Source: a virus (Duplodnaviria; Caudoviricetes). Taken from it: a DNA stretch of 64,000 nucleotides. The stretch covers positions 138,491 through 202,490 of IMG/VR virus record IMGVR_UViG_3300042090_001530, one strand, 5' to 3'. The notes under the pieces are model-generated. The model saw nothing but the letters and a program-made list of their open reading frames with translations, was not told the origin of the DNA and did no database searches. Below are positions 1 to 64,000 of this stretch, piece by piece (the first letter of the stretch is position 1; every line of letters begins with the position of its first letter). Both the position numbers and the translations under genes were made by a program.

Positions 1-301
1 GGCACGTGCAGCCCTCGGGCGCCCACTGTGCGCGGGCGGTCGGGTGGCCGTCCTGTTCGTCGGCTTCGACGATCCGGGTGACGACGGAGGCGAGGATCGC
101 GTCGGTCACGGGATCATGCGCCGGCGGCTGGGCAGCTTGCCGTGCAGGTACGACGGGCACGTGTGAGGCGACCGGTGGATGAACGTGCCAGACTCGTGCT
201 GGTAGCAGCCGGTCGGCCGTTCCGGCGTCTCGGGCGCGTTGCTCTCGGCGGTCTGCGTGTCGGTGGTTTCGTCGCTCATTGAGACTCCTCGGGTGAACTG
301 G

Positions 302-1378
302 TCATTCGTGCATCCATGGCGGGCAGGAGTGGGGACGCCCATGGATCCAAGATCCATCTACGTGTCGACACCCCGACAGGAACCGCTCGCGTGGCACGGT
401 GGGCATCCGCACCCTTGGCGGCGACGGTTGGCGCGCGCTCAACGGCTTCTCGATCTCGACATCCAACTCTCGGGCGATCGCGATCAGGGTTCGGTCCATC
501 GTGAACGGCACGTCGCAGGCGTAGCAACTATGCATGATGCCGTCGTTGTCGTGCTCGTCAACTACGGCCGTGACCGCCCGGAGCAGCATGCTGACAGTTG
601 GCTCGTTGCCGTATTCCAGGCCGTCTTCCAGTTCGGCGAGGCGCTTGCGGATTACGGCTGGCGGCGTAGGCCCGTCGGCTTGCGCGTCGTCGTCTACGCT
701 GTCCGGCTCGGGCACGGCCGCCATCATGGGGGCTCTCATCCCCGACTTGGCCGGGGCGTCGGCGTTGAAACTCGACTTCACGCCGAGCGCCTCATGCACG
801 AGCGCGGCCATGCTCAGGTCCGGGTCGGACGGGGTGCCGTACATGACGATGTTCGACAGGGTCTTGTTCACCGCGTCGCTGGCAGCCCGCTGGACGAGCC
901 GCGCGGCTCGTTTCGCACTCGGGTTGTCGATCTCGGCTTGGAGTTCCCGGTTGCGTTCGCGGGCGCGGGCGAGTTCCGCGCGCGCCGCCCCGATCTTCGT
1001 GGCCATCTCGCCGTAGGTTCGCTGGTGGCCTTTGATGCGCCGTTGCAGGCTGTCGATCTGCTCGAGCACCCAATCTTCGTGGTATCCCCATTGGTTCAAC
1101 CAGGGCCATGCGCCGACGTCGCGGTCGGTCAGCCGGTCCCCCTGCTTAAGATCGGGACCGTGGGAGGTGTCGGCGCAGTCGGGCGGGCAGCCTGCGTAGA
1201 CGACGATCCAGGAGAGCGGCGGGAGGGGCTTGAGCGGGTCAGCGACGGCGATGATGTGCCCGCCGTTGGAGCGGCGCACGATCGGCCGGCCGTGCTTGTC
1301 CAGGTTCGACGGGTGGAGCGGGGCAGGGCCGAGGAGCCCTTCGAAGGTGAGTGGCGGTTGCTGCTGATTGTCTGGCAT
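302..1378 (-). CDS. Hypothetical protein, central coiled coil, C-terminal Cys/His motif
   Basis: ATG at 1378 (MPDNQQQ...); ends GCRHVDGSWIHGRPHSCPPWMHE. Confidence 0.65.
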   Translation of the reverse strand: MPDNQQQPPLTFEGLLGPAPLHPSNLDKHGRPIVRRSNGGHIIAVADPLKPLPPLSWIVVYAGCPPDCADTSHGPDLKQGDRLTDRDVGAWPWLNQWGYHEDWVLEQIDSLQRRIKGHQRTYGEMATKIGAARAELARARERNRELQAEIDNPSAKRAARLVQRAASDAVNKTLSNIVMYGTPSDPDLSMAALVHEALGVKSSFNADAPAKSGMRAPMMAAVPEPDSVDDDAQADGPTPPAVIRKRLAELEDGLEYGNEPTVSMLLRAVTAVVDEHDNDGIMHSCYACDVPFTMDRTLIAIARELDVEIEKPLSARQPSPPRVRMPTVPRERFLSGCRHVDGSWIHGRPHSCPPWMHE

Positions 1379-2856
1379 GGTCACAGTCCCGTGATGATGT
1401 TCGAGATGATGCCGGTCGGCGCGGTCGTGAACGGCGCGGTGAACATGCTGGAGCGGTAGAACTCGGCGAACCGGTCGACCGTAGGCAGCTTGATGATCTC
1501 GAGGTCCCGCGTGGTGTCGTCGTCGTAGACGAGCCGTAGATGCCGGGCGGCTATGTCGTTGTCCTCGATGACCGGCACGCCCGTGAATGCCGCGGCGCAC
1601 AGCGGCCCAGGCTCGGCTTTCGGGAGCGCCGCAGCCAGGTAGGTGACGACGAACCAAGAGCCGCGGAGTTCCCGCAGGACCGGGCCGTGCGCGGCCCGGT
1701 GGCGTGCGAGCCGGTCGAGGAGTTCCGCGGTCGACGGCGGCGCGTCGGGGATGACGTACGACTCGGGCTCGCGGTCGAGCATGATCTCGGCGTACCCGCA
1801 CACGTACTCGGTCGCGGCCTGGTCGATGACGGCCTGCGGGTCGGTCGGTGGCCAGACCCGCCACTCGATCGGTTCGCCGGCTGCGGCGGCCTGCATGGCG
1901 CGGACGAATCGCGCCTCGACGTTGAGCCGCCAGATCAGCCGCTCGAACTTGTCGAGCAGCAGCCGGCGGCGCTCGCGGTCCTCAGCGGTCAGCACTTCAG
2001 CTCGCTCATCGCCTTGAGGCAATCATGTCGGCCCTCGCCCTTCCGCTCGGGACAGCCACAGCGCTGGCACAGCGGCCACGCATGCTCGATCGGGCCGTCC
2101 TCGCCCCAGACGATGACGGTCGGGTAACGGTCGTACTCGTCGGTCTGATAGCTGAGGACGGTGCCGCGCGGCCACGATTCGGCTTGGATCGCATCGAGCA
2201 CGCCGAGGTTCAGCCGGTTGACCGCGATGTGGAACACGATCGAGTTCGAGGCGCGCGTGCCCGTGTTCTCGACCGGCTCGGGCCGGTACGCCTCGGTGCC
2301 GCCGCCGAAGAATCCGATCGGGTACCGCTCGAAGATGTCGGCGAACCTGTCCGCGTGACCGTTGAACGTGGCTGGGATCACGAACACGACGTCAGTGATA
2401 GTGCTCACCGATCACCCCCGGGGACGTCGCGACCCGGCAGCTCGCCGAGCAGTCCTTGCATCGTCCGCTCGACCAGCGCCGCGAACTCGGCCGGGTCGGA
2501 CGTCATGACTTGGGCGTAGACGTCGGCGTCGGCGGTTCGGGACTTGCGGCGCAGCGTGTTACGGAACGGCTCGGACACGAGCACGATGCGCGGAGGCTTC
2601 CAGTCGAGCGGCCAGACCTCCCAGCCGCACGTGTCCTCGATCGCCTCGACGAGCATGTTGTAGGCCTCGGCGTCCATCCAGCCTTCGCCGGTTAGTAGCC
2701 AGTACACGTGGCCGTCATGGCACGACTCGTAGACTTCGCGGACGTTGGTGGGGTTGTCCGGGTCGATGCCGCACTGCTCGAGGAACCCGCGGCCCCAGCC
2801 AGGCTCGGGCGGCCATTGGTCAGGATCGGCATAGGCGGGCTGGGGGATCGCGTCGG

Positions 2857-3363
2857 TCACCGCGCCACCTGCTTGTTGTCGAGCGCGTCGCGCACCTCGT
2901 CGACGTTGAATCGTCGGTGCCCGCCGAGCGTCCAACTGTGCGGGATCCTGCCCTGGCGGGCGTACGAGCCGACTACCGACGCCCCGACGCCGAGAGCCTT
3001 AGCAACCTCTGCTGCAGTCGCACGGCGGTCCACGTGCGCGGCCGGGGGCGGCTGTGGAGTCTCGGACAGTAGGGCGCGGAGCCGGATGACTTCCGTGAAC
3101 CACTCCTCCAGCGCGTGTGTCTCGAGGTGCTCGCGCAGAATGCCCTCGACGCGCATCACTTCGGCGCGGACAGTGGCGTAGACCATGGCCCCCATCGGGT
3201 CGCCGTCGTATTCGGCGAGCGGGGTCGCGTCCGGCTCGACGAACGCCGGAGTGGCCCAGTCGTCCAACCCCGACGGCTTGTCAAAATGCCAGCCGCAGGC
3301 TTCGATCGGGCATTGGCGGCAGGTCGCGACCCCGGGCGGGTGCACATACGTCTCGTCAAGCAC
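2857..3363 (-). CDS. Protein with C-terminal BldC/excisionase-like (MerR-type) HTH
   Basis: C-terminus TAAEVAKALGVGASVVGSYARQGRIPHSWTLGGHRRFNVDEVRDAL carries the BldC-family TLGGHRR signature; GTG start at 3363 overlaps the upstream gene end. Confidence 0.7.
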   Translation of the reverse strand: MLDETYVHPPGVATCRQCPIEACGWHFDKPSGLDDWATPAFVEPDATPLAEYDGDPMGAMVYATVRAEVMRVEGILREHLETHALEEWFTEVIRLRALLSETPQPPPAAHVDRRATAAEVAKALGVGASVVGSYARQGRIPHSWTLGGHRRFNVDEVRDALDNKQVAR

Positions 3364-4009
3364 GGGCCCACCCCGCTGCAATAAGGAGCTCGCGGGCGTC
3401 GCCACGGCTATCGGTCCACCACGGCTCGCGGCCCAGCAGCTTGTAGCAGTCGCTAAGGACGCCGGGCTCGGCCTTCGGCGGGTCGATCCACATGCCGCGC
3501 AGGACGACGACCGGCTCGAGTCTGAACCCGATCCGCCGCCAGTAGACGTGCTCGACGTGCCAAAGCTGGCCCTCACCGTCCTCGTCCGGATCAACCCATA
3601 ATGGGACGCGGTTGCCCGGCGTCGGCAGGAAGTCCGCTACGAGATCGAGCGTGTAGAGATCGAGGTCTTGGCTCTCGCCGCTGTATACGGCTAGGGATAG
3701 CCGCACGATGCCGGACATCAGCTAGCCTCCTGATCCTCGGCGCGCACCGGTTCTCCAGACGCGTACGGTCGGGCGAGGAACGCGGGCACGAAGTCCCCGT
3801 AGTGCACGCCGTCCGCGAACCTGGGCGTGAACCACCTGGCCAACTCGACCACGTACGGCCCGGTGCCGCGCACGTTGCCGACGTAGGCGACCTGTGGCAC
3901 GCCGACCTGCTCGGAGCCGATGAACAGGCGCTGGCCGCGGCGGACGGGCTCGACGAGTTCGATCGTGTCCGTCTCGGCTAGGGCGGCACTGCGCAGGAAG
4001 TTCGGGCGG

Positions 4010-4480
4010 TCAGTCATGGCCTGGCACCTCCTCGGACTGGCCGACGGTGCCGCCCGCGCGCCGGACGCGCTTGCGGAACACGCTGAACGTGACCCCGGCC
4101 GGGATGACGACGGGTATCTCCGGTTGGGCGGTCTCGGTCCACAGCCACGGGATCTTCCCGCCGTTGATCATCTCGACGCTGTAGGGCGTGTTGAACGCGA
4201 TGCTGCGCGGAGTCTCGAACGGGCCGGTGAACTCGACCATGAAGATCTGCCACGGCGGCTCCGGATTCGGCACCCACGCGTAACTGCCGTCCGGCTGCTT
4301 CGTGTACCGCCGGGCGTCCCACGTGTACGGGCTGCCGGCGTTGCAGTCGTACGGGGCGTCGTTCCAATCGTCACCCCACTGCTTCTCGAGCTCCTGGGTG
4401 GTGAAGTAAGCGAGCCGGTGGCCGCGCGTTGACTCGTAGACGTAGCAGAGGGCCGCGTTGCGTACGGCGCGGCTAAGCAT
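4010..4480 (-). CDS. Conserved phage-type hypothetical protein (QWGDDWNDAPY motif)
   Basis: ATG 4480 overlaps upstream TAG; motif recalled from phage proteins, unverified. Confidence 0.6.
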   Translation of the reverse strand: MLSRAVRNAALCYVYESTRGHRLAYFTTQELEKQWGDDWNDAPYDCNAGSPYTWDARRYTKQPDGSYAWVPNPEPPWQIFMVEFTGPFETPRSIAFNTPYSVEMINGGKIPWLWTETAQPEIPVVIPAGVTFSVFRKRVRRAGGTVGQSEEVPGHD

Positions 4481-4820
4481 CGGCGGCCTCTGTGCTCTCG
4501 GGCGGCGCATGATGCCCCCGCTGGTATTCGCGTCCCTTGGCCGAGACCTCAAGGTTCCCGCGGCACCCACACGAACAGCCCGCGACGAGGCCCTTGTGGA
4601 CGAGCCGCCGGATTTTCGAGAGCACGACTTTCGACGGCGTGTCGGGCCAGCTGCGCGCCGACTCGGCAGTGCCGACCGCCTCCGGGTGGCCGGCGAGCAC
4701 GGAGGCCACGTCCCACCGACTGGCTGCGGTGAACGTGTGCCCGGTCAGTTCGGTGCGGCGCCGGTTCGCCTCGTCGATCGCGTCCAGGAACGCGACGTCG
4801 GGAATGTCAGCGGCCTTCAC
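4473..4820 (-). CDS. Winged-helix-like hypothetical protein (GCxCGCRG motif)
   Basis: KVVLSKIRRLVHKGLVAGCSCGCRGNLEV; GTGA overlap with upstream gene. Confidence 0.6.
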   Translation of the reverse strand: MKAADIPDVAFLDAIDEANRRRTELTGHTFTAASRWDVASVLAGHPEAVGTAESARSWPDTPSKVVLSKIRRLVHKGLVAGCSCGCRGNLEVSAKGREYQRGHHAPPESTEAADA

Positions 4821-5391
4821 GTGCCACCGCCAGCCTGCTCGGTGTTGGCGACTGCTTCGTCCCACCTGAACCCACAGATCATGCACAGGCGCCCGAGCCA
4901 TTCGTCGGGCCACCACGGTGCTATCCCGGTCGCTGACGGATACGGGCGCCAGTCCGCGCCGCCGCTGAAGTAGCCCGCATACCAAGGGCCGTTCTCGCCG
5001 AGCAGCCCGATCTGCCGCTGCGGGTCGGTTAGCGCGCGAAGGTATCGCGTCTGCGCACAGGAGCACCCGCACTTCGGACAGGCCCCGTCCTTGCCGGAGA
5101 ACGGCGGCAGGCCGGGGCGCGGATCCTCGGGTGCAGGGGCGTCGTCGACTTCGACGCGTACCGGGCTGCCTGCGGCGTGCGCTCGGGCGAGCACTACGCG
5201 GTCGCTGTACGGCTGGCCGTAGCCGAGCCGCACCACCGGGATCTCGTCGTCCGAGCACAGGTACACCGGGACGGTCTCAGCGGCGGCCGTGTCCGGTGAC
5301 AGGGTGATCCGGCACGGGGCTGGCACCGGCTCGTTCAGGTGGACGTATCCGGCGCCGGGGCGCACGCTGTTCGCCAGCGTCGTCGGCCCGC

Positions 5392-5694
5392 TCACCGGTT
5401 CGCCGCCTCTCGGATCACGTCGAGTCGCTCGCGCAGATCGCGGGCTTCGGCCTCTGCCGCGATCGCCCGCTTCAGCGCGTCGAGGTATCTCCGTTCCGTC
5501 TCCTCATCCACGCCCTTGCGCCGAGCCTCATGCACCTGCCGCGCCGTATCGGCAGGCAGCCCGCACCTAGGGCACGGCTGGCCGTCGCGGAACGCGGCGA
5601 GGATGTCCGAGAGGTAGTTGCCGCAGCCTGGGCACTCGATCCGGCCGTAGTCGCGGGCTTCCTCGAACACGTCAGTCGTTGAAGTGGTACTCAC
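5392..5694 (-). CDS. Zn-ribbon + coiled-coil protein (paralog of 5672-5983)
   Basis: CPGC...CPRC then heptad-rich tail. Confidence 0.65.
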   Translation of the reverse strand: MSTTSTTDVFEEARDYGRIECPGCGNYLSDILAAFRDGQPCPRCGLPADTARQVHEARRKGVDEETERRYLDALKRAIAAEAEARDLRERLDVIREAANR

Positions 5695-5983
5695 GTTCGC
5701 GCCCCTCCCAGTCGAAGGCTCCCAGGTAGCTGCGCAGCCGGGCGAGCTTCCGCTTCAGGTTCGTGGCCTCCGCCTCGGCCTTCCCGGCCCGGACGGCGAG
5801 TTCCTCGAACTTCGCGGTCACCTCGGCCGACGCGTGCGTCTCGCGGACCCGGTAGATCTCACGGAGCGTCTCGCCCGCCAGTCCGCACGTCGGGCACGCG
5901 TCCGGGTAGGCGTCGCCGTCGTACACCTCAGCGAGCGCGGACAGGTGCGACTGGCAGGACGGGCACGTGAACTTGCGGGTCAC
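5672..5983 (-). CDS. Zn-ribbon + coiled-coil protein (paralog of 5392-5694)
   Basis: CPSC...CPTC then heptad-rich tail. Confidence 0.65.
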   Translation of the reverse strand: MTRKFTCPSCQSHLSALAEVYDGDAYPDACPTCGLAGETLREIYRVRETHASAEVTAKFEELAVRAGKAEAEATNLKRKLARLRSYLGAFDWEGREREYHFND

Positions 5984-8900
5984 GACAGCGCCCCGATCGC
6001 CGCGTCGAACAGTTCGTTCGCACGCCGCTTGTCATAATCCTTGACGTAGTAGCCGTCGTCGAAGTACTCCATGTCCAACAGCCCTCCGGCAGCGAACGCG
6101 ATGAAAAGCCTCGTGTCCCAGTCAGAGCTGCCCCACGGGGATTTGAGGCCCTTGGCGGCCCGAAGCAGAGCGATCAGGTATTCGCGCACCGTGGAGGCGT
6201 TGACGTCGTTCGGGCCCATGGGCAGGCCGAGGATCAGTGCGCCGTCCGGTTCCTGCCGCGGGTCGCGCTGCACGACGACTGACGGTTCGTCGATGCGGAT
6301 GGAGGTGATCGTGTCGCCGGCGCGTAGTTCGAAGCCGGCGTAGTCATTCGGGCTGGGCTCGATGGTCCAGGTGCCGTCGCGCCACACCGGCTCGTATCGG
6401 CCGCGCTCGGTGGCGGTGAACGGTTCGGTGAGGGGGATTTCGAAGTCAGCCATCAGCGTCTCCGTGCGTTGGTTCCGTGGCGGGGAGTAGTCCGGCGTCG
6501 TCGAGCATCCCGAGCGCCCGCCTGGCCGCCGCGTCCGGGTAGGGCGCGCCGCCGGGCTGATGGTCGACCGCGCGCCGGCCGAGCGAGACGTACGTGGCGA
6601 CCTGTACGAGCGCGTCGAACGCCTCACGGGGTACGGCGACGTAGCCGCTCTCCCGGCTCACTCCGCGCTCAATTCGAAGTGCAGCCCAAGCTCGGTGATG
6701 ACGGCGCTCGCCCCCGGCATCAGGCCGTCGAGGACGGTCGGGTTCGCGTTGATGTAGGCAGTGACCGCCTTCGCGTTTCCGAGAACCCGTGCGGCGGCGG
6801 CATCGTTCTCGCGCTGGATCTCCTCCATGACGCGGTCGTACGCCTCCCAGTAGGCCTGCTCTTCCGGGGTCATGTCGTCGAGCCCGAACACGGCCTCGAT
6901 CCGCAGCTTCAGGTGCCCGGCGTACGCGTCGTCAGTCATCGGCCGCCTCGTCCTCGTTCAACTGGTCTTCGTCGAAGGCCGGGATGCCGTGCAGGTTCGC
7001 CGTCAGCTTGGCGCTCGGGCCGTACACGTCGTTCCGGTGGCACCGGCACGGGCACACCCCGAGGACGCTGGTCCTGCTCAGCACCGTGCCCCAGCCGATC
7101 GGATTTGGCTCCACGGCGCCAGCGGAGCGGATAATGAACCCGGCGGTACAGCGCGGCCACACCTCGTCCTGATGGTCCCTGTCGCTGTCACGGCAGCGCT
7201 CCAGGTCGTGCTTGTCGCCCGGCTTGACGATGAACACCTTGCCGCGCAGGTACCGGTACGACTCCTCATCGGCGGTCGCGACCGCGCCGAAGCTGCGCTC
7301 GATGAAGTACTTCACGAAGTGCTCGAACCGGTCCGTGTCGGTGCCGCCGAACTGAAGGTCCAGCAGCATCGGGTCGAGATGCGTCTCGCGCGACGTGAAC
7401 CGGCGTCCGTCAATGCGCACGGACACTTCCATCAGGACGTTCGACTCATGCCACGCCGGGCGCCCGGTATGCGGGTCGTAGACGCCGGGGTAGGGTGCCC
7501 GGGACGGACCGGTGGGCCAGCGCACGACCTGCCCGGCGACGGCCCGCATGTGCTCGTCGCCACCGGCTTCGGCGTCCTGGATCAGCCGTAGGACGTCGCG
7601 TTCGCTACCGCCGTCCGTGCCGAGGCGACGGGCGCGCTCGGACAACTCCTCGGGAGTGGGGCCGGACTCAGTCATCGTCGTCCCCTTTGCAGAGCAGCGT
7701 CCCGGATTCCTGGAAGCCGCAGGTCCTGCACGCCTCCTGGAAGTTGCACTGCCGCCGAGCGCCTTCGTGGTCGTGGAAGTCGTGATGCGCCATCGGTCCG
7801 CAGCCTTGCGGACACTCCCGTTCGATCACGGGCCGCAGCGGGGCTGACTCGCAGACCTCGGGCCACCGGTAGTAGTCGTTCGCGTCGTCATCGTCGAGGA
7901 ACCACGCGAAGCCCCACGCGTCGCTCCGAAACCAGAGCCGGCCGTGTCGGTCCACGACGCGGGTAAGCGGGGGCGGTTCGGCGCAGCCGAGGGGGAGCGG
8001 TTCGCCGAGGCTAAGCATCGATCTCCTTCGGTCGCAGGACTTCGCCGTCCACGAACTCGGGCTGAACGGACGCGACCTTGACGTAGCCTTCGCTCTCGCC
8101 GTCAGTGGTTACCGACAGGTAGACCGAGAGCCCTGGCGTGTGCCACTCCCAGCAGCGGCTGCCGTCGTCGCCGACGCCTTCGGACGGGGCCGTGGTGACG
8201 ACGAGATGCCGGGCGCCGTCGCGGGCATGCTCGGGCACGCCCAGGCCGGCGAGGAACGCGGCTGCGAGCGGCGTATTCGCGGCCGTCGAGCATTCGGCCG
8301 GCGGCACCGGCGCGACGCTGAGGAGGTCGACTGGGCGGAAGACGTCGCGGGGGTTAGTCATCGCAATCTCCGGGTGCAACCAGTTCGAGCAGCCGCTGCT
8401 CCCAGGACGCGTGCAGCGTGTTGACGTTGTCGCCAGCGAGTTGGCCTGCCTCGCCTGCCTGCGCCACGACGCCGCCGAGTTCGTTCAGGCCCGCGCCGTC
8501 GGCGGTGCGGATCCGGTACTCCAGTTCGGTGAACGCGTCCGGCCCGGACGGCGGCGCTGGCTCAGCGCCTTTGGGCGCGACCAGCCTGCCGAGCCGCGCC
8601 GACCAGGCTTCGCACAACTCGAGGTCTTGGTCGCGGGTGAGACTCTGGCCGAGCCACGCCTCACGGATCTCGATCCACAACGGTCCGAGTGCCGCACCGT
8701 CGGCCGCCTTGATCCGGGTGAGCAGCGCGTTGAACAGCGCCGTGTCCGGGCGCCACGTGAAGTCGTGCGTCCATGCCGCCAGGATCTCGCCGAACACCTG
8801 GCCGAAGGCTTCGGGGAACGGTATGGGCTCAGTCATCGACCTTCACCACCGTCACGGGCCCGGTTTCGCACACTCGCGTCCACGATTCCGGTTCGAAGTA

Positions 8901-9628
8901 GTCGACGTCGGTCTTCTCCCAGTTCGCGGCACCGTCATGGTCGCCATCGTCCGTCCGCCGCCACAGCCGACCGCTGGCGTCTCGAACCGTGACCCAGTGC
9001 CCGGGCTCGGGGTCGCCCGCGGTGAGTACGTCGCCGACGTTCGGCGGCACCCGGTCCTCCCAAGGAAACGGGGTCGAGTCGTTGACCCGGAACAGCCCGC
9101 CGACCATCGCGTGCGGGCGGATGACCGGTCCGAGGCTCTCAGCCATCGGCCACCGCCGTCGATTCGACGATCTCGTACTTGAGCGACTGGACCAGCCGCC
9201 CCTTGAACTGACGCACCCGCAGGCCGGTCACGACGCAGCGCGTGAGCTCAGGCGTGCCGGACTCCCAGTCGGTGAAGTCGAACTCGAGCGGCTCATCGAG
9301 CAGCGCGTAGTTCGCGGTGAATTCGTGGAGCAGTCCGCGGAGAGTCGGCGGCTTGTCAGTCATCCTCGCGCTCCGCTTCAGCGGCCGCCGCCGGGCATCC
9401 GAGCCACGGCCAGTGCACGAGGCTCAGGTTGACGTTCGTCGGCCCGGTCTCGGTGCGTTCGGGATGGAAGTACGCGCCACTGTGCATGTCGGCCTTCTCG
9501 AGTCCGTACCAGTGCCCGTTGAGCGTGATGAACGAGCCGCCTGTGAGGCCGTGGAGGTCGATGTCGTGGTGAGCGCCGAGGTGTTCGACGCGGGCGGTGA
9601 GGGGTTGACGCTTCGCTGAGTCCGGCAC

Positions 9629-9640
9629 GCGACCAGTGTG
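9629..9640 (-). promoter_or_regulatory. Putative leaderless promoter (-10 CACACT, GGTCGC, then GTG start)
   Basis: Minus strand CACACT-GGTCGC-GTG; same architecture at 19429-19440. Confidence 0.45.
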
Positions 9641-9708
9641 CCGTATTACGTCCTACCATCACACGTCTTACGGCTACCATCGGACGCAGTCTCAGAAAGG
9701 GGTCACCA

Positions 9709-10443
9709 GTGGCCAAGCTGTGCCAGATCGTCGCCGTCGAGAAGTCGGTGAAGTCCAAGTCGTTCGCGGACCTCACCGAAGCGCATCACGCGTTGCAGAA
9801 GCCCGCGCTGCTCGCCGGGATCTCCCGCACCTACCAGCCCAAGGACGAGGAAGGCGACACGTTCCCGCCCGAGTCCACGAAGGTCCAGGTGCGCGCCGAG
9901 GACGTGATCGAACGCACCGCGGCGAACCTCACCCGGCTGTTCGACGTGACCGCAACGAAGGAGTGGGCGAACTGCACGGCCCGGGCGGACGTGAAGCTCC
10001 CGGACGGCACGGTGCTCGTGCACCAGGCGCCGGTCACGTACCTGCTGTTCCTGGAGAAGCAACTGGTCGACCTGGCGACGTTCGTGAAGAAGCTGCCGGT
10101 GCTCGACGCGGCCGAGTCGTGGGAGCACGACCCTGCGTCCAACGCGTGGCGCACCCCCGCGGTGCAGACGAACCGGTCGAAGAAGGTCTACCGCAACCAC
10201 ATCAAGGCCGAAGCCACCGATAAGCACCCGGCTCAGGTCGAGACGTACACCGAAGACGTGACCGCCGGGCACTGGACGACCACGAAGTTCTCCGGCGCCC
10301 TGCCGGCGACGCGGGTTAAGGAGCTCGCCGAGCGGGTGGAGACGCTGCACCACGCCGTGAAGTTCGCGCGCGAGGAGGCCAACGGGGCCGAGGTGACGGA
10401 TCGTCTGGTCGGCGAGGCCGTGTTCGGTTACCTGTTCGCGTGA
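9709..10443 (+). CDS. Conserved actinobacterial hypothetical protein (recalled as DUF7873-like)
   Basis: 244 aa, strong GC3 bias, RBS AAAGGGG; MAKLCQIVAVEK...FGYLFA resembles a widespread Streptomyces family (from memory, unverified). Confidence 0.85.
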   Translation: MAKLCQIVAVEKSVKSKSFADLTEAHHALQKPALLAGISRTYQPKDEEGDTFPPESTKVQVRAEDVIERTAANLTRLFDVTATKEWANCTARADVKLPDGTVLVHQAPVTYLLFLEKQLVDLATFVKKLPVLDAAESWEHDPASNAWRTPAVQTNRSKKVYRNHIKAEATDKHPAQVETYTEDVTAGHWTTTKFSGALPATRVKELAERVETLHHAVKFAREEANGAEVTDRLVGEAVFGYLFA

Positions 10444-10501
10444 TGGTCTAGGATCTGCTGCGAGCGCAGGTTGAGGCTAAGGCTGAAACTGACGGATCGC
10501 T

Positions 10502-10574
10502 CGACGAGGTTGCAGGTTCGAGTCCTGCTCTGCGCACTCCGGGCGCAGATGGCCCAATTGGTAGAGGCGCGTCG
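10502..10574 (+). ncRNA. Circularly permuted tRNA-like (Y-RNA/YrlA-like) module 1
   Basis: CGACG, AGGTT (variable loop), T-arm GCAGG-TTCGAGT-CCTGC (10512-28), 7-bp acceptor hairpin TCTGCGC/GCGCAGA closed by a 7-nt loop (10529-49), TG + D-arm GCCCAATTGGTAGAGGC, then CGTCG pairing with CGACG. Confidence 0.75.
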
Positions 10575-10654
10575 GGTTCCACCCAGGTTGAGGCTCTCGC
10601 TCCAGGCTCGCGTATCGCAGTCGATCGCCCGATCGAATGGATTGCCGCTGAGAC

Positions 10655-10724
10655 CGCCAGGTTGTTGGTTCGATCCCAACGCGAGGCTCTTCGTGCCTCG
10701 CTAGCTCAATCGGCAGAGCAGGCG
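10655..10724 (+). ncRNA. Circularly permuted tRNA-like (Y-RNA/YrlA-like) module 2
   Basis: CGCC, AGGTT, T-arm GTTGG-TTCGATC-CCAAC (10664-80), acceptor hairpin GCGAGGC/GCCTCGC (10681-701), TA + D-arm GCTC-AATCGGCA-GAGC, A, GGCG pairing with CGCC. Confidence 0.75.
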
Positions 10725-10899
10725 CTTCAAGGTGACGGTGTTCCTTAAACGTCGCGGGTGTGACAAATGGCTGTCAACTGACTCGATATCAGTGATTGGG
10801 ACCCTCGGGATGGATATGGCCCGGGGGTTCCGCCATGTCCGGGCAACCGTCGCCGGACAGGCTCGGACACCACCGGACAGCGCCCCGTACGCTGTTCGC

Positions 10900-11193
10900 A
10901 TGTGCCGTTACGCGATGAGCGACTATCGGACGCACTTCGTGTGCACGTTGTGCCGCCGCTCGTTCAAGCACGAGCCCGGTAGTGAGCAGCGCTGCCCTGG
11001 CTGCCGCGGGCCGATGGTGGATGCGGGCCGGGACCTTGAGGTGCCGCGGCGTGGTGACGTGGCCGGGTGGCGTGCGCTGGCCGCAGTGCTCGACGCGGGG
11101 CTGACGTTCCATTCGTGCGGCTGCAACGGGCCCGGCTACCGGCCGAGAACGCCGGCCGCAGCCCGGCAGGTGGCATTCGCCAGCCGTAGATAG
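10900..11193 (+). CDS. Small Zn-ribbon protein
   Basis: MCRYAMSDYRTHFVCTLCRRSFK...CPGC...HSCGC; followed by a strong terminator hairpin. Confidence 0.7.
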   Translation: MCRYAMSDYRTHFVCTLCRRSFKHEPGSEQRCPGCRGPMVDAGRDLEVPRRGDVAGWRALAAVLDAGLTFHSCGCNGPGYRPRTPAAARQVAFASRR

Positions 11194-11194
11194 C

Positions 11195-11226
11195 GCGACC
11201 GCCCCGGTTTCGGCCGGGGCGGTCGC
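11195..11226. terminator. Intrinsic terminator-like hairpin between convergent units
   Basis: Perfect 13-bp stem GCGACCGCCCCGG/CCGGGGCGGTCGC with TTTCGG loop. Confidence 0.8.
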
Positions 11227-11448
11227 TTCTCTGTAGGCGGGACGTCAGGGCCGTCTCTTGCAGTTCGACGGAACTGGCCGGTCAAGCGCTTAGCGGACCG
11301 GACACCCTTCCCTAAGCGGCGTCCCTAATTGGGAGTCCAGCGCGCCGCAGTGCCGTGGTGTCCTGCGACGCTGAGTACAGGATACGCGACGGGTCCGCGC
11401 GTGTCCGGGAGGCCTGACTAGTTGTCCGACGCTGGCCCACGGCCGCGT

Positions 11449-11718
11449 CTACGCCGCTGGCATGTCCCGCAAGGCGTCGCGCACCGCGTCCCAAGGGAAT
11501 ACCACGAGTCGTCCGTCGCTGCCGATGTCGGCGCCGTCGGGCAGTTGGGCGCGGAGTTCCTCGGCCCTGTCTTTGCCGATGTACGCGATGCTGCCGTCGG
11601 ACAGGATGAACACGTCCGGGCAGTTCATGCCCTGTGAGCTGCCGCGTTCCTGCGGTGTCGATCCGAGTCGGCCCACGATGGTGACTGGCGCGTGCCCGTC
11701 GCTGTCGGCAGATCCCAT
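11449..11718 (-). CDS. Conserved Streptomyces-type hypothetical protein (RLGSTP...CPDVF)
   Basis: ATG 11718; last gene of the radical SAM / methyltransferase cassette. Confidence 0.65.
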   Translation of the reverse strand: MGSADSDGHAPVTIVGRLGSTPQERGSSQGMNCPDVFILSDGSIAYIGKDRAEELRAQLPDGADIGSDGRLVVFPWDAVRDALRDMPAA

Positions 11719-11789
11719 GCCTGCGCTCCCTTCTTCGACGGCGCGCGAAGCGGCGTGGCCAACCGTAGCAGCGCGCCCGAATTGGCGTC

Positions 11790-12935
11790 TCAGGCCTTGA
11801 CGATCGCCCCCCAGTGCCCGCGGCTGAGCCGGATCGTGCCGTCGAGCCCGACGGTCGCGTTCGCACCGTACAGCGGCAGGCGCCCTTCGATCAGCCACCT
11901 CTTCTTGAGCCCGTCGAGGCTGCGCCACAGGTCGATCGGGCCACTCACGTGGACCGTAGGGAGTTGCCCGATGGAGCCTTCGGCGCGGGCCCATGAACCT
12001 TCCCGATCCCAGATCAGGCTGATCGCGTAGGTGCCGCGTCGCACCCACCGCGTTTGGATGCCCTGATGCTGGACGGCGAGGTTGGAGTACAACTCCCACG
12101 CGTCGTCGAGGTCGGTCAGCGGGAACACGCCCGCGCGCGCCGACTGGTCGCCGCTGGACTCGAGCATCAGGTCGAGTCGCCGCTTCGAGACTTCCGGCGG
12201 ATAGGTGTCGGAGTGGCGTGCGGGCATGAACCCGGCCCAGTCGCGTTCGATACGCCCGAGCAGCGTCCCGTCGGGTTGTCGGTTGGCGGTGAGGATCGCC
12301 GTCGTGCCGTCGAGCACCGTGACGATCCGGCCGCCGGGCCGTAGGGCTTCGATCCACGCGGGCGGGATCGGGCTGACGGCGACGGTCGCGACGATCCGGT
12401 CGTACGTGCCGGGCACGATCCGGGTCGCGTCGCACACCTCGAGGGTGGGCGTCAGGCCGTTTGCCTCGAGGCGTTCACGCGCGGCCTTCACCAGGTACGG
12501 GTCTACGTCGACCGAGGTGACATGCCTGTCGCCGAGGCGCGTGCACAGCAGGGCGGTGCCGTATCCGGAGCCGGTGCCGACGTCGAGGACGTCCATGCCG
12601 TCGACGAGTTGGCCGTGCCGGTACATCTGGATCAGCAGTCCGGGATGCGTGCTCGACGACGTGGGCCTACCGTCGTCCAGGGTCGTGCCGGGGGCCGCCG
12701 CGTCCGCGTGCATCGTGCCGACGCGGGTGACGAGCGAGACGTCCCGGTATGCGGCATCGACCCATCGGTCTGGGTTCTGCTTGCCGCCGTGGTTGACCCA
12801 TCCGTCGCCGCGACGCGCCCACCAGGAGGGCACGTATTCGTGCCGGGGGACCGATGCTAGGGGTTGGCGCCAGCGGGAGACGCCGGGCGTGACGGCGGCG
12901 GCCATGTCGGCGGCGCGCGTTTTCCAGTCGGGCAC
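11790..12935 (-). CDS. Protein-L-isoaspartate O-methyltransferase-like (PIMT/PCMT) SAM methyltransferase with C-terminal extension
   Basis: VPRHEYVP, SSSTHPGL, VLDVGTGSGYGTALL, VTSVDVD, YDRIVATVAV motifs; 381 aa. Confidence 0.85.
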   Translation of the reverse strand: MPDWKTRAADMAAAVTPGVSRWRQPLASVPRHEYVPSWWARRGDGWVNHGGKQNPDRWVDAAYRDVSLVTRVGTMHADAAAPGTTLDDGRPTSSSTHPGLLIQMYRHGQLVDGMDVLDVGTGSGYGTALLCTRLGDRHVTSVDVDPYLVKAARERLEANGLTPTLEVCDATRIVPGTYDRIVATVAVSPIPPAWIEALRPGGRIVTVLDGTTAILTANRQPDGTLLGRIERDWAGFMPARHSDTYPPEVSKRRLDLMLESSGDQSARAGVFPLTDLDDAWELYSNLAVQHQGIQTRWVRRGTYAISLIWDREGSWARAEGSIGQLPTVHVSGPIDLWRSLDGLKKRWLIEGRLPLYGANATVGLDGTIRLSRGHWGAIVKA

Positions 12936-12938
12936 GGG

Positions 12939-13844
12939 TCAGTCCTTGGTTCTCTGTGTGAGCCGGATGGTCGGGAACGGCGGCGTGTAGTCGTAGGCCG
13001 GGGCGCATGCGGGGGTGCGGGCCGGGTCGCAGTCGTTCGAGTCGTCCGGTGTGCATGGGTCGCTGCTGCGGCGCGGGATGCTGCGCATGTGCCGGTTCCA
13101 GGTCGGGCCGGCGAGGATCCCGGCGAGTGTCGCACCGTCGAGGAGGTTGCCTGCACGCAGGCCGCGGCCGAGCACGCACGGGGCGACGGTGCCGTCCGGT
13201 AGGATCGCGAGCCGTCCGTCACCGCAGCGCCCGCACAGTTCGGTGACAGGCGCGTCAATGTCCGGGTTCGGGCTGGCCCGGCCGACACCGCGCGCCCGGT
13301 CTATCTTCACCAGATCTTCGGGGACGCCGAGCCCGATCAACTCCGCTTTGGCTTCGTCGGCGCGTTGGCCCGGAAGCACTCGGACGATGCCGACCTGCAG
13401 CGGGATGCCCAGGTTTAGGGCCGTGACGATGTTCGCGCGCGTCCGGGCGTGGCTGCCGGGCTTCGTCGTGACCGCATCATGCTCGGCCGCGACGTCGGAG
13501 TAGTACGACGTGCCGAGGGTCACGCGCGGATTGGAGAACGCGTCCCAATGCTGCGCGGTGACGCTGTAGAGGTTCGAGTAGACCTGCACTTTGAGGCCTT
13601 CGAAGCCGAGGACGTAGTCGAGCAGTTCGAGCCAGTGCGGTGACGCGGTCGGCTCGCCGCCGATGAGTTGGATGGTTTCGGCGCCGCAGTCGCGGGCTTG
13701 GCGCACTGCAGCCTTCCAGTCTTCGAGGGTCATCGCGCCGTGGTGTGCGCCCGGATGCGAGCGCGTCAGACAGTGGGTGCACTTGAGTTGGCAGGCATGG
13801 GTGAGTTCGAGTTCGACGAGGCGCGGGACTGCGTCGGCGCCCAT
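12939..13844 (-). CDS. Radical SAM protein with SPASM/Twitch-like C-terminus and Cys/Asp-rich tail
   Basis: CQLKCTHC (CxxxCxxC), IGGEP, LCGRCGDGRLAILPDGTVAPC; tail DPCTPDDSNDCDPARTPACAPAY. Confidence 0.9.
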   Translation of the reverse strand: MGADAVPRLVELELTHACQLKCTHCLTRSHPGAHHGAMTLEDWKAAVRQARDCGAETIQLIGGEPTASPHWLELLDYVLGFEGLKVQVYSNLYSVTAQHWDAFSNPRVTLGTSYYSDVAAEHDAVTTKPGSHARTRANIVTALNLGIPLQVGIVRVLPGQRADEAKAELIGLGVPEDLVKIDRARGVGRASPNPDIDAPVTELCGRCGDGRLAILPDGTVAPCVLGRGLRAGNLLDGATLAGILAGPTWNRHMRSIPRRSSDPCTPDDSNDCDPARTPACAPAYDYTPPFPTIRLTQRTKD

Positions 13845-13872
13845 GGCGCTCCTTGTGGTCGGTGGGTGGGGG

Positions 13873-14346
13873 TTAAGCCGAGACGCGTTGCAGTACTACG
13901 GTAGGCGGGTCCTCGGCGTGGGCGCCCGCGCTCATGGTCGCCCCGATCGCGAGTGACGCCCACACCAGCTTGCCGAGCCTGGCGGGTTCCGTGCCCCATT
14001 CTGCGGCGAGCGCGTCCACGATCTGCAGGCCGCGCCCGGTTTCTGCGTCGTCGTCGGCGTCGCGTTCCAGCGGCATGGCATCTTTCGCGTCCTGGACTTC
14101 GACGAACAGCAGTCCGTCGTCGGCTTCGCGGTCGGTGTAGATGGTGAGGAACGCAGGCTCCGCACCATGCATCACGGCGTTGGTGACGAGCTCGGATGTG
14201 ATCAGGTCTGCTGCGTCCGCGAGATGCCCGAGACCCCACTTGGCCAGGGCGGCGTCGAGGATGCGGCGGGCCTGGTGCGGCGCAGAGCGGGTGAGGGCGA
14301 ACTGCGTGGAGACGCGTTCGTGGGTGCGGGGCAGGCGGGTGTTCAC
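13873..14346 (-). CDS. ATP-binding protein, HATPase_c_2 (anti-sigma kinase-like)
   Basis: LITSELVTNAVMHG, VEVQD, GRGLQIVDALAAEWG, GKLVWA; start uncertain. Confidence 0.85.
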   Translation of the reverse strand: MNTRLPRTHERVSTQFALTRSAPHQARRILDAALAKWGLGHLADAADLITSELVTNAVMHGAEPAFLTIYTDREADDGLLFVEVQDAKDAMPLERDADDDAETGRGLQIVDALAAEWGTEPARLGKLVWASLAIGATMSAGAHAEDPPTVVLQRVSA

Positions 14347-14686
14347 CGGGGCGCCCCGGCGCGTGGCTGCGGCCGGCTGGCGGCGGACTGGGGCGCCTTG
14401 GGCGCCTCGGTTCGATGGGGCGCCGTCGTCGCTCGCATACCGTGCCGCTCCTCGCTGCCGAAGGAAAAGGTGCGCTGTGCAATGTGCATACGATTGCGCG
14501 CCGGTCGCCCGATGGCTAGATGCGCGGACCCGGGTGTAGTGCATCCGGGTCCGGAGCCCGGCGGCCGCTGCGTGTGGACCACGGGCACTCCCCAGATTGA
14601 TACGGCTGCACTAAGACAGGTGTATCACCGCCGTAGTACGCTGCCAAGACATACCGCACAGGAACCTGAAAGAAGGACGTCAACCC

Positions 14687-15418
14687 GTGACGCCGAAACA
14701 GCGCACCGAACCCACCCACCGACGCGACGAAATCGCCGAAGCACTCCGCGGACGCATCGGCATCGGCGAATTCGCCCCCGGGGCCGAAGTGCCGTCCGGA
14801 CGGGAACTCGCCGCCCAATACGACTGCGCGCCCATGACCGCCAACGCCGCCCTGCACATACTCGCCGAGGACGGCGTCATCACCATCCGGCCCGGCCGAG
14901 GGTCGATCGTCGCCCGGGCCGTCCCGTCGATCGCCGGGCCCGCCGAGAGGATGAACCGCTCGCGTTCCGGCACCCTGTTCCGCGAGGGCGACGTCCAGGA
15001 GATCCTGCGCTGCCACCTGACGCGGGGACATCCGGACGCGCGGGCCGCGTTGCGCGTGTTCGACGACGAGGAACTGGGCGCCCGCGACTACCTGGTGCGC
15101 AACGCGGCCGGCGCGGTCGTGACGCGTGCGACGTCGTATGTGCATCCGGACGTGTGGACGGCGGTCGCCGAGATCCGGGGGCCGGCGCCGATCCGGGACG
15201 GCATCATCGGCGCGATCCGGCGTGTCCTGGGGCGCGAGGCGGTCGACACCCCGACGCGGCGCAAGGCCGCCCATGCGACGGATGAGGAGGCCGCCGTGTT
15301 CGGCGTGCCGGAGGGCTCCCCGGTGCTCGTCGAGGTCACCGAATGCCAGCTGCGGGACGGCACGGTCGTGGAGTGGAACGTGTCGGTGCACCCGGAAGGG
15401 TACTGGGTCGGGCGGTAA
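14687..15418 (+). CDS. GntR-family (HutC/KorSA-like) regulator with UTRA domain
   Basis: N-terminal wHTH (PSGRELAAQY...GRGSIV) plus UTRA; divergent from the radical SAM cassette. Confidence 0.85.
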   Translation: MTPKQRTEPTHRRDEIAEALRGRIGIGEFAPGAEVPSGRELAAQYDCAPMTANAALHILAEDGVITIRPGRGSIVARAVPSIAGPAERMNRSRSGTLFREGDVQEILRCHLTRGHPDARAALRVFDDEELGARDYLVRNAAGAVVTRATSYVHPDVWTAVAEIRGPAPIRDGIIGAIRRVLGREAVDTPTRRKAAHATDEEAAVFGVPEGSPVLVEVTECQLRDGTVVEWNVSVHPEGYWVGR

Positions 15419-17524
15419 GTGTCTTCAGTCGCCGCCGTCTCCAGCCTCGAGCGTGAGCCGAACTCCAGTGCCGCCGGGATCGACTACGGCGGCGCGCAGG
15501 ATCCGGGTGACCGTGGTGGGCGGCGGTCCCTTGAGCGTGATGAGGATCGACTCGCCGATCTGGTCCGCGAAGGCGTCAGGTGCGAACCGGGAGTCGAGCG
15601 GGGACGGCTGCCAGAGTTCGATCATTTCGGGGACGTGCCCCATCGTGCCCGTGTTACTTCCGCAGCCGCGTGGCGCCCCGGCCGGGCTCGGGTACAGGTC
15701 GACGTCCTCGCCGAACACGAGCGTCGTCTCGCCGGGAGTCGGGCAGCCCGGTTCGCAGAAATGCCGCCCGACGTGCCCGCGCTGCTTGCGGCAGCCGTGC
15801 GTGCCCCAGTACACGCGGCACGGGCCTTTCGCCGCGAGCTTCCGGGCCTTACCGCGCATCAGCCGACCTCGGTCCCGGTCGCGTCATCAAGCATCCGGCC
15901 GACGTAGTCGAGGTCGAGCCAGCACACCCAACCGCCTTCGTCCTGTCGAGTCGAGTCGGGGGCCCGGCACAGTCGGCCCACGTGCGCCCGGATTTCCGCG
16001 TCCAGGTCAGCCATCGGCGCCCGCCGTCTCCGTCTCGATCGCGGGCTTCTCGCCGACGTAGTCCTCGCGACAGCCCTCGCAGTACCGAATATGCACCGTG
16101 TCCCAGGCGGAGACGGGTTCGCCGGCCTCCTGGTGCTCACGGGCGCCGCACTCCGAGCACACGTCGAACCCGCCGCAGCAGCATCCGGGGCACGACCCGG
16201 ACGTCGTGTGCCAGCCGGACCAGGGCTCGCCGGAACCGTCGTCGAACCGGGCCCAGCGGAAGCGGGCGTCAGCCATCGCTCAGCACCTCCCAGCCGACTT
16301 GCCGCAGGAGTCTCGCCGCGTCGCCTTCACTGGGCCCCCACCGCACCCAGTTCGGGCGTGCAGAAGCCGCGATGGGCGCGTTTCCGGGGGTATCGATGAC
16401 GAGTTCGGCTACCTCGATGAGGACTCGCCCGTCCGGGGTCCACCAACGTCGGACTATCGGCGCGAGAGGGCTTGGGTTGGTGTCGGAGTCCCAGAGTTGC
16501 ATGTCGTCGCTGGTGCCTGGCAAGAACTCTGTGGCCATGTACTTCTGCCAGGTGACGTCACTCCTGTCCGGGCCGGAGCGGTCGAGGACGCGCAGCCGCA
16601 GAATGATCTCAGGCATCGCGGCCTCCGACGTAGGCGCAGGCCTGGATCTCTTCGAGACGCATATCGGGCATCGGGTCAGCCACGGTCGGCCGCCCTCGGG
16701 TGGTCCGGGTGCAGCCGGGGCCAGTACTGCGACACGGGGATGCCGTGCCCGCGCAGGTGCGCCTGGACCAGCGTCATCATCTCGGCGACCGTGCCGTCCA
16801 TGTGCAGGCCGCCGCACGAGCAGTCGACAAGGAACAGGACCGGTTCGCTCGATGTCAGGCCTCGGAAGTCGAGGTGCGGGGTGGCGGTCAGCGTGTGGTT
16901 GCGGCACTCGACGCGGACCGCGTCGTCGTCAGCGAGAAGGTCAGTCATCGTCACCCTCCATCGGCTCGTCCGCCTCCATCAGCAACGTCCACAACCAATC
17001 CACGCGCAGCGGCAACTCCTGCGCTCCGCGGTGCGTCACGCCAATGACCGGCGAGCCGTAGCCTTGCGCGTGGTCGTCGATCCACTCCAGGATGCGCTTC
17101 GCCGCTTCGAGTCGCTTCCCGCTCACGGCGGGCCGGGCCAGCCGTAGCGCGCACAATTCGTCGTTGGACTCCCGGAAGCGGGCGCGGATCTCCCGTTCGG
17201 CCGCCGTGGCGCGCTCCAGCCTCTTCAGGAGCGTCGCCGTGTCGTCGTCAGCCTCCGGGCTGCCCGCGGCGCCCCTGTCGTAGCTGTCGCCCTCGGCCGC
17301 GAACGCCTCCTCGGCGAGCGCGCAAGCTGCGCCGTCGCGGTACTGGTCGTAGGCGTTCAGGATGTCAGCGAGGCACGATCGGACGGCCCCGGTCGGCGAG
17401 TGCATCTTGCTGGCCTGCTCGTCGAGGATCGCGGTTAGCTCGGGCGGGATGGTTTCGGCGGTCCAGCGCGCCATCATCTCAGGCATTCCCGTCTCCCATT
17501 CCGGGTCGTGCAACATGGATTCGG

Positions 17525-17546
17525 ATCGTGCCCTTCGCCACCGACG
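17525..17546 (-). promoter_or_regulatory. PafBC/RecA-NDp-like promoter (variant)
   Basis: Minus strand CGTCGG-TGGCGAAGGG-CACGAT, 8 nt upstream of the ATG at 17516. Confidence 0.4.
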
Positions 17547-19428
17547 GGTCAGATGTCACCGGGATCCCTGCCAAGTCGGCGAGCGGCACGCGCGGCCCGG
17601 TCGGCTGGTTCGGCGAATCGGCGTACTCCAATCGCATCCACGTGCCCGCCTCAGTAATTGCCCTATAGCCAGCGAAGTCGCCGAGTTGGACGGTGCACCG
17701 CTCGCCGCAGCCACGCTGCCGATGTGGGACGCCTACGCCGAAGTGCCACAGGCCCGGCATGGGCTCGGCGAACGCCTGAACCCAGGCGGACAGCGCGTCC
17801 TCGAGGGCGTTGCCGCGTTCCCGTTCCGCCGCGGCCTGACCCTTCCACGCCTCGGCATCATCGGACCACTCGTCGTCATGCATCTCGGGCCGCCTCCCGT
17901 TCGCGCCGGATGGCGGAGAGCGCGGCCTCTTCCTCGACGGTGGGCGCCGGGAGCCCCCAAGCGCCGAGCAACTGGTTGCGGACTTTCCGCACACCGTCAG
18001 GGCCGGTGTGCGGCTGGCACAGGCCCCAGAGCGGGCCGCGCCGAAAGTCTTCAACGGCCTCGGTTTCGAACCCGCATTCACGGCAGGCGCCGTAGATCTT
18101 GCCGCCGTGCTTGTCGGTGCGGATCCCGGCGTAGCAGGTCGGCGTCGCGCCCGTGCCCTTGCGTAGGACGAGGATCGGCCTGTTGTACAACTCGCGCCGC
18201 CGGTCTTGCCCGGCCGCATGCTTGTGGGCGAAGCGCACAAGTTGGGCGCGCCGAGCCATCGGGGTGTCGTACTCGGTCGCCCATCCGCAGGCGCAGGTGG
18301 CTTGCAGCATGTCGGCCGGTAGGTAGAACAGGTCGGTGACCTTGATGCTGCAGTCCTTGAGCGGGTCTCCGATCGTCATGACCGTGATCGGGGTCGCCCG
18401 GTCGGCGTCGGTATCCGGGACGGCGTCCCACGGGATGAGGCCCTGCTCGGCGAGCGCGGTCGGCACGTGCTCGGCCAGCGCTTCCTGCTCCGGCTGGAAT
18501 CCGGCGCTCACCCCGACGCGGATCCAGATACGGGTGCCGCGATAGTCGCAGTACACGGTGGTCAGCGAGTAGTAGGCGGTCTCGCGGGGTATCGGGCGCG
18601 CCAGGTCCGCCGCCTCAAAGGTGAGGCACAGTGGACGCGGGACGTCGACCATGTAGCTGATGAAGTCGCTCGGGATCGGGCGCAGCAGGCCGGCGACCGG
18701 GCCGTCGATGAACACGGCCTTCTCGGCGGTGATCTCCCTAGGCTTGGCGACCTTGTACCGCGGGTAGTCGCCGCTTGCTATCTGAGCGCCGATCGCGCGG
18801 GCGGTCGTGCACTGTAGCGGTGCGTTGATCTGCGCTGCGTAGCTTCGCGGTTCGGCTGGGCCATGGCAGCGGCACTGGCATCTGCCGAGCCATTCGCAGA
18901 TTCCGTAACAGTTCTCGTGCCCGCAGGGTCCGTACACTTCTCCGTCGAGGCAGCGCTCCATTTCGGGCCGGTCGGCCGAGTCTTCGGCGTTGCCCGCGGC
19001 GCACAGGGCGTCGTCGTGCACGGGATCAACCACGGTCGCCCTCGCAGTTCTCGACGACGGGGAGGCCGCCGCCGTCGCACATGAGCGCGTCCCACGCGCC
19101 GAGCCGCGCGCCAATCACCACGTCCTCGTAGCTGGCGGTCTTGGAGTGCCCGATGAGCGCGCCGTCGAGCACGAGCACGTTGGTCATGCCGCACCAGGGG
19201 CAGCTCGCCCACGCGAGTACCGGCTCAGTCACCATCGGTCGCCTCGCAGCCAAGCACGTCCGCGACGTGCCGTCGTAGCGCGGCCCGGTCAGCGTGCCGC
19301 AGCGCCCTGGTCGCGCGAGCGGTGTCTGCGCAGACCGGACCCGGTCGAGCGCGGCAGTACGGGCATCGCGGGCCGCAGTAAGCGCCAGCCATGCGGTCAC
19401 GTGGCGAGGGAGGGGGGACGGTGCGCAT

Positions 19429-19440
19429 GCGACCAGTATG
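19429..19440 (-). promoter_or_regulatory. Putative leaderless promoter (-10 CATACT, GGTCGC, ATG)
   Basis: Minus strand CATACT-GGTCGC-ATG(19428). Confidence 0.45.
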
Positions 19441-19816
19441 CAGCGGTCGGGCATCCGATGATCTGACCTTTGTGTCGATCGCTCAGCTGCCGCAATCCGG
19501 CTCGTCCTCGGCAAGTTCAGCAGGGGCCTCGTCGCGCGACTGAGGATGGTGGAACAGCCGTTCGCCAGCCGCCGCGAGCGCGTTCGAGATGTCCAGCGCG
19601 CTGGCCTTCGGATTGGCCACGAACGCATTCTTCGCGAACACCGCCGCACGCAGCAGGACGGCACCGGCATGCTCGTCGGGGACGCCGTCGAGGTCCCGGT
19701 GGAAGTCGCCGGCGATCTGCTTGGCCAACCGGCGGCCTTCGGGGAGTTGCGCACCGGCACGCTTGCGGACCTCGGCAGCGAGTTGATCGATCTCGGGATT
19801 CATCGTCACCTCGCCA

Positions 19817-20269
19817 TCATCCCGCAAGGACTGGATCCCAGCCGGGTACGACGGTCAGCGGGATGCCTTCGCGCACCCACAGGGCGCAGGGCTCGGGCCG
19901 GTCGTCGTACGCGTGCACGGGCCTGTATCGGAGCCGGATCTTCGCAAGGATCTCAGCCTTGATGACCTCGTCGGGCCGGCAGTCGTTATTCGGCCGCATG
20001 TACATGGCGTCGCTCGGAACCGAGTGCAATGCCAAGGTCCACGCGCTCACGTGCCGGTAGCGGATCTGCCGGGCGGTCGTGATCAGGATGGCGCGGCCGA
20101 GCTTGGCGTGCTCGCGCAACTCGTCCACGACCCACTGGTTGACGGGGCAGTTGACGCTGGCCATGTGGAAGGCGTGGAAACGGCCGGGACCGTTGATCAG
20201 ATGCCGGATGCCGCGAACGTCGACGATCGTGCCATCAAGATCCGCGATGACGGCCTCGGGCAGGATCAC
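19817..20269 (-). CDS. HAD-superfamily polynucleotide 3'-phosphatase (PNK phosphatase domain-like)
   Basis: DLDGT motif I, TAR motif II, MRPNND.RPD..IK, YDDRP motif; GTGA-coupled to upstream gene. Confidence 0.85.
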   Translation of the reverse strand: MILPEAVIADLDGTIVDVRGIRHLINGPGRFHAFHMASVNCPVNQWVVDELREHAKLGRAILITTARQIRYRHVSAWTLALHSVPSDAMYMRPNNDCRPDEVIKAEILAKIRLRYRPVHAYDDRPEPCALWVREGIPLTVVPGWDPVLAG

Positions 20270-21015
20270 GGCACCTCCTTCGGCGTGACGCGGTAGTACT
20301 CGGCGCGCACCCGGTTGAGCCAGGACTGCACGATCGCGGTGCGCGGCTCGTCAGGGAGCACGGTCTTGGCGGCGTTGAACCGATCTTCGGCGGCGGCCAT
20401 GAACGGCACGGCGGCCTGCGGGTTGGCGGCGACAGCCTCGCCGAAGTCGAGGTACTTCTGCGGGTTCTCGAGCCGGATGCGCAGGTTGCCGGTGGTGTAC
20501 AGCTCGAATCCTTGATCAACCAGGCGCATCAAGTGCCTGGCGTGCTTGGAGGCTCGCCGTGCCGGGATGTCTGAGTCGAACGACCCGTCACCGCGCGTCA
20601 GCAGCTTCTTGAACTGCTGCGTCGCATAGCCGAGGTACGCGTCCCTCGTCCGCTTGGCGCAGTGGAACGCACTCCGGAGCCCGATCAGTTCCGCACCGAG
20701 CGGCGCCCTGACCTCATACTCAGTCAACCAGAGCACCTCTGTCGACGTTGGATTACCGGCCAGTAGTAGCCGTACGGCTTTCGAGGCCTCGTGCAGCGTC
20801 GAGTCGGGTTTCGTCGTCACGATCGAGTCGCGCGGCGGGTCGAGCCTGAACAGCCGCACCGTGTCGTACGCGAAGATCCCGAGACGGTCCACGTCCGAGT
20901 CCGGGCCGGCAAGCCCGTAAGCCGTCGATCCGACCACGCCCTCAAGGAGAATGTGCATGCCGCCAGTCTCTGATGTCGGCGCGGCCGGGGCGACCTGATT
21001 CGCAACGGCCGTCAC
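20266..21015 (-). CDS. DNA polymerase beta-superfamily nucleotidyltransferase (RlaP/Nuc-transf-like)
   Basis: GSTAYGLAGPDSDVD signature, NPT.TEVLW, YLGYA, KHARHLMRL. Confidence 0.85.
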   Translation of the reverse strand: MTAVANQVAPAAPTSETGGMHILLEGVVGSTAYGLAGPDSDVDRLGIFAYDTVRLFRLDPPRDSIVTTKPDSTLHEASKAVRLLLAGNPTSTEVLWLTEYEVRAPLGAELIGLRSAFHCAKRTRDAYLGYATQQFKKLLTRGDGSFDSDIPARRASKHARHLMRLVDQGFELYTTGNLRIRLENPQKYLDFGEAVAANPQAAVPFMAAAEDRFNAAKTVLPDEPRTAIVQSWLNRVRAEYYRVTPKEVP

Positions 21016-23505
21016 GGCGCTTCCTCGTCCGGTACTGGGACCGCCTTGTACGTGTCCACGAGTTCGCGGCCGTGCCGGTTGCACACCAGAGTTTCGGCGC
21101 CGACGCCCCCGAACGTGCCGTCGGGCGTCACGGCTGCGACGATGACGGTCGTCTCGGCGGGGTCTACGCACTGGGCGAGCTTGCCGCTGGCCGGGTTCTG
21201 GGCGTGGAAGCCGCACTGCGGCGCAGCCTCATCGGTCTCGGGCGTCCGCGTTTCTTCGTCGACCACTTCGTCTCCTTCGACGGGTAGGCGCCGCGAGGAC
21301 TCGGCGAGCGCCTTGAAGAAGACGGCCACGGCTGCGGGTGCGTCGCTCATGCTGATCCCGCTGTCGGCCCAGAGTTTGAGGCCGTCGGTCGTAATGTCGC
21401 TGGCCCGGATGCCGCCGAGGTTGATGCCATCCACGGTCAGTCTCCTTCGGTTGCGAGGACGAGCTTGACGATCAGTGTGAGGTCGTCTTTCTCGACGTAG
21501 AGGAGTCGCCCGGCGCATGGGCCGTACGACGCGGGAAAGTCGAGTTGGACGTAGTGACGGAGGTAGCCGGCCATCTGGTTCGTGGTGTCCCAGTCGACGT
21601 TGTGGGCCGGGAGTTCGACGTGGCGGAAGGGTGGCCGGTCGGGGGCTTCGTCGGGGCCTATGGGCACCCCGGTGGCTTCGATGCGCAGGGTGCCGTCGGG
21701 CTCGAGGTGGAAGACGGCGGACACGTCGACCATCAGCCGTCCGCTTCGGTTGCGAGCGCAAGGATCCCGGCGCCCAACTGCTGGGCCTCGTCGGCCGTCA
21801 TGCCGGGCGACGTGGTGAGCCGGTCGACGGCGAGCCGGTGGACGGTCTCGGGGTCGTATTCGCGGAGGCGGTACTCGCCATCGCGGCGACGCTGCATGGT
21901 CAGGCCTCCTTTACGACATGTCCGCGGGCGTGGATTTTGGCGTGGTTGCGCATCGTCCGCTCGTTGCCGGGATGTCCACAGGTGGGGCAGCGCGTCCATG
22001 CGCCGCTCTGGACGGCCGCGTTGACGACCGAGGCGTTGGGGCCGTATCCGTTCTCGGCGAGTAGGCGTGCGACGGTGCCTTCGTATTTGAGGGCGAGGAG
22101 CGCGCCCTCGGCGATCTTGTCGTGTCCGGAGGCGAAGAAGTTGCCGGGGGTGACGGCTGTTCCGCAGCCGCACCAGCAGTATTCGATGTCGCGGAGGGAG
22201 TTCGGGCTCATGGCCATCAAGGTATCAGACCCTGGGTTGCACGCAAGGTGCCTTTCCAAGGTCTCTCGAAGTTCGCGGGTCGGCACCAACCGGCGCGGCA
22301 ACCTGGTCACTCGCCATTTTTGCCCACGAGCCCGAGCCGTATCGCGACCGGGTCCTGATCGAGCGGCGGCAGTTCGGGCCCACGGTCGGCCAGCGCGCGG
22401 AGAGTGCGGATGGTCGCGAACTGGCCTTCGACCTTCGCGCGGCAGCCGTCGGGCAGCGACGACAGGTCCGGTTCGGCACCTTGCCCGCGCAGGTGCCGCA
22501 GGTACTGCTCGGTGAGGTCGTCGAGTTCTTCCGCCCGCAGCTCGCCGGTCGAGTCCTCACCGTGCCCGGCCGCGTCGAGCAGCATCGTGCCGAGGATCTC
22601 GGCATCGTCCCGGTCGAGCTCGAGATCCGCCGCGTCGATGCCGAGCAGGTTCAGGTGGACGAGGATCCCGCCCCCGGTCCAGGTTACCGATTCGCCCCAC
22701 TGGAATGTCCGCGCACCGCCGGCTTCGGGCTCGTCCTGGACGGCCTGGGCAACCGTCTCGTCGGCAGCCTGCCAGGCGGCGGCCCATCCGGCCGCGGGGG
22801 CGCTTTCGTCAAGCAGTGACCGCCGCAGACGCCCGTTGGTGGCCAGAACGGCCCGCAGCGTGGCGAGGAACGCCCAGGCGTCGGCCACCCCCCAGGCGGC
22901 GTCCTGGGCGGCCTCGGCCTGCCTGGACGCGGCCCGGGCGGCGTCCCCGTGGGCCTCATGCCAAATCTCCACGTCGGCGGTGGCCGCGTCGAGCATCCGG
23001 AGCAGTGTGCGCCGGTCCGCCTCGGACTGCGTCATCGTCACGCCCGCATGCCCGTAGCCGCGGGCCTTATCCCGGGCGCGGATCTCCTCGAGGCGGCTCG
23101 CGTCTTCCGCGGTCACTCGGCGCCGTCTTCCGTATCCTCACGCCGCGTGACGGTCTCGTCGAGACGCCGGAACGCCTCGCGGGCGGGCTCGTTCGGGACG
23201 GGCGGCTCGTCGAGGCTCGAGATCAGCCCGTCGAACGCCGGGTTCGGCAGGGTGGTCACAGTGTCGGCCACGTCGATGTGCGCGTCGAACATGTGCCGTT
23301 GGATCGTGTTCCACACCTCGAGCATGTCGGAGCCGCCGGCCATCACGTCGGTCGACCAGTCGCATCCGTCGGCTTCGTGTTCGATGCGCGCCGGGCCGTC
23401 GGTGTAGATCTCGAACTGGCCGAGCCACGCGCCTGCGTCGATTTTTGCGCCCGCGATCATGTGGGTCCTTACCTGGCAGTGACCGGTCGAGCCCAAAGCG
23501 TGCAA
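21012..23505 (-). other. Run of hypothetical genes
   Basis: Coupled ORFs incl. 21437-21733, 21900-22310, 22307-23116, 23113-23505. Confidence 0.55.
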
Positions 23506-23587
23506 TGGCTGACGGGCTGATTTTACGGCCGCTGTGGGCGCTGGCGGATACGCTTCGCGGGAGAGTCACTACATCCGGAGGAGAATC

Positions 23588-23752
23588 ATGAGCGACACCC
23601 TCCCCAGCGAGATTGACTCGGCCACGTCGATCCCGGATATCCGCGAGCAGACGCTCGGGGATGTCGCCCCGGCCGCTCTCTCGATCCTGCGGCGGGTGTT
23701 GAAGAAGACTGGTGCCACGGTCCCGGTCGCGGCGTTCCAGTCCAGCATCTAG
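23588..23752 (+). CDS. FxSxx-COOH RiPP (triceptide-type) precursor peptide
   Basis: 54 aa, RBS GGAGGAG; acidic leader, SILRRVL, C-terminus PVAAFQSSI-stop. Confidence 0.75.
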   Translation: MSDTLPSEIDSATSIPDIREQTLGDVAPAALSILRRVLKKTGATVPVAAFQSSI

Positions 23753-24072
23753 GCGGCACTCGCCGCAGGCCGACCGGCCCGGAGTTGGGCCCGAGCGGCC
23801 TCGGTGAGCGCCCGGTCCGCGTCGGCACGGGATGGCTGCGTGCGCCACCAGGCGTGGGCCTGGATGAGTCGGCCGACGCCGATGCACTCCTGGTATGCGT
23901 CGTACGCCCGCTGCGCCTGTTCGTCGGCGGCCGGGCTGAGCCCGTCTTTCAGGAGCGCGGCGATCTGCTGGCCGGTCGGGAAGACGCGGCGGATCTCGCG
24001 GTACTGCGCGTCCGCCTCGAGGTAGCGGGCCTTGAGGCGGATTAGGTCGTCGGGGGGCGTGGTGGTGGGCAC
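23749..24072 (-). CDS. Hypothetical helical protein
   Basis: 107 aa ORF downstream of a PafBC-like promoter motif. Confidence 0.6.
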   Translation of the reverse strand: MPTTTPPDDLIRLKARYLEADAQYREIRRVFPTGQQIAALLKDGLSPAADEQAQRAYDAYQECIGVGRLIQAHAWWRTQPSRADADRALTEAARAQLRAGRPAASAA

Positions 24073-24113
24073 GCGAACTCCAGGGAAGTGGGTGGGGGCT
24101 TGAGGGTGCTCCC

Positions 24114-24135
24114 ATCCTGCCGCAGACCACTGACA
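24114..24135 (-). promoter_or_regulatory. PafBC/RecA-NDp-like promoter
   Basis: Minus strand TGTCAG-TGGTCTGCGG-CAGGAT (TGTCRGTG, 8 nt, -10). Confidence 0.5.
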
Positions 24136-25170
24136 GATCCCTTAGTCGATCTCGCGCCAGGCCTCGACTCCGCGCGCGAGCAGCACTTTCACGTATCCGG
24201 CGACTTCGAACGGTTCGCCGACCGCCTGACGGGCTGTCGTCTCGCCGACGATCGGTCCCTTGCGGCCTGGTGTGCCATCCGGTTGACGCACTCCCCAAGT
24301 CCACTCGGTTTTGGCGTCGCCCCACTCGCTGGGTTCGGGCGGCACTTGGTTGAACATCCCGATCACGAGCCATGCGACCTGATCGGCGAGGTAGTCGCGC
24401 ACCGCGGGTCCGACCTTCGGTTTGCGCTGACCACGCGGGATCTGCTGCTCGTCGCGCAGGAACCCGAGCGAACGGTCGATCTCGGTGAGGATCGCCGCGT
24501 GCAGAACGCCGTGCAGCGGCGGCCAGGCAGGCTCGGTCTCGGTCAAGGCGTCGGCCGACCCCTCTTCGGGCGCGGTGGCAGGGCGACCGGGACCGGCAGC
24601 ATCGTGACGTCGTCCGGTCCGACGCAGTCCGCATGCACGACTACGAGCGACTGCCAGTCGGTGTCGCGCCCGCAGGAGTATGAGTGGGTAATGCCGTCGG
24701 CCACGAACTCGATCGGGTCACCGGCGCGCAGGGGAACGTCGCAGGCGCGGCACGGGTGGCCGTCGAACCGGTGGGCCGCCAGGATCGCGGGCTCGTAGCC
24801 GTCGGGCACTGCGGCGATCCGGTCGTGACAGTCCGGCTTCGGGGGACGCGGCATGCCGATCAGTCTTTCACGACGCTGTCGGCGTCTACGGGCGTGAAGG
24901 TGACGTGCCGCCAGTCGGGGGACTCGTCGCCGAGCACGACGGTGAACTTGTTTCTCATCGCGATCAGGTCGATTTGCGGCAGGATCTCGACCTTGACGTA
25001 CCGGGCGCGCGGCGTGGCTCCGAGTTCGTGGCAGGTGCGCAGTTCCGCGTCGAGCGCGCCGCAGTCCCAGCCGCACGCGAACGACAGGTCGTCGAGTTCG
25101 CCGCCGGCGCTTTTGACGATGACGAACGGCATGACGAGGCCCCAGTTGGCGTCTTCGGTGCTGTCGTCGG

Positions 25171-25491
25171 TCACCGCTTGGGCTCCTTGGCTGCTGCGCG
25201 CTGCTTGAGGACGTCGGCGCGGGGCTGCCCGGCCGGGACGAGCGTCACCTCGAGTTCGAACCCGGCGGCGTGCAGCCAGTCGCCGAGTTCGTCGATCCGG
25301 ATGTCCGCGCGTTCGGTGGAGACCCGGCGCAGGCGACGCTTGGACAGGCCGGTACGCCGCCGGAACTCGTCCTCGCCGCCGCAGGCCTCCACGGCTCCCC
25401 AGAGCGCTTCGAGGAGCTTGGTTCGCAGCCGGGCCTTCGCAAGCCCCCGTGCGCCCTCTGGCGTGGCGGCGAGCCGTTCGTACAGCATCAT
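25171..25491 (-). CDS. XRE-like HTH protein
   Basis: EFRRRTGLSKRRLRRV...IRIDELGDWLHAAGFELEVTLVP. Confidence 0.55.
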   Translation of the reverse strand: MMLYERLAATPEGARGLAKARLRTKLLEALWGAVEACGGEDEFRRRTGLSKRRLRRVSTERADIRIDELGDWLHAAGFELEVTLVPAGQPRADVLKQRAAAKEPKR

Positions 25492-25935
25492 GCGTCGCTC
25501 CGCTCTTCGTCGGGCCAGAGCTTGCGCGCGGCGCGGCCGCCGAGCAGCCCGAGGCCGACCATGAGGGCTCCGGCCGTGATGCTCATCATCCAGTCGGGGC
25601 TGAGCCCGGGGACGCGGATCCATTTTGCTGCGATCGCACCGGCGATCGTGGCCGCGAAGCTGGCGAGGGTCGCGTACAGGAGCGCGAGCGGCCCCCGGTG
25701 GGCTCTGCCGATGGTCATGGCGCGGCGTCCTCAGGGATGGTGGACGGTCGACCGACGAGCTTCGGGACCGGCTGGTCGAGGTAGATCGCCTGTCCGCCGG
25801 TATGCCACACTCCGAAGCGGCAGTCGCCTTCATGCCCGCGGGCGAGTTTGCAGCGCGCGGGCAACTGGGGCGAGTACCGGATCTTGCAACGCTTCCGGCC
25901 CGGGATCCGGGCGGGACCGGGATGGGCATAAGCGG

Positions 25936-26358
25936 TCACGGCGCCCCCCAGGCGGACTCACGCTCCGGGCCTGCCGCGCAGAACAGTGCGTGCACGGTGT
26001 TGTTCATGCCTTCCTTCTCGCGCATGTCCTTGACCCACCGGTTCATCGGCCGCATGCCGCGTTTGCGTGCGCAGAACAGGATGCCGAGCCACATCTCCTC
26101 GTACTGCCCGGCAGCGCGCAGGTCGGAGAGGCATTCGCGCAGCAGCGGGAGATCGCGGGGTTCGATGGTCTCGGCGTCGGCGCATCCCCAGGCGAACGTA
26201 TCGCTGCACGCCATGGAGAACGTGACGCGGCCGTCAGCGACGTGCCACAGGAACGGGCACTCCTGGTAGATGAGATCGGCGTCGCGGGTGATCGCGAGCA
26301 GGTCGAGGATGAACTGCAGGTGCTCTGCGTCTGTGACGGCGAGCGCGTCGGTCACCAT
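25936..26358 (-). CDS. Conserved phage-type hypothetical protein (CSDxFxWGCADAE ... FCARKRGMRP)
   Basis: Motifs recalled from phage proteins; ATG 26358. Confidence 0.6.
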   Translation of the reverse strand: MVTDALAVTDAEHLQFILDLLAITRDADLIYQECPFLWHVADGRVTFSMACSDTFAWGCADAETIEPRDLPLLRECLSDLRAAGQYEEMWLGILFCARKRGMRPMNRWVKDMREKEGMNNTVHALFCAAGPERESAWGAP

Positions 26359-29300
26359 TCCTCCTTCTAGTGCTCGATGGCGCGCGGCCGGAGGAACTCG
26401 ACTTCGTCTTCGACAGCGTCGAGCCGGTCCAGGGCCGCGATCAGGTCGGTGATGGTGAGGGTCGCTCCGGCGCGCAGGTGGCAGATGACCCGGTCGCCAA
26501 CGTGCCACGCGTTTGTGAAGGCGCGGACGCGTGCGACTGCGGCGTTGGCGTCGGCTTCACGGGCGGCGTGCGCGGCGAGGATCTCCGCATGGGTCTTGCG
26601 CGGCGTCTCACTGTCCATCGTCGCCCTCCGGTTCCCAGTCGATGCGGGCGTCGTACTCCCAGCCCATGTCGGTCCAGGTCTTCGACGGCCAGTAGTACCC
26701 GAGATAGGCGCCGGGCTCTTTCGGCCGGTCGTCCACGCCGCCGGTGCCCTCATAGTCGTCGAACGGGCAGTGTTGGCCGTACTTCAACTGGTCGCAGGCC
26801 TCGGTGTGCTCGAGCTGGAACCAGGGGATACCGCTGGCCGTGAGGCCCACGGTCAGCCGGTGCGGCGCCTGCTCGGCGCCTGCGTCGGCGGCCGCAGCGA
26901 ACCGACCGACGGCCTTAACTCCGGTCGCGAGCGTCCCTTGGACGCGGCCGTCGGGTCCGATCGCCAGTTCATGGCGGACGCCGCTATCGACCTCAGTGAA
27001 CACGAGGTGGCCTTGGGTGCTGCGGATGCCGCAGAGATCGTCGACAAACGCCTGGTGCTCGCCGGCGGGGACCGGCTCGGCAGCGAGTTCGGTAAGGGTC
27101 TCGTCCTCAGCCACGCCCGCCCGCTCCCGCCTTCGTCACGATCAGCTTGCTGCGCCCCGGGTCGCCGTCCGCAGTCTCCCGCACCACGGTCTCCACGTGG
27201 TAGCCGAGGTTCGTCAGCGTCCGCCCGTAGTCCGCGAGATGCCGAGCCTCGGCGTCCAGTTGCGCCCGGCTGTACAGGCCCTCGCAGGACACGACCACGT
27301 CGTCCCCAGCCTGTCCAGCGCGATATCCGACCGTCCAGCCGTCGTGGTTGTCATGGTTCCATGCGGCGCGCTGGTGCCCGGCGTCGGCGAGTTGTCTCGA
27401 GACCTGCGGGGCCCAGGTCTTGGCGCGCATCAGACTTCGCCCCGTGCGACTTTCGTCGTTCCTCGCCGCATGGCTTCCTTGTCCTCGCTGGGCTTGCCGG
27501 GCTTGAGCCCGAGCTTGCGCATCTCGATGTCCGCGCCCCATGCAATGGCCTCCGGGTCGGCGACGTCCACGTTGAGTTGCACCGGATTGTCGCAGCGGCC
27601 GTGCCCGTCGCAGCGCCCGGTCCAGATCCGGCCGCCGCCGCTGTGCCAGGTGCCGGTTTCCGTGCCGTCCGCGGCGGTGACGTTGACGACGCCAACGTCG
27701 TCGTGGTCGTCCACGTGCCAGCCTTCATCCTCGAGGTAGCGGGCGATGACGGCGGTGAAGCCGTCTGGGAGTTCATCCCACTCGGCCGGGTCGCCGTGGT
27801 CGCTACTGGCGGGTTCGGTTATGGTCACAGGTGCCCTCCTCGGGGCCGATTGGTTGCGTGATGCCACTCGCCGTCCGCGCGGCCCGGCTGATTCGCCAGC
27901 CGGGCCGCGCGCATCTCCGCCATCATGCCGTCGGGGTCGGACACTTCAGCGGTCGGCCGCCTCGGCGGCAGCCTGTTCGCAGCTGGCGAGCGCACGGAGC
28001 AGCGCGCCGTAGGCGTATTCGACGTGGACGCCACTGGCCTGTGCGATCTTCTGCGCGGCCTTGAAGAGCACGTCCGACGCCTCGTCGGTGAGGGTAACGC
28101 TCGGCGCCGCAGTGTACGTGATCTCGACGTGCCTGGACGGCGGGTGAAGCCAGTTCGCGCCGGGCGGGGCGGGATTGGCCGCGCACCAGGCGTCGATCGC
28201 GTCACTGGCCGCGCGGGCAGCGTTGTCCTGACTCGTCACGCGCCATCACCGCTCGCGCCGGGCGCCTGGTCGAGGGCCACGATGTCGGGATGGGTCGCCA
28301 TCTCATCCCAGGTGGCGTAGAGGCCGAACGCACGGGGTGCGTCCTTCGGTCAGCTCGGCGTGCACGTACCGGCCTTCGTCGCGCCCGGTCTGGAGCAGCC
28401 CGCGCTTCATGAGCGAGATTACGGTGGTCGAGCAGCCGCGCAAACGCCCGCCACCACCTTGCTGCGGCCCGTACCAGTCGTTGCTCGCGAACGTCCGCCA
28501 GACTTCGCCTTTGGCAGCGGCGCGCAGGATCGTCCACTGGGCGCCGGTCATGGCCCGGCGCCGGACGGCTTGGTCAATGTCGGTCAAAGCTGGCCCTCCA
28601 GTCCGCGCGCGACCGCTTCCATCATCTCGTCAACCATCTCCCATGGCAGTACGTCTTCGCGTTCGCCGTCGTCGGACTTGGCCCAGGCGTACAACCGCAT
28701 CGCCCCGGTCGGGGTGATCTCCAGTGTGGCGTCGCGGTCGATCCGGTCCCATTCGAGCTGCACGCCGCCGCCCGGTGTCGGGTATGCGGCCGGGTCGGGT
28801 CCGGGGATCTGTCGGTGAGTCAGGGCAGTGAGCACACGTCGGGCGTGGTTGACGACCTGCTCGGCCACGCGACTGCCATCCCCGTCGAGCCAGCCGTCCT
28901 CGAGTTGAGCGATCTCGTCGAGGCGCTGCTGCCACGGGGAGAGTTGGACGAGCACGCGCAGGCATTCCGGGCACGAGACGGGCTTCGCGGCGCGGTGCGG
29001 GTAGCCGTCGCGGCGGATCGCGTCGTCGCCGACCCAGCGTCCGCACGCTGTCGCCCGGCTGACCTGCCAGCCGAGGGAGCGTGCCGCGTGCACGATCCGT
29101 CGGTCGCCGGGCCAGCAGCACGACAGGCGCAGTCCGTAGTCTCTGGCGCGGTCGGCTAGCGGGGGAGGCTCGGTCGTTCTCATGCGTCGCCCGCCCTCCA
29201 TACGGTGCAAACCTTGGTCGTGAGCGTGCCGCTGCCGTCGGGATTGGCAAGGTGCCCGTTGGGCAGTCGGACGCCGATCTGGACCAGTTTCCCGCCGCAG

Positions 29301-30624
29301 TCGACGCACTTCCAGATGTCCTTGTTGCCGGTAGATCTGGTGCAGACGATCTCGCGGTGCGTGTCGAACGGCTCCAGGTCGACGAGTGTGTCCGCCGTGG
29401 CTGCGCCCGTAGGAACCTGGTCGCCGGCCGTTGCCGGATCGCCGGTGCACCAAGGGCCGACCGCGCGCCAGACCGCGTCGATCTCGGAGCCGTCGTCGAC
29501 CATGACCCCGGCGAGCATCATGCCGCGATTGCTGGCGGTGTCTTCTTCGGCCTTGGCTTCGGCCGATTCGCGACTCGAGTGCGTCCACCGTGAAAGCACG
29601 GTGCCGTCTTCGCCGCCGCGGACGCGGGTCGTCCACTCGATGTGGCTCTCGTCGGCGCCGAGCCAAGCGCCTTCTTCGATCTCGGGCATCAGAACTTCCA
29701 CCAGCCTTCATGCGAGTCGGGGCAAGCCGGATAGTTTTCCACCATGGGCCGCAGCAGCTCGAGGTGCTGCGTGATCTCGTCGGGATCCTGCGATCCCCAG
29801 TATCGTGCGCCGTCCCACCGTCCCTCGCAGTTGCCGCCGTACCGCCCATCATCGTGTTGGGCGAGGAACTTGGCAGCGGTCGTGGGTTCGGCGTCCTGGT
29901 AGTCCCACAGGTGCCCGATACACGCGACCGTGACGAGCGGGCCGCAGCTGGCACTGCGGCGTCGCCGGAACCAGACTGCGTTGATCCGGCCCCAGTAGTA
30001 GAACGTGCCGTCGCCGCGAGTGTTGGTCTTGGTGCGCAGACTGGTCATGTCGACTGCGTAGGGGTGGTGCGATAGCACGAACTTGTCCTCGCGCTTCACT
30101 GCGCACCACCGGGCGTGCAGATCACGCAGCGATGCCCGTCGTTGCCCTCGTGGCATCGGTCGATGCATCCTCGGCAGCATGCGCTGCCCGCGTGCCGACT
30201 GTGCTCGTCGCGCGGTTCGCCGGGGCTAGTGAACAGGCTGCCGCAGCGGGCGCACGCGTAACCGGGGAGACCGGGTGCCAGGGGCATCGGGTACGGGTAT
30301 CTATGCCCGTCGTGTCCGGCCGGAAGCGAGCAGGGCTTGCAACCGAGTTCGATGCCGAGCGCGTCGGGTTCGGCGCTGCATGCGGGCTGTTCGCCGTCCC
30401 ACGTGTAGCTGACGCGCACCGCCTTGATCTGCTCGATCGCGGCCCTGATCAACTCGTCGTCGACCTGGTCCGGGTCGAGGGTGCCGCAAGCCTCGATCTG
30501 CACAGCGTCTTCCACGTGCCGTTTGTCGAGGGTGCGCAGCAGGACGCGGTGCTCGTTGGTGAGGTATCGGCGTGCCGCGTCGCGGGCGACCTTGGCACGT
30601 TCGACCTCACTGATGCCGACTACC

Positions 30625-30909
30625 TCACCAGTCGTCATCGTCTTCTGTCCTCTCCTCCGGATGCTCGGTCTCCCATAGCGCCGTGGCTGCGAGCTGGTCA
30701 AGTCGGTCGGCTTCGTCAGCGGTGAAGGTGTTTTGTTCACGGGCGTAGGCGACGTATTCCATGGCGCGCCGGATCTTCGGGGCGTTAGAGCCCTTCCCGG
30801 CGAGGATCATCAGTTTGTACTGCTCGTACAGTCGGGCAGGGCTCAGTGTGACGGTGGTGGATCTATCGCCAGCCGCCACGGTCACGGGAATCCGGTCAGG
30901 CATCGTCAT
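30625..30909 (-). CDS. Hypothetical protein, paralog of 46191-46469
   Basis: Shares AGDR.T.V...LYE.Y...IL..G....KIRR...TFT....DRL...HPEE..DD.W. Confidence 0.65.
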   Translation of the reverse strand: MTMPDRIPVTVAAGDRSTTVTLSPARLYEQYKLMILAGKGSNAPKIRRAMEYVAYAREQNTFTADEADRLDQLAATALWETEHPEERTEDDDDW

Positions 30910-31473
30910 CCTTTGCTTCGTGGCCCTTCGGTTCAGCGCCGAGCCACTCGGGCAGCGCGTCAACCTTGACTACGCTGAGAACGATCTCGTCTGCGAGTTC
31001 GACGAGGGAAATGGCGGGGTTGCTCCAGGGGATGCGGATCGCGCTGGGTGCGCGCCGGTAGGCGTAGGCAATGTCGCGCGCCTGGTCGCGCTGCGCCTCG
31101 GCGACGTCGGCCCGGATGGACTCGGCAGTGGCCTCCCCGCCCGCGTCCACGATCGCCTGCCGCAGCCGGCCGAGTTCGGCTTCGGCCGCATCGGCGCGCG
31201 CTCGCTGCTTGTCCAGCGCCTCGCATGCCCGGTCGTACGCGTCCTGGGTCGGTCGGTGGTGCCGGTAGTCGACGACGAGGATCTCCAGGTCGGCGCTGCT
31301 GATCGGGTAGCCCTCGTAGCTGACGTCTCGGATGCTTCCCCAGCCGGGCCGGTTGATGGCGTCGAATCGGAGCCACGCTTCGGCGCGGGTCGCGGCGGCT
31401 TCGAGTGCCTCCGGGTCGATCGGGTGGATGGGTTCGGTGATGCCGTTGCCGTAAGGCTTGGCGTGGCCGGTGG

Positions 31474-32064
31474 TCATGACTGGTCTCCGTCGTGGTTGAT
31501 GTCGACTGTGGCGATGCCCATCGCCCGGTTGGCTTCGTCTTCGGTGCGCCAGTCGGTGTAGTCGTAGCAGACGACCTCGTACACGCCGGCCGCCCCGTTC
31601 TTCGCCTGGAGGACCGCGACCCGCTTGCGTGCGTCGGTCTCGGACATCGGGATTCCGATATGGCCGCCGGGCCCGTTGGCGGCGGTGTGGCGGTAGGACC
31701 ACATGCGGTCGCGGCCGACGAGTTCAGCGCGGAGTCGGGCGACCTCTTCGCGCAGATCGAGGTTGGCCGCGAAGAGTTCACTGGTGGACTCGTCCTTGTT
31801 GGCAACCAGTTCGGCCAGCCGGTCGATCTCGGCGAGCAGTGCCCCGATGTCGGCGTGGGCGTGCTCAAGGAGCGCGGCTTCGGTCGGCTCCGGCCAGTAC
31901 TCGGCGTACGGCGTGGAGTGCTTCGGAGCTTTGAGGATCTGCAGTGCTCCGGCGTGCAGGCTCCACGAGTCCTCGGAGTCGTACGCGTACCACGGGCCGG
32001 TGATCGCCATGCGGTGTCGGGTACGGATCTCGCCGAGAGCGTCGGGGTCGATCGAGTCTGCCAT
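31474..32064 (-). CDS. Ead/Ea22-like domain protein
   Basis: EHAHADIGALLAEIDRLAE motif plus coiled coil. Confidence 0.5.
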   Translation of the reverse strand: MADSIDPDALGEIRTRHRMAITGPWYAYDSEDSWSLHAGALQILKAPKHSTPYAEYWPEPTEAALLEHAHADIGALLAEIDRLAELVANKDESTSELFAANLDLREEVARLRAELVGRDRMWSYRHTAANGPGGHIGIPMSETDARKRVAVLQAKNGAAGVYEVVCYDYTDWRTEDEANRAMGIATVDINHDGDQS

Positions 32065-32459
32065 CAAACGGCCTCTCGGGTCAGGCTGCCCATCTGGACG
32101 ACAGCGAGGTCCAGCGACGCCTTAAGCCGCTCCACCTCGGCGACCAGCCAGGCCATGTCGTCGCGGGCGTGCAGGATGAACTGGGCGATGGCCGCCGCGT
32201 TCGGGTGGACGTCGTGCGTGGCGTCGATGGCTGTGACGATCGTGCCGTCCTCGTCCCCGCCGCCGTCCTGGTCGGGCGCCCACTCGTCGTGGACTTCGGC
32301 GACGACGAATTCGCCGTCTTCGGTGGCGGTCCAGATCTCGAAGCCTTCCGTCTGCTCCCACGCGTCGGGCCCGGAGGCGACGACGCGCGGTTCGAGGCGC
32401 CAGGGGTGGTTTCCCGCAGGGGTGCGTGCCGTGATCTCGGTGAGGCGGTCGGTGGTCAT
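32064..32459 (-). CDS. Ead/Ea22-like domain protein
   Basis: FILHARDDMAWLVAEVERLK motif. Confidence 0.5.
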   Translation of the reverse strand: MTTDRLTEITARTPAGNHPWRLEPRVVASGPDAWEQTEGFEIWTATEDGEFVVAEVHDEWAPDQDGGGDEDGTIVTAIDATHDVHPNAAAIAQFILHARDDMAWLVAEVERLKASLDLAVVQMGSLTREAV

Positions 32460-32732
32460 GGGCCATCTCCGTCGTAGTTGGTGCGCTGCGTGTCGTGGTG
32501 CTCGTGCGCCCGGAGGATCTTCCGCAGTGGCGCGGTGAACGGCCAGAACACGGCGATGAAAACCAGGATGGCGGCGGTCGCGAGTTCGGCAATGGGGTCT
32601 CGCCGCCAGTTGGGCGGCCCGAGTTTCGCGCGGACCCAGGTTGCCCACCGCTCGTACTCTAGGGCGATGATCACGCCGTTAGCGACACAGACGGCGTACC
32701 CGACCCAGTCCAGGCCGGCGAATGGGGGCATG

Positions 32733-33521
32733 TCAGCCTGCCGCCGAAGCGCCGACTAGGCCGGGCATGGGCGGGATCTGCTCGGCTAGGAACCCGGTCG
32801 GCTCGGCCGCGAACCGCGGTGCGGGCTCGACCTCCCACCAGGATCGCAGCGCGGTCGTCGTGCACTCCTGGTTGGTGCGCCGGTCCGTGTAGGTGACTTC
32901 GCGTTCGCCGCTGGCCTTGACCGCGACTTGCCCGCGCCTGCACTCGGCGGGGTAGTCGTTCCAGTTGACGCCGTGTTCGGTGAACAGCATCTCTTGCATC
33001 TGGTCGCCGCTGACGCCTTGCAGCCGCTTGTGGCTGATGTGCGCCTGTGCGGCCATGGAGATCGAGTTCCGGACCGCATCTCTCTGGCGCCAAAGGTAGT
33101 AGTTCGCGACCTCGATGGTGTTCGGCAGTACGAACACGCGCGCGTCGAACAGCGGACGCCCCGGCCGGATCGAGCACAGCGTGGCGGTGGCGACAGCCGC
33201 TGAGATCGACACGATCTTCTGGACTTCGCCCGCGAACCACGGCTCGGTGTGCGTGCCTTCCCAGTCCTGCAGAAGGACGGAGATCTCATCCGACTGCTGG
33301 TAGGCGAACACAGCGCCCTGCATCTCGGTGCACAGCGCCTTCATGACTTCGGCCATGTCGGCGATAAACTGCATGTCGAACGGCTTGTCGGCGCCGCGTA
33401 GGTGGCTGTGGAAAGCCCGGCCGTCAACGCGGCAGACGGCCGCCATGCGCCGCGGAAGCACGCTCTTCCATGGCGCCTCGTACGCCTTCATGCGGTCGCC
33501 GAGGGCCGTCGAGTCAGTCAT
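32733..33521 (-). CDS. thg1: tRNA(His) guanylyltransferase-like protein (Thg1/TLP, 3'-5' polymerase)
   Basis: RMKAYE, RVDGRAFH, KPFD, YQQSDEIS, WFAGEVQKIVS, FDARVF, YYLWRQRDAVRNS motifs. Confidence 0.92.
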   Translation of the reverse strand: MTDSTALGDRMKAYEAPWKSVLPRRMAAVCRVDGRAFHSHLRGADKPFDMQFIADMAEVMKALCTEMQGAVFAYQQSDEISVLLQDWEGTHTEPWFAGEVQKIVSISAAVATATLCSIRPGRPLFDARVFVLPNTIEVANYYLWRQRDAVRNSISMAAQAHISHKRLQGVSGDQMQEMLFTEHGVNWNDYPAECRRGQVAVKASGEREVTYTDRRTNQECTTTALRSWWEVEPAPRFAAEPTGFLAEQIPPMPGLVGASAAG

Positions 33522-34374
33522 GACGCCGCCTTCTTTAGGGTCACCCAGGGTGCAAGCTGCCCGTCGATGATGACGCAGTCGCAGTCCGTGCAGCGTTCCT
33601 CGTTGGAGCGCACGGGGACTGAGGAGAACCGCTGATGGTCTCTCTTGAGGTGCCCGCAGTAACTGCACCGCCACAGTCGACCGATCATGCCGAGCTTCCG
33701 GATGGGCGGCGCATCTTCGGGCTCGGGGCCGGACTCGGCGATGGCCAGCTCCGGCGCCGCGTCTTCGGGTGGCGCGTCCTGTGGTTCGGGACTGACCCAG
33801 GGCATTGTCAGCCCTCCTTCTGCATGTTGCCGTCGTCGATGAGTTTGATGATCTGCTCGAACACCTCGCCCATACCCGGCCCGGCACCAGCCTGCCGCCA
33901 GTATTCGGCGATGGCGCGGATCTCGTTGAGCCGCGTGGTGAGCCGTTCGATCTCCCGGCCCATCGCAGCGCGCGCGTTGTCGAGTCCACGGACTGCGTCG
34001 GCGAGGGGAATCACGCCGCAGTTGTCGAGGTGCTCGCAGGCGTCCTGGACGCCGCTCCAGTCGACGGTGGTTTCAGTGTCGGCCATGTTCCATTCTCTCG
34101 CGGAGTAGGGGTCTGACGTGCCATTTTCGGCGGATTGGGGACGGCTGAGGCTCATCTAGCCGGCCTGGTCAGCGCCAGATTTCGACGCTGCTGTACTCGC
34201 GGCCGAGCGAGTCCGCGACCCGGTGCGCGACCTTTCGGGCGTCGGCGTCACTGTCGGCGGTGATCCGGCGGCGGGTGGTCTCACCGTTCGGGTGGGCGAT
34301 GGATGCGGTGTAGAAGTACACGGTCGGCTCCTCAGGTCGAATCGGGTAGATCCGGGATGTCGCGTCTGGCGGGG

Positions 34375-35103
34375 TCAAGCCTTGATGGCGCCGGTCCAGA
34401 TCTCGCGCGCTTCCCGCTGCATGTCTCTGCGCGCGTACGGCCCGGGAAATATGGCCTCCATGCTCCGCTTCGCGCGTGCGCACAGTGCGCGGCACAGCAG
34501 GTAGTTGACGCTGCCGATGCCGAACTGCGCCAGCGCCCAGTGCGCGGTCACGGCCAGACCGTCGCCGTTGGCCCGCAGGCCCACCCAGCGGGCTTCGTCA
34601 TCCGTCACCGCGATCGAGGCGAGCGGGCCGAATCCGAGACGGTCGGCGTACTGGCCGTACCGGCTGCGCACGACGTCGATCGTCTCGCGCCGGTAGCAGT
34701 CAATGATTGCCCCGACCGCGCGGGACGCATCGTCCGACAGGGCCGGTTCGACCTTCAGCCACACGCCGTGCTCAGCGGGCTCGAACGCCGCAGCGTGGGG
34801 GATGGTCGGCCGCTGCCAGCGCAGCCGGTGACTGCGGCCGCCGAGCGGGAATCCTTCGGCGGCGACCAGTTCTTTCACGATCGGCGCCCAGGCGTTCGCG
34901 GCCTCGTCGCGGGTGGTCCAGCGATGAAGCGCCGAGTAGTGGCGCAGGACGAACCGCTGCACTTTTTCGGCGGGAGTCTCGTCGGGGACAGTGAGCACGA
35001 GCATGTCGGACCTGTCCGCCCGGATCGCGGACTTCGGGCCGGTCACGCGCCGCAGGGTGATGCCCGCGACAGTGACCAGGCTGCTGGAGTTCGTGACGGT
35101 CAT
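34375..35103 (-). CDS. YgjP/DUF45-like metallopeptidase-fold protein lacking HExxH
   Basis: Family-like motifs (LVLTVP, EGFPLGG, RW, HWAL, VNYLL) but RALCA where HELCH is expected. Confidence 0.55.
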   Translation of the reverse strand: MTVTNSSSLVTVAGITLRRVTGPKSAIRADRSDMLVLTVPDETPAEKVQRFVLRHYSALHRWTTRDEAANAWAPIVKELVAAEGFPLGGRSHRLRWQRPTIPHAAAFEPAEHGVWLKVEPALSDDASRAVGAIIDCYRRETIDVVRSRYGQYADRLGFGPLASIAVTDDEARWVGLRANGDGLAVTAHWALAQFGIGSVNYLLCRALCARAKRSMEAIFPGPYARRDMQREAREIWTGAIKA

Positions 35104-35723
35104 CGGGCGCTCAGGCTGCGGCCGTGCTCGTCGGTGATGCCGTCATAGAACCGGACGTTCCAGTAGTCGGCCTGGGTGTCGGAACCGTCGTAGTTGTAGG
35201 CGTTCATGAGGCCCTTCAGTTCGCGGACGGGCGCGGTCAGTTCGGGGGACTGGGTCCAGGTCGGGTGCCCGTGCCGCTCGGCCGGGATCTTCCAGGCTTC
35301 GGGGATGTTGATCAGGGTGATGTCGATCGAGCAGCCGCCGGAGAAGCGCTCCGAACGCACGGAGATCTTGAGGTCGGCGGGGGCGTCGCCGATCGGGTCG
35401 ATGAGCTTAAGGTCGGCGGCCTGCTTGCCGAGCGGCGTCGCCTTGGCGGCCTTGCGGATCAACTTGATCTCGTCGCGGATGAGTTTGGAGATCTCAGCGA
35501 CGTTCAGCTTCGACGTGGCGGCGTACTTCGCGCCGTACCAGATCGTGTCGATGAACTCGGCGCCGGACGTCGCCGCTGCGGCCAGGCGCTCCAGGATGCG
35601 CTCAAGGGCGACCCTGGCGAGGGCCGCCTCGTGGACCGGGGTGTTGGGGTGCTCGGCCAGGGCGCGGAGCTTCTCGATGCGACCTTCGATACCGGTCTTC
35701 TTCGCGGTCTTCGTGGCAGGCAT
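35100..35723 (-). CDS. DUF2786-like N-terminus + LPD29-like domain protein
   Basis: RIEKLRALAEHPNTPVHEA (DUF2786-like); ISVRSERFSGGCSID and AYNYDGSDTQADYWNVRFY (LPD29-like). Confidence 0.6.
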   Translation of the reverse strand: MPATKTAKKTGIEGRIEKLRALAEHPNTPVHEAALARVALERILERLAAAATSGAEFIDTIWYGAKYAATSKLNVAEISKLIRDEIKLIRKAAKATPLGKQAADLKLIDPIGDAPADLKISVRSERFSGGCSIDITLINIPEAWKIPAERHGHPTWTQSPELTAPVRELKGLMNAYNYDGSDTQADYWNVRFYDGITDEHGRSLSAR

Positions 35724-35743
35724 CCCGGGCTCCTTTGTCGTTG

Positions 35744-35814
35744 TTTCTGTAATACATATACTAGCTCTGGGCGCACCCTTCCGCAACCGATTCCCTTGGA
35801 TTTCTGTATTACAT
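35744..35814. promoter_or_regulatory. Paired palindromic operators TTTC-TGTAWTACA-T
   Basis: TTTCTGTAATACAT (35744-57) and TTTCTGTATTACAT (35801-14) between divergent genes. Confidence 0.6.
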
Positions 35815-35830
35815 CTGCCAGACTGGGAGT

Positions 35831-36085
35831 ATGGGACGACCGGCAACCGGACAGACGCCCGTGCGCACCGTACGCATCGGCGACGCATGGGACGAGGCGC
35901 GCGCGAACGCGGAAGCCGACGGCGAGAAGTTCGCCGAAGTCCTCGAACGACTCCTGCGGCGCTACAACACCGCGGCGGCCAGGCGCCGGAAGCTGGCCAC
36001 TCAGCAGGTCCATCACCTCGACGGCGACCCGCGCAACAACGACGTCGCCAACTTGGAGCTGCGCGACCAGCCCGACGCGCCGTAG
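35831..36085 (+). CDS. Ribbon-helix-helix-like regulator with vestigial HNH tail
   Basis: GRPATGQTPVRTVRIGDAWDEA; C-terminal VHHLDGDPRNNDVANLEL. Confidence 0.6.
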   Translation: MGRPATGQTPVRTVRIGDAWDEARANAEADGEKFAEVLERLLRRYNTAAARRRKLATQQVHHLDGDPRNNDVANLELRDQPDAP

Positions 36086-36242
36086 CCACGTGCGCCTGCT
36101 GTCGCCCTACGGCGCACGTGTGGCCACTGCGGATCCCGATAGGCGCACGGCCCGGTCTCGGTATCGCATACGTCTGACGATCTACCTGCGCCGCAGGTAG
36201 GTTGCCCCCTCGGTGGATTCATCTTTTCGAGGGGGATTTCTC

Positions 36243-36818
36243 ATGCGTACTCGCGTACTCGCCGTAACTGCAGTCGCCGCGTCCGGGCTGCTGCTCGCGG
36301 GCTGCCAGCCGTCCAGCACGGTGTCCACGACCGCCGCGAATACCGGAGGCGCGAAGGCCAGCGCTGCTGCAGCGCCCGCTACGACTGCTGCCGCGGCGAA
36401 GGCGGCCGGGCTCGGCGACACCATCGACGTGACCGGCGAAACGTCGGGCGAGAAACTCGCGGTCACGCTCGTCAAGGTCGACCCTAAGGCGCAGTCGACG
36501 GACGGATTCTCGTCGCCGCCTGCTGGTGACGCGTACTTCGCGGCGCAAATCCAGATCAAGAACATCGGCACGGCCGCTTACTCTGATTCCGCGGACAACT
36601 GCCTCGCAGTGAAGGACGGCAAGGGGCAGCAGTTTCAGACCGATCTGATCAGTTCGGTTTCGTCCGGGCCTACGATGGATCAGCTGAACATCGCGCCGGG
36701 GGACACGTCGCTCGGGTGGGTCGTGTTCGATGTGCCGATCGGGGATGCGGTAGCGAAGGTCCAGTTCACAGAGGACAGCGGGATGGGCGGCGACACTGCG
36801 CAGTGGTCGATCGGCTGA
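36243..36818 (+). CDS. DUF4352-like lipoprotein
   Basis: Lipobox LLLAGC, Ala/Thr linker, beta-sandwich motifs IKNIG...L.PG....GWVVFDVP. Confidence 0.75.
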   Translation: MRTRVLAVTAVAASGLLLAGCQPSSTVSTTAANTGGAKASAAAAPATTAAAAKAAGLGDTIDVTGETSGEKLAVTLVKVDPKAQSTDGFSSPPAGDAYFAAQIQIKNIGTAAYSDSADNCLAVKDGKGQQFQTDLISSVSSGPTMDQLNIAPGDTSLGWVVFDVPIGDAVAKVQFTEDSGMGGDTAQWSIG

Positions 36819-36883
36819 CGGCAGGTCTCGGCGGGGCGTCGTGGCGGCTTCAGGCCGCTTGCGGCGCCCCGTTTGTTGCGTCG

Positions 36884-38599
36884 TCAGTTCGTCTTCGTGT
36901 TGGTCAGGTGCGGCCCGATATACCCGACGATCATCTTGCCGGTCAGGCCCTTCGTGTCGTCGAGGAAGTAGACGCGGGGGCTGATTGATCCTCTTCGCTC
37001 GATCTGCAGGTGCGCCTGCATGGTCGTGCTGCCGTCCGGATCCACGTCGCTGGGGACCGGGAAGACGCGTTCGTCGCCCCAGTGGGCCATGGTCGTGTCG
37101 GATTCGGACATCGCGACCTGCGTGAGCGGCCAGCCTGCGGCGGCGCGTCCGGATCTGCAGTACTGGTAAAAGCCCGCATGGTCTGCATGCGTGGCCGCGT
37201 ATCCGTCCAGTGCGCGCAGGCCCTGCCACGTTTTGGCCGCCCACACCCTGGAGCGTTCGTTTTCGTCGAGAGACAGGGCTATCTGCGCGTCGGCGGTCAG
37301 CAACACACCCGTAAGGCCCGCGGCGCGCTCGAGGAGTTCGGCGAACGAGCCTGGGGCTCCCGGCGTGTCGCTGACTGCCGCGGCGTCTGCGTGCCGCCCC
37401 TGGGCGTACAGGAGGCCGCGCAGCACCTCGGCTTCGCCGCGGCCCCGCTCCGCCTCCTCCAGTGCCCACAGAGCCTCTTCCGTGTCCGCGTCGGACTGTC
37501 CGGCGAGCATGGCGTTCTGCTGCTCGAGCGACGCGATGGCGCGTTGCGAGAGCATGTCGGCGCGGCCGGCCTCACGCAGGTCGTCGTCGGCTTGCTTGAG
37601 GAGCGCGGTGAGGTCGGAGACTTCCTGCTGGAGGGCTTGGGCATCGACTGTGCCGCGCACGAGGTTGATCGCGGCTTGGCGGGCTTCCCGGTGGGCTTCG
37701 CCGACCTCCGGGAACGTGACCGTGCGCAACGCGTCCGGGAGCGGGGCGGCGGTGGCGAGCCGGTGCAGCGTGTTCGGCAGGGACCGCCATGCCGCGTCCG
37801 CAGGGTCCGATAGTCGCGCGGCGGCGAGGAACCGGTGCCGGGCCGCGTCGGCTGGCCATGCCGGGTCCACGCCGGGATGGAACGTGCGGATCGAGCCGGT
37901 GGCGACCCGGTGGTCTTCGCCGATCTGCTGCCGGAACGCATGGATCGCATCCTGGTCGGCGAGCAGGTAGAGGGATGCGGCGCCAGCGCACAGCGGCATC
38001 GCGCGTTGCATACGGTCCGACCAGACCGGTTCCGGGCTGAACGGGCGCGCCGCCACCAGCGCGGGTTTACGCCGGTCCGGGTCGCAGAGGATTTCCACGA
38101 GATCGGCCACGTCGTACTGGCTGATCTCCTGGGTGCCGCGGGTGAGTTTCGCGGGCCCGTCTTTGGGCTGGAGCGCGGCGACGAGGGAGCGGATCAGGGC
38201 GGGCCAGCCGGGGGTGACGAGCGTGCCGGGGTTCGGGAACGCCTCGAGGCCGACGGCGACGTGCATGGCACCGTTGTCGGCGACTGCGGTGACGGTGGTG
38301 CGCCAGGTCGCGTCCGTGTTCTCTTCGCGCAACTGGAGCCGGATCGCTGCTTCGGCGCCGGCCGGGTTGTAGACGACCTGGTTGATGAGGGTCGCGGTGT
38401 CGGTCAGGGCGTGGTGGCCCGGGGCGAGTGGGGCCTGGTAGTTCTTGCCCGCGAGCCATTCGGCGGTGACCGAGCGCGTCTTGCTGAATGCGTCGGGGTT
38501 GCGGGTGGTGAACGTGGCGCGGTGCGCGAGCGGTCTGTCGGGGTCGCCCGTCGGGGTCGTCGGGGCTAGATCGGCAGGAAGGTGGCTAACCGCGGTCAT
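36884..38599 (-). CDS. Large hypothetical protein: coiled coil + putative RelE-like RNase C-terminal domain
   Basis: 571 aa; C-terminus AHLQI..RVYFLDDT..G.MIVGYIGPHL resembles RelE/ParE-fold toxins (inference). Confidence 0.7.
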   Translation of the reverse strand: MTAVSHLPADLAPTTPTGDPDRPLAHRATFTTRNPDAFSKTRSVTAEWLAGKNYQAPLAPGHHALTDTATLINQVVYNPAGAEAAIRLQLREENTDATWRTTVTAVADNGAMHVAVGLEAFPNPGTLVTPGWPALIRSLVAALQPKDGPAKLTRGTQEISQYDVADLVEILCDPDRRKPALVAARPFSPEPVWSDRMQRAMPLCAGAASLYLLADQDAIHAFRQQIGEDHRVATGSIRTFHPGVDPAWPADAARHRFLAAARLSDPADAAWRSLPNTLHRLATAAPLPDALRTVTFPEVGEAHREARQAAINLVRGTVDAQALQQEVSDLTALLKQADDDLREAGRADMLSQRAIASLEQQNAMLAGQSDADTEEALWALEEAERGRGEAEVLRGLLYAQGRHADAAAVSDTPGAPGSFAELLERAAGLTGVLLTADAQIALSLDENERSRVWAAKTWQGLRALDGYAATHADHAGFYQYCRSGRAAAGWPLTQVAMSESDTTMAHWGDERVFPVPSDVDPDGSTTMQAHLQIERRGSISPRVYFLDDTKGLTGKMIVGYIGPHLTNTKTN

Positions 38600-38836
38600 G
38601 GTTGTCGACTCTCGGCCGGTTCCGGCAGTGGTGAGATTGCGCGCATGGGGTCCTCCTGGCTGGGGGCTGGGTGGCACGGCTTGCGGGCCGCGTGACGCCC
38701 GATGTTCGGCTGATCTGCCGCTATACCCATTGTTGCGCAACGTGCTGACAATTTCAGGGCGACGGTGTCACTGCAGCGGTCGCCTGAGGCACGGGAAAAG
38801 CCGCTGCATCCAGCGGGTGGCCGACACGCGCTCGAG

Positions 38837-39062
38837 CGATGTGGCGTCGAGTCTGCCGTTCACGAAGACGGTGCCGCTCGATTCGAACGCCCAGTACTAC
38901 AACGTGACCGCGCAGTTGTCCGGTGCCGGCCAGGTGTCGTGCACGACCGTGGTGGACTGGGACGGGCAGTCGGTGACCCAGTCCGGGCAGGCATCGGGCG
39001 GCTACAATCTCGCGGCGGCCGAGGTGTGCTCGGACTTCTCCGGCGGCTGGCAGACCTGCTGA
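38837..39062 (+). pseudogene. Possible fragment of an exported Ig-like/MmpS-like protein
   Basis: LPFTKTVPL...QLSGAGQVSC...GGYNLAAAEVC without signal peptide or clear start. Confidence 0.3.
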
Positions 39063-39113
39063 GCTGTGCTGGCAGGGCGTCGTGGTCGCTACAGGCGGGT
39101 GCGGCGCCCCGCT

Positions 39114-39422
39114 TCACCGTCCCGGCCCGTCCGGTTCCGCCGGGTTGAGCGCGATCAGTGCGAGGCCGTCCAGGTCGACGGGAGCGCGTCGACTCTCGCC
39201 GGCCGTCTGGATCGCGAAGCGCTGTTCGGTGTCGGCGGCGTGGACGAGTACGGCACTGCCGTCGCCGACCGACGCGGCGATCACTGCCCACAGTTCGTCG
39301 CGGACCTTCGCGGACAGCGTCCCCACGTACAGGCCGGGCGTAGGTTCGAGCATCCAACGGCTCAGGGCGCCGCGGACGTGCGGCGCGACTGCGGTCGCGC
39401 TGATGACGGTCAGGTTGCTCAC
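39114..39422 (-). CDS. cas2: Type I-E CRISPR-associated endoribonuclease Cas2
   Basis: VRGALSRWMLEPTPGLYVGTLSAKVRDELW...TEQRF...PVDLDGLALI; GTGA overlap with cas1 stop. Confidence 0.93.
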   Translation of the reverse strand: MSNLTVISATAVAPHVRGALSRWMLEPTPGLYVGTLSAKVRDELWAVIAASVGDGSAVLVHAADTEQRFAIQTAGESRRAPVDLDGLALIALNPAEPDGPGR

Positions 39423-40420
39423 GGCCCGTCCTGCCCTCGGCCGTGGTTGGTGCCGCTCGGTACCGAACCGGCTTCCGGGTCCCAGAGTTCGAATGCGTTG
39501 GCCAGTTCGACATTGCCTGCGGGTTCGATCCCCGGTTCGAACAGGCGCTGGATGTCGCGGACGATGTTCGGCATGAGCCGGAACAGGGTCAGTCCGCGCC
39601 GGAACGCGCGCCTGGCGTCGCCTTCGGGGTCTTCGGATGCGTGCAGGGTGAACGCGAGCGGGATGGTGAGTTCGGCCTTGTACAGGTCGGCGATGTCGTA
39701 CACGAACGCGTGGCTGGTGCCGGCGTGTACGAATCCGAGGCCGGGGGAGCAGCCGAGCGCGGTGATCGCGGCGTGGACGATGCCGTACAGGCACTGGTTG
39801 GCTGCGGTCAGGGCGGCGTTGACGGGGTCTTGGCTTTCCCAGTCTTCGGGGTTGTAGGAGCGGCGGAACGCGTGCAGGCCGTGCTGTTTGGCGAGGCGCC
39901 TGTAGAGGGATTTCATCTGCCAGCCTTCCAGCCCGCGGAGCGTGCCCAGTTTGACGCCGTCGGGCAGTTGCCCTTCCGCAGTGGGGAACCGGTGGGCGTA
40001 CATGCGTTTGGCGACCGTGAGCCGCTTGGCGGGGTCGGCCCAGGCGGCTGCCTGCTTTTCGAGCCAGCGGCTCGACCGGCTGGACGGGGTGATCGCGGCG
40101 TAACAGCGGACGGTGCCCCAGCCGGTGAACACGATGGTGGTGCCGTGTCTGGCGAGGGTGGCGACTGCGGGGTTGGTGATGGAGGTTCCGGGGCCGAGGA
40201 GCAGGCAGCTGATGGCGGCGGTGGGGATGCGGAGGCGGCGTGTCGGGGCGCCGACGGCGGGGAATGCGAGGACGCCTGTGTCGTCTTGGGTGATGCGCAT
40301 GAGGTCGAGGAACAGGAACGAGAGGCTGTCGCCGACGCGTGGGAGCATGGCTGCGGTGGGTGCGGCGATGCGGCGTCGGGCTTGCTGGGTGTTGGGTTGG
40401 GGTTGGTTCTCTGGGTGCAT
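39419..40420 (-). CDS. cas1: Type I-E CRISPR-associated integrase Cas1
   Basis: LLLGPGTSIT, LRGLEG (catalytic E), GLGFVH (H), FVYDIADLYK (D); catalytic set intact. Confidence 0.95.
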   Translation of the reverse strand: MHPENQPQPNTQQARRRIAAPTAAMLPRVGDSLSFLFLDLMRITQDDTGVLAFPAVGAPTRRLRIPTAAISCLLLGPGTSITNPAVATLARHGTTIVFTGWGTVRCYAAITPSSRSSRWLEKQAAAWADPAKRLTVAKRMYAHRFPTAEGQLPDGVKLGTLRGLEGWQMKSLYRRLAKQHGLHAFRRSYNPEDWESQDPVNAALTAANQCLYGIVHAAITALGCSPGLGFVHAGTSHAFVYDIADLYKAELTIPLAFTLHASEDPEGDARRAFRRGLTLFRLMPNIVRDIQRLFEPGIEPAGNVELANAFELWDPEAGSVPSGTNHGRGQDGP

Positions 40421-40513
40421 CCGTTGTTGATAGCGCGGTTTCGCAGAGGGCTGAATGCTTGTCGCACGAACGAGTGACGTGTCGATGTTCGGCCGGTCCG
40501 GATGAGGATCTCC

Positions 40514-40970
40514 CGATCTTCCCGTGCGCTCGCGGGCCAGACCCTGGATGAAGAGGCGTCCGCGCGACCCCGACAGATCTTCCCGTGCGCTCGCGGGCCA
40601 GACCCGACGGCTCGTCATCGTCCGGCAGTGCCCTTAGATCTTCCCGTGCGCTCGCGGGCCAGACCGGAACTCGCGGCGGCCGGAGTGGTGGACGGCAGAT
40701 CTTCCCGTGCGCTCGCGGGCCAGACGCGTCATCCGGCAGATAAACTCGGCCCCGTTGAGATCTTCCCGTGCGCTCGCGGGCCAGACCTGATCGGGGTGCG
40801 ATCAGTCCTGCGCATTGCTAGATCTTCCCGTGCGCTCGCGGGCCAGACTGCCGCCGTCGCCGCGGAGACCGCTGCGGAGAAGATCTTCCCGTGCGCTCGC
40901 GGGCCAGACTCTCGGTCACCTGGTCGAGGTAGCCTTCGGCGAGATCTTCCCGTGCGCTCGCGGGCCAGAC
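40514..40970 (-). CRISPR. CRISPR array, 8 repeats / 7 spacers
   Basis: 29-nt repeat GTCTGGCCCGCGAGCGCACGGGAAGATCT (minus) at 40942, 40881, 40820, 40758, 40697, 40636, 40575, plus 40514 (terminal base variant, trailer). Spacers 32 nt (one 33 nt), i.e. I-E-like 61-bp period. Confidence 0.98.
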
Positions 40971-41005
40971 AGTTCGTGGCCAGCGCAAACACTCTTGAGT
41001 TTTAC
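40971..41005 (-). promoter_or_regulatory. Very short CRISPR leader
   Basis: 35 nt between TnpB-like stop codon and first repeat; ends GCGCTGGCCACGAACT, reminiscent of actinobacterial I-E leader ends (from memory). Confidence 0.5.
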
Positions 41006-42793
41006 TCACGAGTCAAGGGAAGCCGGGGGATCACTCCCCCGAGATGACCCGCCCCGTCGCCGAGACTGGCCTTCCTGCTTCGACAGCGGGGTCGAGAGCC
41101 GCCGGTCACCCGACGGACTTTGCCCACCTCCACAGGCGTTTAGACTCTCCCCGATATCCGAGGCGAGCGGTACCGCATGGTGCAGGATATTGCGCGCAGC
41201 ATTGACCTCGCGGTCAAGCTTCATACCGCACTTGATGTTCCCGCACCGGAAAACCACCTGCGTAAGCGGGATGCTTGGGTCTCGCCATCCACACTTGCAA
41301 CAGGTCTGACTCGACGGCAGGTCCCCGGCCGCAGCCCGGAACCGCGTACCCCACTGCGCCGCCTTGTACTCCAACTGGCGCCGCAACTCGGCAGGCGCCG
41401 TGTCCAGGATCGCCCGGTTGAAGCCGGCCTTCACCTTCACGTCGCTGCCGGGCGCCTCGACGGTGCCCTTCGCGGACCCGGTCATCTGCCGGACATTCAG
41501 GTCGCGGACAGCGATCTCCGGATAGTTGATCGCTATGCTCGCGGAGATCTGGTTCAGGGTGCCGCGCCGCGCCTCCGCAGTCCGATGATGCACGCGGCCG
41601 AGCCGCCTGACCGCCTTGGCACGGTTCGCCGACTGCGCCTGACCGCGCACGAACGGCTTACGCGCCACAGCCTGCGACGCCTTCACCAAAGCCCGCTTGT
41701 GCCTCTTGCCGTACCGAGGATTCTCATACGCAGTCTCGTCCGACAGGGCGACCAGGGTACGAACACCCCACTCGACGCCGACGGCCGGGCGCATCCGCTG
41801 CCGTTCCTTGGAGACCTTCTGCCGGGCCCGGGAGACCTCCTCGCGGTGCCGCATCGCCTCCGGGGACAGTTCGCACAGCACCGACGCGTACCAGCGGGAG
41901 CCGCCCCGGGAGATCGTCACCGACTTGACCACCGCGTGGCCCCGGTCGATCAGCCGCGCGAGGGGCTTGCAGGACTCGAACAGCCGGACCGAACCGATCC
42001 GCGGCACGTTCAGCCGGCGGTGTCCGTCGGGCCGGATCGACGGGTTGTGCACATCGTGGAACAGGGTGAACGAGTCGGTCGAGCGGCCCTTCTTCTTAAA
42101 CCGGGGCCTGCCCATCGCCCGGCCGACCCTGGCCCCGGTGCGCGACGCCATCCAGTTCTGCATCGCCGCCTGGGCGCGGTCGAAGCCGTTGGTGAAGCAG
42201 TACACGGAGACTTCGGGATGCCACGGGGAGCCGCCGTCTGCGGCGTCCTGGTCGCGGATTTCGCGCCACATGGTGGTGCAGTCCATCGCGGACGGGATCG
42301 CGTCGCCGCGCTCGAATCGGGCCTTCTTGAACTGCAGCACCTCGCGGCGCACGGCAGCGAGTCGCTCCTTGATCTCCAGCAGGTCGGGGCGCGTCTTGTC
42401 CTTGACTGCGGCCATCAGGGCTTTGCGCTCGTCGTCGAGCCGTTTGGTGTCGGCGGCCAACTCGGCGGCCTCGGCTTTGAGGATCGGCCGGGCCTGCTTG
42501 TCCCACTGCTTGATCCGCTCGCCGCGCACCTGGGCCGTCCACGCAGCGGTGGACTTCTCGTCCAGGCCGTCGGGCGGCTGCGGCATCGGCCCGGCGATCC
42601 GGGTGATGACCTCGTCGCGGCGCGCCTCCCAGGCGAGTTGGGCTTGGGACATCCATGCGATGCCGCGGTTGGTGGCCCACCGGGTGGCGCCAGCATGCCG
42701 GGCGAAGTCGGCGAGTTGGGCTTGGGTTGGGTCGAGGGCGAACCGATAGGCGCGCAGAACTGGCGCGGGCGCTTCGGTTTCAGCGGTGGCCAT
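41006..42793 (-). CDS. tnpB: RuvC-inactivated TnpB/Cas12-like RNA-guided protein, CRISPR-associated
   Basis: 595 aa; LRAYRFALDP N-terminus, PRFKKKG, Zn finger SQTCCKCG/CGNIKC. RuvC-I VGVEWG (D>E), RuvC-II IAVRDL (E>R), RuvC-III DREVNAARNI (D>E); ~110-aa helical insertion. Confidence 0.9.
   Translation of the reverse strand: MATAETEAPAPVLRAYRFALDPTQAQLADFARHAGATRWATNRGIAWMSQAQLAWEARRDEVITRIAGPMPQPPDGLDEKSTAAWTAQVRGERIKQWDKQARPILKAEAAELAADTKRLDDERKALMAAVKDKTRPDLLEIKERLAAVRREVLQFKKARFERGDAIPSAMDCTTMWREIRDQDAADGGSPWHPEVSVYCFTNGFDRAQAAMQNWMASRTGARVGRAMGRPRFKKKGRSTDSFTLFHDVHNPSIRPDGHRRLNVPRIGSVRLFESCKPLARLIDRGHAVVKSVTISRGGSRWYASVLCELSPEAMRHREEVSRARQKVSKERQRMRPAVGVEWGVRTLVALSDETAYENPRYGKRHKRALVKASQAVARKPFVRGQAQSANRAKAVRRLGRVHHRTAEARRGTLNQISASIAINYPEIAVRDLNVRQMTGSAKGTVEAPGSDVKVKAGFNRAILDTAPAELRRQLEYKAAQWGTRFRAAAGDLPSSQTCCKCGWRDPSIPLTQVVFRCGNIKCGMKLDREVNAARNILHHAVPLASDIGESLNACGGGQSPSGDRRLSTPLSKQEGQSRRRGGSSRGSDPPASLDS
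41012..41152 (-). ncRNA. TnpB omegaRNA-like scaffold overlapping the gene 3' end
   Basis: GGGGAGAGTCTAAACGCC...AAGCAGGAAG...GGGGGAGTGATCCCCCGGCTTCCC, the usual IS605-type 3' overlap encoding ESLNA...KQE; boundaries approximate. Confidence 0.55.
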
Positions 42794-42832
42794 GTTCTAC
42801 TCCTTCCCGGTTCGGCCCTGCAGGTGCGTCAG

Positions 42833-42854
42833 ATTTTAGCGGGTACGTCCGACA
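42833..42854 (-). promoter_or_regulatory. PafBC-type promoter of the TnpB-like/CRISPR unit
   Basis: Minus strand TGTCGG-ACGTACCCGC-TAAAAT = exact TGTCGG-N10-TANNNT; RBS GGAAGGAG downstream. Confidence 0.7.
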
Positions 42855-45062
42855 CTGGCGCGGCAGTCTCGCGAGCCCCTCGTGGCGGGTGGGCGCCGTC
42901 ACCACATCCGGCAAGCGCGCCAGAGCCCGACCGCCACAGCCTCCATGCGGTGCTCGATCAGCCATGCGGCGGTCGCGTCCACACCCCGCGTGGCGCGCAG
43001 CCGGACCCGGGTCCTCCACGGCAGTGGCGGGTGGCGTTTCCACTGGCCGTTCGGCTGCCGATAGAGGTAGGGCGCGGGCTGTCGGTCAGTCACCGTCGCG
43101 CACCCCATCCTTGCCGTTGAATCGCAGCGATTCGCGGATCTGGCGCTCGGGGAGCGGTTTGCCGCGTCCGTCCGTCCATGGCCGGCCCACGGGTCGATCG
43201 GCGTGCGTGTAGGCCCAGACTCTCGCATGGTCGCCCAGGTACCAGAGGGGTGTGCCGCGGCCGTCGGTGCGCACGGTGAAGCCTTCGCCGGCTTCGTAGG
43301 TGAACGATGCACCGGACGGTTCGGAAGCGTGGCTGGGGTCGATCAGGTCGGCGACAACTCTGAGGCATCTACCCGCGAACGCGAGGATCACGAGGCGCCC
43401 CACTCGGCCGCTGTCGCGACTTGGCCGGTCACCATCCTGGATGCCTTCCCATGTAGACGTCGTACCCCACGGCGCCCTCGACGGCCACGATCCCGGCCGC
43501 CGCTTCCTGTCCGGCCTGAACGTACCCGACGTAGTTCGGGTCGCTGATCGCGGCGGCCGTGGGCGGCACGCCGAACACGCTGCCGAAGCCGAGGTCGTCT
43601 TCGGGTTCCGTAGCGGCGGTCGCGTACTTGGACCGCGGCGAGCGGGGACGGTCCGGGTGTGGTGCCGCGCGGGTCACACGGTTCTCTCGGTCGCCCTTGT
43701 GCATCCGTTCCCGAAACTCGTGCAGGGCGATGCCGCCTTCGGGCCAGGTTGCGCCGGTCGCGAGCCAACCGTCGAGCTGCGCGAGCATGATGGACTGCGG
43801 GGTGGGTTCGCGGTCGAGCATTGGGGCTCCAGCGTTCCACCAGCGAACGCCCTCGTTGACCCGGTCGTGGGTCATCGGGAACTTGTCGGCGGTCAGGCCG
43901 AGTTCGGCGCGGTACGCCTCGAAAACGGCGAGCCGTTCCTTGCCGGGCCATTCGCCGGGGTAGGCGGGGAGCAGGCGGTCGGGGATGTCCATGTCACCCA
44001 TTCTCGCCGCCGCCTGCCGCGATCCGTTCGATCTCGAGCCGGTCACGCTCCAGCCGTTCCTCAAGTTGCTCCAGCGTGGACGGGGCGAACGTGTCGCAGC
44101 CGCACCGGCCGTAGCGCGTGCCGCCGGGCAACTCGCGGGCGACGCTGACCGCGCACGGACCGCGCTCATGGGAGGCGTAGTGGTGGCGGCAGTTCTCGCA
44201 CCCGACCGGCAGGAACATCGCGCAGTCGGCGCACACGAACCCGCCGACGGTGAACCGGACGTACGGGGCCTTCGGCTCGCCGCAGGTGCACTCGCAGCAT
44301 GAGCGACAGCGCTCGCAGAGTTCCGCTTCGCCGCCGGGATGCCACCAGTTGCTTCCGCCGTGGCAGTCGCGGCAATCCGGGTGCCCGGTCCTGTGGGCCG
44401 GCGGCCCGCAGGCAGCGCTGGCCGTGTCGAGTGGCGGCGGGGCGTTGCGCTGCGAGTACGGCACGATCGGCAGGTCGGGGCGCATCGCGGACAGTACCGC
44501 GTCGATCGGCCCGTTGGTGAACCCGAGTTGATCGGTGGTGATCGCGGTGAACGTGGCTCCGCAGCCGGGTTGCCCGTGGCTGTCGCCGTGCCCGGAGATC
44601 GTCTCATGTGCGGTTTGTCCGCGGACGAGGGTGCCGCGGCCGCAGTGCGAGCACTTCGATGTATAGCTACTGACGATTATGGTCGCGGTCGCGCCTGGCG
44701 TGGACGGCTCGTCGCGGTATGCGTTGTACGAAGTCTCGCTCACTGCTCGCCACCGCCCACGCCGGCCCGCCCGGCTAGGAACTGCTCGACCCACTGCGCG
44801 TTCGCCTCGCGCGAGTCGTCATACTCGATCCACCGGTCGCTGGCACTGATCTCGCTGGCCGTGATGACGCCTTCCCGGAAGCACTCGTCCCATTCGTCGC
44901 TCAGCCGGTCCCTCACGCGCGGGTCGGTCGCCCGGTCCCGCTCGGCCATGATCAGAGGGCAGTTGCGGAAGAACGTGCCGTCCGACTGCTTGCGATACCA
45001 GGTACGGGGCGCGGGTCCGCTTTCGGTCCGGCGGTGGCGGGTTCGACCCCAGCGGATGCCGG

Positions 45063-46004
45063 TCACGACTCGCCACCTTCCTCGCCGACCCCGAGTGCCT
45101 TGTCGAGCCGTTCCGCATAGTCGGGTGCGAGCAGGTCCGTGATCGCGAGCCCGTGGGCGAAGGAGTAGCCGCGGAAGTTCTCCGGGCTGATCTCCAGCAT
45201 CCCCGGGTTGCGACGGAGGCCTTCGAGCGCCCGGCGCCAACGCTCGTCCTCAGGCAGTTCATACCACAGGTCCGAGGAGCAGTCGGCGTACAAGGCCTCG
45301 CGGTCTGCGGCTTCGGGGTAGCCCTGTTCCCATTCGGCACGGCCGTCTTCGGTCTGCGCCCAGTAAGGTGCCCAGCCCTCGGGCATCGGCGGCGGGGACC
45401 AGTGCGCAACATCTGCGTTCGGGAACTGGTCGCACACCGAGTAGGACATGACTATGGGTTCGTCATCGCGGTCGAGCAGTAGTTTGATGACGTCCCGCCA
45501 GCCCTGATCCGACCACTTCCGCTCGTCGTTGCGGTCCGTGTACCACTGGCCCTCGCGGAAGATCCCCGCGTTGAGGCCCTCGGCGATGACGCTCGCGAGC
45601 CACGCCCGGTTGATGCCCTCGACGTAGCAGTGGATCTCGCACTGGCCGTGCAGCCGCGCCGCGAGCCTGACCGTGTCGTTGCCGTACTTCAGGGCCGTGT
45701 TCAGCCGGAGCGCGAACGACTCGATCTCCTTGTCCTTCCATGTGAACATCTCACCGTAGAAGCCGCTCCGGAACGCGGTGGCGAACGTGTCGCGCCACAT
45801 CGGAATCCAGCCGGGGGACTGCCGGTCCGTCTTGTGCAGGTAGTGGTCGGGGCGGATGAGGCCGAGGATCCGGTCCACGTCGTCGTGGTAGATGGATCCG
45901 AGGAATCCGTCCGTCAGGTGGTCGACGAGTAGCCCGCAGTGCGCGCGTTCGGAGCCGCGCAGTTCGGCGTCGCCGTGCCGGGAGTGAAAGTAGACGCGAC
46001 TCAT
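45063..46004 (-). CDS. Hypothetical protein
   Basis: 313 aa, ATG 46004 (MSRVYFHS...), strong GC3 bias. Confidence 0.7.
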   Translation of the reverse strand: MSRVYFHSRHGDAELRGSERAHCGLLVDHLTDGFLGSIYHDDVDRILGLIRPDHYLHKTDRQSPGWIPMWRDTFATAFRSGFYGEMFTWKDKEIESFALRLNTALKYGNDTVRLAARLHGQCEIHCYVEGINRAWLASVIAEGLNAGIFREGQWYTDRNDERKWSDQGWRDVIKLLLDRDDEPIVMSYSVCDQFPNADVAHWSPPPMPEGWAPYWAQTEDGRAEWEQGYPEAADREALYADCSSDLWYELPEDERWRRALEGLRRNPGMLEISPENFRGYSFAHGLAITDLLAPDYAERLDKALGVGEEGGES

Positions 46005-46190
46005 CGGCTCGTTCCGTTCTCGGCGTCGTGCTTCGGTGCGACGCCGTCGAGGATCTGCCGGATGTCGCGGGCGAGCTCGAGATAGTTCTGCTCGCCGCCG
46101 TAGGGATGCTGCGCGAGACGCTCCTCGACCCACTCGGGCGGCGGCAAGAGTTCGGCGAGACGCGTCTTGAGCCGGTCCAGTTGGCCGACG

Positions 46191-46469
46191 TCACCACTCG
46201 TCATCGTCGTCCACCTCCTCTTCCGGGTGCAGCGTCGCGTGCAGCGCCTTCGTGGCCATCTGCTCGAGCCGGTCGCATTGGGCCGGGGTGAACGTGCCGT
46301 CCGTGCGGGCGAGCGCGACACCGGCCTGCACACGCCGGATCTTGTCCGGGTAGGAGCCTTCCGCGGCGAGGATCGTGGTCCGGTAGTGCTCGTACAGCCA
46401 TGCCGGGCCGACTTGGACCTGCGTAGTGCGATCACCAGCCAGCAGGGTGACAGTGACAGTCTCGGGCAC
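46191..46469 (-). CDS. Hypothetical protein, paralog of 30625-30909
   Basis: Alignable over full length by eye. Confidence 0.65.
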   Translation of the reverse strand: MPETVTVTLLAGDRTTQVQVGPAWLYEHYRTTILAAEGSYPDKIRRVQAGVALARTDGTFTPAQCDRLEQMATKALHATLHPEEEVDDDDEW

Positions 46470-47519
46470 GTCAGCCTCCGAGTTCGGCGATGTACGTCGG
46501 GTAGACGGTCGGTCCCGCGTAGTGCAGGCATTCGCACTTTGGCTTGATCGTGCCGACGCCGGACTTGTGGAACGGCTCGCCCTTCCATACGCACGCACCC
46601 GAGCCGTCGGCATGGAAGCTGATGCCGTGCCGGCACACGCAGATCGGCTTCGGGTCGGGCTTCAGTTTGGGCGCGCGGCGCAGCCTGCCAACGCGCCCGG
46701 CACCGTAGCCGCCGGCAAGGATCCCGGCCCCGGCGAGCAGCGAGAACGGGTCAAGCATTAGAGCCCCTAGCGGCACCTGCGTGCGACGGCGTCGCATGCT
46801 CCTTGGTCTCGTGCTCGTCGGCGAGCGCCATCCAGTCGGCCAGCGTCGGCTCGCCCGTCTCCTCGTCCGGCTGGACCCAGATCAGTCGCACGTCCTCCTG
46901 GTAGTTGTCGTCCTCGGTGCAGTCGAGACACCACAGTGCCGGCTTCAGGCTCGCCTCGTCGTAGCCGGGCTGATAGCGGCGGTAGTCGGTCTGCATGGTC
47001 ATCGTCTCCTCGTTGCCGGTTTTGGTTTTCACGCCGTCTCACCTTCCGCCCGTTCGATCACTTCGACGAGCGCGCCTATGTCGGCGATCCCGAACGCGAT
47101 CCGCTGCCCGCTGGCCAGGTCGACCGCGAGCGTCAGGTTCCTGCCGAGGCCGTAGTACGCCTCGTGCACTGTCGCGTCGAACGTGACGCGGACGCGGCGA
47201 GTGCGCTTGATGCCCTCGACCAGTTCGTCCTCTGCGCCAGCCTCGTGCAGTGCTGGGCGCGGAGGGATGAGCGGTTCGGGCTTCGGCTCGCGCGGACGCT
47301 TCGGCTTCCCGGCGGGCGCTGGCTTGGCGGCGCTCGGGCGCTGAACCGGCCGCAGGGGCACCTCGAACAGTGCGCCCGGCTCATCCGTCGCCGAAGGGCT
47401 CGAGAGCGGCGACGCGGCTTGCCGCGGCTTCCCTTGGGCGCCCCTACGTCGGGCTGCGTCGAACGGGATGACGACTCCGCTGGCGGGATCGTCCATCGTC
47501 TTCTCCTTGCTGGTATTGG

Positions 47520-49889
47520 TCATGCGGCGGTTCGGGCCTTGAGCATCAGGCCCATCACTTCGGCTGCCGCGGCCTGCTCCGAGAACGCGTCGCCCGCGTT
47601 CCCGTCCAGCACTGCGGCTGTGATCGAACGCTTTCCGGAGACGACCTGCCACATGTACTCGTCCACCGTGCCCTCGGCGAGGAACACCGGGAAGTCGACG
47701 GGTCGGGTCTGGCCGATCCGGTGCATGCGCGCCGCCATCTGCTCGATCTCCGCCCACGTCCACGGCACCTCCGCCATCGCCCCGTGCGCCGCAGCGGTGA
47801 GCGTGTGGCCGACGCCGCCGGCCTGCGTGGAGACTGCGATCACCGGGGCCTTGCGGGCGGGCAGCGACTGGAACGCGGCCTTGTCCGCCTCGACGGACTC
47901 GGTGGACTGTCCGCCCTGGATCCGCAGGCCGGTGAACGTGGCCGCGTAGTGGTCGACGACCGGCCGGTGGTGCGCGGCCACCATGACCTTCTCGCCACGG
48001 GCCGTGAGCTTCTTCACGTGCCGCGTCACGGTGGCGGTCTTGACGTTCCCGACGAGTTGCCGCAGCAGGTTCAGGCGCACCAGCACTTCCGCGGACATGG
48101 CCTTGCGGCAGAACTGGTCGCGGGCGACCGCGTCGGACAGGTCGATGCCGCGCGACTCGGCGAGCTCGATCAGTGCGGCGAGGAAGTCATCCTCCGCACT
48201 CCGGTAGGCGGCCATCGCTTTCGCATTCACGGCGTCCGGGCCGAGCCACTCCGGGCGGATCGTGAGCTGCGGCAGGTTCAGTGCACTGTCGCCGCGGCGC
48301 AGGTAGATCCCGGCCGAGCGCAGCTTCAAGTGCAATTCCTCGAGGTTGGAGGCGCCGTCGAACGTGGTGCCCCACTCGCCCGCCTGCGGGCCGCAGTACC
48401 GGTATTTGAACGGCCACTCGCCGCCCATGTCCTCCAGGCGCCCGAGGATCCGCAGCTGCTGGAGTAGCTCCTTGGGTCGGTTGACGATCGCCGTGCCCGT
48501 CAGGCACAGCACGAGTCCGCCGCGGCCGGCGACGTGCGTGCCGAGCGTCTCCATGGCCTGAGAGCGGGCGGCGGCGGCCTCCTTGCCGAAGTGCGACTCG
48601 TCCACGATCAGCGCCTTCGGGTTCAGCTTCACCAGGGCCTTGGCCCATCCGGCGCGGTTGCGCTTCGCGCCGTCCACCGTGGCCTTGTACGTCTCCTTGA
48701 GCACATCGAACCCGATGACCACGACGTGCGTCCCGGGCGGGACCGGGGTCGGGGCGTTGCCGGAGGCGACGAACACGCGCCGGTCGGGGAAGAACTTCGC
48801 GACCTCGGCCAGCCAGTTCAGCCGCAGCGACGTCTTGCACACGATCACTGCGGGCCAGGCGTCGTCCACTGCGACGGCGGCAAGGGACAGCAGGGTCTTG
48901 CCGAGGCCCATCTTGTCGCCGATCAGTACCTGTCGGTTCGCGGCGATGAACTCGAGGCCCGCGTGCTGGTGCGGCTTCAACGTGCCCGCGAGGCCCGGAA
49001 CGGTGATCTCGCCGCGCCCTGGGGAGAGGGCGATCGATGCGCACAGGTTGTACGCCTCGCGCTCCACGGCCCCGCCGGCAGCCTCACGCACGTCCTGCGC
49101 CACGCGCAGCCCGCGGGCGTCCGCGAGTGCCAGGGCCTCCGGGATCGAGCCCTGGGGGACTGTCCAGGCCCCGGACGGCTTGTCCCAGCGGCGACCGGGG
49201 ATCGCACGGACCTCATCGAGGACGCCGCTACCGGGGTACGTGTCGAAGCGGATCGCGATCGACCCGTCGTCGGTGAACGCGACGTTCGGCTCGGTCGGGG
49301 TCTCGGGCACGACGGGCGCGGGCGGGTTGTCGGCCAGCTGCTCGACCTCCGGGTCCACGGGGATGCCGTGGGTGCGGGCGAACTCGCGCACCTGCGGCGC
49401 GGAGGACGGCGGGTACAGGTTCACCTTCGACCGGGCGCCGAACTCGGCGCGGTACGCGCGGCCGGGGATCTGCTTGGTGGCCTCGACCATGTCCGGGTCG
49501 TACGGGAAGCCGAGCACGATCACGGGCTGGCCGCCATTGGTCGCGGTCTCGCAGAACGAGAGGGCGGCGATGCGCTCCGCGTCGCGCTGTGCCTGGCGCC
49601 GCCCGGTCAGGGTGTCGCGCACCTGAGCTTCGGGATCCTCGGGCACCGGCAGGTCCTCGAACTCGATCCCGGCGGCGGCCAGCTGGCCGCGGTAGATGCG
49701 GGCGAGCTGGTAGGCGCCGACCGCTGCGTCCTCGTCCCACAGGGCGGCGGGGATCGAGGCGAGGTAGTGGCCGAGCGGGACGTCCCCGGCGTTGAAGCCG
49801 CGCCCGTCATCCTCGCGCGCTCCGTCGCACTGCCCGGCGATCACGCCGATGGCCTCGGCGAGAGGGCTCCAGTCCAGCTTCGTCATCAT
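47520..49889 (-). CDS. SNF2-family (HARP/SMARCAL1-like) helicase with N-terminal extension
   Basis: GDKMGLGKT, IVDESH, LTGTAIVNRP, STQAGGVGHTLT, QMAARMHRIGQ; RBS GAGGAG. Confidence 0.92.
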   Translation of the reverse strand: MMTKLDWSPLAEAIGVIAGQCDGAREDDGRGFNAGDVPLGHYLASIPAALWDEDAAVGAYQLARIYRGQLAAAGIEFEDLPVPEDPEAQVRDTLTGRRQAQRDAERIAALSFCETATNGGQPVIVLGFPYDPDMVEATKQIPGRAYRAEFGARSKVNLYPPSSAPQVREFARTHGIPVDPEVEQLADNPPAPVVPETPTEPNVAFTDDGSIAIRFDTYPGSGVLDEVRAIPGRRWDKPSGAWTVPQGSIPEALALADARGLRVAQDVREAAGGAVEREAYNLCASIALSPGRGEITVPGLAGTLKPHQHAGLEFIAANRQVLIGDKMGLGKTLLSLAAVAVDDAWPAVIVCKTSLRLNWLAEVAKFFPDRRVFVASGNAPTPVPPGTHVVVIGFDVLKETYKATVDGAKRNRAGWAKALVKLNPKALIVDESHFGKEAAAARSQAMETLGTHVAGRGGLVLCLTGTAIVNRPKELLQQLRILGRLEDMGGEWPFKYRYCGPQAGEWGTTFDGASNLEELHLKLRSAGIYLRRGDSALNLPQLTIRPEWLGPDAVNAKAMAAYRSAEDDFLAALIELAESRGIDLSDAVARDQFCRKAMSAEVLVRLNLLRQLVGNVKTATVTRHVKKLTARGEKVMVAAHHRPVVDHYAATFTGLRIQGGQSTESVEADKAAFQSLPARKAPVIAVSTQAGGVGHTLTAAAHGAMAEVPWTWAEIEQMAARMHRIGQTRPVDFPVFLAEGTVDEYMWQVVSGKRSITAAVLDGNAGDAFSEQAAAAEVMGLMLKARTAA

Positions 49890-49915
49890 GTCCACTCCTC
49901 AACCAGCCTTTCAGC

Positions 49916-50000
49916 GTCTACTCAGTTGACACTGACCACTATGCGCCGCACACTCGAGAGTGTCAACTGAGTTGACGGCCAAGGTGTCCACTGGATTGAC
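49916..50000. promoter_or_regulatory. Three palindromic operators GTCAAC-N3-GTTGAC
   Basis: 49916-30 GTCTACTCAGTTGAC, 49962-76 GTCAACTGAGTTGAC, 49986-50000 GTCCACTGGATTGAC; also a 13-bp inverted repeat 49921-33/49959-71. Confidence 0.7.
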
Positions 50001-50015
50001 GGGACACCACCTGCG

Positions 50016-50264
50016 ATGATCGGGGACGTGGAGGACGTGAGCAGCAGAATCAGACGCCAGGCGCGCAAGAATGCGGCCGGGCAGATCGCCATGGAGAAAC
50101 TCGTCCTCGAAGCCCACCGGGACGGGCAATCGCTGCGCCAGATCGCGAAAGACGCGGCGATGACCCCGGAGGGCGTCCGCAAGATGATCGCCCGGGTCGA
50201 GCACGCGACGGGCGTCGCCACGCAGCTCGACGGCGACTCAGGGCTCATCGGCGACGTCAACTGA
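50016..50264 (+). CDS. Small HTH regulator divergent from the SNF2 gene
   Basis: EAHRDGQSLRQIAKDAAMTPEGVRKMI; start may be slightly downstream. Confidence 0.7.
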   Translation: MIGDVEDVSSRIRRQARKNAAGQIAMEKLVLEAHRDGQSLRQIAKDAAMTPEGVRKMIARVEHATGVATQLDGDSGLIGDVN

Positions 50265-51545
50265 CCGCTTCGGGCGCAGGTGCTCGGGCACCAAGAACGT
50301 TGGACACTTGCCCTTCCCGGAGTAGCGCTGCTGTCCGTACTTGAGCGTGAGGTTAAGCAGCACGTCCGGCGTGATCTCGCCGCCTTCCTTCATGAGCTGG
50401 GTCCGGGCTTGCTGCTCGCAGATCCGGAAGATCCTCGGCTTGCGGAAGTCGAACTCCGTGCCCAACAGATTGCGAGCCTCGGCCCCAGCGGCGTCCAGGC
50501 CGTCGTAGAGCGCCCGCAGGATCGCTGCGGGCTCCTTGCCCGGCGCGTAAGGCAGACACTCGGTGTACGGGCGCTCCCTGGGCTCCCGTGGGGCCTCGTG
50601 GTCAGCCGGTCGAGTCTCGGGCCAGTCGAAGTCGTCCAGGTCCGCCTCGGGTGGGATGCCTCCGCCGTTCTCCTTGCGCAGTCGCATCAGTGCCAGCGCG
50701 ATCGTCTTGCGTGCGTACGGGCCGTCCGGCTCCTCGTGGAAGTCGGAATCCCAGCTGAGCCCGAGCGATTTGCGGGCCGTAGTGGCGGCCCAGTCGAGCA
50801 CGCCGCCGCGGCTGTCTTCGAGGGTGCCGAGGATCTCGTCGAGTCGGGCAGCATCGAGTTGGGCGAGGTGCGCGTCGAGCCTCGCAGGCAGCGGGCGCGT
50901 CTTGGCCGTTTTCGTCGCAGCCTGCTTGACCACTTGGATATCGCCCGCCGATGCGTGAGCGTCGGCCCGCGATGCGTCAGCATCGTCGGAAGGGATCCCT
51001 GATGCGACCGCATCAGGCTGACGCGGTGCCGCGTCAGCGACACCAGGTTTTTCTTTCTTACTTTCCTTCTTACTCTCCTTATAAGTACTTGGCCCCCGGG
51101 TTTCCGGCCCGTGGTTAACCGGCCCGTGGTTTTCCCGGGGCCGGTCTGAACTGGCCTTTCTTGCACGCTCGTGGCCTTTGCCCTCATTTGGTGGCACCGG
51201 AACGAGGTCAGGACGCTCGGCGAGCCACGCATCAGCAAGCCCCTTGGCGACGGCCGGAGTGCTACCCGCGAACGACTTGGTTCGCAGGTGTCCACGTTCG
51301 TTGCGGTATCGGATCCGCACGATGTAGCCCGCGACTTCAAGACATGCCCAGGCGCCCGTGGTGCCTTCGACGCCTTCGCGCGACTGGGCGCCGAGGCGTT
51401 CCGCCGTGTTGTCCCAGCCGGATGGGTAGCTAAGGAGTTCGACGAGCAGTCCGAGCGCGCGGCGGGTGATGCGCGGGTCGCGGGCGGTCTCGACGGGAAT
51501 GGGCACCCATCCGGCGCCGTCGGGAACGGGGCTAGCGTTGATCAC
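50238..51545 (-). CDS. Phage-type replication initiator with N-terminal HTH
   Basis: ARDPRITRRALGLLVELLSYPSGW...LEVAGYIVR..R...G; central low-complexity/repeat region; start uncertain. Confidence 0.65.
   Translation of the reverse strand: MINASPVPDGAGWVPIPVETARDPRITRRALGLLVELLSYPSGWDNTAERLGAQSREGVEGTTGAWACLEVAGYIVRIRYRNERGHLRTKSFAGSTPAVAKGLADAWLAERPDLVPVPPNEGKGHERARKASSDRPRENHGPVNHGPETRGPSTYKESKKESKKEKPGVADAAPRQPDAVASGIPSDDADASRADAHASAGDIQVVKQAATKTAKTRPLPARLDAHLAQLDAARLDEILGTLEDSRGGVLDWAATTARKSLGLSWDSDFHEEPDGPYARKTIALALMRLRKENGGGIPPEADLDDFDWPETRPADHEAPREPRERPYTECLPYAPGKEPAAILRALYDGLDAAGAEARNLLGTEFDFRKPRIFRICEQQARTQLMKEGGEITPDVLLNLTLKYGQQRYSGKGKCPTFLVPEHLRPKRSVDVADEP
51046..51143. repeat. Iteron-like repeats plus AT-rich tract inside the initiator gene
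   Basis: CCGGCCCGTGGTT at 51104 and 51119 flanked by GGCCCC(C)GGG-type ends; adjacent AT-rich tract 51046-51090. Confidence 0.5.
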
Positions 51546-51872
51546 CGAGTCGCCGCCTCTGCGCTTCGGCGGACACTGTCGGGGTGGGCTGCTACCTTCA
51601 AGACAGGTGTGCTCCTTCGAGAGGGAGTCGGTCTGCGAGCTCGCAACTCGCTGATCATCGTTCGGCCCGGTCTTCGGACCGGGCCGGTCGTTTTTGCGCA
51701 ATGGTCTAACGTCTGATCATCGGACCCCATTGTCTCGCTTCCGAAGGTCAGCCGACGCGCGTTCGGGCACGCTAGGGCGAGCGAAAATCCGGCACGGATC
51801 GACGCACGCGCCTGACTTCGATCACGACCTCCGGGTACGGTGGATGGAGAGCCATCCATGGAGGGAACGCTC

Positions 51873-52160
51873 ATGACCGCAGCGCACACGGACACATTCC
51901 ACGGCGCGCACGCCGGGCCCGCGCAACTGCCGAACACGATCGCGGCGATCCGCGGGGCGCTGCCCGGCCGGCTGCTGCCGAAGTTCCAGGCCGAGCTCGA
52001 CGACGCGATCGACGCCGCGGACCTCGCGGTGATCGACGACGTGAAGGGCCGTTGGTGGGCGCAGGCGATGCTGTTCCACGACCCGACGATCCGCGCTGAC
52101 TTCGAGGCTGCGGGGCGTGGCGAGCTGGAGTTTTTCCCGTCGCCGTTCGCGAAGCGGTGA
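51873..52160 (+). CDS. Putative antitoxin (DUF6247-like)
   Basis: IAAIRGALP...FQAELD...RWWAQA; GTGA-coupled to RelE-like gene. Confidence 0.6.
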   Translation: MTAAHTDTFHGAHAGPAQLPNTIAAIRGALPGRLLPKFQAELDDAIDAADLAVIDDVKGRWWAQAMLFHDPTIRADFEAAGRGELEFFPSPFAKR

Positions 52161-52411
52161 GCCGGGCCGAGGACTTCTGGACGAAGCCCGCGCTCGACAG
52201 TCTCGCGGGCGTGCCGCTGGCGGAGCGGGATCAGATCGAGGCTTTGGTTGCGGAGATCTGCCGGGATCCGTTCGGGCGCGGCACTGCGGATCCGGAGGTT
52301 GAGGATCTGCTGGGTCGGATGCGGATCGCGGTGTCGCGGCGCGCGGTCGTGTATTACCAGGTCGTGGACGACGACGTCATCAAGATCACGCGCGTGTTCT
52401 GGCGGGCCTGA
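52157..52411 (+). CDS. RelE/ParE-like toxin
   Basis: 84 aa; ALDSL...ICRDP.G...RMR...VYYQV.DD.VIKITRV. Confidence 0.65.
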   Translation: MSRAEDFWTKPALDSLAGVPLAERDQIEALVAEICRDPFGRGTADPEVEDLLGRMRIAVSRRAVVYYQVVDDDVIKITRVFWRA

Positions 52412-52534
52412 CCGGGGGGTGCTGAGCGGCCTGGTCTCGATTGGGCTACGGGTCGGGCATGTCTCTGACGGTGTGTCAGTTCGCTGGGTAGCCTCACGGT
52501 CGCCGAGAGTCGGCCCGTATTCGAGGGGGAGCCC

Positions 52535-53545
52535 GTGACCAGCCAGCCGTACCAGCCGCCTGTCGTACCGAAGCCGAAGATGTCCCGGGGCAAGAAAGCC
52601 GTCCTGTGGATCGTCGGGGTGTTCGTGGGACTGGCCGTGATCGGCGCTATCGGCGACGCGACCGGGGCCGGGAAGAAGCAGAACGCCGCCAGCACGGCCG
52701 GCGCTGCGAGCGCGAGTTCCACGGCCGCCCGTGCGGCTGCGTCGAGCGTGAAGCCGTCCGCCGTGCCGTCGGCTGCCGTGAAGCGCGCCACGAGCCGCCC
52801 TGCGGCCTCTACGGTGCCCGCGGACGGCGGCTCTTATCCGAACGCCGCCGCGATCCTCTCGAAGCTCTCTGCGGCCGGTCTCGCGTGTACTGCTCCCTCC
52901 CCGATGGCCGGGAACGCGGCGGTCCTGTTCGATCCGGGCGCGACCTCGCTTACCATCTGTGACTCGCCCGGCGGTACCGCGCAGGACACGCAGGTCACCG
53001 TGTTCGACACGGCCGCGCACCTCGCGGCGTACGAGAAGACCGCCGACGCTAACGCGAGTTCCCAGGCGGTCGGGTTCCTCGCCGGGGCGAACTGGGCGAT
53101 CGAGTCGACTCCGGCGTACGCCACAAGGGCGCACGCGAAGCTCGGCGGCGAGTTGACGATCGTCCCGGGCGCTGCTGCGGCGTCCGCGCCAGCCGCGTCT
53201 ACCGGGACCTCGACACTCCTCAAGTCCGCTGGCCCGCTCGGCGCGTACGTCGCCAACGGCAGCGACGTGTACTGCGACCAGGCGACCGCGTACTACGAGC
53301 CGGACGGGGACGGCGGGGTGAGGGTGCAGGTGTACTTCGACTCGTCTGGGATCCTCAATATCGACGCGACGAGTAAGAACGGGGACGCGGACGCGAGCCA
53401 GTCGTACACGCAGGGCACGCAGGGGCCGGCCGGGCATGAGTTCGACCTGACCGGGCTTGCGCCTGGCAATGTGAATGAGATCGATTTCGGGGTGACGTCC
53501 CCGCTCGGGGGCGGCGACTGCCAGGTCCAGCCGCTCGCGAAGTAG
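52535..53545 (+). CDS. Membrane-anchored extracellular protein
   Basis: N-terminal TM helix, Ala/Ser linker, two Cys-containing domains. Confidence 0.75.
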   Translation: MTSQPYQPPVVPKPKMSRGKKAVLWIVGVFVGLAVIGAIGDATGAGKKQNAASTAGAASASSTAARAAASSVKPSAVPSAAVKRATSRPAASTVPADGGSYPNAAAILSKLSAAGLACTAPSPMAGNAAVLFDPGATSLTICDSPGGTAQDTQVTVFDTAAHLAAYEKTADANASSQAVGFLAGANWAIESTPAYATRAHAKLGGELTIVPGAAAASAPAASTGTSTLLKSAGPLGAYVANGSDVYCDQATAYYEPDGDGGVRVQVYFDSSGILNIDATSKNGDADASQSYTQGTQGPAGHEFDLTGLAPGNVNEIDFGVTSPLGGGDCQVQPLAK

Positions 53546-54102
53546 GACGCGGCCGGTCCCGGCGCGTGTCACTGCTCGCCCCCGGCATCCACGGCCGGGG
53601 GCGGCGTGCTCAACTGGCGCCTCGGAAGTTGACATATGCCACTTGCATGCAGGTCGGCGCCGGGTACCCGGCTTTCGGCATCAAGTTCGACGAGGCGAAG
53701 GCGCTGTGGGACGAGGTGGAGTCCGGCGCGTGCCGGTCGCCGGAGGAGATCGGGCACAGGCCGTGGCGGCTCCAGATAGGCACCACGACGCTCGACGACG
53801 CCTGCTGACGGCGCTGCGCCATTTCCGGCGCCACGCAGATACGGCCCCGTGCCGCCTGACCCCGCGGGTTTCATGGCCGGATCGTTACCCGGACCGCGCA
53901 CTCGCGGTTCGTGTGCACGCAGCAGGAGTCCGGAAGACGCACGAGCGTCTCGTTGCCCGTCGCGAAGGTTTGGCGCCCGTCGGCCGCGAACCGCAGCAGC
54001 CACTCGGTGCGCACTTCGGGGGCGACTTTCTGCCGGGTGACGCTGGCGGGTGGGGTGGGGTCGGTCATGGGGTGTCTCCCGGGGTTCGAGGTGGTGGGCG
54101 CC

Positions 54103-54289
54103 ATGGACGTGCTATGGACACATGGACTTTTGTCCATAGCCCCCCTGTCGTCCCCAACGCGTGAAAGGAGAGATTGTCCATTTTGTGTATATAAATAGAG
54201 ACTTTCAGGCGCGTCTCGCGAAAGACACCGGAGGGGTATGGACGGAAGTCCATATATCCATAGCGTCCATGCCGCCCTCCGATGTCCAT
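54103..54289. repeat. Origin-like cluster C: 9 copies of ATGGAC/GTCCAT around an AT-rich core
   Basis: Copies at 54103, 54114, 54122, 54132, 54176, 54238, 54248, 54265, 54284; core TTTTGTGTATATAAATAG. Confidence 0.75.
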
Positions 54290-54293
54290 AAGA

Positions 54294-54401
54294 TCAACTG
54301 CGCTTCGCGTACTCGGGGCCGACGACATACTGATCGCCGTCCTCGGCCGTCCAGCCCTTCGACACGGCGATGTCGAGCGCAGTCGTCATGAGGATCCCCA
54401 T
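54294..54401 (-). pseudogene. 35-aa remnant homologous to the C-terminus of 55449-55778
   Basis: MGILMTTALDIAVSKGWTAEDGDQYVV vs LEKAVGLAVSKGWVFEDGDRVCI. Confidence 0.6.
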
Positions 54402-55240
54402 CAGTCCTGTCGCATGTTGAACAGGCGGGCGTAGTGGCCTTGGAACGCGAGGCGCACCAACCCTCGCTTGCCGCCGCGGTTCTTCGCGACGATCGCCTCG
54501 ACCTCGTAGGTCAGCGGATCGACAGGATCGTCGTCTTCGCGGTGCAGCAGGACGACTGCGTCGGCGGCGGCGGCGAAGGACTGCCGCTTGCCGAAGTCGC
54601 GCATCAGCGGCCGTCGTCGCATTTCGGCAAACGGGAACTCGAGCGGCACCGTGGCCACGACAGTCAGGCCATGGACCACCGCGAGTTCCTTCAGGTCCCT
54701 CGCGAAGTCATCCGCGAACTGGGCTCGGCCGCCGTAGTCGTGGGCCGGGACGAGCAGGTGGGCGCCATCAACGAAGATGAGCCGCAGCGATCCGACCGTG
54801 TCCGCGAAGGCGAACGCGTCTTGCTGGATCGCGGCGAGGTCGCGGTGCTCGTCTTCGACATGGATGGGTGCGGCTGGAAGGTCCGGCGCGTTGGTGGCGA
54901 CTCGCTCGCCGTCCAGTTCGTTCATGGACCCGGCGGTGACGCGATCCAACTCAACCTTGGCTTCGGCGGAGAGGATGCGCTGCGCGGTCCTGAGGGCGTT
55001 GGCCTCGAGGCTGGCGATGTAGGTGCCGCGCTTATGACGTACTCCGCAGGCGCGGGCAAGGCCGAGCGCGAACATGCTCGTACCGACGCCGGGTAATCCA
55101 GCGGCTACGACGAAATCGCCGGGACGCAGGCCGCCGTTGAGCAATGGGTTCAGATCGGCGTAGTCGGTCGGGATGACGTAGTCGGAGCCGGGGTCCTCGT
55201 CCAAGAGGGCGCCGATGTTTGCCGTGGGGCCAGTGGTCAC
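54401..55240 (-). CDS. DnaB-like helicase C-terminal domain, degenerate ATPase motifs
   Basis: GGLRPGDFVVAAGLPGVGTS (Walker A Lys lost), SLE, IFVDG, LKELA, IVAKNRGG; no N-terminal domain. Confidence 0.8.
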   Translation of the reverse strand: MTTGPTANIGALLDEDPGSDYVIPTDYADLNPLLNGGLRPGDFVVAAGLPGVGTSMFALGLARACGVRHKRGTYIASLEANALRTAQRILSAEAKVELDRVTAGSMNELDGERVATNAPDLPAAPIHVEDEHRDLAAIQQDAFAFADTVGSLRLIFVDGAHLLVPAHDYGGRAQFADDFARDLKELAVVHGLTVVATVPLEFPFAEMRRRPLMRDFGKRQSFAAAADAVVLLHREDDDPVDPLTYEVEAIVAKNRGGKRGLVRLAFQGHYARLFNMRQD

Positions 55241-55279
55241 AATGAGTCCTTCGGTCGAGGTTGGCAGTGGGGGAGAAAG

Positions 55280-55466
55280 GTGGAGGAGGTGGAGGTGGAG
55301 TTCCTCCACCACCCCCCGTTTCCAAACGCGGGAAGAGTGAATGTCCAATTTGTTGTAGTTATTGACGGTTCTGAATCGACCGCTTGGGGCCTGTTCCAAC
55401 TTGCGACAGGGGGTGGTGGAGGCGTCTCCACTTCTCCACCCTGCTTGATCACCTCCACGCCTCCAC
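55280..55466. repeat. Origin-like cluster B: 9 copies of GTGGAG/CTCCAC around an AT-rich core
   Basis: Copies at 55280, 55289, 55295, 55304, 55416, 55426, 55434, 55453, 55461. Confidence 0.75.
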
Positions 55467-55778
55467 CTCCTCCTCAGTCGCAATGCAGACGCGGTCCCCG
55501 TCCTCGAACACCCAACCTTTGGAGACTGCAAGCCCGACGGCCTTCTCTAAAAGGGCGCGATCCTTGCTCTCGAGCGCCTTCCGCATGCCTCCCCACGTGA
55601 TGCCACCCACGTTCTTGGCGGCATGCTTGCGGACCAGGCGCGCGACGCGCTCAAGGGTGGCGTCCGCACTGGACGTGGCATCGTGGGTGCGCACCGCAAG
55701 TTGAACAACCGCCTCCTCCTCAAGCCGGCGGGCAGCCTCGACCTCGCGCCGGGCGCGGGCCACGAGCGAATCGCGCAC
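55449..55778 (-). pseudogene. Winged-helix C-terminal fragment of a primase/helicase-type replication protein
   Basis: ITWGGMRKALESKDRALLEKAVGLAVSKGW; no catalytic domain; directly precedes cluster B. Confidence 0.5.
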
Positions 55779-55802
55779 ATGCCGGTCGAAGGGCGGTTCG
55801 TC

Positions 55803-55984
55803 GTCCCCACGCTGTCCCCTGTCCCCTCCCTATAGAGAGGGCGGGAGGGGACAGGGGAAAGGGGTGCGCCGGGGACAGCTGTCCCCGGCGCGGAGGACAG
55901 GCCTGACGTGCAGTTTTTCAACACTGGGGACAGTTGTCCCCAGCCCCCGGGGACAGTGGAAGATCGAAATCGGATGGGGACAGC
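55803..55984. repeat. Origin-like cluster A: ~10 copies of GGGGAC(AG)/(CT)GTCCCC
   Basis: Copies at 55803, 55814, 55821, 55847, 55871, 55881, 55926, 55936, 55949, 55977; includes CCCTATAGAGAGGG. Confidence 0.8.
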
Positions 55985-56010
55985 GCAAGTGGGTGAAATC
56001 GGGCGCCTGC

Positions 56011-57474
56011 TCATGCCGCATTCGCCGCCTTCAGCGCCGTCGCGATATCTGCCAGAACCGCGTTCTTCCCGGGCAGCAGAACGCCGTTGTCCGCCGCCCA
56101 TCGACGCAGCACCTCGCGGCCCATGCCGCCCGGCGCGCCCTTGCCAACCAACTCGTCCACGTACCGCTGCACGGCATCGTGGTGAGACCGCAGCGGGCCC
56201 GGGTCCGACAGCTCATGGGCCGTGCCGCCGGGTAGCCAGTTGCCCGCCGTCTCACGCTTGCCGCGGCGCGTGACGAAGAACGTCTCCTGCCCGAGCCCGG
56301 TCCGCGAGTGAGTGCGATGCAGCCGCAGATCCGTGATGATCGTTTCCGTTCCCGCCTGCGTGTCGTAGGTCAGGCGCAGATCCTGCTGCGTCAACTCCCA
56401 CACGTGGTCGACGTCCTGTGCCTTGGCGGAAGATCCGCGTGAGCCCTTTTCCTCATCCTTGCCCATGTGGTCCAGCCGGACGCCGGCGATCCCGCGCTGC
56501 TTGAGCGGGGCATGGACGGCCCGGTAGAACGCGAGCCAGGTGTCGGAGTCGTTCTCCTTCCCGGCGATGAACCGGGAGACGGTGTCGAACACGACGAGGT
56601 CCGGCTGAGCCTCGTCCACGATGGCGAGGAGCTCGGCGGCCGCGGTGGACGACTGGTCCAGGGCCCCAGCGAAGCCGGGGAACAGGCGATAGTCCAGTCG
56701 CTCCAACTCCGAGGGCGTCGCGCCGAAGGACACCATGCGGGTGATGACGTCGCGCAGGTTGTTCTCGCGGTCGAAGTACAGCACGGAGAGCGGTTCGTGG
56801 CATTCGTCGGACAGAAAGCGGCGCCCGGTGACGCACCGGTAGATCCAGTCGTGAAGGAACAGCGACTTGCCGACCTTGCCGCCGCCGACAATTGCGGCCT
56901 GCTGTCCGTGTTCGAGGAACTTGCCGGGTAGCCAGTCCACGTCGCTGAAGTCGATGGCAAAGGCCGTGTCCCAGTCGATCGAGGGGAACTTCTCGGGCCT
57001 CGTTGAGCCATCCGCGGTGCGCGGTTCGGCGAGTTCGCTGAACTCTTGGGCGAGCTGTTTCGCGACCAGGTGCAGGTCGTCGACTTCGGTGTCTGCGAGC
57101 GCCTGCGTCGCGCGCCGAACACTGTCTTGGACGCGCCGACGGTCGGATTCGCTGGCGATGAGCTCAGCATGGAACCCGATCTGCGCTGGCAGGCACGAGT
57201 TGACGGCCAGTGTGACCATATGGCTGTACAGGTTGTCGGTCAGATGTCCGTCATCGGCCAGTTGCGAACTGACGGTGATCAAGTCAACGGGCAGCCCATG
57301 CTTATGGATAGCCACTGCGGCGTTGAAGATGTATTCGTGCTGCGGATAGGCGAACTGGGCGCCTTCGACGTGCTCAAGCGCTTCGAGGACCGCGGTCGGA
57401 TGGTTGAGGATCGAGCCGAGGACGGCACGCTCGGCAGCGTCTACGAGTGCGGAGCGGTTGTCCGTTGCGCTCAC
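56011..57474 (-). CDS. DnaB N-terminal domain fused to AAA_25 (RepA-type SF4) helicase
   Basis: AERAVLGSIL...F..PQHEYIF...PVDLITV (DnaB-N); GGGKVGKS, LYFDREN, VVFDT, DHMGKD...RGSSA. Confidence 0.85.
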   Translation of the reverse strand: MSATDNRSALVDAAERAVLGSILNHPTAVLEALEHVEGAQFAYPQHEYIFNAAVAIHKHGLPVDLITVSSQLADDGHLTDNLYSHMVTLAVNSCLPAQIGFHAELIASESDRRRVQDSVRRATQALADTEVDDLHLVAKQLAQEFSELAEPRTADGSTRPEKFPSIDWDTAFAIDFSDVDWLPGKFLEHGQQAAIVGGGKVGKSLFLHDWIYRCVTGRRFLSDECHEPLSVLYFDRENNLRDVITRMVSFGATPSELERLDYRLFPGFAGALDQSSTAAAELLAIVDEAQPDLVVFDTVSRFIAGKENDSDTWLAFYRAVHAPLKQRGIAGVRLDHMGKDEEKGSRGSSAKAQDVDHVWELTQQDLRLTYDTQAGTETIITDLRLHRTHSRTGLGQETFFVTRRGKRETAGNWLPGGTAHELSDPGPLRSHHDAVQRYVDELVGKGAPGGMGREVLRRWAADNGVLLPGKNAVLADIATALKAANAA

Positions 57475-57614
57475 TGTGGCCCCACCGCTTCTGCGGCTGC
57501 GCGGGCCAGCAGGCGTCCCCCGGGATGCCGCGCCGACGCCGTTCGGCTATAACCTCTAGCAAGATGTGCGCCACTTCTTACAAGAGGAGCACGAGAACCA
57601 GCTAGAGGAGGATC

Positions 57615-58364
57615 GTGGCTGAGGAACCGCTGTACCGACAGATCGCAGCCGCCTTGCGGAAAGACATCGCCGCAGGCGCGTACGGCGATGATGGAAGACT
57701 GCCTGGCGAGAAGGCGCTTGCTGCCCAGTGGAAGACCTCGACCGCGACGACGAGCAGCGCTCTCAGATGGCTTGAGCGCGAGGGGGTTATCGAGATCCGC
57801 CGTGGCGTTGGCGCCTTCGTTCGAAGCCGCAAGCCGATCCTCCGAAACGCGAATGCTCGGCTTGCGAAGAGTCAGTGGGGTGAAGGGAAAGCCATCTGGC
57901 AGGTGGACCTCGGTGACCACTACCCCGTACCTGAGACCGAGGTGTTCCTGTCCGGCGACGAGGGCGCGCCTTCCGTACCCGACGTTGTGCGCGAGCACCT
58001 GCCGGCCGAAAGCTACCTGATCCGTGACCGCCGCTACACCGTGGATGGTCAGCCCGTGCAGCTCTCCAGGTCGTACTTCGACTACGAGCTGGCGAGGGGG
58101 ACGCGCATCGAGAAGCGCGATTCCGGTCCGGGCGGGGTCTACAACCGACTGCTCGAACTCGGCTACGAGGTCAAGGACCCGGACGAGTTCCTGCGCGCCC
58201 GCAATCCCACCGAGGATGAGGCGAAGCGCCTGCGGATCACGACGGACAGGCCCGTCGTGGAGATCGTGCGCCTTGCGGCCACGTCGGGGGGCAAGTTGGT
58301 CGAGGTGAACGTGATGGTGCTGGTCGGCGATGCCTACGTGTTGCAATATAAGGTCACCACCTAG
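57615..58364 (+). CDS. GntR-family (HutC/KorSA-like) regulator with UTRA domain
   Basis: PLYRQIAAALR...LPGEKALA...GVGAFV plus UTRA; RBS GAGGAGG. Confidence 0.9.
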   Translation: MAEEPLYRQIAAALRKDIAAGAYGDDGRLPGEKALAAQWKTSTATTSSALRWLEREGVIEIRRGVGAFVRSRKPILRNANARLAKSQWGEGKAIWQVDLGDHYPVPETEVFLSGDEGAPSVPDVVREHLPAESYLIRDRRYTVDGQPVQLSRSYFDYELARGTRIEKRDSGPGGVYNRLLELGYEVKDPDEFLRARNPTEDEAKRLRITTDRPVVEIVRLAATSGGKLVEVNVMVLVGDAYVLQYKVTT

Positions 58365-58484
58365 GTCAGTTGATACTCCGGGGCCCCAGTCGTACAACGG
58401 CTGGGGCTTTGTTGTTGCTGGAACTAGAATAGAACCAGCTTGCACAGCTTGACAACCAGGTGGATCGAGCGCTGTACTAGCTAC

Positions 58485-58790
58485 ATGAAGACAGCGACCG
58501 AACCTGCGGCGCCGGCCGAGACCGACGAGTACATGACCGTCGGCGAGGTCGCCAAGAAGCTGCGAGTCACCCCGATGACCATCTACACCGCGATCCACGA
58601 AGGACGGCTTGAGGCTGTGCGCGTGGGTCGGCGGACCTTCCGGATCCCGGTGGAGTCCTACCGGGCGTACACCTCAACCACCCCGACCGAACTGCACCCC
58701 AACATCACCGCGGCCTCATCGCCCGCCCTGCCCGAGCCGGTTGTACTGGCCGAGCAGGCCGACGAGGGCGTCGTAGTCCACGCCGCTTAA
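58485..58790 (+). CDS. Excisionase-like HTH_17 DNA-binding protein
   Basis: YMTVGEVAKKLRVTPMTIYTAIHEGRLEAVRVGRRTFRIP. Confidence 0.85.
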   Translation: MKTATEPAAPAETDEYMTVGEVAKKLRVTPMTIYTAIHEGRLEAVRVGRRTFRIPVESYRAYTSTTPTELHPNITAASSPALPEPVVLAEQADEGVVVHAA

Positions 58791-58801
58791 CCCCCACAAG
58801 C

Positions 58802-58841
58802 CCTGGTCCCGCCCGCGACCTCCCCGCCGGGCGGGACCAGG
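58802..58841 (+). terminator. Terminator-like hairpin
   Basis: 13-bp stem CCTGGTCCCGCCC/GGGCGGGACCAGG. Confidence 0.55.
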
Positions 58842-58866
58842 ATCCACTCGAACCGGAAGGAACCGC

Positions 58867-59598
58867 ATGTCGAAGCCCGCCCAGGCGCCCAAGGCCCCGA
58901 CCGGCCGCGTCGAGTACCAAACCCCGACCGGCCCCGCGATCGGCACCGTGAACGAGGTCCGCACCAACGCCCGCGGCACCGACACCGTCGAGATCGAGAC
59001 CGCAGACGGATCGACCACGCTGCGGTTCGCATCCACCGTCAAGCCCGCCTGACCCGCCGACATCAGCACTGATCCCGAAGGAGTCATCCCATGGCGAACC
59101 GAGGCGACAAGGTCGTCTTCCGCAGCGTGAACGACGGCCAGGATCACGACGGCACCGTCCTCGAAGTGGCTGACAGCCCGGCCGTGCGCGAGCAGTTCGG
59201 CGACTCGGTCCTCAGGATCGAGGCGTCGGAGACGCGCCGCGGCTGGGAGATCGTCGCAGGCAGCGACGTTCGCCCCGCCGACTGAACCACCGCCCGGCCT
59301 GCCGGGCACCTAGCCCTCGCTCTACGCGAGTCCCGTGATCTCCCCCCTGACGGGAGCAGGCCCACCACCTGCCGAGGGCACGCAGCAGCAGCCCCGACCA
59401 GGAAGGAACACCACCATGGCCCAGCAGGTCCAGAACCTCACCGACGCCGAAGTGCGCGACCTCGCCGCCGCGACCCAGGCGCGGATCAAGCAGGAGAACG
59501 AGGACTACCGCGACTTCCAGCACGCCGTCCAGCCGGTCCTGACCGACGCCCGCCGTCCCGGCGACGCCCAGCGCGTCACCCCGCCGTACAGCGCCTGA
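58867..59598 (+). other. Three tiny hypothetical genes (58867-59052, 59091-59285, ~59416-59598)
   Basis: Each preceded by a GGA(A)GG-type RBS. Confidence 0.6.
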
Positions 59599-59683
59599 TC
59601 CAAAACAGAATGCCCGACCACTGACTCAACCAGCAGCCGGGCGAGCCAGCCCCCCCAGATCTGACGGAACAGGAAGGCCGACC

Positions 59684-59945
59684 GTCAACGACCCAGTCCT
59701 GAAGGACTGGGCTTGAGGTCCAACTGGAGTTCAAGCCCGTGTTGACCAGCCCTAGTCGATCATTTCAAGGAGGTGCATTCGATTGACTACGTTTCACGTG
59801 AGCGTGCAGACCCACCAGGCCGTGCTTCCTCAGCGGCCTGCTCTGGAATCCGTGGGAGCAGACAATCCGGGTCGGAACGAAACGGCCCACGGACACCCCG
59901 CCGACGTGCGGGGCACTGGCGTGGAACATGGGCGAGGGGAGACTC
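59684..59945 (+). ncRNA. IscB omegaRNA (HEARO-like) scaffold
   Basis: GTCAAC...GTTGACCAGCC, CTACGTT, TGCTTCCTCAGC...CTCTG, AACATGGGCGAGGGGAGAC landmarks; 3' boundary approximate. Confidence 0.8.
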
Positions 59946-61461
59946 CCGGCTGCGGCACCCGCGGCCAGGAGCGTCACGCTGATCCCGCTTCGGCGGGAGA
60001 GGTAGAGACCGCTGCCGGTGACGGCAGCACATCATATGCCGGGGCTGCGATGGTCGCGGTCCTGGATCGTCACGGGCGCCCGCTGATGCCGTGTCATCCG
60101 GCCCGCGCCCGCGAACTGCTCGCGAAGGGCCGGGCCGTGGTCGCCCGCCACACCCCGTTCGTGATCCGTCTGAAAGACCGCGACCTCGCGGATAGCGAAG
60201 TCGCTGGCGTCACGCTGCGCATCGACCCCGGGTCGAAAGGCACCGGGATCGCCACCACCACCGACGTCCAGCGGATCGACACCGCGACCGGCGAACTGAC
60301 CGCTGCCCGCAAGGGCCTGCTAGCGATCCAGCTCGACCATCGGGGCGCGCAGATCAAGGCGAAGCTTGAGCAGCGCTCGAACTGCCGGCGCCGTCGTCGC
60401 TCGGCGAATCTGCGCTACCGCGCGCCGAGGTTCCTGAACCGTACGAAGCCCGCTGGCTGGCTTGCCCCGTCGCTTCAGCATCGCGTGGACGCGACCACGT
60501 CGTGGGCCGGGCGGCTCTCGCGCTGGTTTCCGGTCGCGGGGATCGAGTTCGAGCGCGTCTCGTTCGACGTGTCGGCGATGGGCGTCGGCGTCGACCTGGC
60601 GGGTGTCGAGTATCAGCGGGGCACCCTGTTCGGGTATGAGGTGCGGCAGTTCCTGCTGGAGAAGTGGGGCCGATCCTGTGTCTACTGCGCGGCCGAGGGC
60701 GTGCCGTTGCAGGTCGAGCACATCCGGCCCAAGGCGCGCGGCGGCTCGGACCGGATCTCGAACCTGACGCTCGCGTGTGAGAAGTGCAACCAGGCCAAGG
60801 GTGCGCGGCCAGTAGAAGAGTTCCTTGCCGGCCGGCCCACGCTGCTCGCGAAGATCCTGCGGCAGGCGAAGGCTCCGTTGCGGGACGCCGCCGCGATGAA
60901 CGCGACACGTTGGGCGCTGTGGCGGGAGCTGAGGGCGACGGGCCTGCCGGTGCGCGCCTGGTCCGGCGGTCGGACGAAGTTCAACCGGCACACCCAGGGC
61001 GTGGCGAAGTCGCACACCCTCGACGCGCTGTGCGTCGGCGAGCTCGGGCCCGGCGTCCGCATCGTGCGACACCCCGCCGTGGTCCTGACCGCGAAGGCGA
61101 CCGGGCGCGGCCGGTATCGGCGCACCGACCCGGACGCGTACGGATTCCCGCGCAAGACGAACCCCAGGGTCAAGCAGCACTTCGGGTTCGCGACCGGCGA
61201 CATGGTCCGCGCCGTCGTGCCGAGCGGCAAGAAGCAAGGAACTCACGTCGGCCGCGTCGCAGTGCGCGCCATAGGCAACTTCAACATCACCACCATGCAT
61301 GGAACCGTGCAGGGCATTCACCACCGTCACGTCCGGCTGCTCCAGCGCGCCGACGGATACGGATACACCACCAGCAGAGAGGTCGCACCGCCGATGTACA
61401 CGCACAACCCGGAGGGCTTCCTCCCCGCCCTGAAGGACGGGGCTTCCGCCCCGGATTTCAG
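59684..61461 (+). mobile_element. IS200/IS605-family IscB element, non-autonomous (no tnpA)
   Basis: Left end GTCAAC + hairpin CCCAGTCC-TGAA-GGACTGGG; right-end hairpin CCCCGCCC-TGAA-GGACGGGG; contains omegaRNA and iscB. Confidence 0.85.
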
Positions 61462-61465
61462 GTGA
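60050..61465 (+). CDS. iscB: RNA-guided endonuclease IscB
   Basis: PLMPCHPARARELL, RuvC-I IDPGSK, Arg-rich bridge helix, RuvC-II FER, HNH CVYC...EHIRP...CEKCNQAKG, RuvC-III SHTLDA; all catalytic residues present. Confidence 0.93.
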   Translation: MVAVLDRHGRPLMPCHPARARELLAKGRAVVARHTPFVIRLKDRDLADSEVAGVTLRIDPGSKGTGIATTTDVQRIDTATGELTAARKGLLAIQLDHRGAQIKAKLEQRSNCRRRRRSANLRYRAPRFLNRTKPAGWLAPSLQHRVDATTSWAGRLSRWFPVAGIEFERVSFDVSAMGVGVDLAGVEYQRGTLFGYEVRQFLLEKWGRSCVYCAAEGVPLQVEHIRPKARGGSDRISNLTLACEKCNQAKGARPVEEFLAGRPTLLAKILRQAKAPLRDAAAMNATRWALWRELRATGLPVRAWSGGRTKFNRHTQGVAKSHTLDALCVGELGPGVRIVRHPAVVLTAKATGRGRYRRTDPDAYGFPRKTNPRVKQHFGFATGDMVRAVVPSGKKQGTHVGRVAVRAIGNFNITTMHGTVQGIHHRHVRLLQRADGYGYTTSREVAPPMYTHNPEGFLPALKDGASAPDFR

Positions 61466-61815
61466 ACCAGATTAGCGCCCATCCCGGACCGGACAGCGCC
61501 GCCACCCCGGCCGAGTCCGGCTACGTCTTCAACCTCGGATTCGAGGCCGGACAACACGACGCCGCCGAACGCGCCAGGCTCGCCGCCATCGCGCTCGCCT
61601 CCGCCCAACCCGACGAAGACGGCAACACCGAGACCCGCACCGACTGGACCGAGTTCCCCATCGGCCTGTCCCTGCACACCACGTCCGGGATCACGTCCGT
61701 CGTCCTCGACTCGGACGGCCTACCGGTCGACGAATACCTCGACCCCGACGAAGCCGACGCCCTCGCGGACGCCATCCACGCCTACGCCGCAGCCGCCCGG
61801 AGCGCTCGCCGATGA
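61462..61815 (+). CDS. Hypothetical protein whose start abuts the IscB element
   Basis: GTG 61462 overlaps iscB TGA; ATGA-coupled to next gene. Confidence 0.65.
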   Translation: MNQISAHPGPDSAATPAESGYVFNLGFEAGQHDAAERARLAAIALASAQPDEDGNTETRTDWTEFPIGLSLHTTSGITSVVLDSDGLPVDEYLDPDEADALADAIHAYAAAARSARR

Positions 61816-63889
61816 ACACCGCCGCCCTGACCCTCGCCGAAACCGGGCTGCGCGCCATCGAGATCCTCGCGCTCGACCTCGAACCCGGCGACATCCTCTC
61901 CGCGTCCGGCCAGTGGGCCACCGTCGAAACCGCCCTGACCGAAGCGAACGAACTCGGCGCCTACGTCTCCTACAAGGTCACCCCGATCCGGCAGCCCGAA
62001 CAGGCCCGCACCCTGCACGCGTCCGCCGGGAGCATCATCGCCGTGCTGCGCGCCGAGAACCGCGCCGCCGTCGGCCCGGACGAGTGGGAGACCGCCTGCT
62101 CGTGCGGCGGCGACCCGGACACGTGCCCCGCGAACCAGGCCGTCATCGCGCAGATCGCCGCCGACGAGGGCCAGGCGGAGGCGAACCGCACGTGACCGCC
62201 ATCGCGAACACCGCCGACCTTCGCCTGATCGAGCCCCCGGCGCACCAGCTGCAGCCCGGCGACCTGATCGCCTCGTCCGGCACATGGGCCACGATCCTGA
62301 CCGTGGACCTGGAGAACACCGACACCGTCTCCATCGTCACACTCACCGTCGCGACCCTCGCCCCGCCGACCCGCACGTCCACCATCGAGACGCTCGCGAA
62401 GAACACGATGCCCGCACTGCGCGCCGCCACGGTCCCGGTCGGCGCCCGCGTCTCCACCCGGTACGGCATCGGCACGGTCGTCGCCCCAGACGCGGTCGCC
62501 GTCGAGTTCGACGTGCCCGTCCCACACCTGACCGTCAAGGTCGCACTCATGCCCGCAGGCAACGTCACCCTCATCGACAACGGGAGCGCGCGATGAACCG
62601 CCTGATCGAGCACGCCATCGAACGCGTCCTGCGCGTCAAGGCCAAGACCCTCACCGACACGCAGGAAGCCGGCTCGGCCTGCGTCGTGTGCGGCCGCGAG
62701 TTCCTCACACCCGCCGACCGCGCCCCGTGGGCCTGCCTGGGCGTGTCGTGGCGGCACCGGCACTACGCCTGCACCGGCGCATGCTTCATCGAGGTCGTGG
62801 ACGACGTCACCCACCTGTTCTCGAGCACGGTCCCGCACGGCCGGCCGGTGTGGCTCTACCGCCTCGGCATCGACGACACGCCGCTGATCACCGCCCCCGA
62901 CGGTAGCGACATGGTCGACGAGGCACACCTGGCCGCACACGACGCACAACCCAAGCAGGCCGTCACGATCCTGCACGGCCGCGGCGCCATCAACACCCGG
63001 CCGCTGCCCGCCGACTACGCCCGCCGGATCGCCGAGCAGGCCATGCGGCTCGGATACACCGCCATGATCAACGAGGGGAGTGGCCTGCGATGACCACCGA
63101 CCACCACGGCCCGTACACCCGCCGCGAACAGGCCGCAGCAGACGCCGCAGCCCTCGCCGCCGCGATCGAGGCCGCCGACCCGGGCGGCCCCATGACCGAG
63201 CAGATCCGCGCCAACCGGCGCCAGGCCGCGGTCACGCACATCGACAACCTGCTGCGGAAACACGGCGTCGAGCGCGGAGCGTACGACATCGACATCGAGG
63301 ACTGGCTCAGCATGTGGGAGCTGGAAACGATCCAGGTCATCCTGTCCTGGGTCGAGCGCGCACACCGCGCGGGAGCCCGCCGCGCCCAGACGGCCGCCAC
63401 GTACCGCGTCGGCGACCAGGTCGTGACCCCGGACGGCCCCGGGCACGTGCACAGCACCGGCACGGGCGTCGTGACCGTCACGCTCGACGACCCGGACGGG
63501 CGCACCCGCAGCTACCCGGACACGTTCCTGCGGCCGCACGAGGGCGGTGCCGTCTGATGGACCGCACCTCGAACCTGATCGACACCGTGATCGCGGCGCT
63601 CGACGCACTCGCCGAACAGCCCCCGGCCGACGCCACCGAGACACTCGCCCTCGTGACCGGCCTGCACCGCACGCCGACCGACCCGAGCATCATCAACTCG
63701 CTGACCGGCCTGTGCGACGCGCTCACGCAGTGGCTCGCCGACGCACAGGTACCCGGCCTCGAAGGGGCCGACGCGGAGACCGTCAGCGGATACCTGGAGT
63801 CGGCCGGCAGCACGATCTCCGGCGCAGCCAACGACTGGCTCCTGCGCGCCCGGGAGAACCTCGTCGAGATCACCGGGGGCGAGTGGTGA
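61812..63889 (+). other. Run of coupled hypothetical genes
   Basis: 61812-62195, ~62192-62596, ~62593-63093, 63090-63557, ~63557-63889. Confidence 0.65.
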
Positions 63890-64000
63890 CGACCGTCAAG
63901 CCGCGGCACCTCGTCGCCGTACCCGACCGCGCCCCGATCGGCGCACCCGGCCCCGAAGCCGGGATCAACCAGGCCCGTACCGCCGCACGCGCCGCGCTCG

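Follow-up and report, generated by a model that had tools for sequence, protein, structure and literature searches.

A nuclease-dead-like Cas12n effector with its own CRISPR array and a type I-E Cas1-Cas2 module on an actinobacterial phage

Background

Cas12n effectors are guided by a tracrRNA that overlaps their open reading frame, and they recognise a 5'-AAN PAM (PMC12216341). In Cas12m, interference is achieved by binding alone, and adaptation genes are typically absent from the V-U1 to V-U5 systems (PMC11013384). Here we describe a locus on a 202-kb phage (202,490-bp record) of soil or wetland actinobacteria, found in a stretch of 64,000 nt (the window), that probably encodes an adaptive type V system of Cas12n (V-N) descent whose effector does not cut.

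Organisation of the locus

The locus lies on the minus strand and consists, in the arrangement described in an earlier note on this DNA, of the effector gene (41006..42793), an array of eight repeats (40514..40970), type I-E cas1 (39419..40348) and cas2 (39114..39422). The effector gene has a GAAGGAG ribosome-binding site 7 nt upstream of its ATG. A promoter had been proposed ahead of it, but a sigma-70 scan returned none, the only candidate element being a TAAAAT -10-like hexamer at 42838-42833. The cas1 gene probably starts with the ATG at 40348 (alternative start 40420), and cas2 begins with a GTG, overlapping the cas1 stop by 4 nt.

The mobile element suspected in the earlier note is the phage itself, which has an integrase gene. 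The reported absence of cas3, Cascade and cas6 from the window extends to the entire phage: profiles for Cse1, Cas7e, Cas5, Cas6e and the Cas3 core (PF09481, PF09344, PF09704, PF08798 and TIGR01587) had no match in the whole 202,490-bp record. Neither a sigma-70 family gene nor an rve transposase was matched in the phage genome; TniQ, one of the Tn7-like partners (TnsB, TnsC, TniQ) of a type V-K CAST, also had no match there, but the TniQ control genomes were likewise silent.

The effector belongs to the Cas12n family

The closest solved relative of the 595-aa effector is RdCas12n (PDB 9J09; phmmer E 1e-60). Identity with actinobacterial Cas12n members is 44-49%, with the upper value reached by a protein of Actinomadura craniellae, the species of the characterised AcCas12n. 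Judged from these sequences, the effector is a member of the known Cas12n family (type V-N, formerly V-U4 or C2c9). This family had been overlooked when the protein was compared with TldR, Cas12k and Cas12m, and the independent TnpB-to-CRISPR transition then proposed is rejected, because the protein is nested within the Cas12n (V-N/V-U4) lineage, in which active relatives already own the same type of array. Seven such D/E/D relatives (36-46% identity) have a downstream array with the same 29 + 32 nt organisation. A mobile TnpB of the IS200/IS605 or IS607 kind was also rejected (207 bits on IS607_TnpB against a cut-off of 350, a single copy and no adjoining tnpA). The phage encodes four further TnpB proteins, which are merely 33-38% identical to the effector.

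Alignment to RdCas12n places D287, E386 and D484 opposite E341, R430 and E529 (within VGVEWG, AVRDL and DREVNA, respectively), in agreement with the first reading that all three RuvC acidic residues are changed. The N-terminal HTH and zinc finger are kept, as that reading also held: HTH_OrfB, OrfB_IS605 and zinc-ribbon domains are retained, with four invariant cysteines. The helical insertion, first put at about 110 residues, amounts to about 100 (roughly 65-165) relative to 508-aa members of the clade. The AlphaFold model (pLDDT 89.9) shows a TnpB/Cas12 fold followed by a disordered C-terminal tail (549-595, pLDDT < 50).

A clade with a substituted catalytic triad

We found 25 proteins with E/R/E at the three RuvC positions. 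They are monophyletic in the tree (SH-aLRT 100), and the D/E/D proteins among which they nest include the A. craniellae protein. E341, R430 and E529 are 100% conserved in these 25 members, which span 46-94% identity, while 70 active relatives have D (97%), E (99%) and D (83%) at the same positions. The coding sequence is under purifying selection (dN/dS 0.18-0.35 over residues 1-540). Members were found on large metagenomic contigs only, of which one or more are viral contigs of IMG/VR, and in representative bacterial genomes none was among the 80 best loci. A helix adjoining RuvC-I (residues 311-334), in which E318 and R322 are invariant, is a gain of the clade; compared with Cas12n, the effector also has a small insert at about residues 379-384. 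On this tree, the loss of the triad is best read as one old event that has since been maintained. We found no published description of such a system in the literature, and the clade appears to be undescribed.

Two of the three changes are conservative (Asp to Glu), the invariant extra helix places E318 near RuvC-I in the sequence, and rearranged yet active RuvC sites are known from several TnpB branches (PMC10691335). The conservative substitutions and the gained helix with E318 and R322 make a rearranged site with residual or altered activity possible; the protein might then still cut RNA, its own pre-crRNA or, slowly or by nicking, target DNA. We consider this unlikely, given that all 25 members have arginine for the RuvC-II glutamate, and so a positive charge at the expected position of a metal ligand. 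The four other TnpB genes of the phage keep D/E/D, so there is no general drift, and even the D/E/D protein Cas12m leaves DNA uncut (PMC11013384).

The array and a tracrRNA-like scaffold

The eight copies of the 29-nt repeat (GTCTGGCCCGCGAGCGCACGGGAAGATCT) enclose six spacers of 32 nt and one of 33 nt. Repeat 1 begins 35 nt past the effector stop codon, the final, cas1-proximal repeat deviates at its 3' end, and this is the only array in the whole phage genome. An array with a 61-nt period follows the effector gene in seven other loci (L008, L009, L010, L011, L012, L016 and L183); the association of the effector with its own array, as first suggested, thus recurs in every clade locus on a sufficiently long contig. 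At the DNA level, the locus of the window is about 93% identical to that of L008, but the two have no spacer in common (seven against two), so the spacers turn over between near-identical phages. Protospacers were found for no spacer in the phage's own genome, GenBank phages, PLSDB plasmids or 401 Streptomycetaceae genomes, nor in IMG/VR (three spacers searched) or JGI metagenomes (one spacer searched).

Directly ahead of the array we detected a tracrRNA-like structured scaffold (40971..41168, minus strand), which overlaps the final ~54 codons of the effector gene and includes the 35-nt leader. The scaffold is conserved in seven clade loci. Its RNAalifold consensus has 59 pairs (94.9% paired), 20 of them altered on both sides; none of 500 shuffles matched this number, and structures slid by 1-3 columns gave just 1-6 such pairs. 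Its anti-repeat, CUUCCCUUG, occupies 41022-41014; a second stretch of this kind (GCGCUGG) follows at about 40986-40980. Five of the eight pairs of the anti-repeat:repeat helix are compensatory, and dS is reduced in the effector codons that overlap the scaffold.

Two contigs from wetland metatranscriptomes match this part of the locus. The first (376 nt, depth 101, zero mismatches) covers 40807-41162, that is the tracr region, repeats 1-3 and spacers 1-2, and runs into Illumina adapter directly past 41162; the second (215 nt) covers 40943-41153. In the two metatranscriptomes only the tracr region and first repeats are represented, and the remainder of the locus is missing; in the same RNA run, other DNA of the phage has a depth of about 3 or is absent. 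As this evidence consists of assembled contigs, the strand is not assigned, the ends are uncertain, and RNA libraries may contain DNA.

A broken Cas12n beside a leftover array, decaying and functionless, would agree with the failure to find a single target. Such a relic is nevertheless highly improbable, in view of the intact 595-codon frame under purifying selection, the same three substitutions at 46-94% identity, the compensatory changes in the RNA scaffold, the spacer turnover between close relatives and the RNA-library contigs that cover the tracr/array stretch.

Dead relatives of TnpB and Cas12 have repeatedly been recruited as guide-directed regulators or recruiters (bioRxiv 10.1101/2023.11.30.569447; PMC13472631; PMC10691335), as in TldR, dCas12f with sigma-E, or Cas12k with Tn7. 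A comparable protein could steer phage or host expression, or DNA insertion, and have no part in defence. The phage integrase is consistent with this, and RNA from the tracr/array stretch far above that of other phage sequence would fit expression from a prophage. A role of this kind would require a fixed guide, yet the spacers are wholly replaced between 93%-identical phages and cas1-cas2 are retained; the genome lacks a detectable sigma-70 family gene and rve transposase, and no spacer matches the phage's own genome. We therefore regard this explanation as rather improbable.

A type I-E adaptation module in a subclade

Both adaptation proteins exceed the I-E-specific NCBIfam cut-offs (Cas1, 322 bits on TIGR03638 Cas1e, cut-off 215.6; Cas2, 73.5 bits on TIGR01873 Cas2e, cut-off 33.15). 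The motifs EG, FVHxG and YDxAD align to solved I-E Cas1, so the earlier note was right both on the type of the module and on the retained E/H/D residues of Cas1. The cas1/cas2 genes are 60-67% identical to Cas1e of Streptomyces, Catenulispora, Actinomadura and Kitasatospora. Five loci own an I-E cas1-cas2 pair: the window, L008, L009, the contig encoding P0009, and L183, in which cas1-cas2 are inverted with the array still beside the effector. Three others (L011, L012 and L016) have the effector and array without cas1-cas2. The synteny of a dead RuvC, an array and I-E cas1-cas2, whose recurrence had been proposed as a check, thus holds for the array in every clade locus on a sufficiently long contig, and for cas1-cas2 in five loci of a subclade. 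Specific to the E/R/E clade are only the loss of the nuclease and the capture of cas1-cas2; the array, which active relatives also have, is not.

The array and Cas1-Cas2 might instead supply a host I-E Cascade-Cas3, with processing by host Cas6e and rival phages as targets, leaving the dead Cas12n-like protein another role or none. In favour of this, repeat length and period resemble those of I-E arrays, a short G+C stem is retained, and cas1 and cas2 are of I-E type, with the above 60-67% identity to Cas1e of likely hosts, in which I-E systems are common. Against this, the anti-repeat within the effector gene co-varies with the repeat, and the array stays with the effector where cas1-cas2 are inverted or missing. 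Arrays with this repeat are absent from 401 Streptomycetaceae genomes and from JGI metagenome contigs, and in a Kitasatospora genome with both systems the I-E repeat is unlike the V-N repeat. Supply of a host Cascade is consequently doubtful, and we see little chance that it explains the locus.

Proposed function

With the triad gone and the guide RNAs, array and spacer-acquisition genes kept, the effector most likely blocks DNA by binding, as Cas12m does, so that adaptive RNA-guided DNA binding without cleavage is its likeliest function; our analysis thus comes to the same binding-only mode as the earlier note. A transcript would start inside the effector gene, near its 3' end, and extend across the array, its first ~190 nt folding into a scaffold (tracrRNA) of the TnpB/Cas12n type whose anti-repeat would pair with the 3' half of each repeat. 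The effector would take up the tracrRNA:crRNA, form an R-loop at complementary DNA flanked by a PAM and remain bound without cutting, stopping transcription or replication of the target. We infer that this target is likely a competing phage or plasmid, possibly a host gene, that the phage would benefit from its silencing, and that the phage's I-E Cas1-Cas2 would extend the array by new 32-nt spacers on the side of the effector. Type I-E Cas1-Cas2 prefer 5'-AAG, which fits the 5'-AAN PAM of Cas12n and may explain why this PAM is unusually A-rich.

The fuller proposition, that a lineage of large actinobacterial phages converted a Cas12n nuclease into a self-contained, adaptive and cleavage-free silencer, guided by tracrRNA:crRNA, equipped with its own I-E integrase and used on rival mobile elements or host genes, we hold to be evenly poised. 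If true, the system would provide the first known natural and stable partnership of a class 2 effector with an I-E adaptation module, the locus linking that effector to a class 1 integrase, and Cas12n would have its first known naturally dead member. Loss of the nuclease with retention of the array, the tracrRNA and even spacer acquisition would have recurred, now in Cas12n on phages. Silencing instead of cutting could let a phage exclude competitors or tune its host without DNA-damage responses. The compact DNA-binding platforms used in base and epigenome editing (Cas12m, dCas12f) would also gain a naturally dead effector of ~500-600 aa that reads an A-rich PAM.

Comparison with known systems

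The system resembles Cas12n (RdCas12n, AcCas12n) in sequence family, TnpB-like size, disordered C-terminal tail, a tracrRNA over the 3' end of the ORF and an array directly downstream (29-nt repeats and 32-nt spacers in the relatives sampled). It differs by E/R/E in place of the active D/E/D triad, which in Cas12n goes with RNA-guided dsDNA cleavage, by helix 311-334 and the small insert, by its occurrence on large phage-like contigs and by the I-E cas1-cas2 of a subclade.

With Cas12m (type V-M; MmCas12m, GoCas12m) it shares a length of about 600 aa, a TnpB-derived fold (Foldseek E 5e-12 to 8PM4) and the expected crRNA-guided, PAM-dependent binding that would block transcription or replication without cleavage. 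Cas12m has no tracrRNA and processes its own pre-crRNA, its PAMs are T- or C-rich, and its loci lack adaptation genes. Membership of Cas12m was rejected, as no Cas12m chain is among the PDB phmmer matches at E <= 1 and a tracrRNA-like scaffold is present here.

TldR is likewise a TnpB-family protein with an inactivated RuvC that keeps its guide scaffold and acts by binding. It has a single fixed guide and neither array nor cas1-cas2, regulates host genes (flagellin and ABC transporter loci) and derives from mobile TnpB without a CRISPR stage; the eight-repeat array with spacer turnover rules out membership.

Type I-E systems share the 29-nt repeat, the 32-33-nt spacers and Cas1e and Cas2e above the cut-offs, whereas here no Cascade, Cas3 or Cas6e was found and the module appears to serve a class 2 effector, in a phage. 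Cas12j/CasPhi and Cas-lambda are also small single-effector CRISPR systems of large phages, but they are active, tracrRNA-free nucleases from other Cas12 branches and usually occur without cas1-cas2.

Phage genome and layout of the CRISPR locus

The window forms the final 64 kb of a 202,490-bp IMG/VR virus record (completeness of 98% according to CheckV; G+C of ~68%). The remainder of the genome encodes large terminase, portal, tape-measure and tail-fibre proteins, so the gene content points to a large tailed phage, which is probably temperate since a tyrosine integrase is present outside the window (G000:C1:66503-67891 on the whole phage record, minus strand; PHROG 1, E 4e-39).

On the minus strand, we located the gene of the 595-aa effector (41006-42793) and, starting 35 nt past it, a CRISPR array (40970-40514) of eight 29-nt repeats (GTCTGGCCCGCGAGCGCACGGGAAGATCT) with six spacers of 32 nt and one of 33 nt. 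These are followed on the same strand by I-E cas1 (~40348-39419) and cas2 (39422-39114), both above the I-E-specific NCBIfam cut-offs, and the EG, FVHxG and YDxAD motifs of Cas1 align with solved I-E Cas1. Profiles of Cas7e, Cse1, Cas5, Cas6e and Cas3 had zero matches across the entire phage genome, which also contains no second CRISPR array. Profile searches thus agree with the minus-strand unit of effector, array, cas1 and cas2 without Cascade, cas3 or cas6 described in the earlier note, and all of its parts were located except the promoter included in that unit, for which a sigma-70 promoter scan gave no hit.

Three large flanking ORFs of 618, 266 and 356 aa (36884-38740, 43994-44794 and 45063-46133, all minus strand) have no Pfam or PHROG match. 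Further genes in the window encode an SNF2-family helicase (47520-49895, minus), a DnaB-like helicase (56011-57474, minus), a GntR/UTRA regulator (57615-58364, plus) and an RRXRR-HNH endonuclease (59783-61465, plus).

The effector belongs to a Cas12n clade with a substituted RuvC site

The closest solved-structure relative of the effector is 9J09 (E 1e-60), the Cas12n of Rothia dentocariosa (type V-N, formerly V-U4), whose catalytic residues are D287, E386 and D484 (PMC12216341). The effector has E341, R430 and E529 at these positions, respectively. Its AlphaFold model is confident (pLDDT 89.9, pTM 0.84), with disorder confined to residues 549-595, and retrieved TnpB, Cas12p, Cas12f, Cas12m and RdCas12n using Foldseek. 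Membership of Cas12m was rejected, there being no Cas12m chain among the sequence matches of the effector at E <= 1.

We found the E/R/E combination in 25 of the 231 homologues. Maximum-likelihood analysis unites them in a single clade (SH-aLRT 100, stem length 0.54) nested among D/E/D proteins, one of which is from Actinomadura craniellae, the source species of the characterised AcCas12n. Conservation of the three substitutions within the clade is 100%; at the equivalent positions, 70 active relatives have D in 97%, E in 99% and D in 83% of cases. A helix (residues 311-334) is a further gain of the clade, and its M314, E318 and R322 are invariant. E318 and the D-to-E changes would suit a rearranged site that is still active, a reading to which we give a small but real chance. 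Over residues 1-540, dN/dS between the effector and four clade members is 0.18-0.35.

E/R/E members were absent from the 80 best loci from representative bacterial genomes. Those with context are all on large metagenomic contigs packed with small unannotated genes; some of these contigs bear integrase or recombinase genes and at least one is an IMG/VR viral contig. A single-protein query of IMG/VR gave no close relatives, and an alignment query gave relatives at <=46% identity only. In some clade effectors (P0022, encoded at L011/L019 6001-8226, and also P0024, P0025 and P0027), the dead Cas12n core is preceded at the N-terminus by a fused He_PIG (Ig-like) domain; these effectors adjoin long, partly degenerate arrays without cas1-cas2.

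The phage encodes four other TnpB-like proteins outside the window, at G000:C1 11454-12689 (plus), 90703-91434 (minus), 101556-102467 (plus) and 130912-131535 (minus). These are 33-38% identical to the effector, retain intact D/E/D RuvC triads and are probably RNA-guided nucleases of the ordinary kind borne on IS elements.

The array format is shared with active relatives

A survey of all fetched loci showed that an array with a 61-nt period directly downstream is general in relatives down to ~36% identity whose contig runs past the gene, L021 being an exception; more distant ordinary TnpBs in the surveyed loci have no downstream array. Active D/E/D loci with such an array include L014, L022, L023, L024, L025, L088 (a Streptomyces plasmid) and L089 (Mycolicibacterium). 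Because active relatives share it, the I-E-like format of the array is characteristic of this Cas12n branch and no novelty of the window locus. Together with the nesting of the clade among D/E/D proteins, this refutes the independent TnpB-to-CRISPR transition that had been proposed.

The window repeat had no match in JGI metagenome contigs. In a Kitasatospora genome, an active V-N-like locus (L112) coexists with a host I-E locus (L182, 3143-4673 and 14452-15092) with arrays of the repeat GTCGGCCCCGCGCTCGCGGGGGTTGCTCC, and the repeats of the two systems are equal in length and different in sequence.

A covarying guide RNA scaffold

From seven E/R/E loci, we aligned the 260 nt up to and including the first repeat, a region far more conserved than the proteins. 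The RNAalifold consensus has 59 pairs, with 94.9% pairing cells and 20 pairs changed on both sides as counted on the alignment, a number reached by none of 500 shuffles; structures slid by 1-3 columns gave only 1-6. In the anti-repeat helix, CUUCCCUUG (41022-41014, within the last codons of the gene) pairs with CACGGGAAG of the repeat, and compensatory changes affect five of the eight pairs (for example CUUCCACUG opposite CAGUGGAAG in the clade locus L009), so the proposed anti-repeat contacts are supported by covariation. The phage array is less likely to be used by a host Cascade than by the effector, and its use by a Cascade is improbable, given the covariation of anti-repeat and repeat and the continued association of array and effector.

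In the codons overlapping the RNA, dS is lower and dN/dS rises up to 0.65-1.07, as constraint on the RNA over a disordered protein tail would give. Decay of the locus is excluded by this covariation and by the selection on the effector, and we regard it as highly implausible. No Rfam family matches the tracr region. As in published Cas12n, where the tracrRNA overlaps the ORF and the scaffold is 194 nt, the scaffold in the window overlaps the effector ORF.

Exact contigs on the locus were present in two wetland metatranscriptome runs from different studies. The first (376 nt, depth 101) covers 40807-41162, with an Illumina adapter directly beyond 41162, and the second (215 nt) covers 40943-41153. 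Neither run had contigs on the rest of the effector gene, cas1 or cas2, and over 20 kb there were only three further short RNA contigs (depth ~3). This pattern fits an abundant small RNA comprising the tracr region and the first repeat-spacer units, although contigs cannot prove strand, ends or absence of DNA carry-over. From the adapter type at 41162, the RNA would be on the minus strand if the library was dUTP-stranded.

Adaptation module and spacers

We detected I-E cas1-cas2 in five E/R/E loci: the window, the near-identical phage locus L008, L009, the contig encoding P0009 and L183. In L183 (6001-10208) cas1-cas2 are inverted and point towards the effector gene; the array, here of 18 repeats, lies between them, still after the effector and in its orientation. 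Identities of the other four Cas1 proteins to that of the window (95%, 82%, 83% and 66%) roughly track those of the effectors. The nearest cellular Cas1e (60-67% identity) come from Catenulispora, Streptomyces, Actinomadura and Kitasatospora and point to the likely host group. A GntR/UTRA gene is also near the CRISPR system on the P0009-encoding contig. On a 162-kb IMG/VR contig (L065, 5001-6463), a distant TnpB-like gene (~30% identity) has a cas1 immediately after it. As this cas1 shares just 28% identity with that of the window, the two genes may be a further, unrelated case of a TnpB paired with cas1 in a large virus.

The window and L008 share ~93% DNA identity over 43031-36830 (the same nucleotide identity holds for the stretch with the 618-aa ORF), yet none of their spacers (seven versus two), which argues for ongoing spacer turnover. 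In the window and L009, the degenerate repeat is the one nearest cas1, so the leader probably lies towards the effector. A regulatory or recruiting role of the effector would fit this turnover poorly, and no partner was seen, neither sigma-70 nor an rve transposase being found in the phage genome; we consider such a role unlikely.

We found no credible target for the spacers in the phage's own genome and all fetched loci, PLSDB plasmids or 401 Streptomycetaceae genomes, for the spacers of four arrays in GenBank phages, for three spacer 24-mers in IMG/VR or for one in JGI metagenomes. Spacer 2 had a 27/29 match in one Streptomycetaceae genome, which was judged to be chance, being in GCG-rich coding DNA without an AAN flank.

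Proposed function and comparison with known systems

I-E Cas1-Cas2 select 5'-AAG protospacers. The PAM of Cas12n is 5'-AAN (PMC12216341), and from this agreement we infer that the two modules should be compatible. The best explanation, which we hold to be reasonably probable, is that the effector would bind DNA under RNA guidance without cutting it, with spacers supplied by the phage-encoded I-E Cas1-Cas2 integrase. Cas12m has been demonstrated to bind without cleavage (PMC11013384), and the same is predicted for further inactivated type V subtypes (PMC12669027).

The literature searched has no mention of an inactivated Cas12n clade, of its residence in phages or of an I-E adaptation module joined to it. 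Cas12 effectors inactivated in nature are known from V-K, V-M, some V-C, V-O, V-P and dCas12f, and phage-encoded CRISPR systems are also known. The E/R/E clade may correspond to one of the unnamed V-U groups (V-U6 to V-U45) of PMC10691335. V-U1 to V-U5 systems are typically without adaptation genes (PMC11013384), whereas the five E/R/E loci bear I-E cas1-cas2.

What the first reader, a model, noticed from the sequence alone, without database searches (positions are those of the whole stretch)
40942..41152. TnpB omegaRNA-like 3' end fused to a 35-nt leader and first repeat, with candidate anti-repeat contacts
Seen: the gene end retains omegaRNA-type sequence (GGGGAGAGTCTAAACGCC ... hairpin GGGGGAGTGATCCCCC), and the array sits where the flank-derived guide normally is. 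On the transcribed strand this region has GGCCAGUC (41064-71; 7/8 complementary to the repeat 5' end GUCUGGCC) and CUUCCC (41017-22; complementary to GGGAAG near the repeat 3' end). A TGAGT-TTT-ACTCA palindrome spans the stop codon. Inference: the scaffold may act as a tracrRNA-like partner in trans to each repeat, as expected for a transposon-to-CRISPR intermediate. The matches are short and could be chance in GC-rich DNA.
Basis: partly seen in the sequence, partly recalled or inferred. Interest (0 to 1): 0.7.

Follow-up and report, generated by a model that had tools for sequence, protein, structure and literature searches.

The report
Guide-RNA scaffold inside phage Cas12n-like gene
The end of this phage's TnpB-like gene encodes a helper RNA (a tracrRNA descended from a transposon omegaRNA) that pairs with the repeats of the CRISPR array just behind it, a layout already known from Cas12n but found here in a branch that looks nuclease-dead and carries its own spacer-acquisition genes.

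Summary
Across 13 related loci, a ~155-170-nt structured RNA (about 41166 to 41006, minus strand) is conserved, with many compensatory base changes.

Its CUUCCC (41017-22) pairs with GGGAAG of the repeat; all 6 pairs covary.

I found a third contact: a 3-bp pseudoknot between the stem-1 loop GAU (41156-58) and AUC at repeat positions 26-28. It is paired in 13/13 loci and sits at the same position as the RdCas12n pseudoknot.

One metatranscriptome contig covers exactly 40807-41162 and ends in adapter sequence. That end coincides with the start of stem 1 and with the start of the protein's disordered tail (residue 545).

The protein is a Cas12n (type V-N) relative, but its RuvC triad reads E/R/E. 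It sits on a 202-kb tailed phage next to type I-E cas1-cas2. The ORF-embedded tracrRNA is already known for Cas12n; the nuclease-dead, adaptation-linked phage branch is a new variant.

This scan has noted ORF-embedded tracrRNAs on other phage DNA before.

The parts
41006..42793 (-). 595-aa Cas12n-like (TnpB-derived) effector gene. The RuvC positions read E341/R430/E529. Residues 545-595 form a disordered tail.
   Evidence: Pfam OrfB_IS605, Cas12f1-like_TNB and HTH. Best solved relative is RdCas12n 9J09, E 1e-60. Triad alignment to ISDra2 TnpB D191/E278/D361 and RdCas12n D287/E386/D484. AlphaFold pLDDT is below 50 from residue 545.
41006..41166 (-). tracrRNA-like scaffold written over the last ~52 codons: four intramolecular stems followed by the anti-repeat.
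   Evidence: In 13 loci, 94.4% of cells are paired against 33-52% when partners are slid. 30 pairs changed on both sides against 4-12. 0/500 shuffles reach this. In L023 most of the scaffold lies beyond the stop codon yet is still conserved.
41146..41166 (-). Stem 1 (UCGCCUCG / CGGGGAGA) with loop GAUAU.
   Evidence: Helix 1: 97% paired, 3 pairs with changes on both sides. Coordinates.
41156..41158 (-). Pseudoknot arm GAU in the stem-1 loop. It pairs with AUC at repeat positions 26-28 (40943-40945 in repeat 1), i.e. -4 to -2 before the spacer.
   Evidence: 13/13 loci are paired at all 3 positions, with pair types AU/GC/GU and UA/CG. The loop also pairs with GUC of the omegaRNA 3' end GUCAA in array-less TnpB relatives. 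RdCas12n has its pseudoknot at the same place (PMC12216341).
41135..41152 (-). It encodes GESLNAC, the counterpart of SDTLNAH in ISDra2 TnpB.
   Evidence: Alignments.
41074..41136 (-). Stem 2, a long bipartite stem with the inner hairpin GUCGGGUGACCGGC.
   Evidence: Helices 3-7. Coordinates.
41048..41071 (-). Stem 3 region.
   Evidence: Helices 8-9 (3/3 inner pairs compensatory). The proposed repeat contact fails in homologs.
41023..41042 (-). Stem 4 hairpin UCGGGGGAGUGAUCCCCCGG.
   Evidence: Helix 10: 98% paired, 5 of 8 pairs with changes on both sides.
41008..41022 (-). Anti-repeat. The core CUUCCC (41017-41022) pairs with GGGAAG at repeat positions 20-25. In this locus the duplex extends through UG and CUCGU to the repeat's GCGAG, covering the 3' 20 nt of the repeat.
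   Evidence: Helix 11: 6/6 pairs compensatory, 96% paired. RNAduplex gives -17.4 kcal/mol. Permutation test p about 1e-5.
40992..41012 (-). Its 3' arm is the conserved AACUCAAGAGUG.
   Evidence: Helix 13: 80% paired. L022 has a perfect CUCUUGA/UCAAGAG. Also present in the MFE and centroid folds.
40971..41005 (-). 35-nt gap between the stop codon and repeat 1. It is transcribed together with the scaffold and the array.
   Evidence: The gap is 35-44 nt in 9 phage-type loci. The RNA contig bridges it.
40514..40970 (-). CRISPR array of 8 repeats, GUCUGGCCCGCGAGCGCACGGGAAGAUC plus a 29th base, with 32-nt spacers (type I-E geometry). The 29th base is U before each spacer and G after the last repeat.
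40807..41162 (.). Stretch held by a single 376-nt metatranscriptome contig (depth 101, no mismatches) that continues into Illumina adapter letters at 41162.
   Evidence: tables 2, 7 and 8. There is no cover on the rest of 39100-42800 in that run.
39419..40420 (-). cas1, type I-E (Cas1e).
   Evidence: TIGR03638, 322.7 bits against a cut-off of 215.6. Pfam Cas_Cas1.
39114..39422 (-). cas2, type I-E (Cas2e, CT1978 family).
   Evidence: TIGR01873, 76.1 bits against a cut-off of 33.15. Translation.

Best explanation
The last ~155-170 nt of the 595-aa TnpB-like gene (about 41166 down to 41006-40990, minus strand) encode a Cas12n-type tracrRNA, a direct descendant of the TnpB omegaRNA scaffold. It folds into four stems and touches each CRISPR repeat at two places. 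The anti-repeat that starts at CUUCCC (41022-41017) pairs with the 3' half of the repeat (GGGAAG and upstream). The stem-1 loop GAU (41158-41156) forms a 3-bp pseudoknot with AUC just before the spacer. Together these rebuild the terminal hairpin and pseudoknot of a TnpB omegaRNA, with the spacer where the transposon-flank guide used to be. The scaffold, the 35-nt gap and the array are present on one RNA. Shown here: the RNA structure and both contacts by covariation, homology to the omegaRNA and to Cas12n, and presence of the RNA in a metatranscriptome. Inferred: the protein binds this RNA pair and is guided to DNA. Because its RuvC triad is E/R/E, it probably binds rather than cuts. The neighbouring Cas1e-Cas2e probably supply the spacers.
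For: 1. Protein. The best solved relative is RdCas12n (9J09), E 1e-60. It is 49% identical to the Actinomadura craniellae protein.
2. Literature. Cas12n has a disordered C-terminal loop, a tracrRNA overlapping its ORF, a 170-nt tracrRNA with five stems, and a pseudoknot between -4..-2 and the stem-1 region (PMC12216341).
3. Covariation in 13 loci. 94.4% of cells are paired against 33-52% when slid. 30 pairs are compensatory against 4-12. The anti-repeat helix is 6/6 compensatory. The pseudoknot is 13/13 paired with 2 covarying pairs.
4. RNAalifold finds the anti-repeat:repeat helix unprompted.
5. Cognate anti-repeat/repeat duplexes sum to -187 kcal/mol against -141.5 +/- 10 for permuted pairs, p about 1e-5. 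A control window gives p 0.6.
6. In L023 the ORF stops early, and most of the scaffold is non-coding yet conserved.
7. Covariance model R1 hits the 3' ends of about 50 array-less TnpB genes, with E down to 1e-13. Their omegaRNAs end in a hairpin plus GUCAA and then the guide. The anti-repeat matches the hairpin's 5' arm and the repeat's 3' half matches its 3' arm.
8. The metatranscriptome contig 40807-41162 has depth 101, an adapter at 41162, and no cover on the flanking genes.
9. pLDDT collapses from residue 545, which corresponds to position 41161.
10. The order effector, ~35-nt gap, 61-bp-period array is kept in loci of 48-94% protein identity.
Against: The RNA evidence is a single assembled contig. 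It gives no strand and no true end mapping, and it may come from the same sampling campaign as the source DNA. No mature tracrRNA or crRNA ends are known, so action in trans versus in cis is open. In some loci (L022, L025, L027) the cognate duplex is weak (-6 to -13 kcal/mol). No sigma-70-like promoter or canonical terminator was found for the scaffold. No protospacer was found, so targeting and the PAM are untested. Protein binding to this RNA is inferred only from homology.
Confidence: 0.85

Rival explanations
1. Fused single guide acting in cis. The scaffold, gap, repeat 1 and spacer 1 work as one omegaRNA-like molecule. The anti-repeat pairs only with the first repeat of the same transcript, so mainly the newest spacer is used. 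Downstream spacers would need separate processing or would be little used.
For: The RNA contig runs without a break from the scaffold through the gap into repeats 1-3. The gap length is fixed at 35-44 nt in 9 phage-type loci. Bacterial relatives have mini-arrays of 2-4 repeats. TnpB is reported to process its own mRNA into the omegaRNA (bioRxiv 10.64898/2026.03.27.714800).
Against: All 8 repeats are identical in the paired positions, so each can pair in trans. Arrays reach 18 repeats in L021, and the presence of an adaptation module argues that many spacers are used. Published Cas12n works with separate tracrRNA and crRNA (PMC12216341).
Confidence: 0.1
2. Chance neighbours. An ordinary TnpB/IS element with its own omegaRNA landed beside a type I-E array. 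That array is served by the host's Cascade, and the scaffold has nothing to do with the repeats.
For: The repeats, spacer length, Cas1e and Cas2e are of type I-E. NCBIfam's best model for the protein is IS607_TnpB. Four other TnpB genes lie in the same phage.
Against: The anti-repeat and the pseudoknot covary with repeats that differ between loci. The same order and spacing hold over 48-94% protein identity. No TnpA was found next to the gene, and no second copy of the gene is in the record. The three Pfam Cascade models tried found nothing in the 202-kb record. The RuvC triad is lost, which does not fit a homing nuclease.
Confidence: 0.03
3. Protein constraint only. The conservation of 41006-41166 reflects the protein's C-terminal tail, and the effector uses crRNA alone, as Cas12m does.
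For: The region is coding. Motifs such as GESLNAC and SRGSDPPAS are conserved at the protein level.
Against: 30 base pairs have compensatory double changes. In L023 the scaffold is largely outside the ORF. The tail is predicted disordered. An abundant RNA ends at the scaffold's 5' edge while the rest of the ORF has no cover.
Confidence: 0.02

Closest known systems
Cas12n, type V-N (formerly V-U4/C2c9): RdCas12n (PDB 9J09) and AcCas12n
   Same: The protein is homologous (E 1e-60). The tracrRNA is written over a disordered C-terminal tail. The scaffold is ~170 nt with multiple stems. An anti-repeat pairs with the 3' ~20 nt of the repeat. A pseudoknot uses positions -4..-2 before the guide. The array lies directly downstream with a 61-bp period, as in the bacterial AcCas12n-like loci L026-L028.
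   Different: The RuvC D/E/D triad is E/R/E in the whole phage clade. Cas1e-Cas2e are linked. Arrays are longer (8-18 repeats). The system is carried by ~100-200-kb phages. This sub-branch has an extra ~100-aa helical REC insertion. The PAM is untested.
TnpB with omegaRNA (IS607/IS200-IS605; ISDra2 TnpB, PDB 8EXA/8H1J)
   Same: The protein core and zinc finger are shared. The scaffold starts at the same C-terminal motif (SDTLNAH versus GESLNAC). The covariance model of the scaffold hits about 50 TnpB 3' ends. The stem-1 loop pseudoknot to the bases just before the guide is shared.
   Different: There is no TnpA, no transposon ends and no second copy. The terminal omegaRNA hairpin is split into the anti-repeat (tracr) and the repeat 3' half (crRNA). 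The guide comes from acquired spacers, not from the flank. The nuclease triad is lost.
TranC, transposon-CRISPR intermediates (LaTranC, PDB 9JFO/9JFQ; Jin et al. 2025, as cited in bioRxiv 10.64898/2026.03.27.714800)
   Same: The concept is the same: a right-end RNA split into tracrRNA and crRNA. The terminal hairpin here is split in just that way.
   Different: Sequence similarity to LaTranC is only weak (E 6e-8). The locus belongs to the Cas12n/IS607-like branch. Use of both a fused and a split guide was not tested.
Cas12m (type V-M), Cas12k and TldR: nuclease-deficient TnpB/Cas12 derivatives that bind DNA
   Same: The catalytic triad is substituted while the fold and guide RNA are intact, which suggests RNA-guided binding or repression.
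   Different: Cas12m uses crRNA alone and has no adaptation genes. TldR has a single fixed guide and no array. Cas12k works with Tn7-like transposition genes. None of them is the closest relative by sequence.
Type I-E CRISPR adaptation module and array
   Same: Cas1e and Cas2e score above NCBIfam cut-offs. Repeats are 28+1 nt and spacers 32 nt. The 29th repeat base behaves as PAM-derived.
   Different: No Cas7e, Cse1 or Cas6e match was found in the phage record. The repeat's 3' half is read by a type V scaffold.

Membership tests
Cas12n / type V-N | Effector homologous to characterised Cas12n proteins | tested here: met
   phmmer against 9J09 (RdCas12n): E 1e-60, 209 bits. 49% identity to the A. 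craniellae 505-aa protein.
Cas12n / type V-N | tracrRNA overlapping the 3' end of the ORF, with an anti-repeat to the CRISPR repeat | tested here: met
   Covariation in 13 loci. Permutation test. RNA contig.
Cas12n / type V-N | Disordered C-terminal tail | tested here: met
   pLDDT is 26-31 for residues 545-595 and 85-95 just before.
Cas12n / type V-N | Pseudoknot between repeat positions -4..-2 and the stem-1 region of the tracrRNA | tested here: met
   GAU (41156-41158) with AUC is paired in 13/13 loci and covaries. Compare PMC12216341, section 11.
Cas12n / type V-N | Intact RuvC D-E-D triad and dsDNA cleavage | tested here: not met
   E341/R430/E529 align to D287/E386/D484 of RdCas12n and D191/E278/D361 of ISDra2 TnpB. 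All 16 phage-clade proteins in A4 (P0001-P0024) have E/R/E. Cleavage itself cannot be tested here.
Cas12n / type V-N | 5'-AAN PAM | tested here: inconclusive
   No protospacer was found in the phage and plasmid collections, in the phage's own record, or for two spacers in IMG/VR.
TnpB-omegaRNA transposon module | omegaRNA scaffold overlapping the tnpB 3' end | tested here: met
   Model R1 hits about 50 array-less TnpB 3' ends, E down to 1e-13.
TnpB-omegaRNA transposon module | Mobile element context: TnpA, transposon ends, several copies, flank-derived guide | tested here: not met
   Neighbouring ORFs have no Pfam transposase. The other TnpB genes in the record are only 33-38% identical. The guide position is taken by a CRISPR array.
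Type I-E CRISPR-Cas | Cas1e and Cas2e | tested here: met
   TIGR03638 at 322.7 bits and TIGR01873 at 76.1 bits, both above cut-off.
Type I-E CRISPR-Cas | Cascade (Cse1, Cas7e, Cas6e) and Cas3 | tested here: not met
   PF09344, PF08798 and PF09481 have no match in the 202-kb record. The controls rang in only one of 14 genomes, so sensitivity is limited. Cas3 was not searched.
TranC | Membership of the published TranC clades and use of both reRNA and crRNA | not tested
   Only a weak phmmer hit to LaTranC (E 6e-8). No tree was built.

The most novel reading that the evidence does not exclude
This is a phage-borne, nuclease-dead offshoot of Cas12n that still acquires spacers. A TnpB-type scaffold and a type I-E-derived array are made as one precursor RNA. 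The scaffold reads the I-E repeat's 3' half as the missing arm of its omegaRNA hairpin. Cas1e-Cas2e feed it spacers with an A-rich PAM in the right orientation. On this reading it is a natural adaptive CRISPRi of a phage. Capture of I-E arrays would also explain why Cas12n, unlike other type V effectors, reads AAN PAMs.
Probability: 0.4. Interest if true: 0.8.

Novelty: new variant of a known kind. Interest (0 to 1): 0.58.

Why it matters
The helper RNA itself is what Cas12n is already known to have, so this part of the locus is confirmation rather than discovery. It still adds three things.

- It gives a clear natural picture of how an omegaRNA terminal hairpin and pseudoknot were split between a tracrRNA and a borrowed type I-E repeat.
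- It provides covariation-level base-pair maps (anti-repeat and pseudoknot) that allow a single-guide RNA to be designed directly for this clade.
- It shows that the guide apparatus is intact and expressed in a branch whose nuclease triad is lost and which has its own Cas1-Cas2. That makes the idea of an adaptive, binding-only type V system in phages directly testable.

Tried and rejected
GGCCAGUC (41064-71) with the repeat 5' end is rejected. It is 7/8 paired only in this locus, its 94% twin and (with wobbles) L021, and 3-5/8 elsewhere. The permutation test gives p 0.10. The segment forms a covarying internal stem.
- **Rfam.** No family matched 40400-41500; only chance-level hits.
- **Promoter and terminator scan of 40300-43000.** Nothing usable.
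- **Spacer targets.** No match in the phage collection, the plasmid collection, the phage's own genome or the fetched loci. Two spacer seeds had no exact match in IMG/VR. The PAM and the targets therefore stay unknown.
- **Pattern-based locus searches with the single protein.** Nothing found. The homologs came from the protein database and identity look-ups instead.
- **AcCas12n natural locus.** The A. craniellae protein was not on record for a contig look-up. L026-L028 served as bacterial AcCas12n-like loci.
- **Pfam HK97 capsid and TerL_ATPase models.** No hit in the record. PHROGs did identify terminase, portal and tape measure.
- **Extended half of the anti-repeat duplex (CUCGU:GCGAG).** It is not conserved position by position across loci. 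I claim only the 6-bp core as covarying.
- **RNA contig end at 40807.** Not interpreted.
Full report
**Layout.** All parts lie on the minus strand of the window.
- A 595-aa ORF occupies 41006-42793 (P0001), with stop codon TGA at 41006-41008.
- A 35-nt gap follows (40971-41005).
- The CRISPR array has eight repeats (40514-40970). The repeat is GUCUGGCCCGCGAGCGCACGGGAAGAUC plus a 29th base, the spacers are 32 nt, and the period is 61-62 bp.
- Then come cas1 (39419-40420) and cas2 (39114-39422).

The window is part of a 202,490-bp IMG/VR virus record with a CheckV completeness of 98%. PHROGs finds a large terminase, a portal, a tape measure and tail fibre proteins. It is therefore a tailed phage; its GC content is 68.6%.

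**The protein.**
- Pfam gives OrfB_IS605, Cas12f1-like_TNB and HTH_OrfB_IS605.
- The best solved relative is 9J09, E 1e-60. That entry is Rothia dentocariosa Cas12n (PMC12216341).
- The protein is 49% identical to a 505-aa Actinomadura craniellae protein, very probably AcCas12n, which a review lists as 506 aa from that species (PMC11641405).
- NCBIfam places Cas1 and Cas2 in type I-E, both above cut-off.
- No Cas7e, Cas6e or Cse1 Pfam match exists in the record. The controls for these searches were weak.

**What is published.** Fu et al. [quoted passage not shown] The RdCas12n guide consists of a 170-nt tracrRNA and a 40-nt crRNA. The scaffold has five stems and a pseudoknot in which -4U to -2C pair with -168A to -170G, extending stem 1. 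The question becomes whether it holds here and which contacts are real.

**Homologous loci.**
- The protein search returned about 200 relatives.
- Identity look-ups fetched 11 loci from metagenomes, at 46-94% protein identity.
- A genome scan added three bacterial AcCas12n-like loci: L026 (a Streptomyces plasmid), L027 (a Mycolicibacterium MAG) and L028.
- Every locus that extends far enough has an array starting 16-44 nt after the stop. L023 is the exception at 156 nt, because its ORF ends early.
- The period is always 61 bp, but the repeat sequences differ.
- Cas1e-Cas2e follow the array in L015, L018, L019 and L021. They are absent within the flank in the more distant and the bacterial loci.

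**RNA structure.** RNAalifold was run on alignments that run from inside the ORF to the end of repeat 1. It predicts four intramolecular stems. Unprompted, it also predicts a helix between CUUCCC (41022-41017) and GGGAAG of the repeat.

On the 13-locus alignment A3:

| Measure | As predicted | 3' partners slid |
|---|---|---|
| Cells forming standard pairs | 94.4% | 33-52% |
| Pairs with changes on both sides | 30 | 4-12 |

No shuffle out of 500 reaches the observed values. The anti-repeat helix has compensatory changes at all 6 pairs:

| Locus | Anti-repeat | Repeat |
|---|---|---|
| L018 | CUUCCA | UGGAAG |
| L021 | CUUCU | AGAAG |
| L026 | CAUCCCC | GGGGAUG |
| L027 | UCACCC | GGGUGA |
| L028 | CCGUCCC | GGGACGG |

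A test that does not depend on the alignment gives the same answer. I computed duplex energies between the 20 nt after stem 4 and the repeat's last 20 nt. Cognate pairs sum to -187 kcal/mol, against -141.5 +/- 10 for permuted pairings, p about 1e-5. A control scaffold window gives p 0.6.

In this locus the duplex runs CUUCCC / UG / CUCGU against GGGAAG / CA / GCGAG. It thus covers exactly the 3' 20 nt of the repeat, the length of the repeat tag in the native Cas12n crRNA.

The stem-1 loop begins with G-R-Y (GAU here, 41158-41156). It is complementary to repeat positions 26-28 (AUC here). All 13 loci pair at all three positions, with AU/GC/GU at one position and UA/CG at the other. This is position -4 to -2 before the spacer, the same as the RdCas12n pseudoknot.

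**The contact that fails.** GGCCAGUC (41071-41064) against the repeat 5' end GUCUGGCC is 7/8 paired here, in the 94%-identical L015, and (counting wobbles) in L021. It is 3-5/8 paired in the other loci. The permutation test gives p 0.10. The segment belongs to the near-invariant motif CAGGAAGRCC. It forms a covarying internal stem with GGCGGG at 41053-41048. Matches of this quality occur 3-4 times per 154 nt in shuffles and in control ORF windows.

**The palindrome over the stop codon.** It is a conserved hairpin, CUCGUGAGU-AAA-ACUCAAGAG (40992-41012). L022 has a perfect version. Its role is open: it could be the 3' end of the scaffold or a leader signal for integration.

**RNA rather than protein constraint.** In L023 the ORF stops inside stem 2, so the rest of the scaffold is non-coding. 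It is nevertheless conserved and covaries. AlphaFold2, run with a 22-sequence alignment, models residues 8-544 with confidence apart from a lid-like loop at 435-465. It gives pLDDT 26-31 for residues 545-595. Codon 545 starts at 41161.

**Expression.** One public metatranscriptome holds part of the stretch. It comes from a wetland and from a different study than the likely source DNA run. It holds a single 376-nt contig of depth 101.
- The contig is identical to 40807-41162.
- It continues at 41162 into ATCGGAAGAGCACACGTCTG, which is Illumina adapter sequence (my identification).
- The cas12n coding region upstream of 41162, cas1 and cas2 have no cover in that run. DNA runs cover them evenly.

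A contig shows neither strand nor level, so this is a hint, not a mapping. Even so, an adapter read-through assembled at one place suggests many fragments ending there. Three independent lines put the scaffold's 5' edge at 41160-41166: the contig end, the start of stem 1 and the start of the disordered tail. The contig also bridges scaffold, gap, repeat 1, spacer 1, repeat 2, spacer 2 and repeat 3, so the gap is transcribed.

**Link to omegaRNA.** A covariance model of the scaffold (R1) finds matches at the 3' ends of about 50 TnpB genes that have no array. E-values go down to 1e-13, and three of the hits are other TnpB genes of this same phage. In those elements the RNA ends with a hairpin such as CCCUCCC-UUCA-GGGAGGG. 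Then come AGGAAGUCAA and the flank. Their stem-1 loop (GAC or GGC) is complementary to the GUC of GUCAA.

The anti-repeat therefore corresponds to the 5' arm of that terminal hairpin. The repeat's GGGAAG corresponds to the 3' arm, and AUC corresponds to GUC. This is the "functional RNA splitting" route from right-end RNA to tracrRNA plus crRNA, as described for TranC systems (cited in bioRxiv 10.64898/2026.03.27.714800).

**The effector's active site.**
- Alignment to RdCas12n and to ISDra2 TnpB puts E341, R430 and E529 at the catalytic D/E/D positions.
- All 16 phage-clade proteins in alignment A4 (P0001-P0024, 48-95% identical to P0001) have E/R/E.
- The bacterial AcCas12n-like proteins keep D/E/D.
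- The zinc-finger cysteines are intact.

I infer a DNA binder rather than a cutter, as for Cas12m, Cas12k or TldR. This is not shown. Altae-Tran et al. 2023 report several inactivated V-U branches and at least 12 independent captures of adaptation genes by Cas12 (PMC10691335). I could not tell whether this clade is among their numbered groups.

**Verdict.** The ORF-embedded tracrRNA is already known for Cas12n. The variant is its use in a nuclease-dead, Cas1e-Cas2e-linked phage clade, together with evidence for a joint scaffold-array transcript. Other agents of this scan have reported ORF-embedded tracrRNAs in other phage TnpB-derived systems, and first-reader notes on this genome flagged the dead triad and the PAM-derived base. 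I checked the triad and the 29th base myself.

Noticed in passing
L027:5012-5044 and L027:3479-3511: In the Mycolicibacterium MAG's AcCas12n-like locus, the first spacer matches the very start of its own cas12n gene with 2 mismatches in 33 nt. This could be autoregulation or a relic of transposon-style homing.
   Followed up: no
40942, 40881, 40820 and the other 29th repeat positions; L021 array: The 29th repeat base is U before all 7 spacers here and G after the last repeat. In L021 it is G 16 times and A twice within one array. It therefore behaves like the PAM-derived first base of type I-E prespacers. That would fit an AAN-type PAM for the effector.
   Followed up: partly
40952 (repeat position 19): This phage's repeat has C where its 94% relative L015 has G (GCGCAC-GGG versus GCGCAG-GGG). 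This introduces a mismatch in the anti-repeat duplex (-17.4 versus -21.3 kcal/mol).
   Followed up: partly
L013:2360-2488, L012:1480-1604, L010:2489-2641 (same phage, outside the window): Three other TnpB genes of the phage carry omegaRNA scaffolds that match the same covariance model. They end in hairpin-GUCAA-guide with no array, so the fused and the split forms of the RNA coexist in one genome.
   Followed up: partly
42300-42620 (residues about 60-165 of P0001): A roughly 100-residue, confidently helical insertion in the REC region is present in P0001-P0006, P0019, P0020, P0026 and P0034. It is absent from the 508-aa phage relatives (P0007-P0018) and from AcCas12n.
   Followed up: no
L023:5684-5838: In this relative the ORF ends inside scaffold stem 2, and an extra ~30 nt lies between the anti-repeat and the conserved AACUCAACAGUG. 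It is a natural case of the tracrRNA uncoupled from the coding sequence.
   Followed up: partly
L024:6543-7028: The long array of this 741-aa relative is interrupted by about 490 bp that contains degenerate repeat-like pieces. The relative carries an extra N-terminal He_PIG domain.
   Followed up: no

Follow-up and report, generated by a model that had tools for sequence, protein, structure and literature searches.

The DNA analysed here (the window, 64,000 nt) covers positions 138491-202490 of a virus record of 202,490 bp with 68.6% G+C, rated 98% complete by CheckV, and its source is a 202-kb phage of high-GC bacteria. Its minus strand carries, one behind the other, the gene of a Cas12n/TnpB-like effector, a CRISPR array, cas1 and cas2 (Table 1). 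The genes of this phage mostly abut or overlap, and amid this tight packing a gap of 105 nt, bounded by a 64-codon ORF (stop at 42899) and the effector ATG at 42793, precedes the unit. Within this gap lies a match to the pattern TGTCGG-N10-TANNNT, which is the subject of this analysis.

Table 1. Features of the operon, of the gap in front of it and of other motif sites in the window, together with the placement of the motif at homologous loci (positions in the window, or distance to the gene).
Feature	Position	Strand	Remark
Variant CGTCGGTGG...CACGAT	17525..17546	-	8 nt before ATG of 191-aa ORF, leaderless-type spacing; putative
Variant TGTCAGTGG...CAGGAT (extended form)	24114..24135	-	41 nt before 107-aa ORF; best of the three variants, putative
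Variant TGTCAG...AACAAT	38729..38750	-	After cas2; ~130 nt before likely ATG of 618-aa ORF; weak
cas2 (Cas2 CT1978 / I-E type)	39114..39428	-	Pfam, E 5e-31
cas1	39419..40420	-	Pfam Cas1; ATG 40420 probable start, longer ORF extends into array
CRISPR array, 8 repeats, 61-nt period	40510..40973	-	Begins ~35 nt past effector stop
Cas12n/TnpB-like effector gene, 595 aa	41006..42793	-	Pfam, NCBIfam; PDB 9J09 at E 1e-60; clade alignment
Shine-Dalgarno GGGAAGGAG	42800..42808	-	6 nt 5' of ATG
Predicted transcription start	42825..42827	-	From promoter geometry, 6-8 nt past -10; leader ~33 nt
-10 hexamer TAAAAT	42833..42838	-	Sole TANNNT of the 105-nt gap
10-nt spacer ACGTACCCGC	42839..42848	-	7/10 identical to recA spacer of two sampled actinobacterial genomes
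-26 element TGTCGG (PafBC-type upstream element)	42849..42854	-	GTC core 42853-42851; consensus from PMC8635444
Second exact TGTCGG-N10-TANNNT	51577..51598	+	Probably intergenic; structured ~90 nt, then strong terminator 51662-51697
L006, Streptomyces MAG	40 nt before ATG	sense	
L003/L007, Actinomycetota MAG	7 nt before ATG	sense	Active Cas12n-like gene
L018	50 nt upstream	sense	
L023, L025, L028, L037, Streptomyces/Kitasatospora plasmids	34-44 nt	sense	
L026, Streptomyces/Kitasatospora plasmid group	Directly upstream	sense	
L024, L027, L029, Mycobacterium plasmids	7-8 nt before ATG	sense	Leaderless-mRNA spacing
L034, Corynebacterium maris	57 nt	sense	
L032	7 nt before small co-oriented gene	sense	Small gene just upstream of tnpB
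L036		sense	Promoter and N-terminal piece kept; gene split by IS481 copy

The effector contains OrfB_IS605, Cas12f1-like TNB and HTH_OrfB domains and is matched by the TnpB family models. Its best solved relative is the protein of PDB 9J09, which we take to be a type V-N Cas12n. At the RuvC acidic positions the effector reads GVEWG, AVRDL and DREVN, as against GVDLG, A(I/V)EDL and DRDxN in active relatives. All three residues of the triad are thus replaced (D to E, E to R and D to E), both in the alignment with 9J09 and in that with 19 relatives. These substitutions are common to a clade of metagenomic proteins (P0001-P0025), of which P0002-P0019 are 57-95% identical to the effector by protein comparison, with P0002-P0006 at 82-95%. 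With respect to Cas12n, the relationship and the adjacent array were both found, and the RuvC D-E-D triad is not intact. The description of this region in the earlier note as a dead-TnpB/CRISPR unit is therefore accurate, since three RuvC residues are replaced and the 8-repeat array, Cas1 and Cas2 follow on the same strand. A terminator scan of 38500-43500 detected no minus-strand terminator-like site between the promoter and cas2; effector, array, cas1 and cas2 are presumably co-transcribed as a whole unit.

Read on the minus strand from 42854 to 42833, the site found by the pattern scan of the window is TGTCGGACGTACCCGCTAAAAT. The ChIP-seq consensus published for PafBC promoters is tGTCgg(N10)tA(N3)T (Mueller et al. 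2021, PMC8635444), and the phage site agrees with it at all specified positions, including the 10-nt spacing, as had been claimed from the sequence. In promoters of this type the upstream part of the motif, at -28 to -23, is the '-26 element', a -35 element is missing, and PafB reads the GTC triplet, which is near-invariant across actinobacteria (PMC8635444). PafBC is activated by single-stranded DNA (Schilling et al. 2025, PMC11804915). The general premises of the earlier note, that TGTCGG-N10-TANNNT is the PafBC motif and that PafBC responds to ssDNA, are thus both in agreement with the literature.

The motif is in sense orientation, with 39 nt from the end of the -10 to the effector ATG. 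It lies upstream of the ribosome-binding site of the TnpB-like gene, where it had been placed, the Shine-Dalgarno sequence (42808-42800) and the ATG at 42793 being on the same minus strand. A consensus scan detected no sigma-70 type -35/-10 promoter in 38500-43500, and the would-be -35 at 17-nt spacing from the TAAAAT hexamer is GCGCCA, with 3/6 matches. The -10 itself is unlike the TAC/G-GT form usual at the other sites collected here, which counts against control by PafBC.

No terminator was found between the upstream minus-strand genes and the motif, and for this reason read-through from these genes could reach the unit. If the unit were transcribed in this way, the gap would hold no working promoter and the match would be due to chance, as is clearly true of the exact match that lies inside a gene, one of three in the record. 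Such an origin agrees poorly with the presence of a 105-nt gap in a phage of tightly packed genes, with a perfect -10 that is sensibly spaced to an SD-led start, and with the comparative evidence from homologs described below, and we regard it as highly improbable.

Within the window, two matches to TGTCGG-N10-TANNNT were observed against 0.20 expected, and at least two were obtained in 1/100 shuffles. In the whole 202-kb record the pattern is matched exactly three times, in one case antisense within a gene. TANNNT hexamers are scarce in this DNA (only 341 in the record, both strands), and a given -10 has TGTCGG at one fixed spacing with a probability of 3.4e-4. Counted over the record, TGTC stands 5 times at the PafBC offset from TANNNT against a mean of about 1.2, and this offset was the most frequent of the 36 examined. 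When position 5 or 6 was relaxed, five matches were obtained in the record, three of them between ORF calls (P = 0.04); counting 51577-51598 as intergenic, 4/5 are intergenic, while the intergenic fraction is 0.17 (P = 0.004). The within-phage statistics alone are suggestive, not compelling. The motif is not a general promoter class of this phage, a possibility rejected in view of the three exact matches and the little enrichment in the record. Two further relaxed matches are located outside the window, at 128200-128221 (plus strand) and 126573-126594 (minus strand) of the record; the upstream elements are TGTCAC and TGTCGC, each followed by a TANNNT -10. Both sites are between ORFs, and one of them is 99 nt before a 274-aa ORF.

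The second exact match in the window, at 51577-51598, is divergent from an HTH/replication-initiator-like gene on the minus strand and lies 32 nt outside the probable GTG start (51545) of this gene. About 65 nt past its -10 there is a terminator with an 11-bp stem and a T-run. The implied RNA of about 90 nt (51605-51697, plus strand) contains three hairpins (z = -3.5), and no Rfam family above threshold was found near the site. The stretch following this motif is thus a candidate small RNA, which might be controlled in the same way.

Three variants of the motif had also been pointed out. All are present at 24114-24135, 17525-17546 and 38729-38750, on the minus strand and between ORF calls, but in all three the first base of the -10 is not T, and none is individually distinguishable from chance. 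For the relaxed pattern NGTCRG-N10-NANNNT, 46 matches were found in the record, five of which are well placed, where chance would give 1.4 (P = 0.012). The variant at 38729-38750 had been assigned to a RelE-like gene; this label was not reproduced, and the site faces a 618-aa ORF at which no RelE-like family was found.

For the comparative analysis, TnpB/Cas12n-like loci of 37-50% identity, with an intact RuvC triad in all that were checked, were collected from metagenome and genome scans, from genome sampling and from a plasmid collection, the last being far richer in such loci than family- or class-level genome sampling with the effector protein. Absence of the motif in homologs had been named as an outcome that would refute the earlier reading, and this outcome was not obtained. 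In the same geometry, the motif was detected ahead of 14 genes in a set of about 30 homologs, while the background rate predicts 0.05-0.09 (P below 1e-25). The motif-bearing homologs are on plasmids of Streptomyces, Kitasatospora, Mycobacterium and Corynebacterium and in MAGs (Table 1). About half of the homologs are without the motif, which counts against the involvement of PafBC; the motif-free loci are L001, L002/L005, L010/L022, L011/L014, L012, L013, L016, L019, L021, L030, L033 and L035, and the IS607 elements with tnpA, L015 and L038, are likewise motif-free. The status of L017, L020 and L031 is ambiguous.

The motif-bearing loci fall into two classes. The leaderless class (L003, L024, L027, L029 and L032) has 7-8 nt between the end of the -10 and the ATG. 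In the leadered class this distance to the start is 34-57 nt, and a Shine-Dalgarno sequence is mostly evident. When 18 sites were aligned in register, the flanks and most of the spacer carried about 0 bits; the conservation of the hexamers in this set is by construction, since they were fixed by the search pattern. Six leadered loci aligned with MAFFT have only TGTC.G, TA...T and the Shine-Dalgarno sequence in common. Conservation restricted to these elements, together with two discrete distance classes, is as expected from selection on a promoter, and neither residual sequence homology nor a transposon end would leave such a pattern. A transposon end is in addition ruled out because the motif also precedes recA and unrelated neighbour genes, with only the two hexamers conserved.

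The sole DNA of the dead clade that was examined, L001 (= L004, a 108-kb IMG/VR contig; effector identity 46%), is motif-free before the start, which counts against the reading as a PafBC promoter. The motif is present at 14 of about 30 active homologs with diverged flanks and absent in one dead-clade relative. The long array of this relative shares the 61-nt period of the phage array, and its effector has an extra domain at the N-terminus. It was the only dead-clade locus found in the metagenome and genome scans, which otherwise gave active relatives. When viral contigs were scanned, the protein, the alignment of the clade and the CRISPR repeat yielded L004 or nothing, and DNA searches gave no phage match, only distant plasmid TnpB matches.

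Many actinobacterial promoters have no recognisable -35. With a strong -10 standing alone in the gap, the site could accordingly be a constitutive '-10 only' SigA promoter, in which TGTCGG would be a coincidence or the fossil of an ancestral TnpB promoter, irrelevant in the host of the phage. The low enrichment of the motif across the phage and the motif-free dead-clade relative L001 are in line with this possibility. It would require, on the other hand, that TGTCGG stands at the exact spacing by chance (3.4e-4), and it does not account for the same hexamer and spacing at 14 homolog loci with diverged flanks; moreover, RNAP-SigA alone does not use promoters of this type (PMC8635444). We therefore consider a constitutive promoter unlikely and favour the interpretation as a PafBC-type promoter.

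As a control, recA was located with the Pfam model in five actinobacterial genomes reached via the homolog loci. In 5/5 of these genomes recA was preceded by exactly one TGTCRG-N10-TA(G/C)CGT site, ending about 55-90 nt before the start, and the motif is therefore in use in the likely host range. All close homologs of the effector are actinobacterial; based on these affinities, the presence of PafBC in the host is assumed. A search with the phage helicase gave no cultured close relative. The 98%-complete record encodes no WYL-domain protein, and any dependence on PafBC therefore needs a host factor.

The motif might also be read by another factor with a similar site, either a host regulator of the WYL or ClgR type or an unrecognised phage protein. 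ClgR is cited in PMC5656591 as once reported on the same promoter motif, further WYL activators exist in mycobacteria (PMC10693628), and most phage genes near the unit are without family assignment. A phage-encoded reader of the WYL type is disfavoured by the absence of such a protein from the record, and PafBC is the factor tied to this motif by ChIP-seq, cryo-EM and in vitro transcription (PMC8635444, PMC11804915), an identical motif being present at the recA promoters of the sampled actinobacteria. Another factor is, in our estimate, quite unlikely, and PafBC is retained as the candidate activator.

The phage site can be compared with several known systems. With the PafBC promoters (RecA-NDp or recA P1-type), which operate by 'sigma adaptation', it shares the identical 22-nt layout and the lack of a -35. 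Elsewhere these promoters precede repair genes, whereas in the phage the predicted promoter precedes a CRISPR-Cas operon, and its -10 is TAAAAT instead of TAC/G-GT.

A precedent for the association with TnpB-family genes is found in M. tuberculosis. In the supplement of Brzostek et al. (2021, PMC8151990), six IS607-family resolvase/transposase pairs (Rv0605/06, Rv0921/22, Rv2791c/92c, Rv2885c/86c, Rv2978c/79c and Rv3827c/28c) are tabulated with motifs, and among the rows listed these genes are marked 'PafBC_candidate', with Rv2791c bearing no mark. The motifs in these rows are of the form TGTCRGTGG-N7-TAGGAA and adjoin the IS607-family genes, two of them at 8 nt before the resolvase start. The main text of that paper reports that mitomycin C induces nine transposases and a resolvase when recA is mutated. 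The published table, as far as these rows go, thus lends support to a PafBC link of TnpB-family genes by marking IS607-family tnpA/tnpB pairs as candidates. In these elements (Rv0921/22 = IS1535), as for the phage effector, a TnpB-family gene stands behind a PafBC-type motif. The motif is located 8 nt before tnpA in leaderless arrangement, as in the mycobacterial plasmid tnpB genes collected here. In contrast to these transposons, which carry a serine recombinase and an intact nuclease, the phage unit is RuvC-dead, has an array with cas1 and cas2, lacks tnpA, and possesses a predicted leader with a Shine-Dalgarno sequence. In the literature searched, no paper was found that joins PafBC with TnpB or RecA-NDp with a transposase.

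With type V-N Cas12n the phage effector has in common its compact, TnpB-like build and the adjacent array, and 9J09 was its best match in the structural database (E 1e-60). The active relative L003, which has a mini-array, also has a PafBC-type promoter. The phage effector differs from type V-N Cas12n in that all RuvC residues are replaced, in its own cas1-cas2, and in being phage-borne. At L003/L007 (5582-5742) the 540-aa active Cas12n-like gene is directly followed by three repeats, each 26 nt long and spaced at 66-69 nt, which end like the array repeats of the dead clade; the PafBC-type promoter at this locus is leaderless. A third comparison is with defence systems under WYL control, namely BrxR, CapW and the DNA-damage/anti-phage activator of Moraxellaceae (PMC9122601, PMC9122588, PMC12392091), in which immunity genes are likewise tied to a WYL-type sensor of nucleic acid or DNA damage. 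These regulators are mostly encoded beside their system and are often repressors, whereas the phage has no WYL gene and would borrow an activator from the host.

Taken together, the site very probably represents a genuine PafBC-class promoter. We estimate a probability of about 0.6 that a PafBC-class promoter (the 'RecA-NDp' or recA-P1 type) drives the dCas12n-CRISPR array-cas1-cas2 operon. The wiring of this dead-Cas12n CRISPR operon to the ssDNA/damage response of the host is the best-supported reading, and we hold it to be somewhat better than an even bet. Given the exact PafBC-type copy and the same promoter at many related TnpB genes, expression of the phage operon is probably induced by DNA damage or DNA replication stress.

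The sequence of the site, its placement, the lack of a -35 and the reappearance of the motif both in homologs and before recA are direct observations, and from them we infer the transcription start, the binding of PafBC and the inducibility in the following model. Since there is no -35, the housekeeping RNA polymerase of the host alone would be unable to use the site. The WYL-domain activator PafBC of the host, once bound to ssDNA, would occupy TGTCGG at -28 to -23 and bridge to sigma region 4 ('sigma adaptation'), and transcription would begin about 7 nt past TAAAAT. The operon would be quiet in the undisturbed cell and would rise with ssDNA, as produced by DNA damage, prophage induction, the replication of the phage itself or that of an incoming element. 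Firing of the promoter on infection or conjugation by a competitor, as put forward in the earlier note, is speculation.

The record is that of a virus with a tyrosine recombinase and not an evident conjugative element. The recombinase is a 478-aa ORF of the phage integrase family (L044), located outside the window at 66503-67891 of the record on the minus strand, and its presence suggests that the 202-kb phage may be temperate; if so, a damage-gated promoter would have an obvious use. No tRNA was detected in the window, and no match to ParB or to an HK97-type capsid in the record. The window also contains, at 59783-61465 on the plus strand, a 560-aa ORF with RRXRR (E 8e-61) and HNH domains. 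As this pair of domains is that of IscB-type proteins, the phage may carry a second relative of the RNA-guided nucleases.

Because the promoter type is widespread in actinobacterial TnpB/Cas12n-like genes, the phage system most likely brought its PafBC-class promoter from a TnpB-like ancestor or retained it under the same selection. A wider proposal, to which we assign even odds, is that the phage has a PafBC-gated, nuclease-dead, adaptive Cas12n serving as a programmable repressor only upon damage, induction or superinfection, and that the PafBC coupling is old and widespread in the actinobacterial lineage leading from TnpB to Cas12n, represented here by the plasmid TnpBs, the Cas12n-like gene with the mini-array, the IS607 elements of M. 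tuberculosis and the phage system. If this is true, the appearance of ssDNA is the normal occasion for expression of the RNA-guided proteins of the lineage. TnpB-type proteins are believed to work during transposon excision or replication; an ssDNA-gated promoter would fit this timing and would tie the biology of TnpB to a defined actinobacterial signal. If the phage promoter works as proposed, it tells when a phage-borne, non-cutting CRISPR system is used, the signal for use being the ssDNA of damage, of induction or of the replication of a rival, and it narrows the search for the function of this system. The promoter type itself is already known, and its link with the TnpB family is visible in the published M. 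tuberculosis tables. New are the PafBC-type promoter before a phage-borne, adaptive, nuclease-dead type V system, and the breadth of its occurrence at plasmid TnpB genes of Streptomyces, Kitasatospora, Corynebacterium and Mycobacterium.

Several further observations were made at the homologous loci. PafBC-type motifs are also located before neighbour genes other than tnpB (L023:3455; L024:387 and L027:976, both minus strand; L006:181; L032:717), including a PHD antitoxin gene; several are at leaderless spacing, and promoters of this type are unusually frequent in these plasmid regions. In L036 (NZ_CP109189, 97-2741) an IS481-family insertion splits TnpB, with the PafBC-type promoter and an N-terminal HTH fragment remaining upstream of the insertion. 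An identical PafBC-type match is present at L002:4133 and L005:4130 (minus strand), a metagenome contig and Saccharopolyspora rectivirgula, antisense in the 5' end of the tnpB-like gene. At L026 (NZ_CP108614, OG379_RS01435) and L029 (NZ_CP085195, LIT21_RS24910) the annotated TnpB starts overlap or precede the motif, and the true starts are downstream. Several TnpB start codons in RefSeq thus appear to be wrong, because the promoter is inside or after the annotated start. For L029 the start is the ATG 7 nt past the -10, from which a leaderless mRNA would result.
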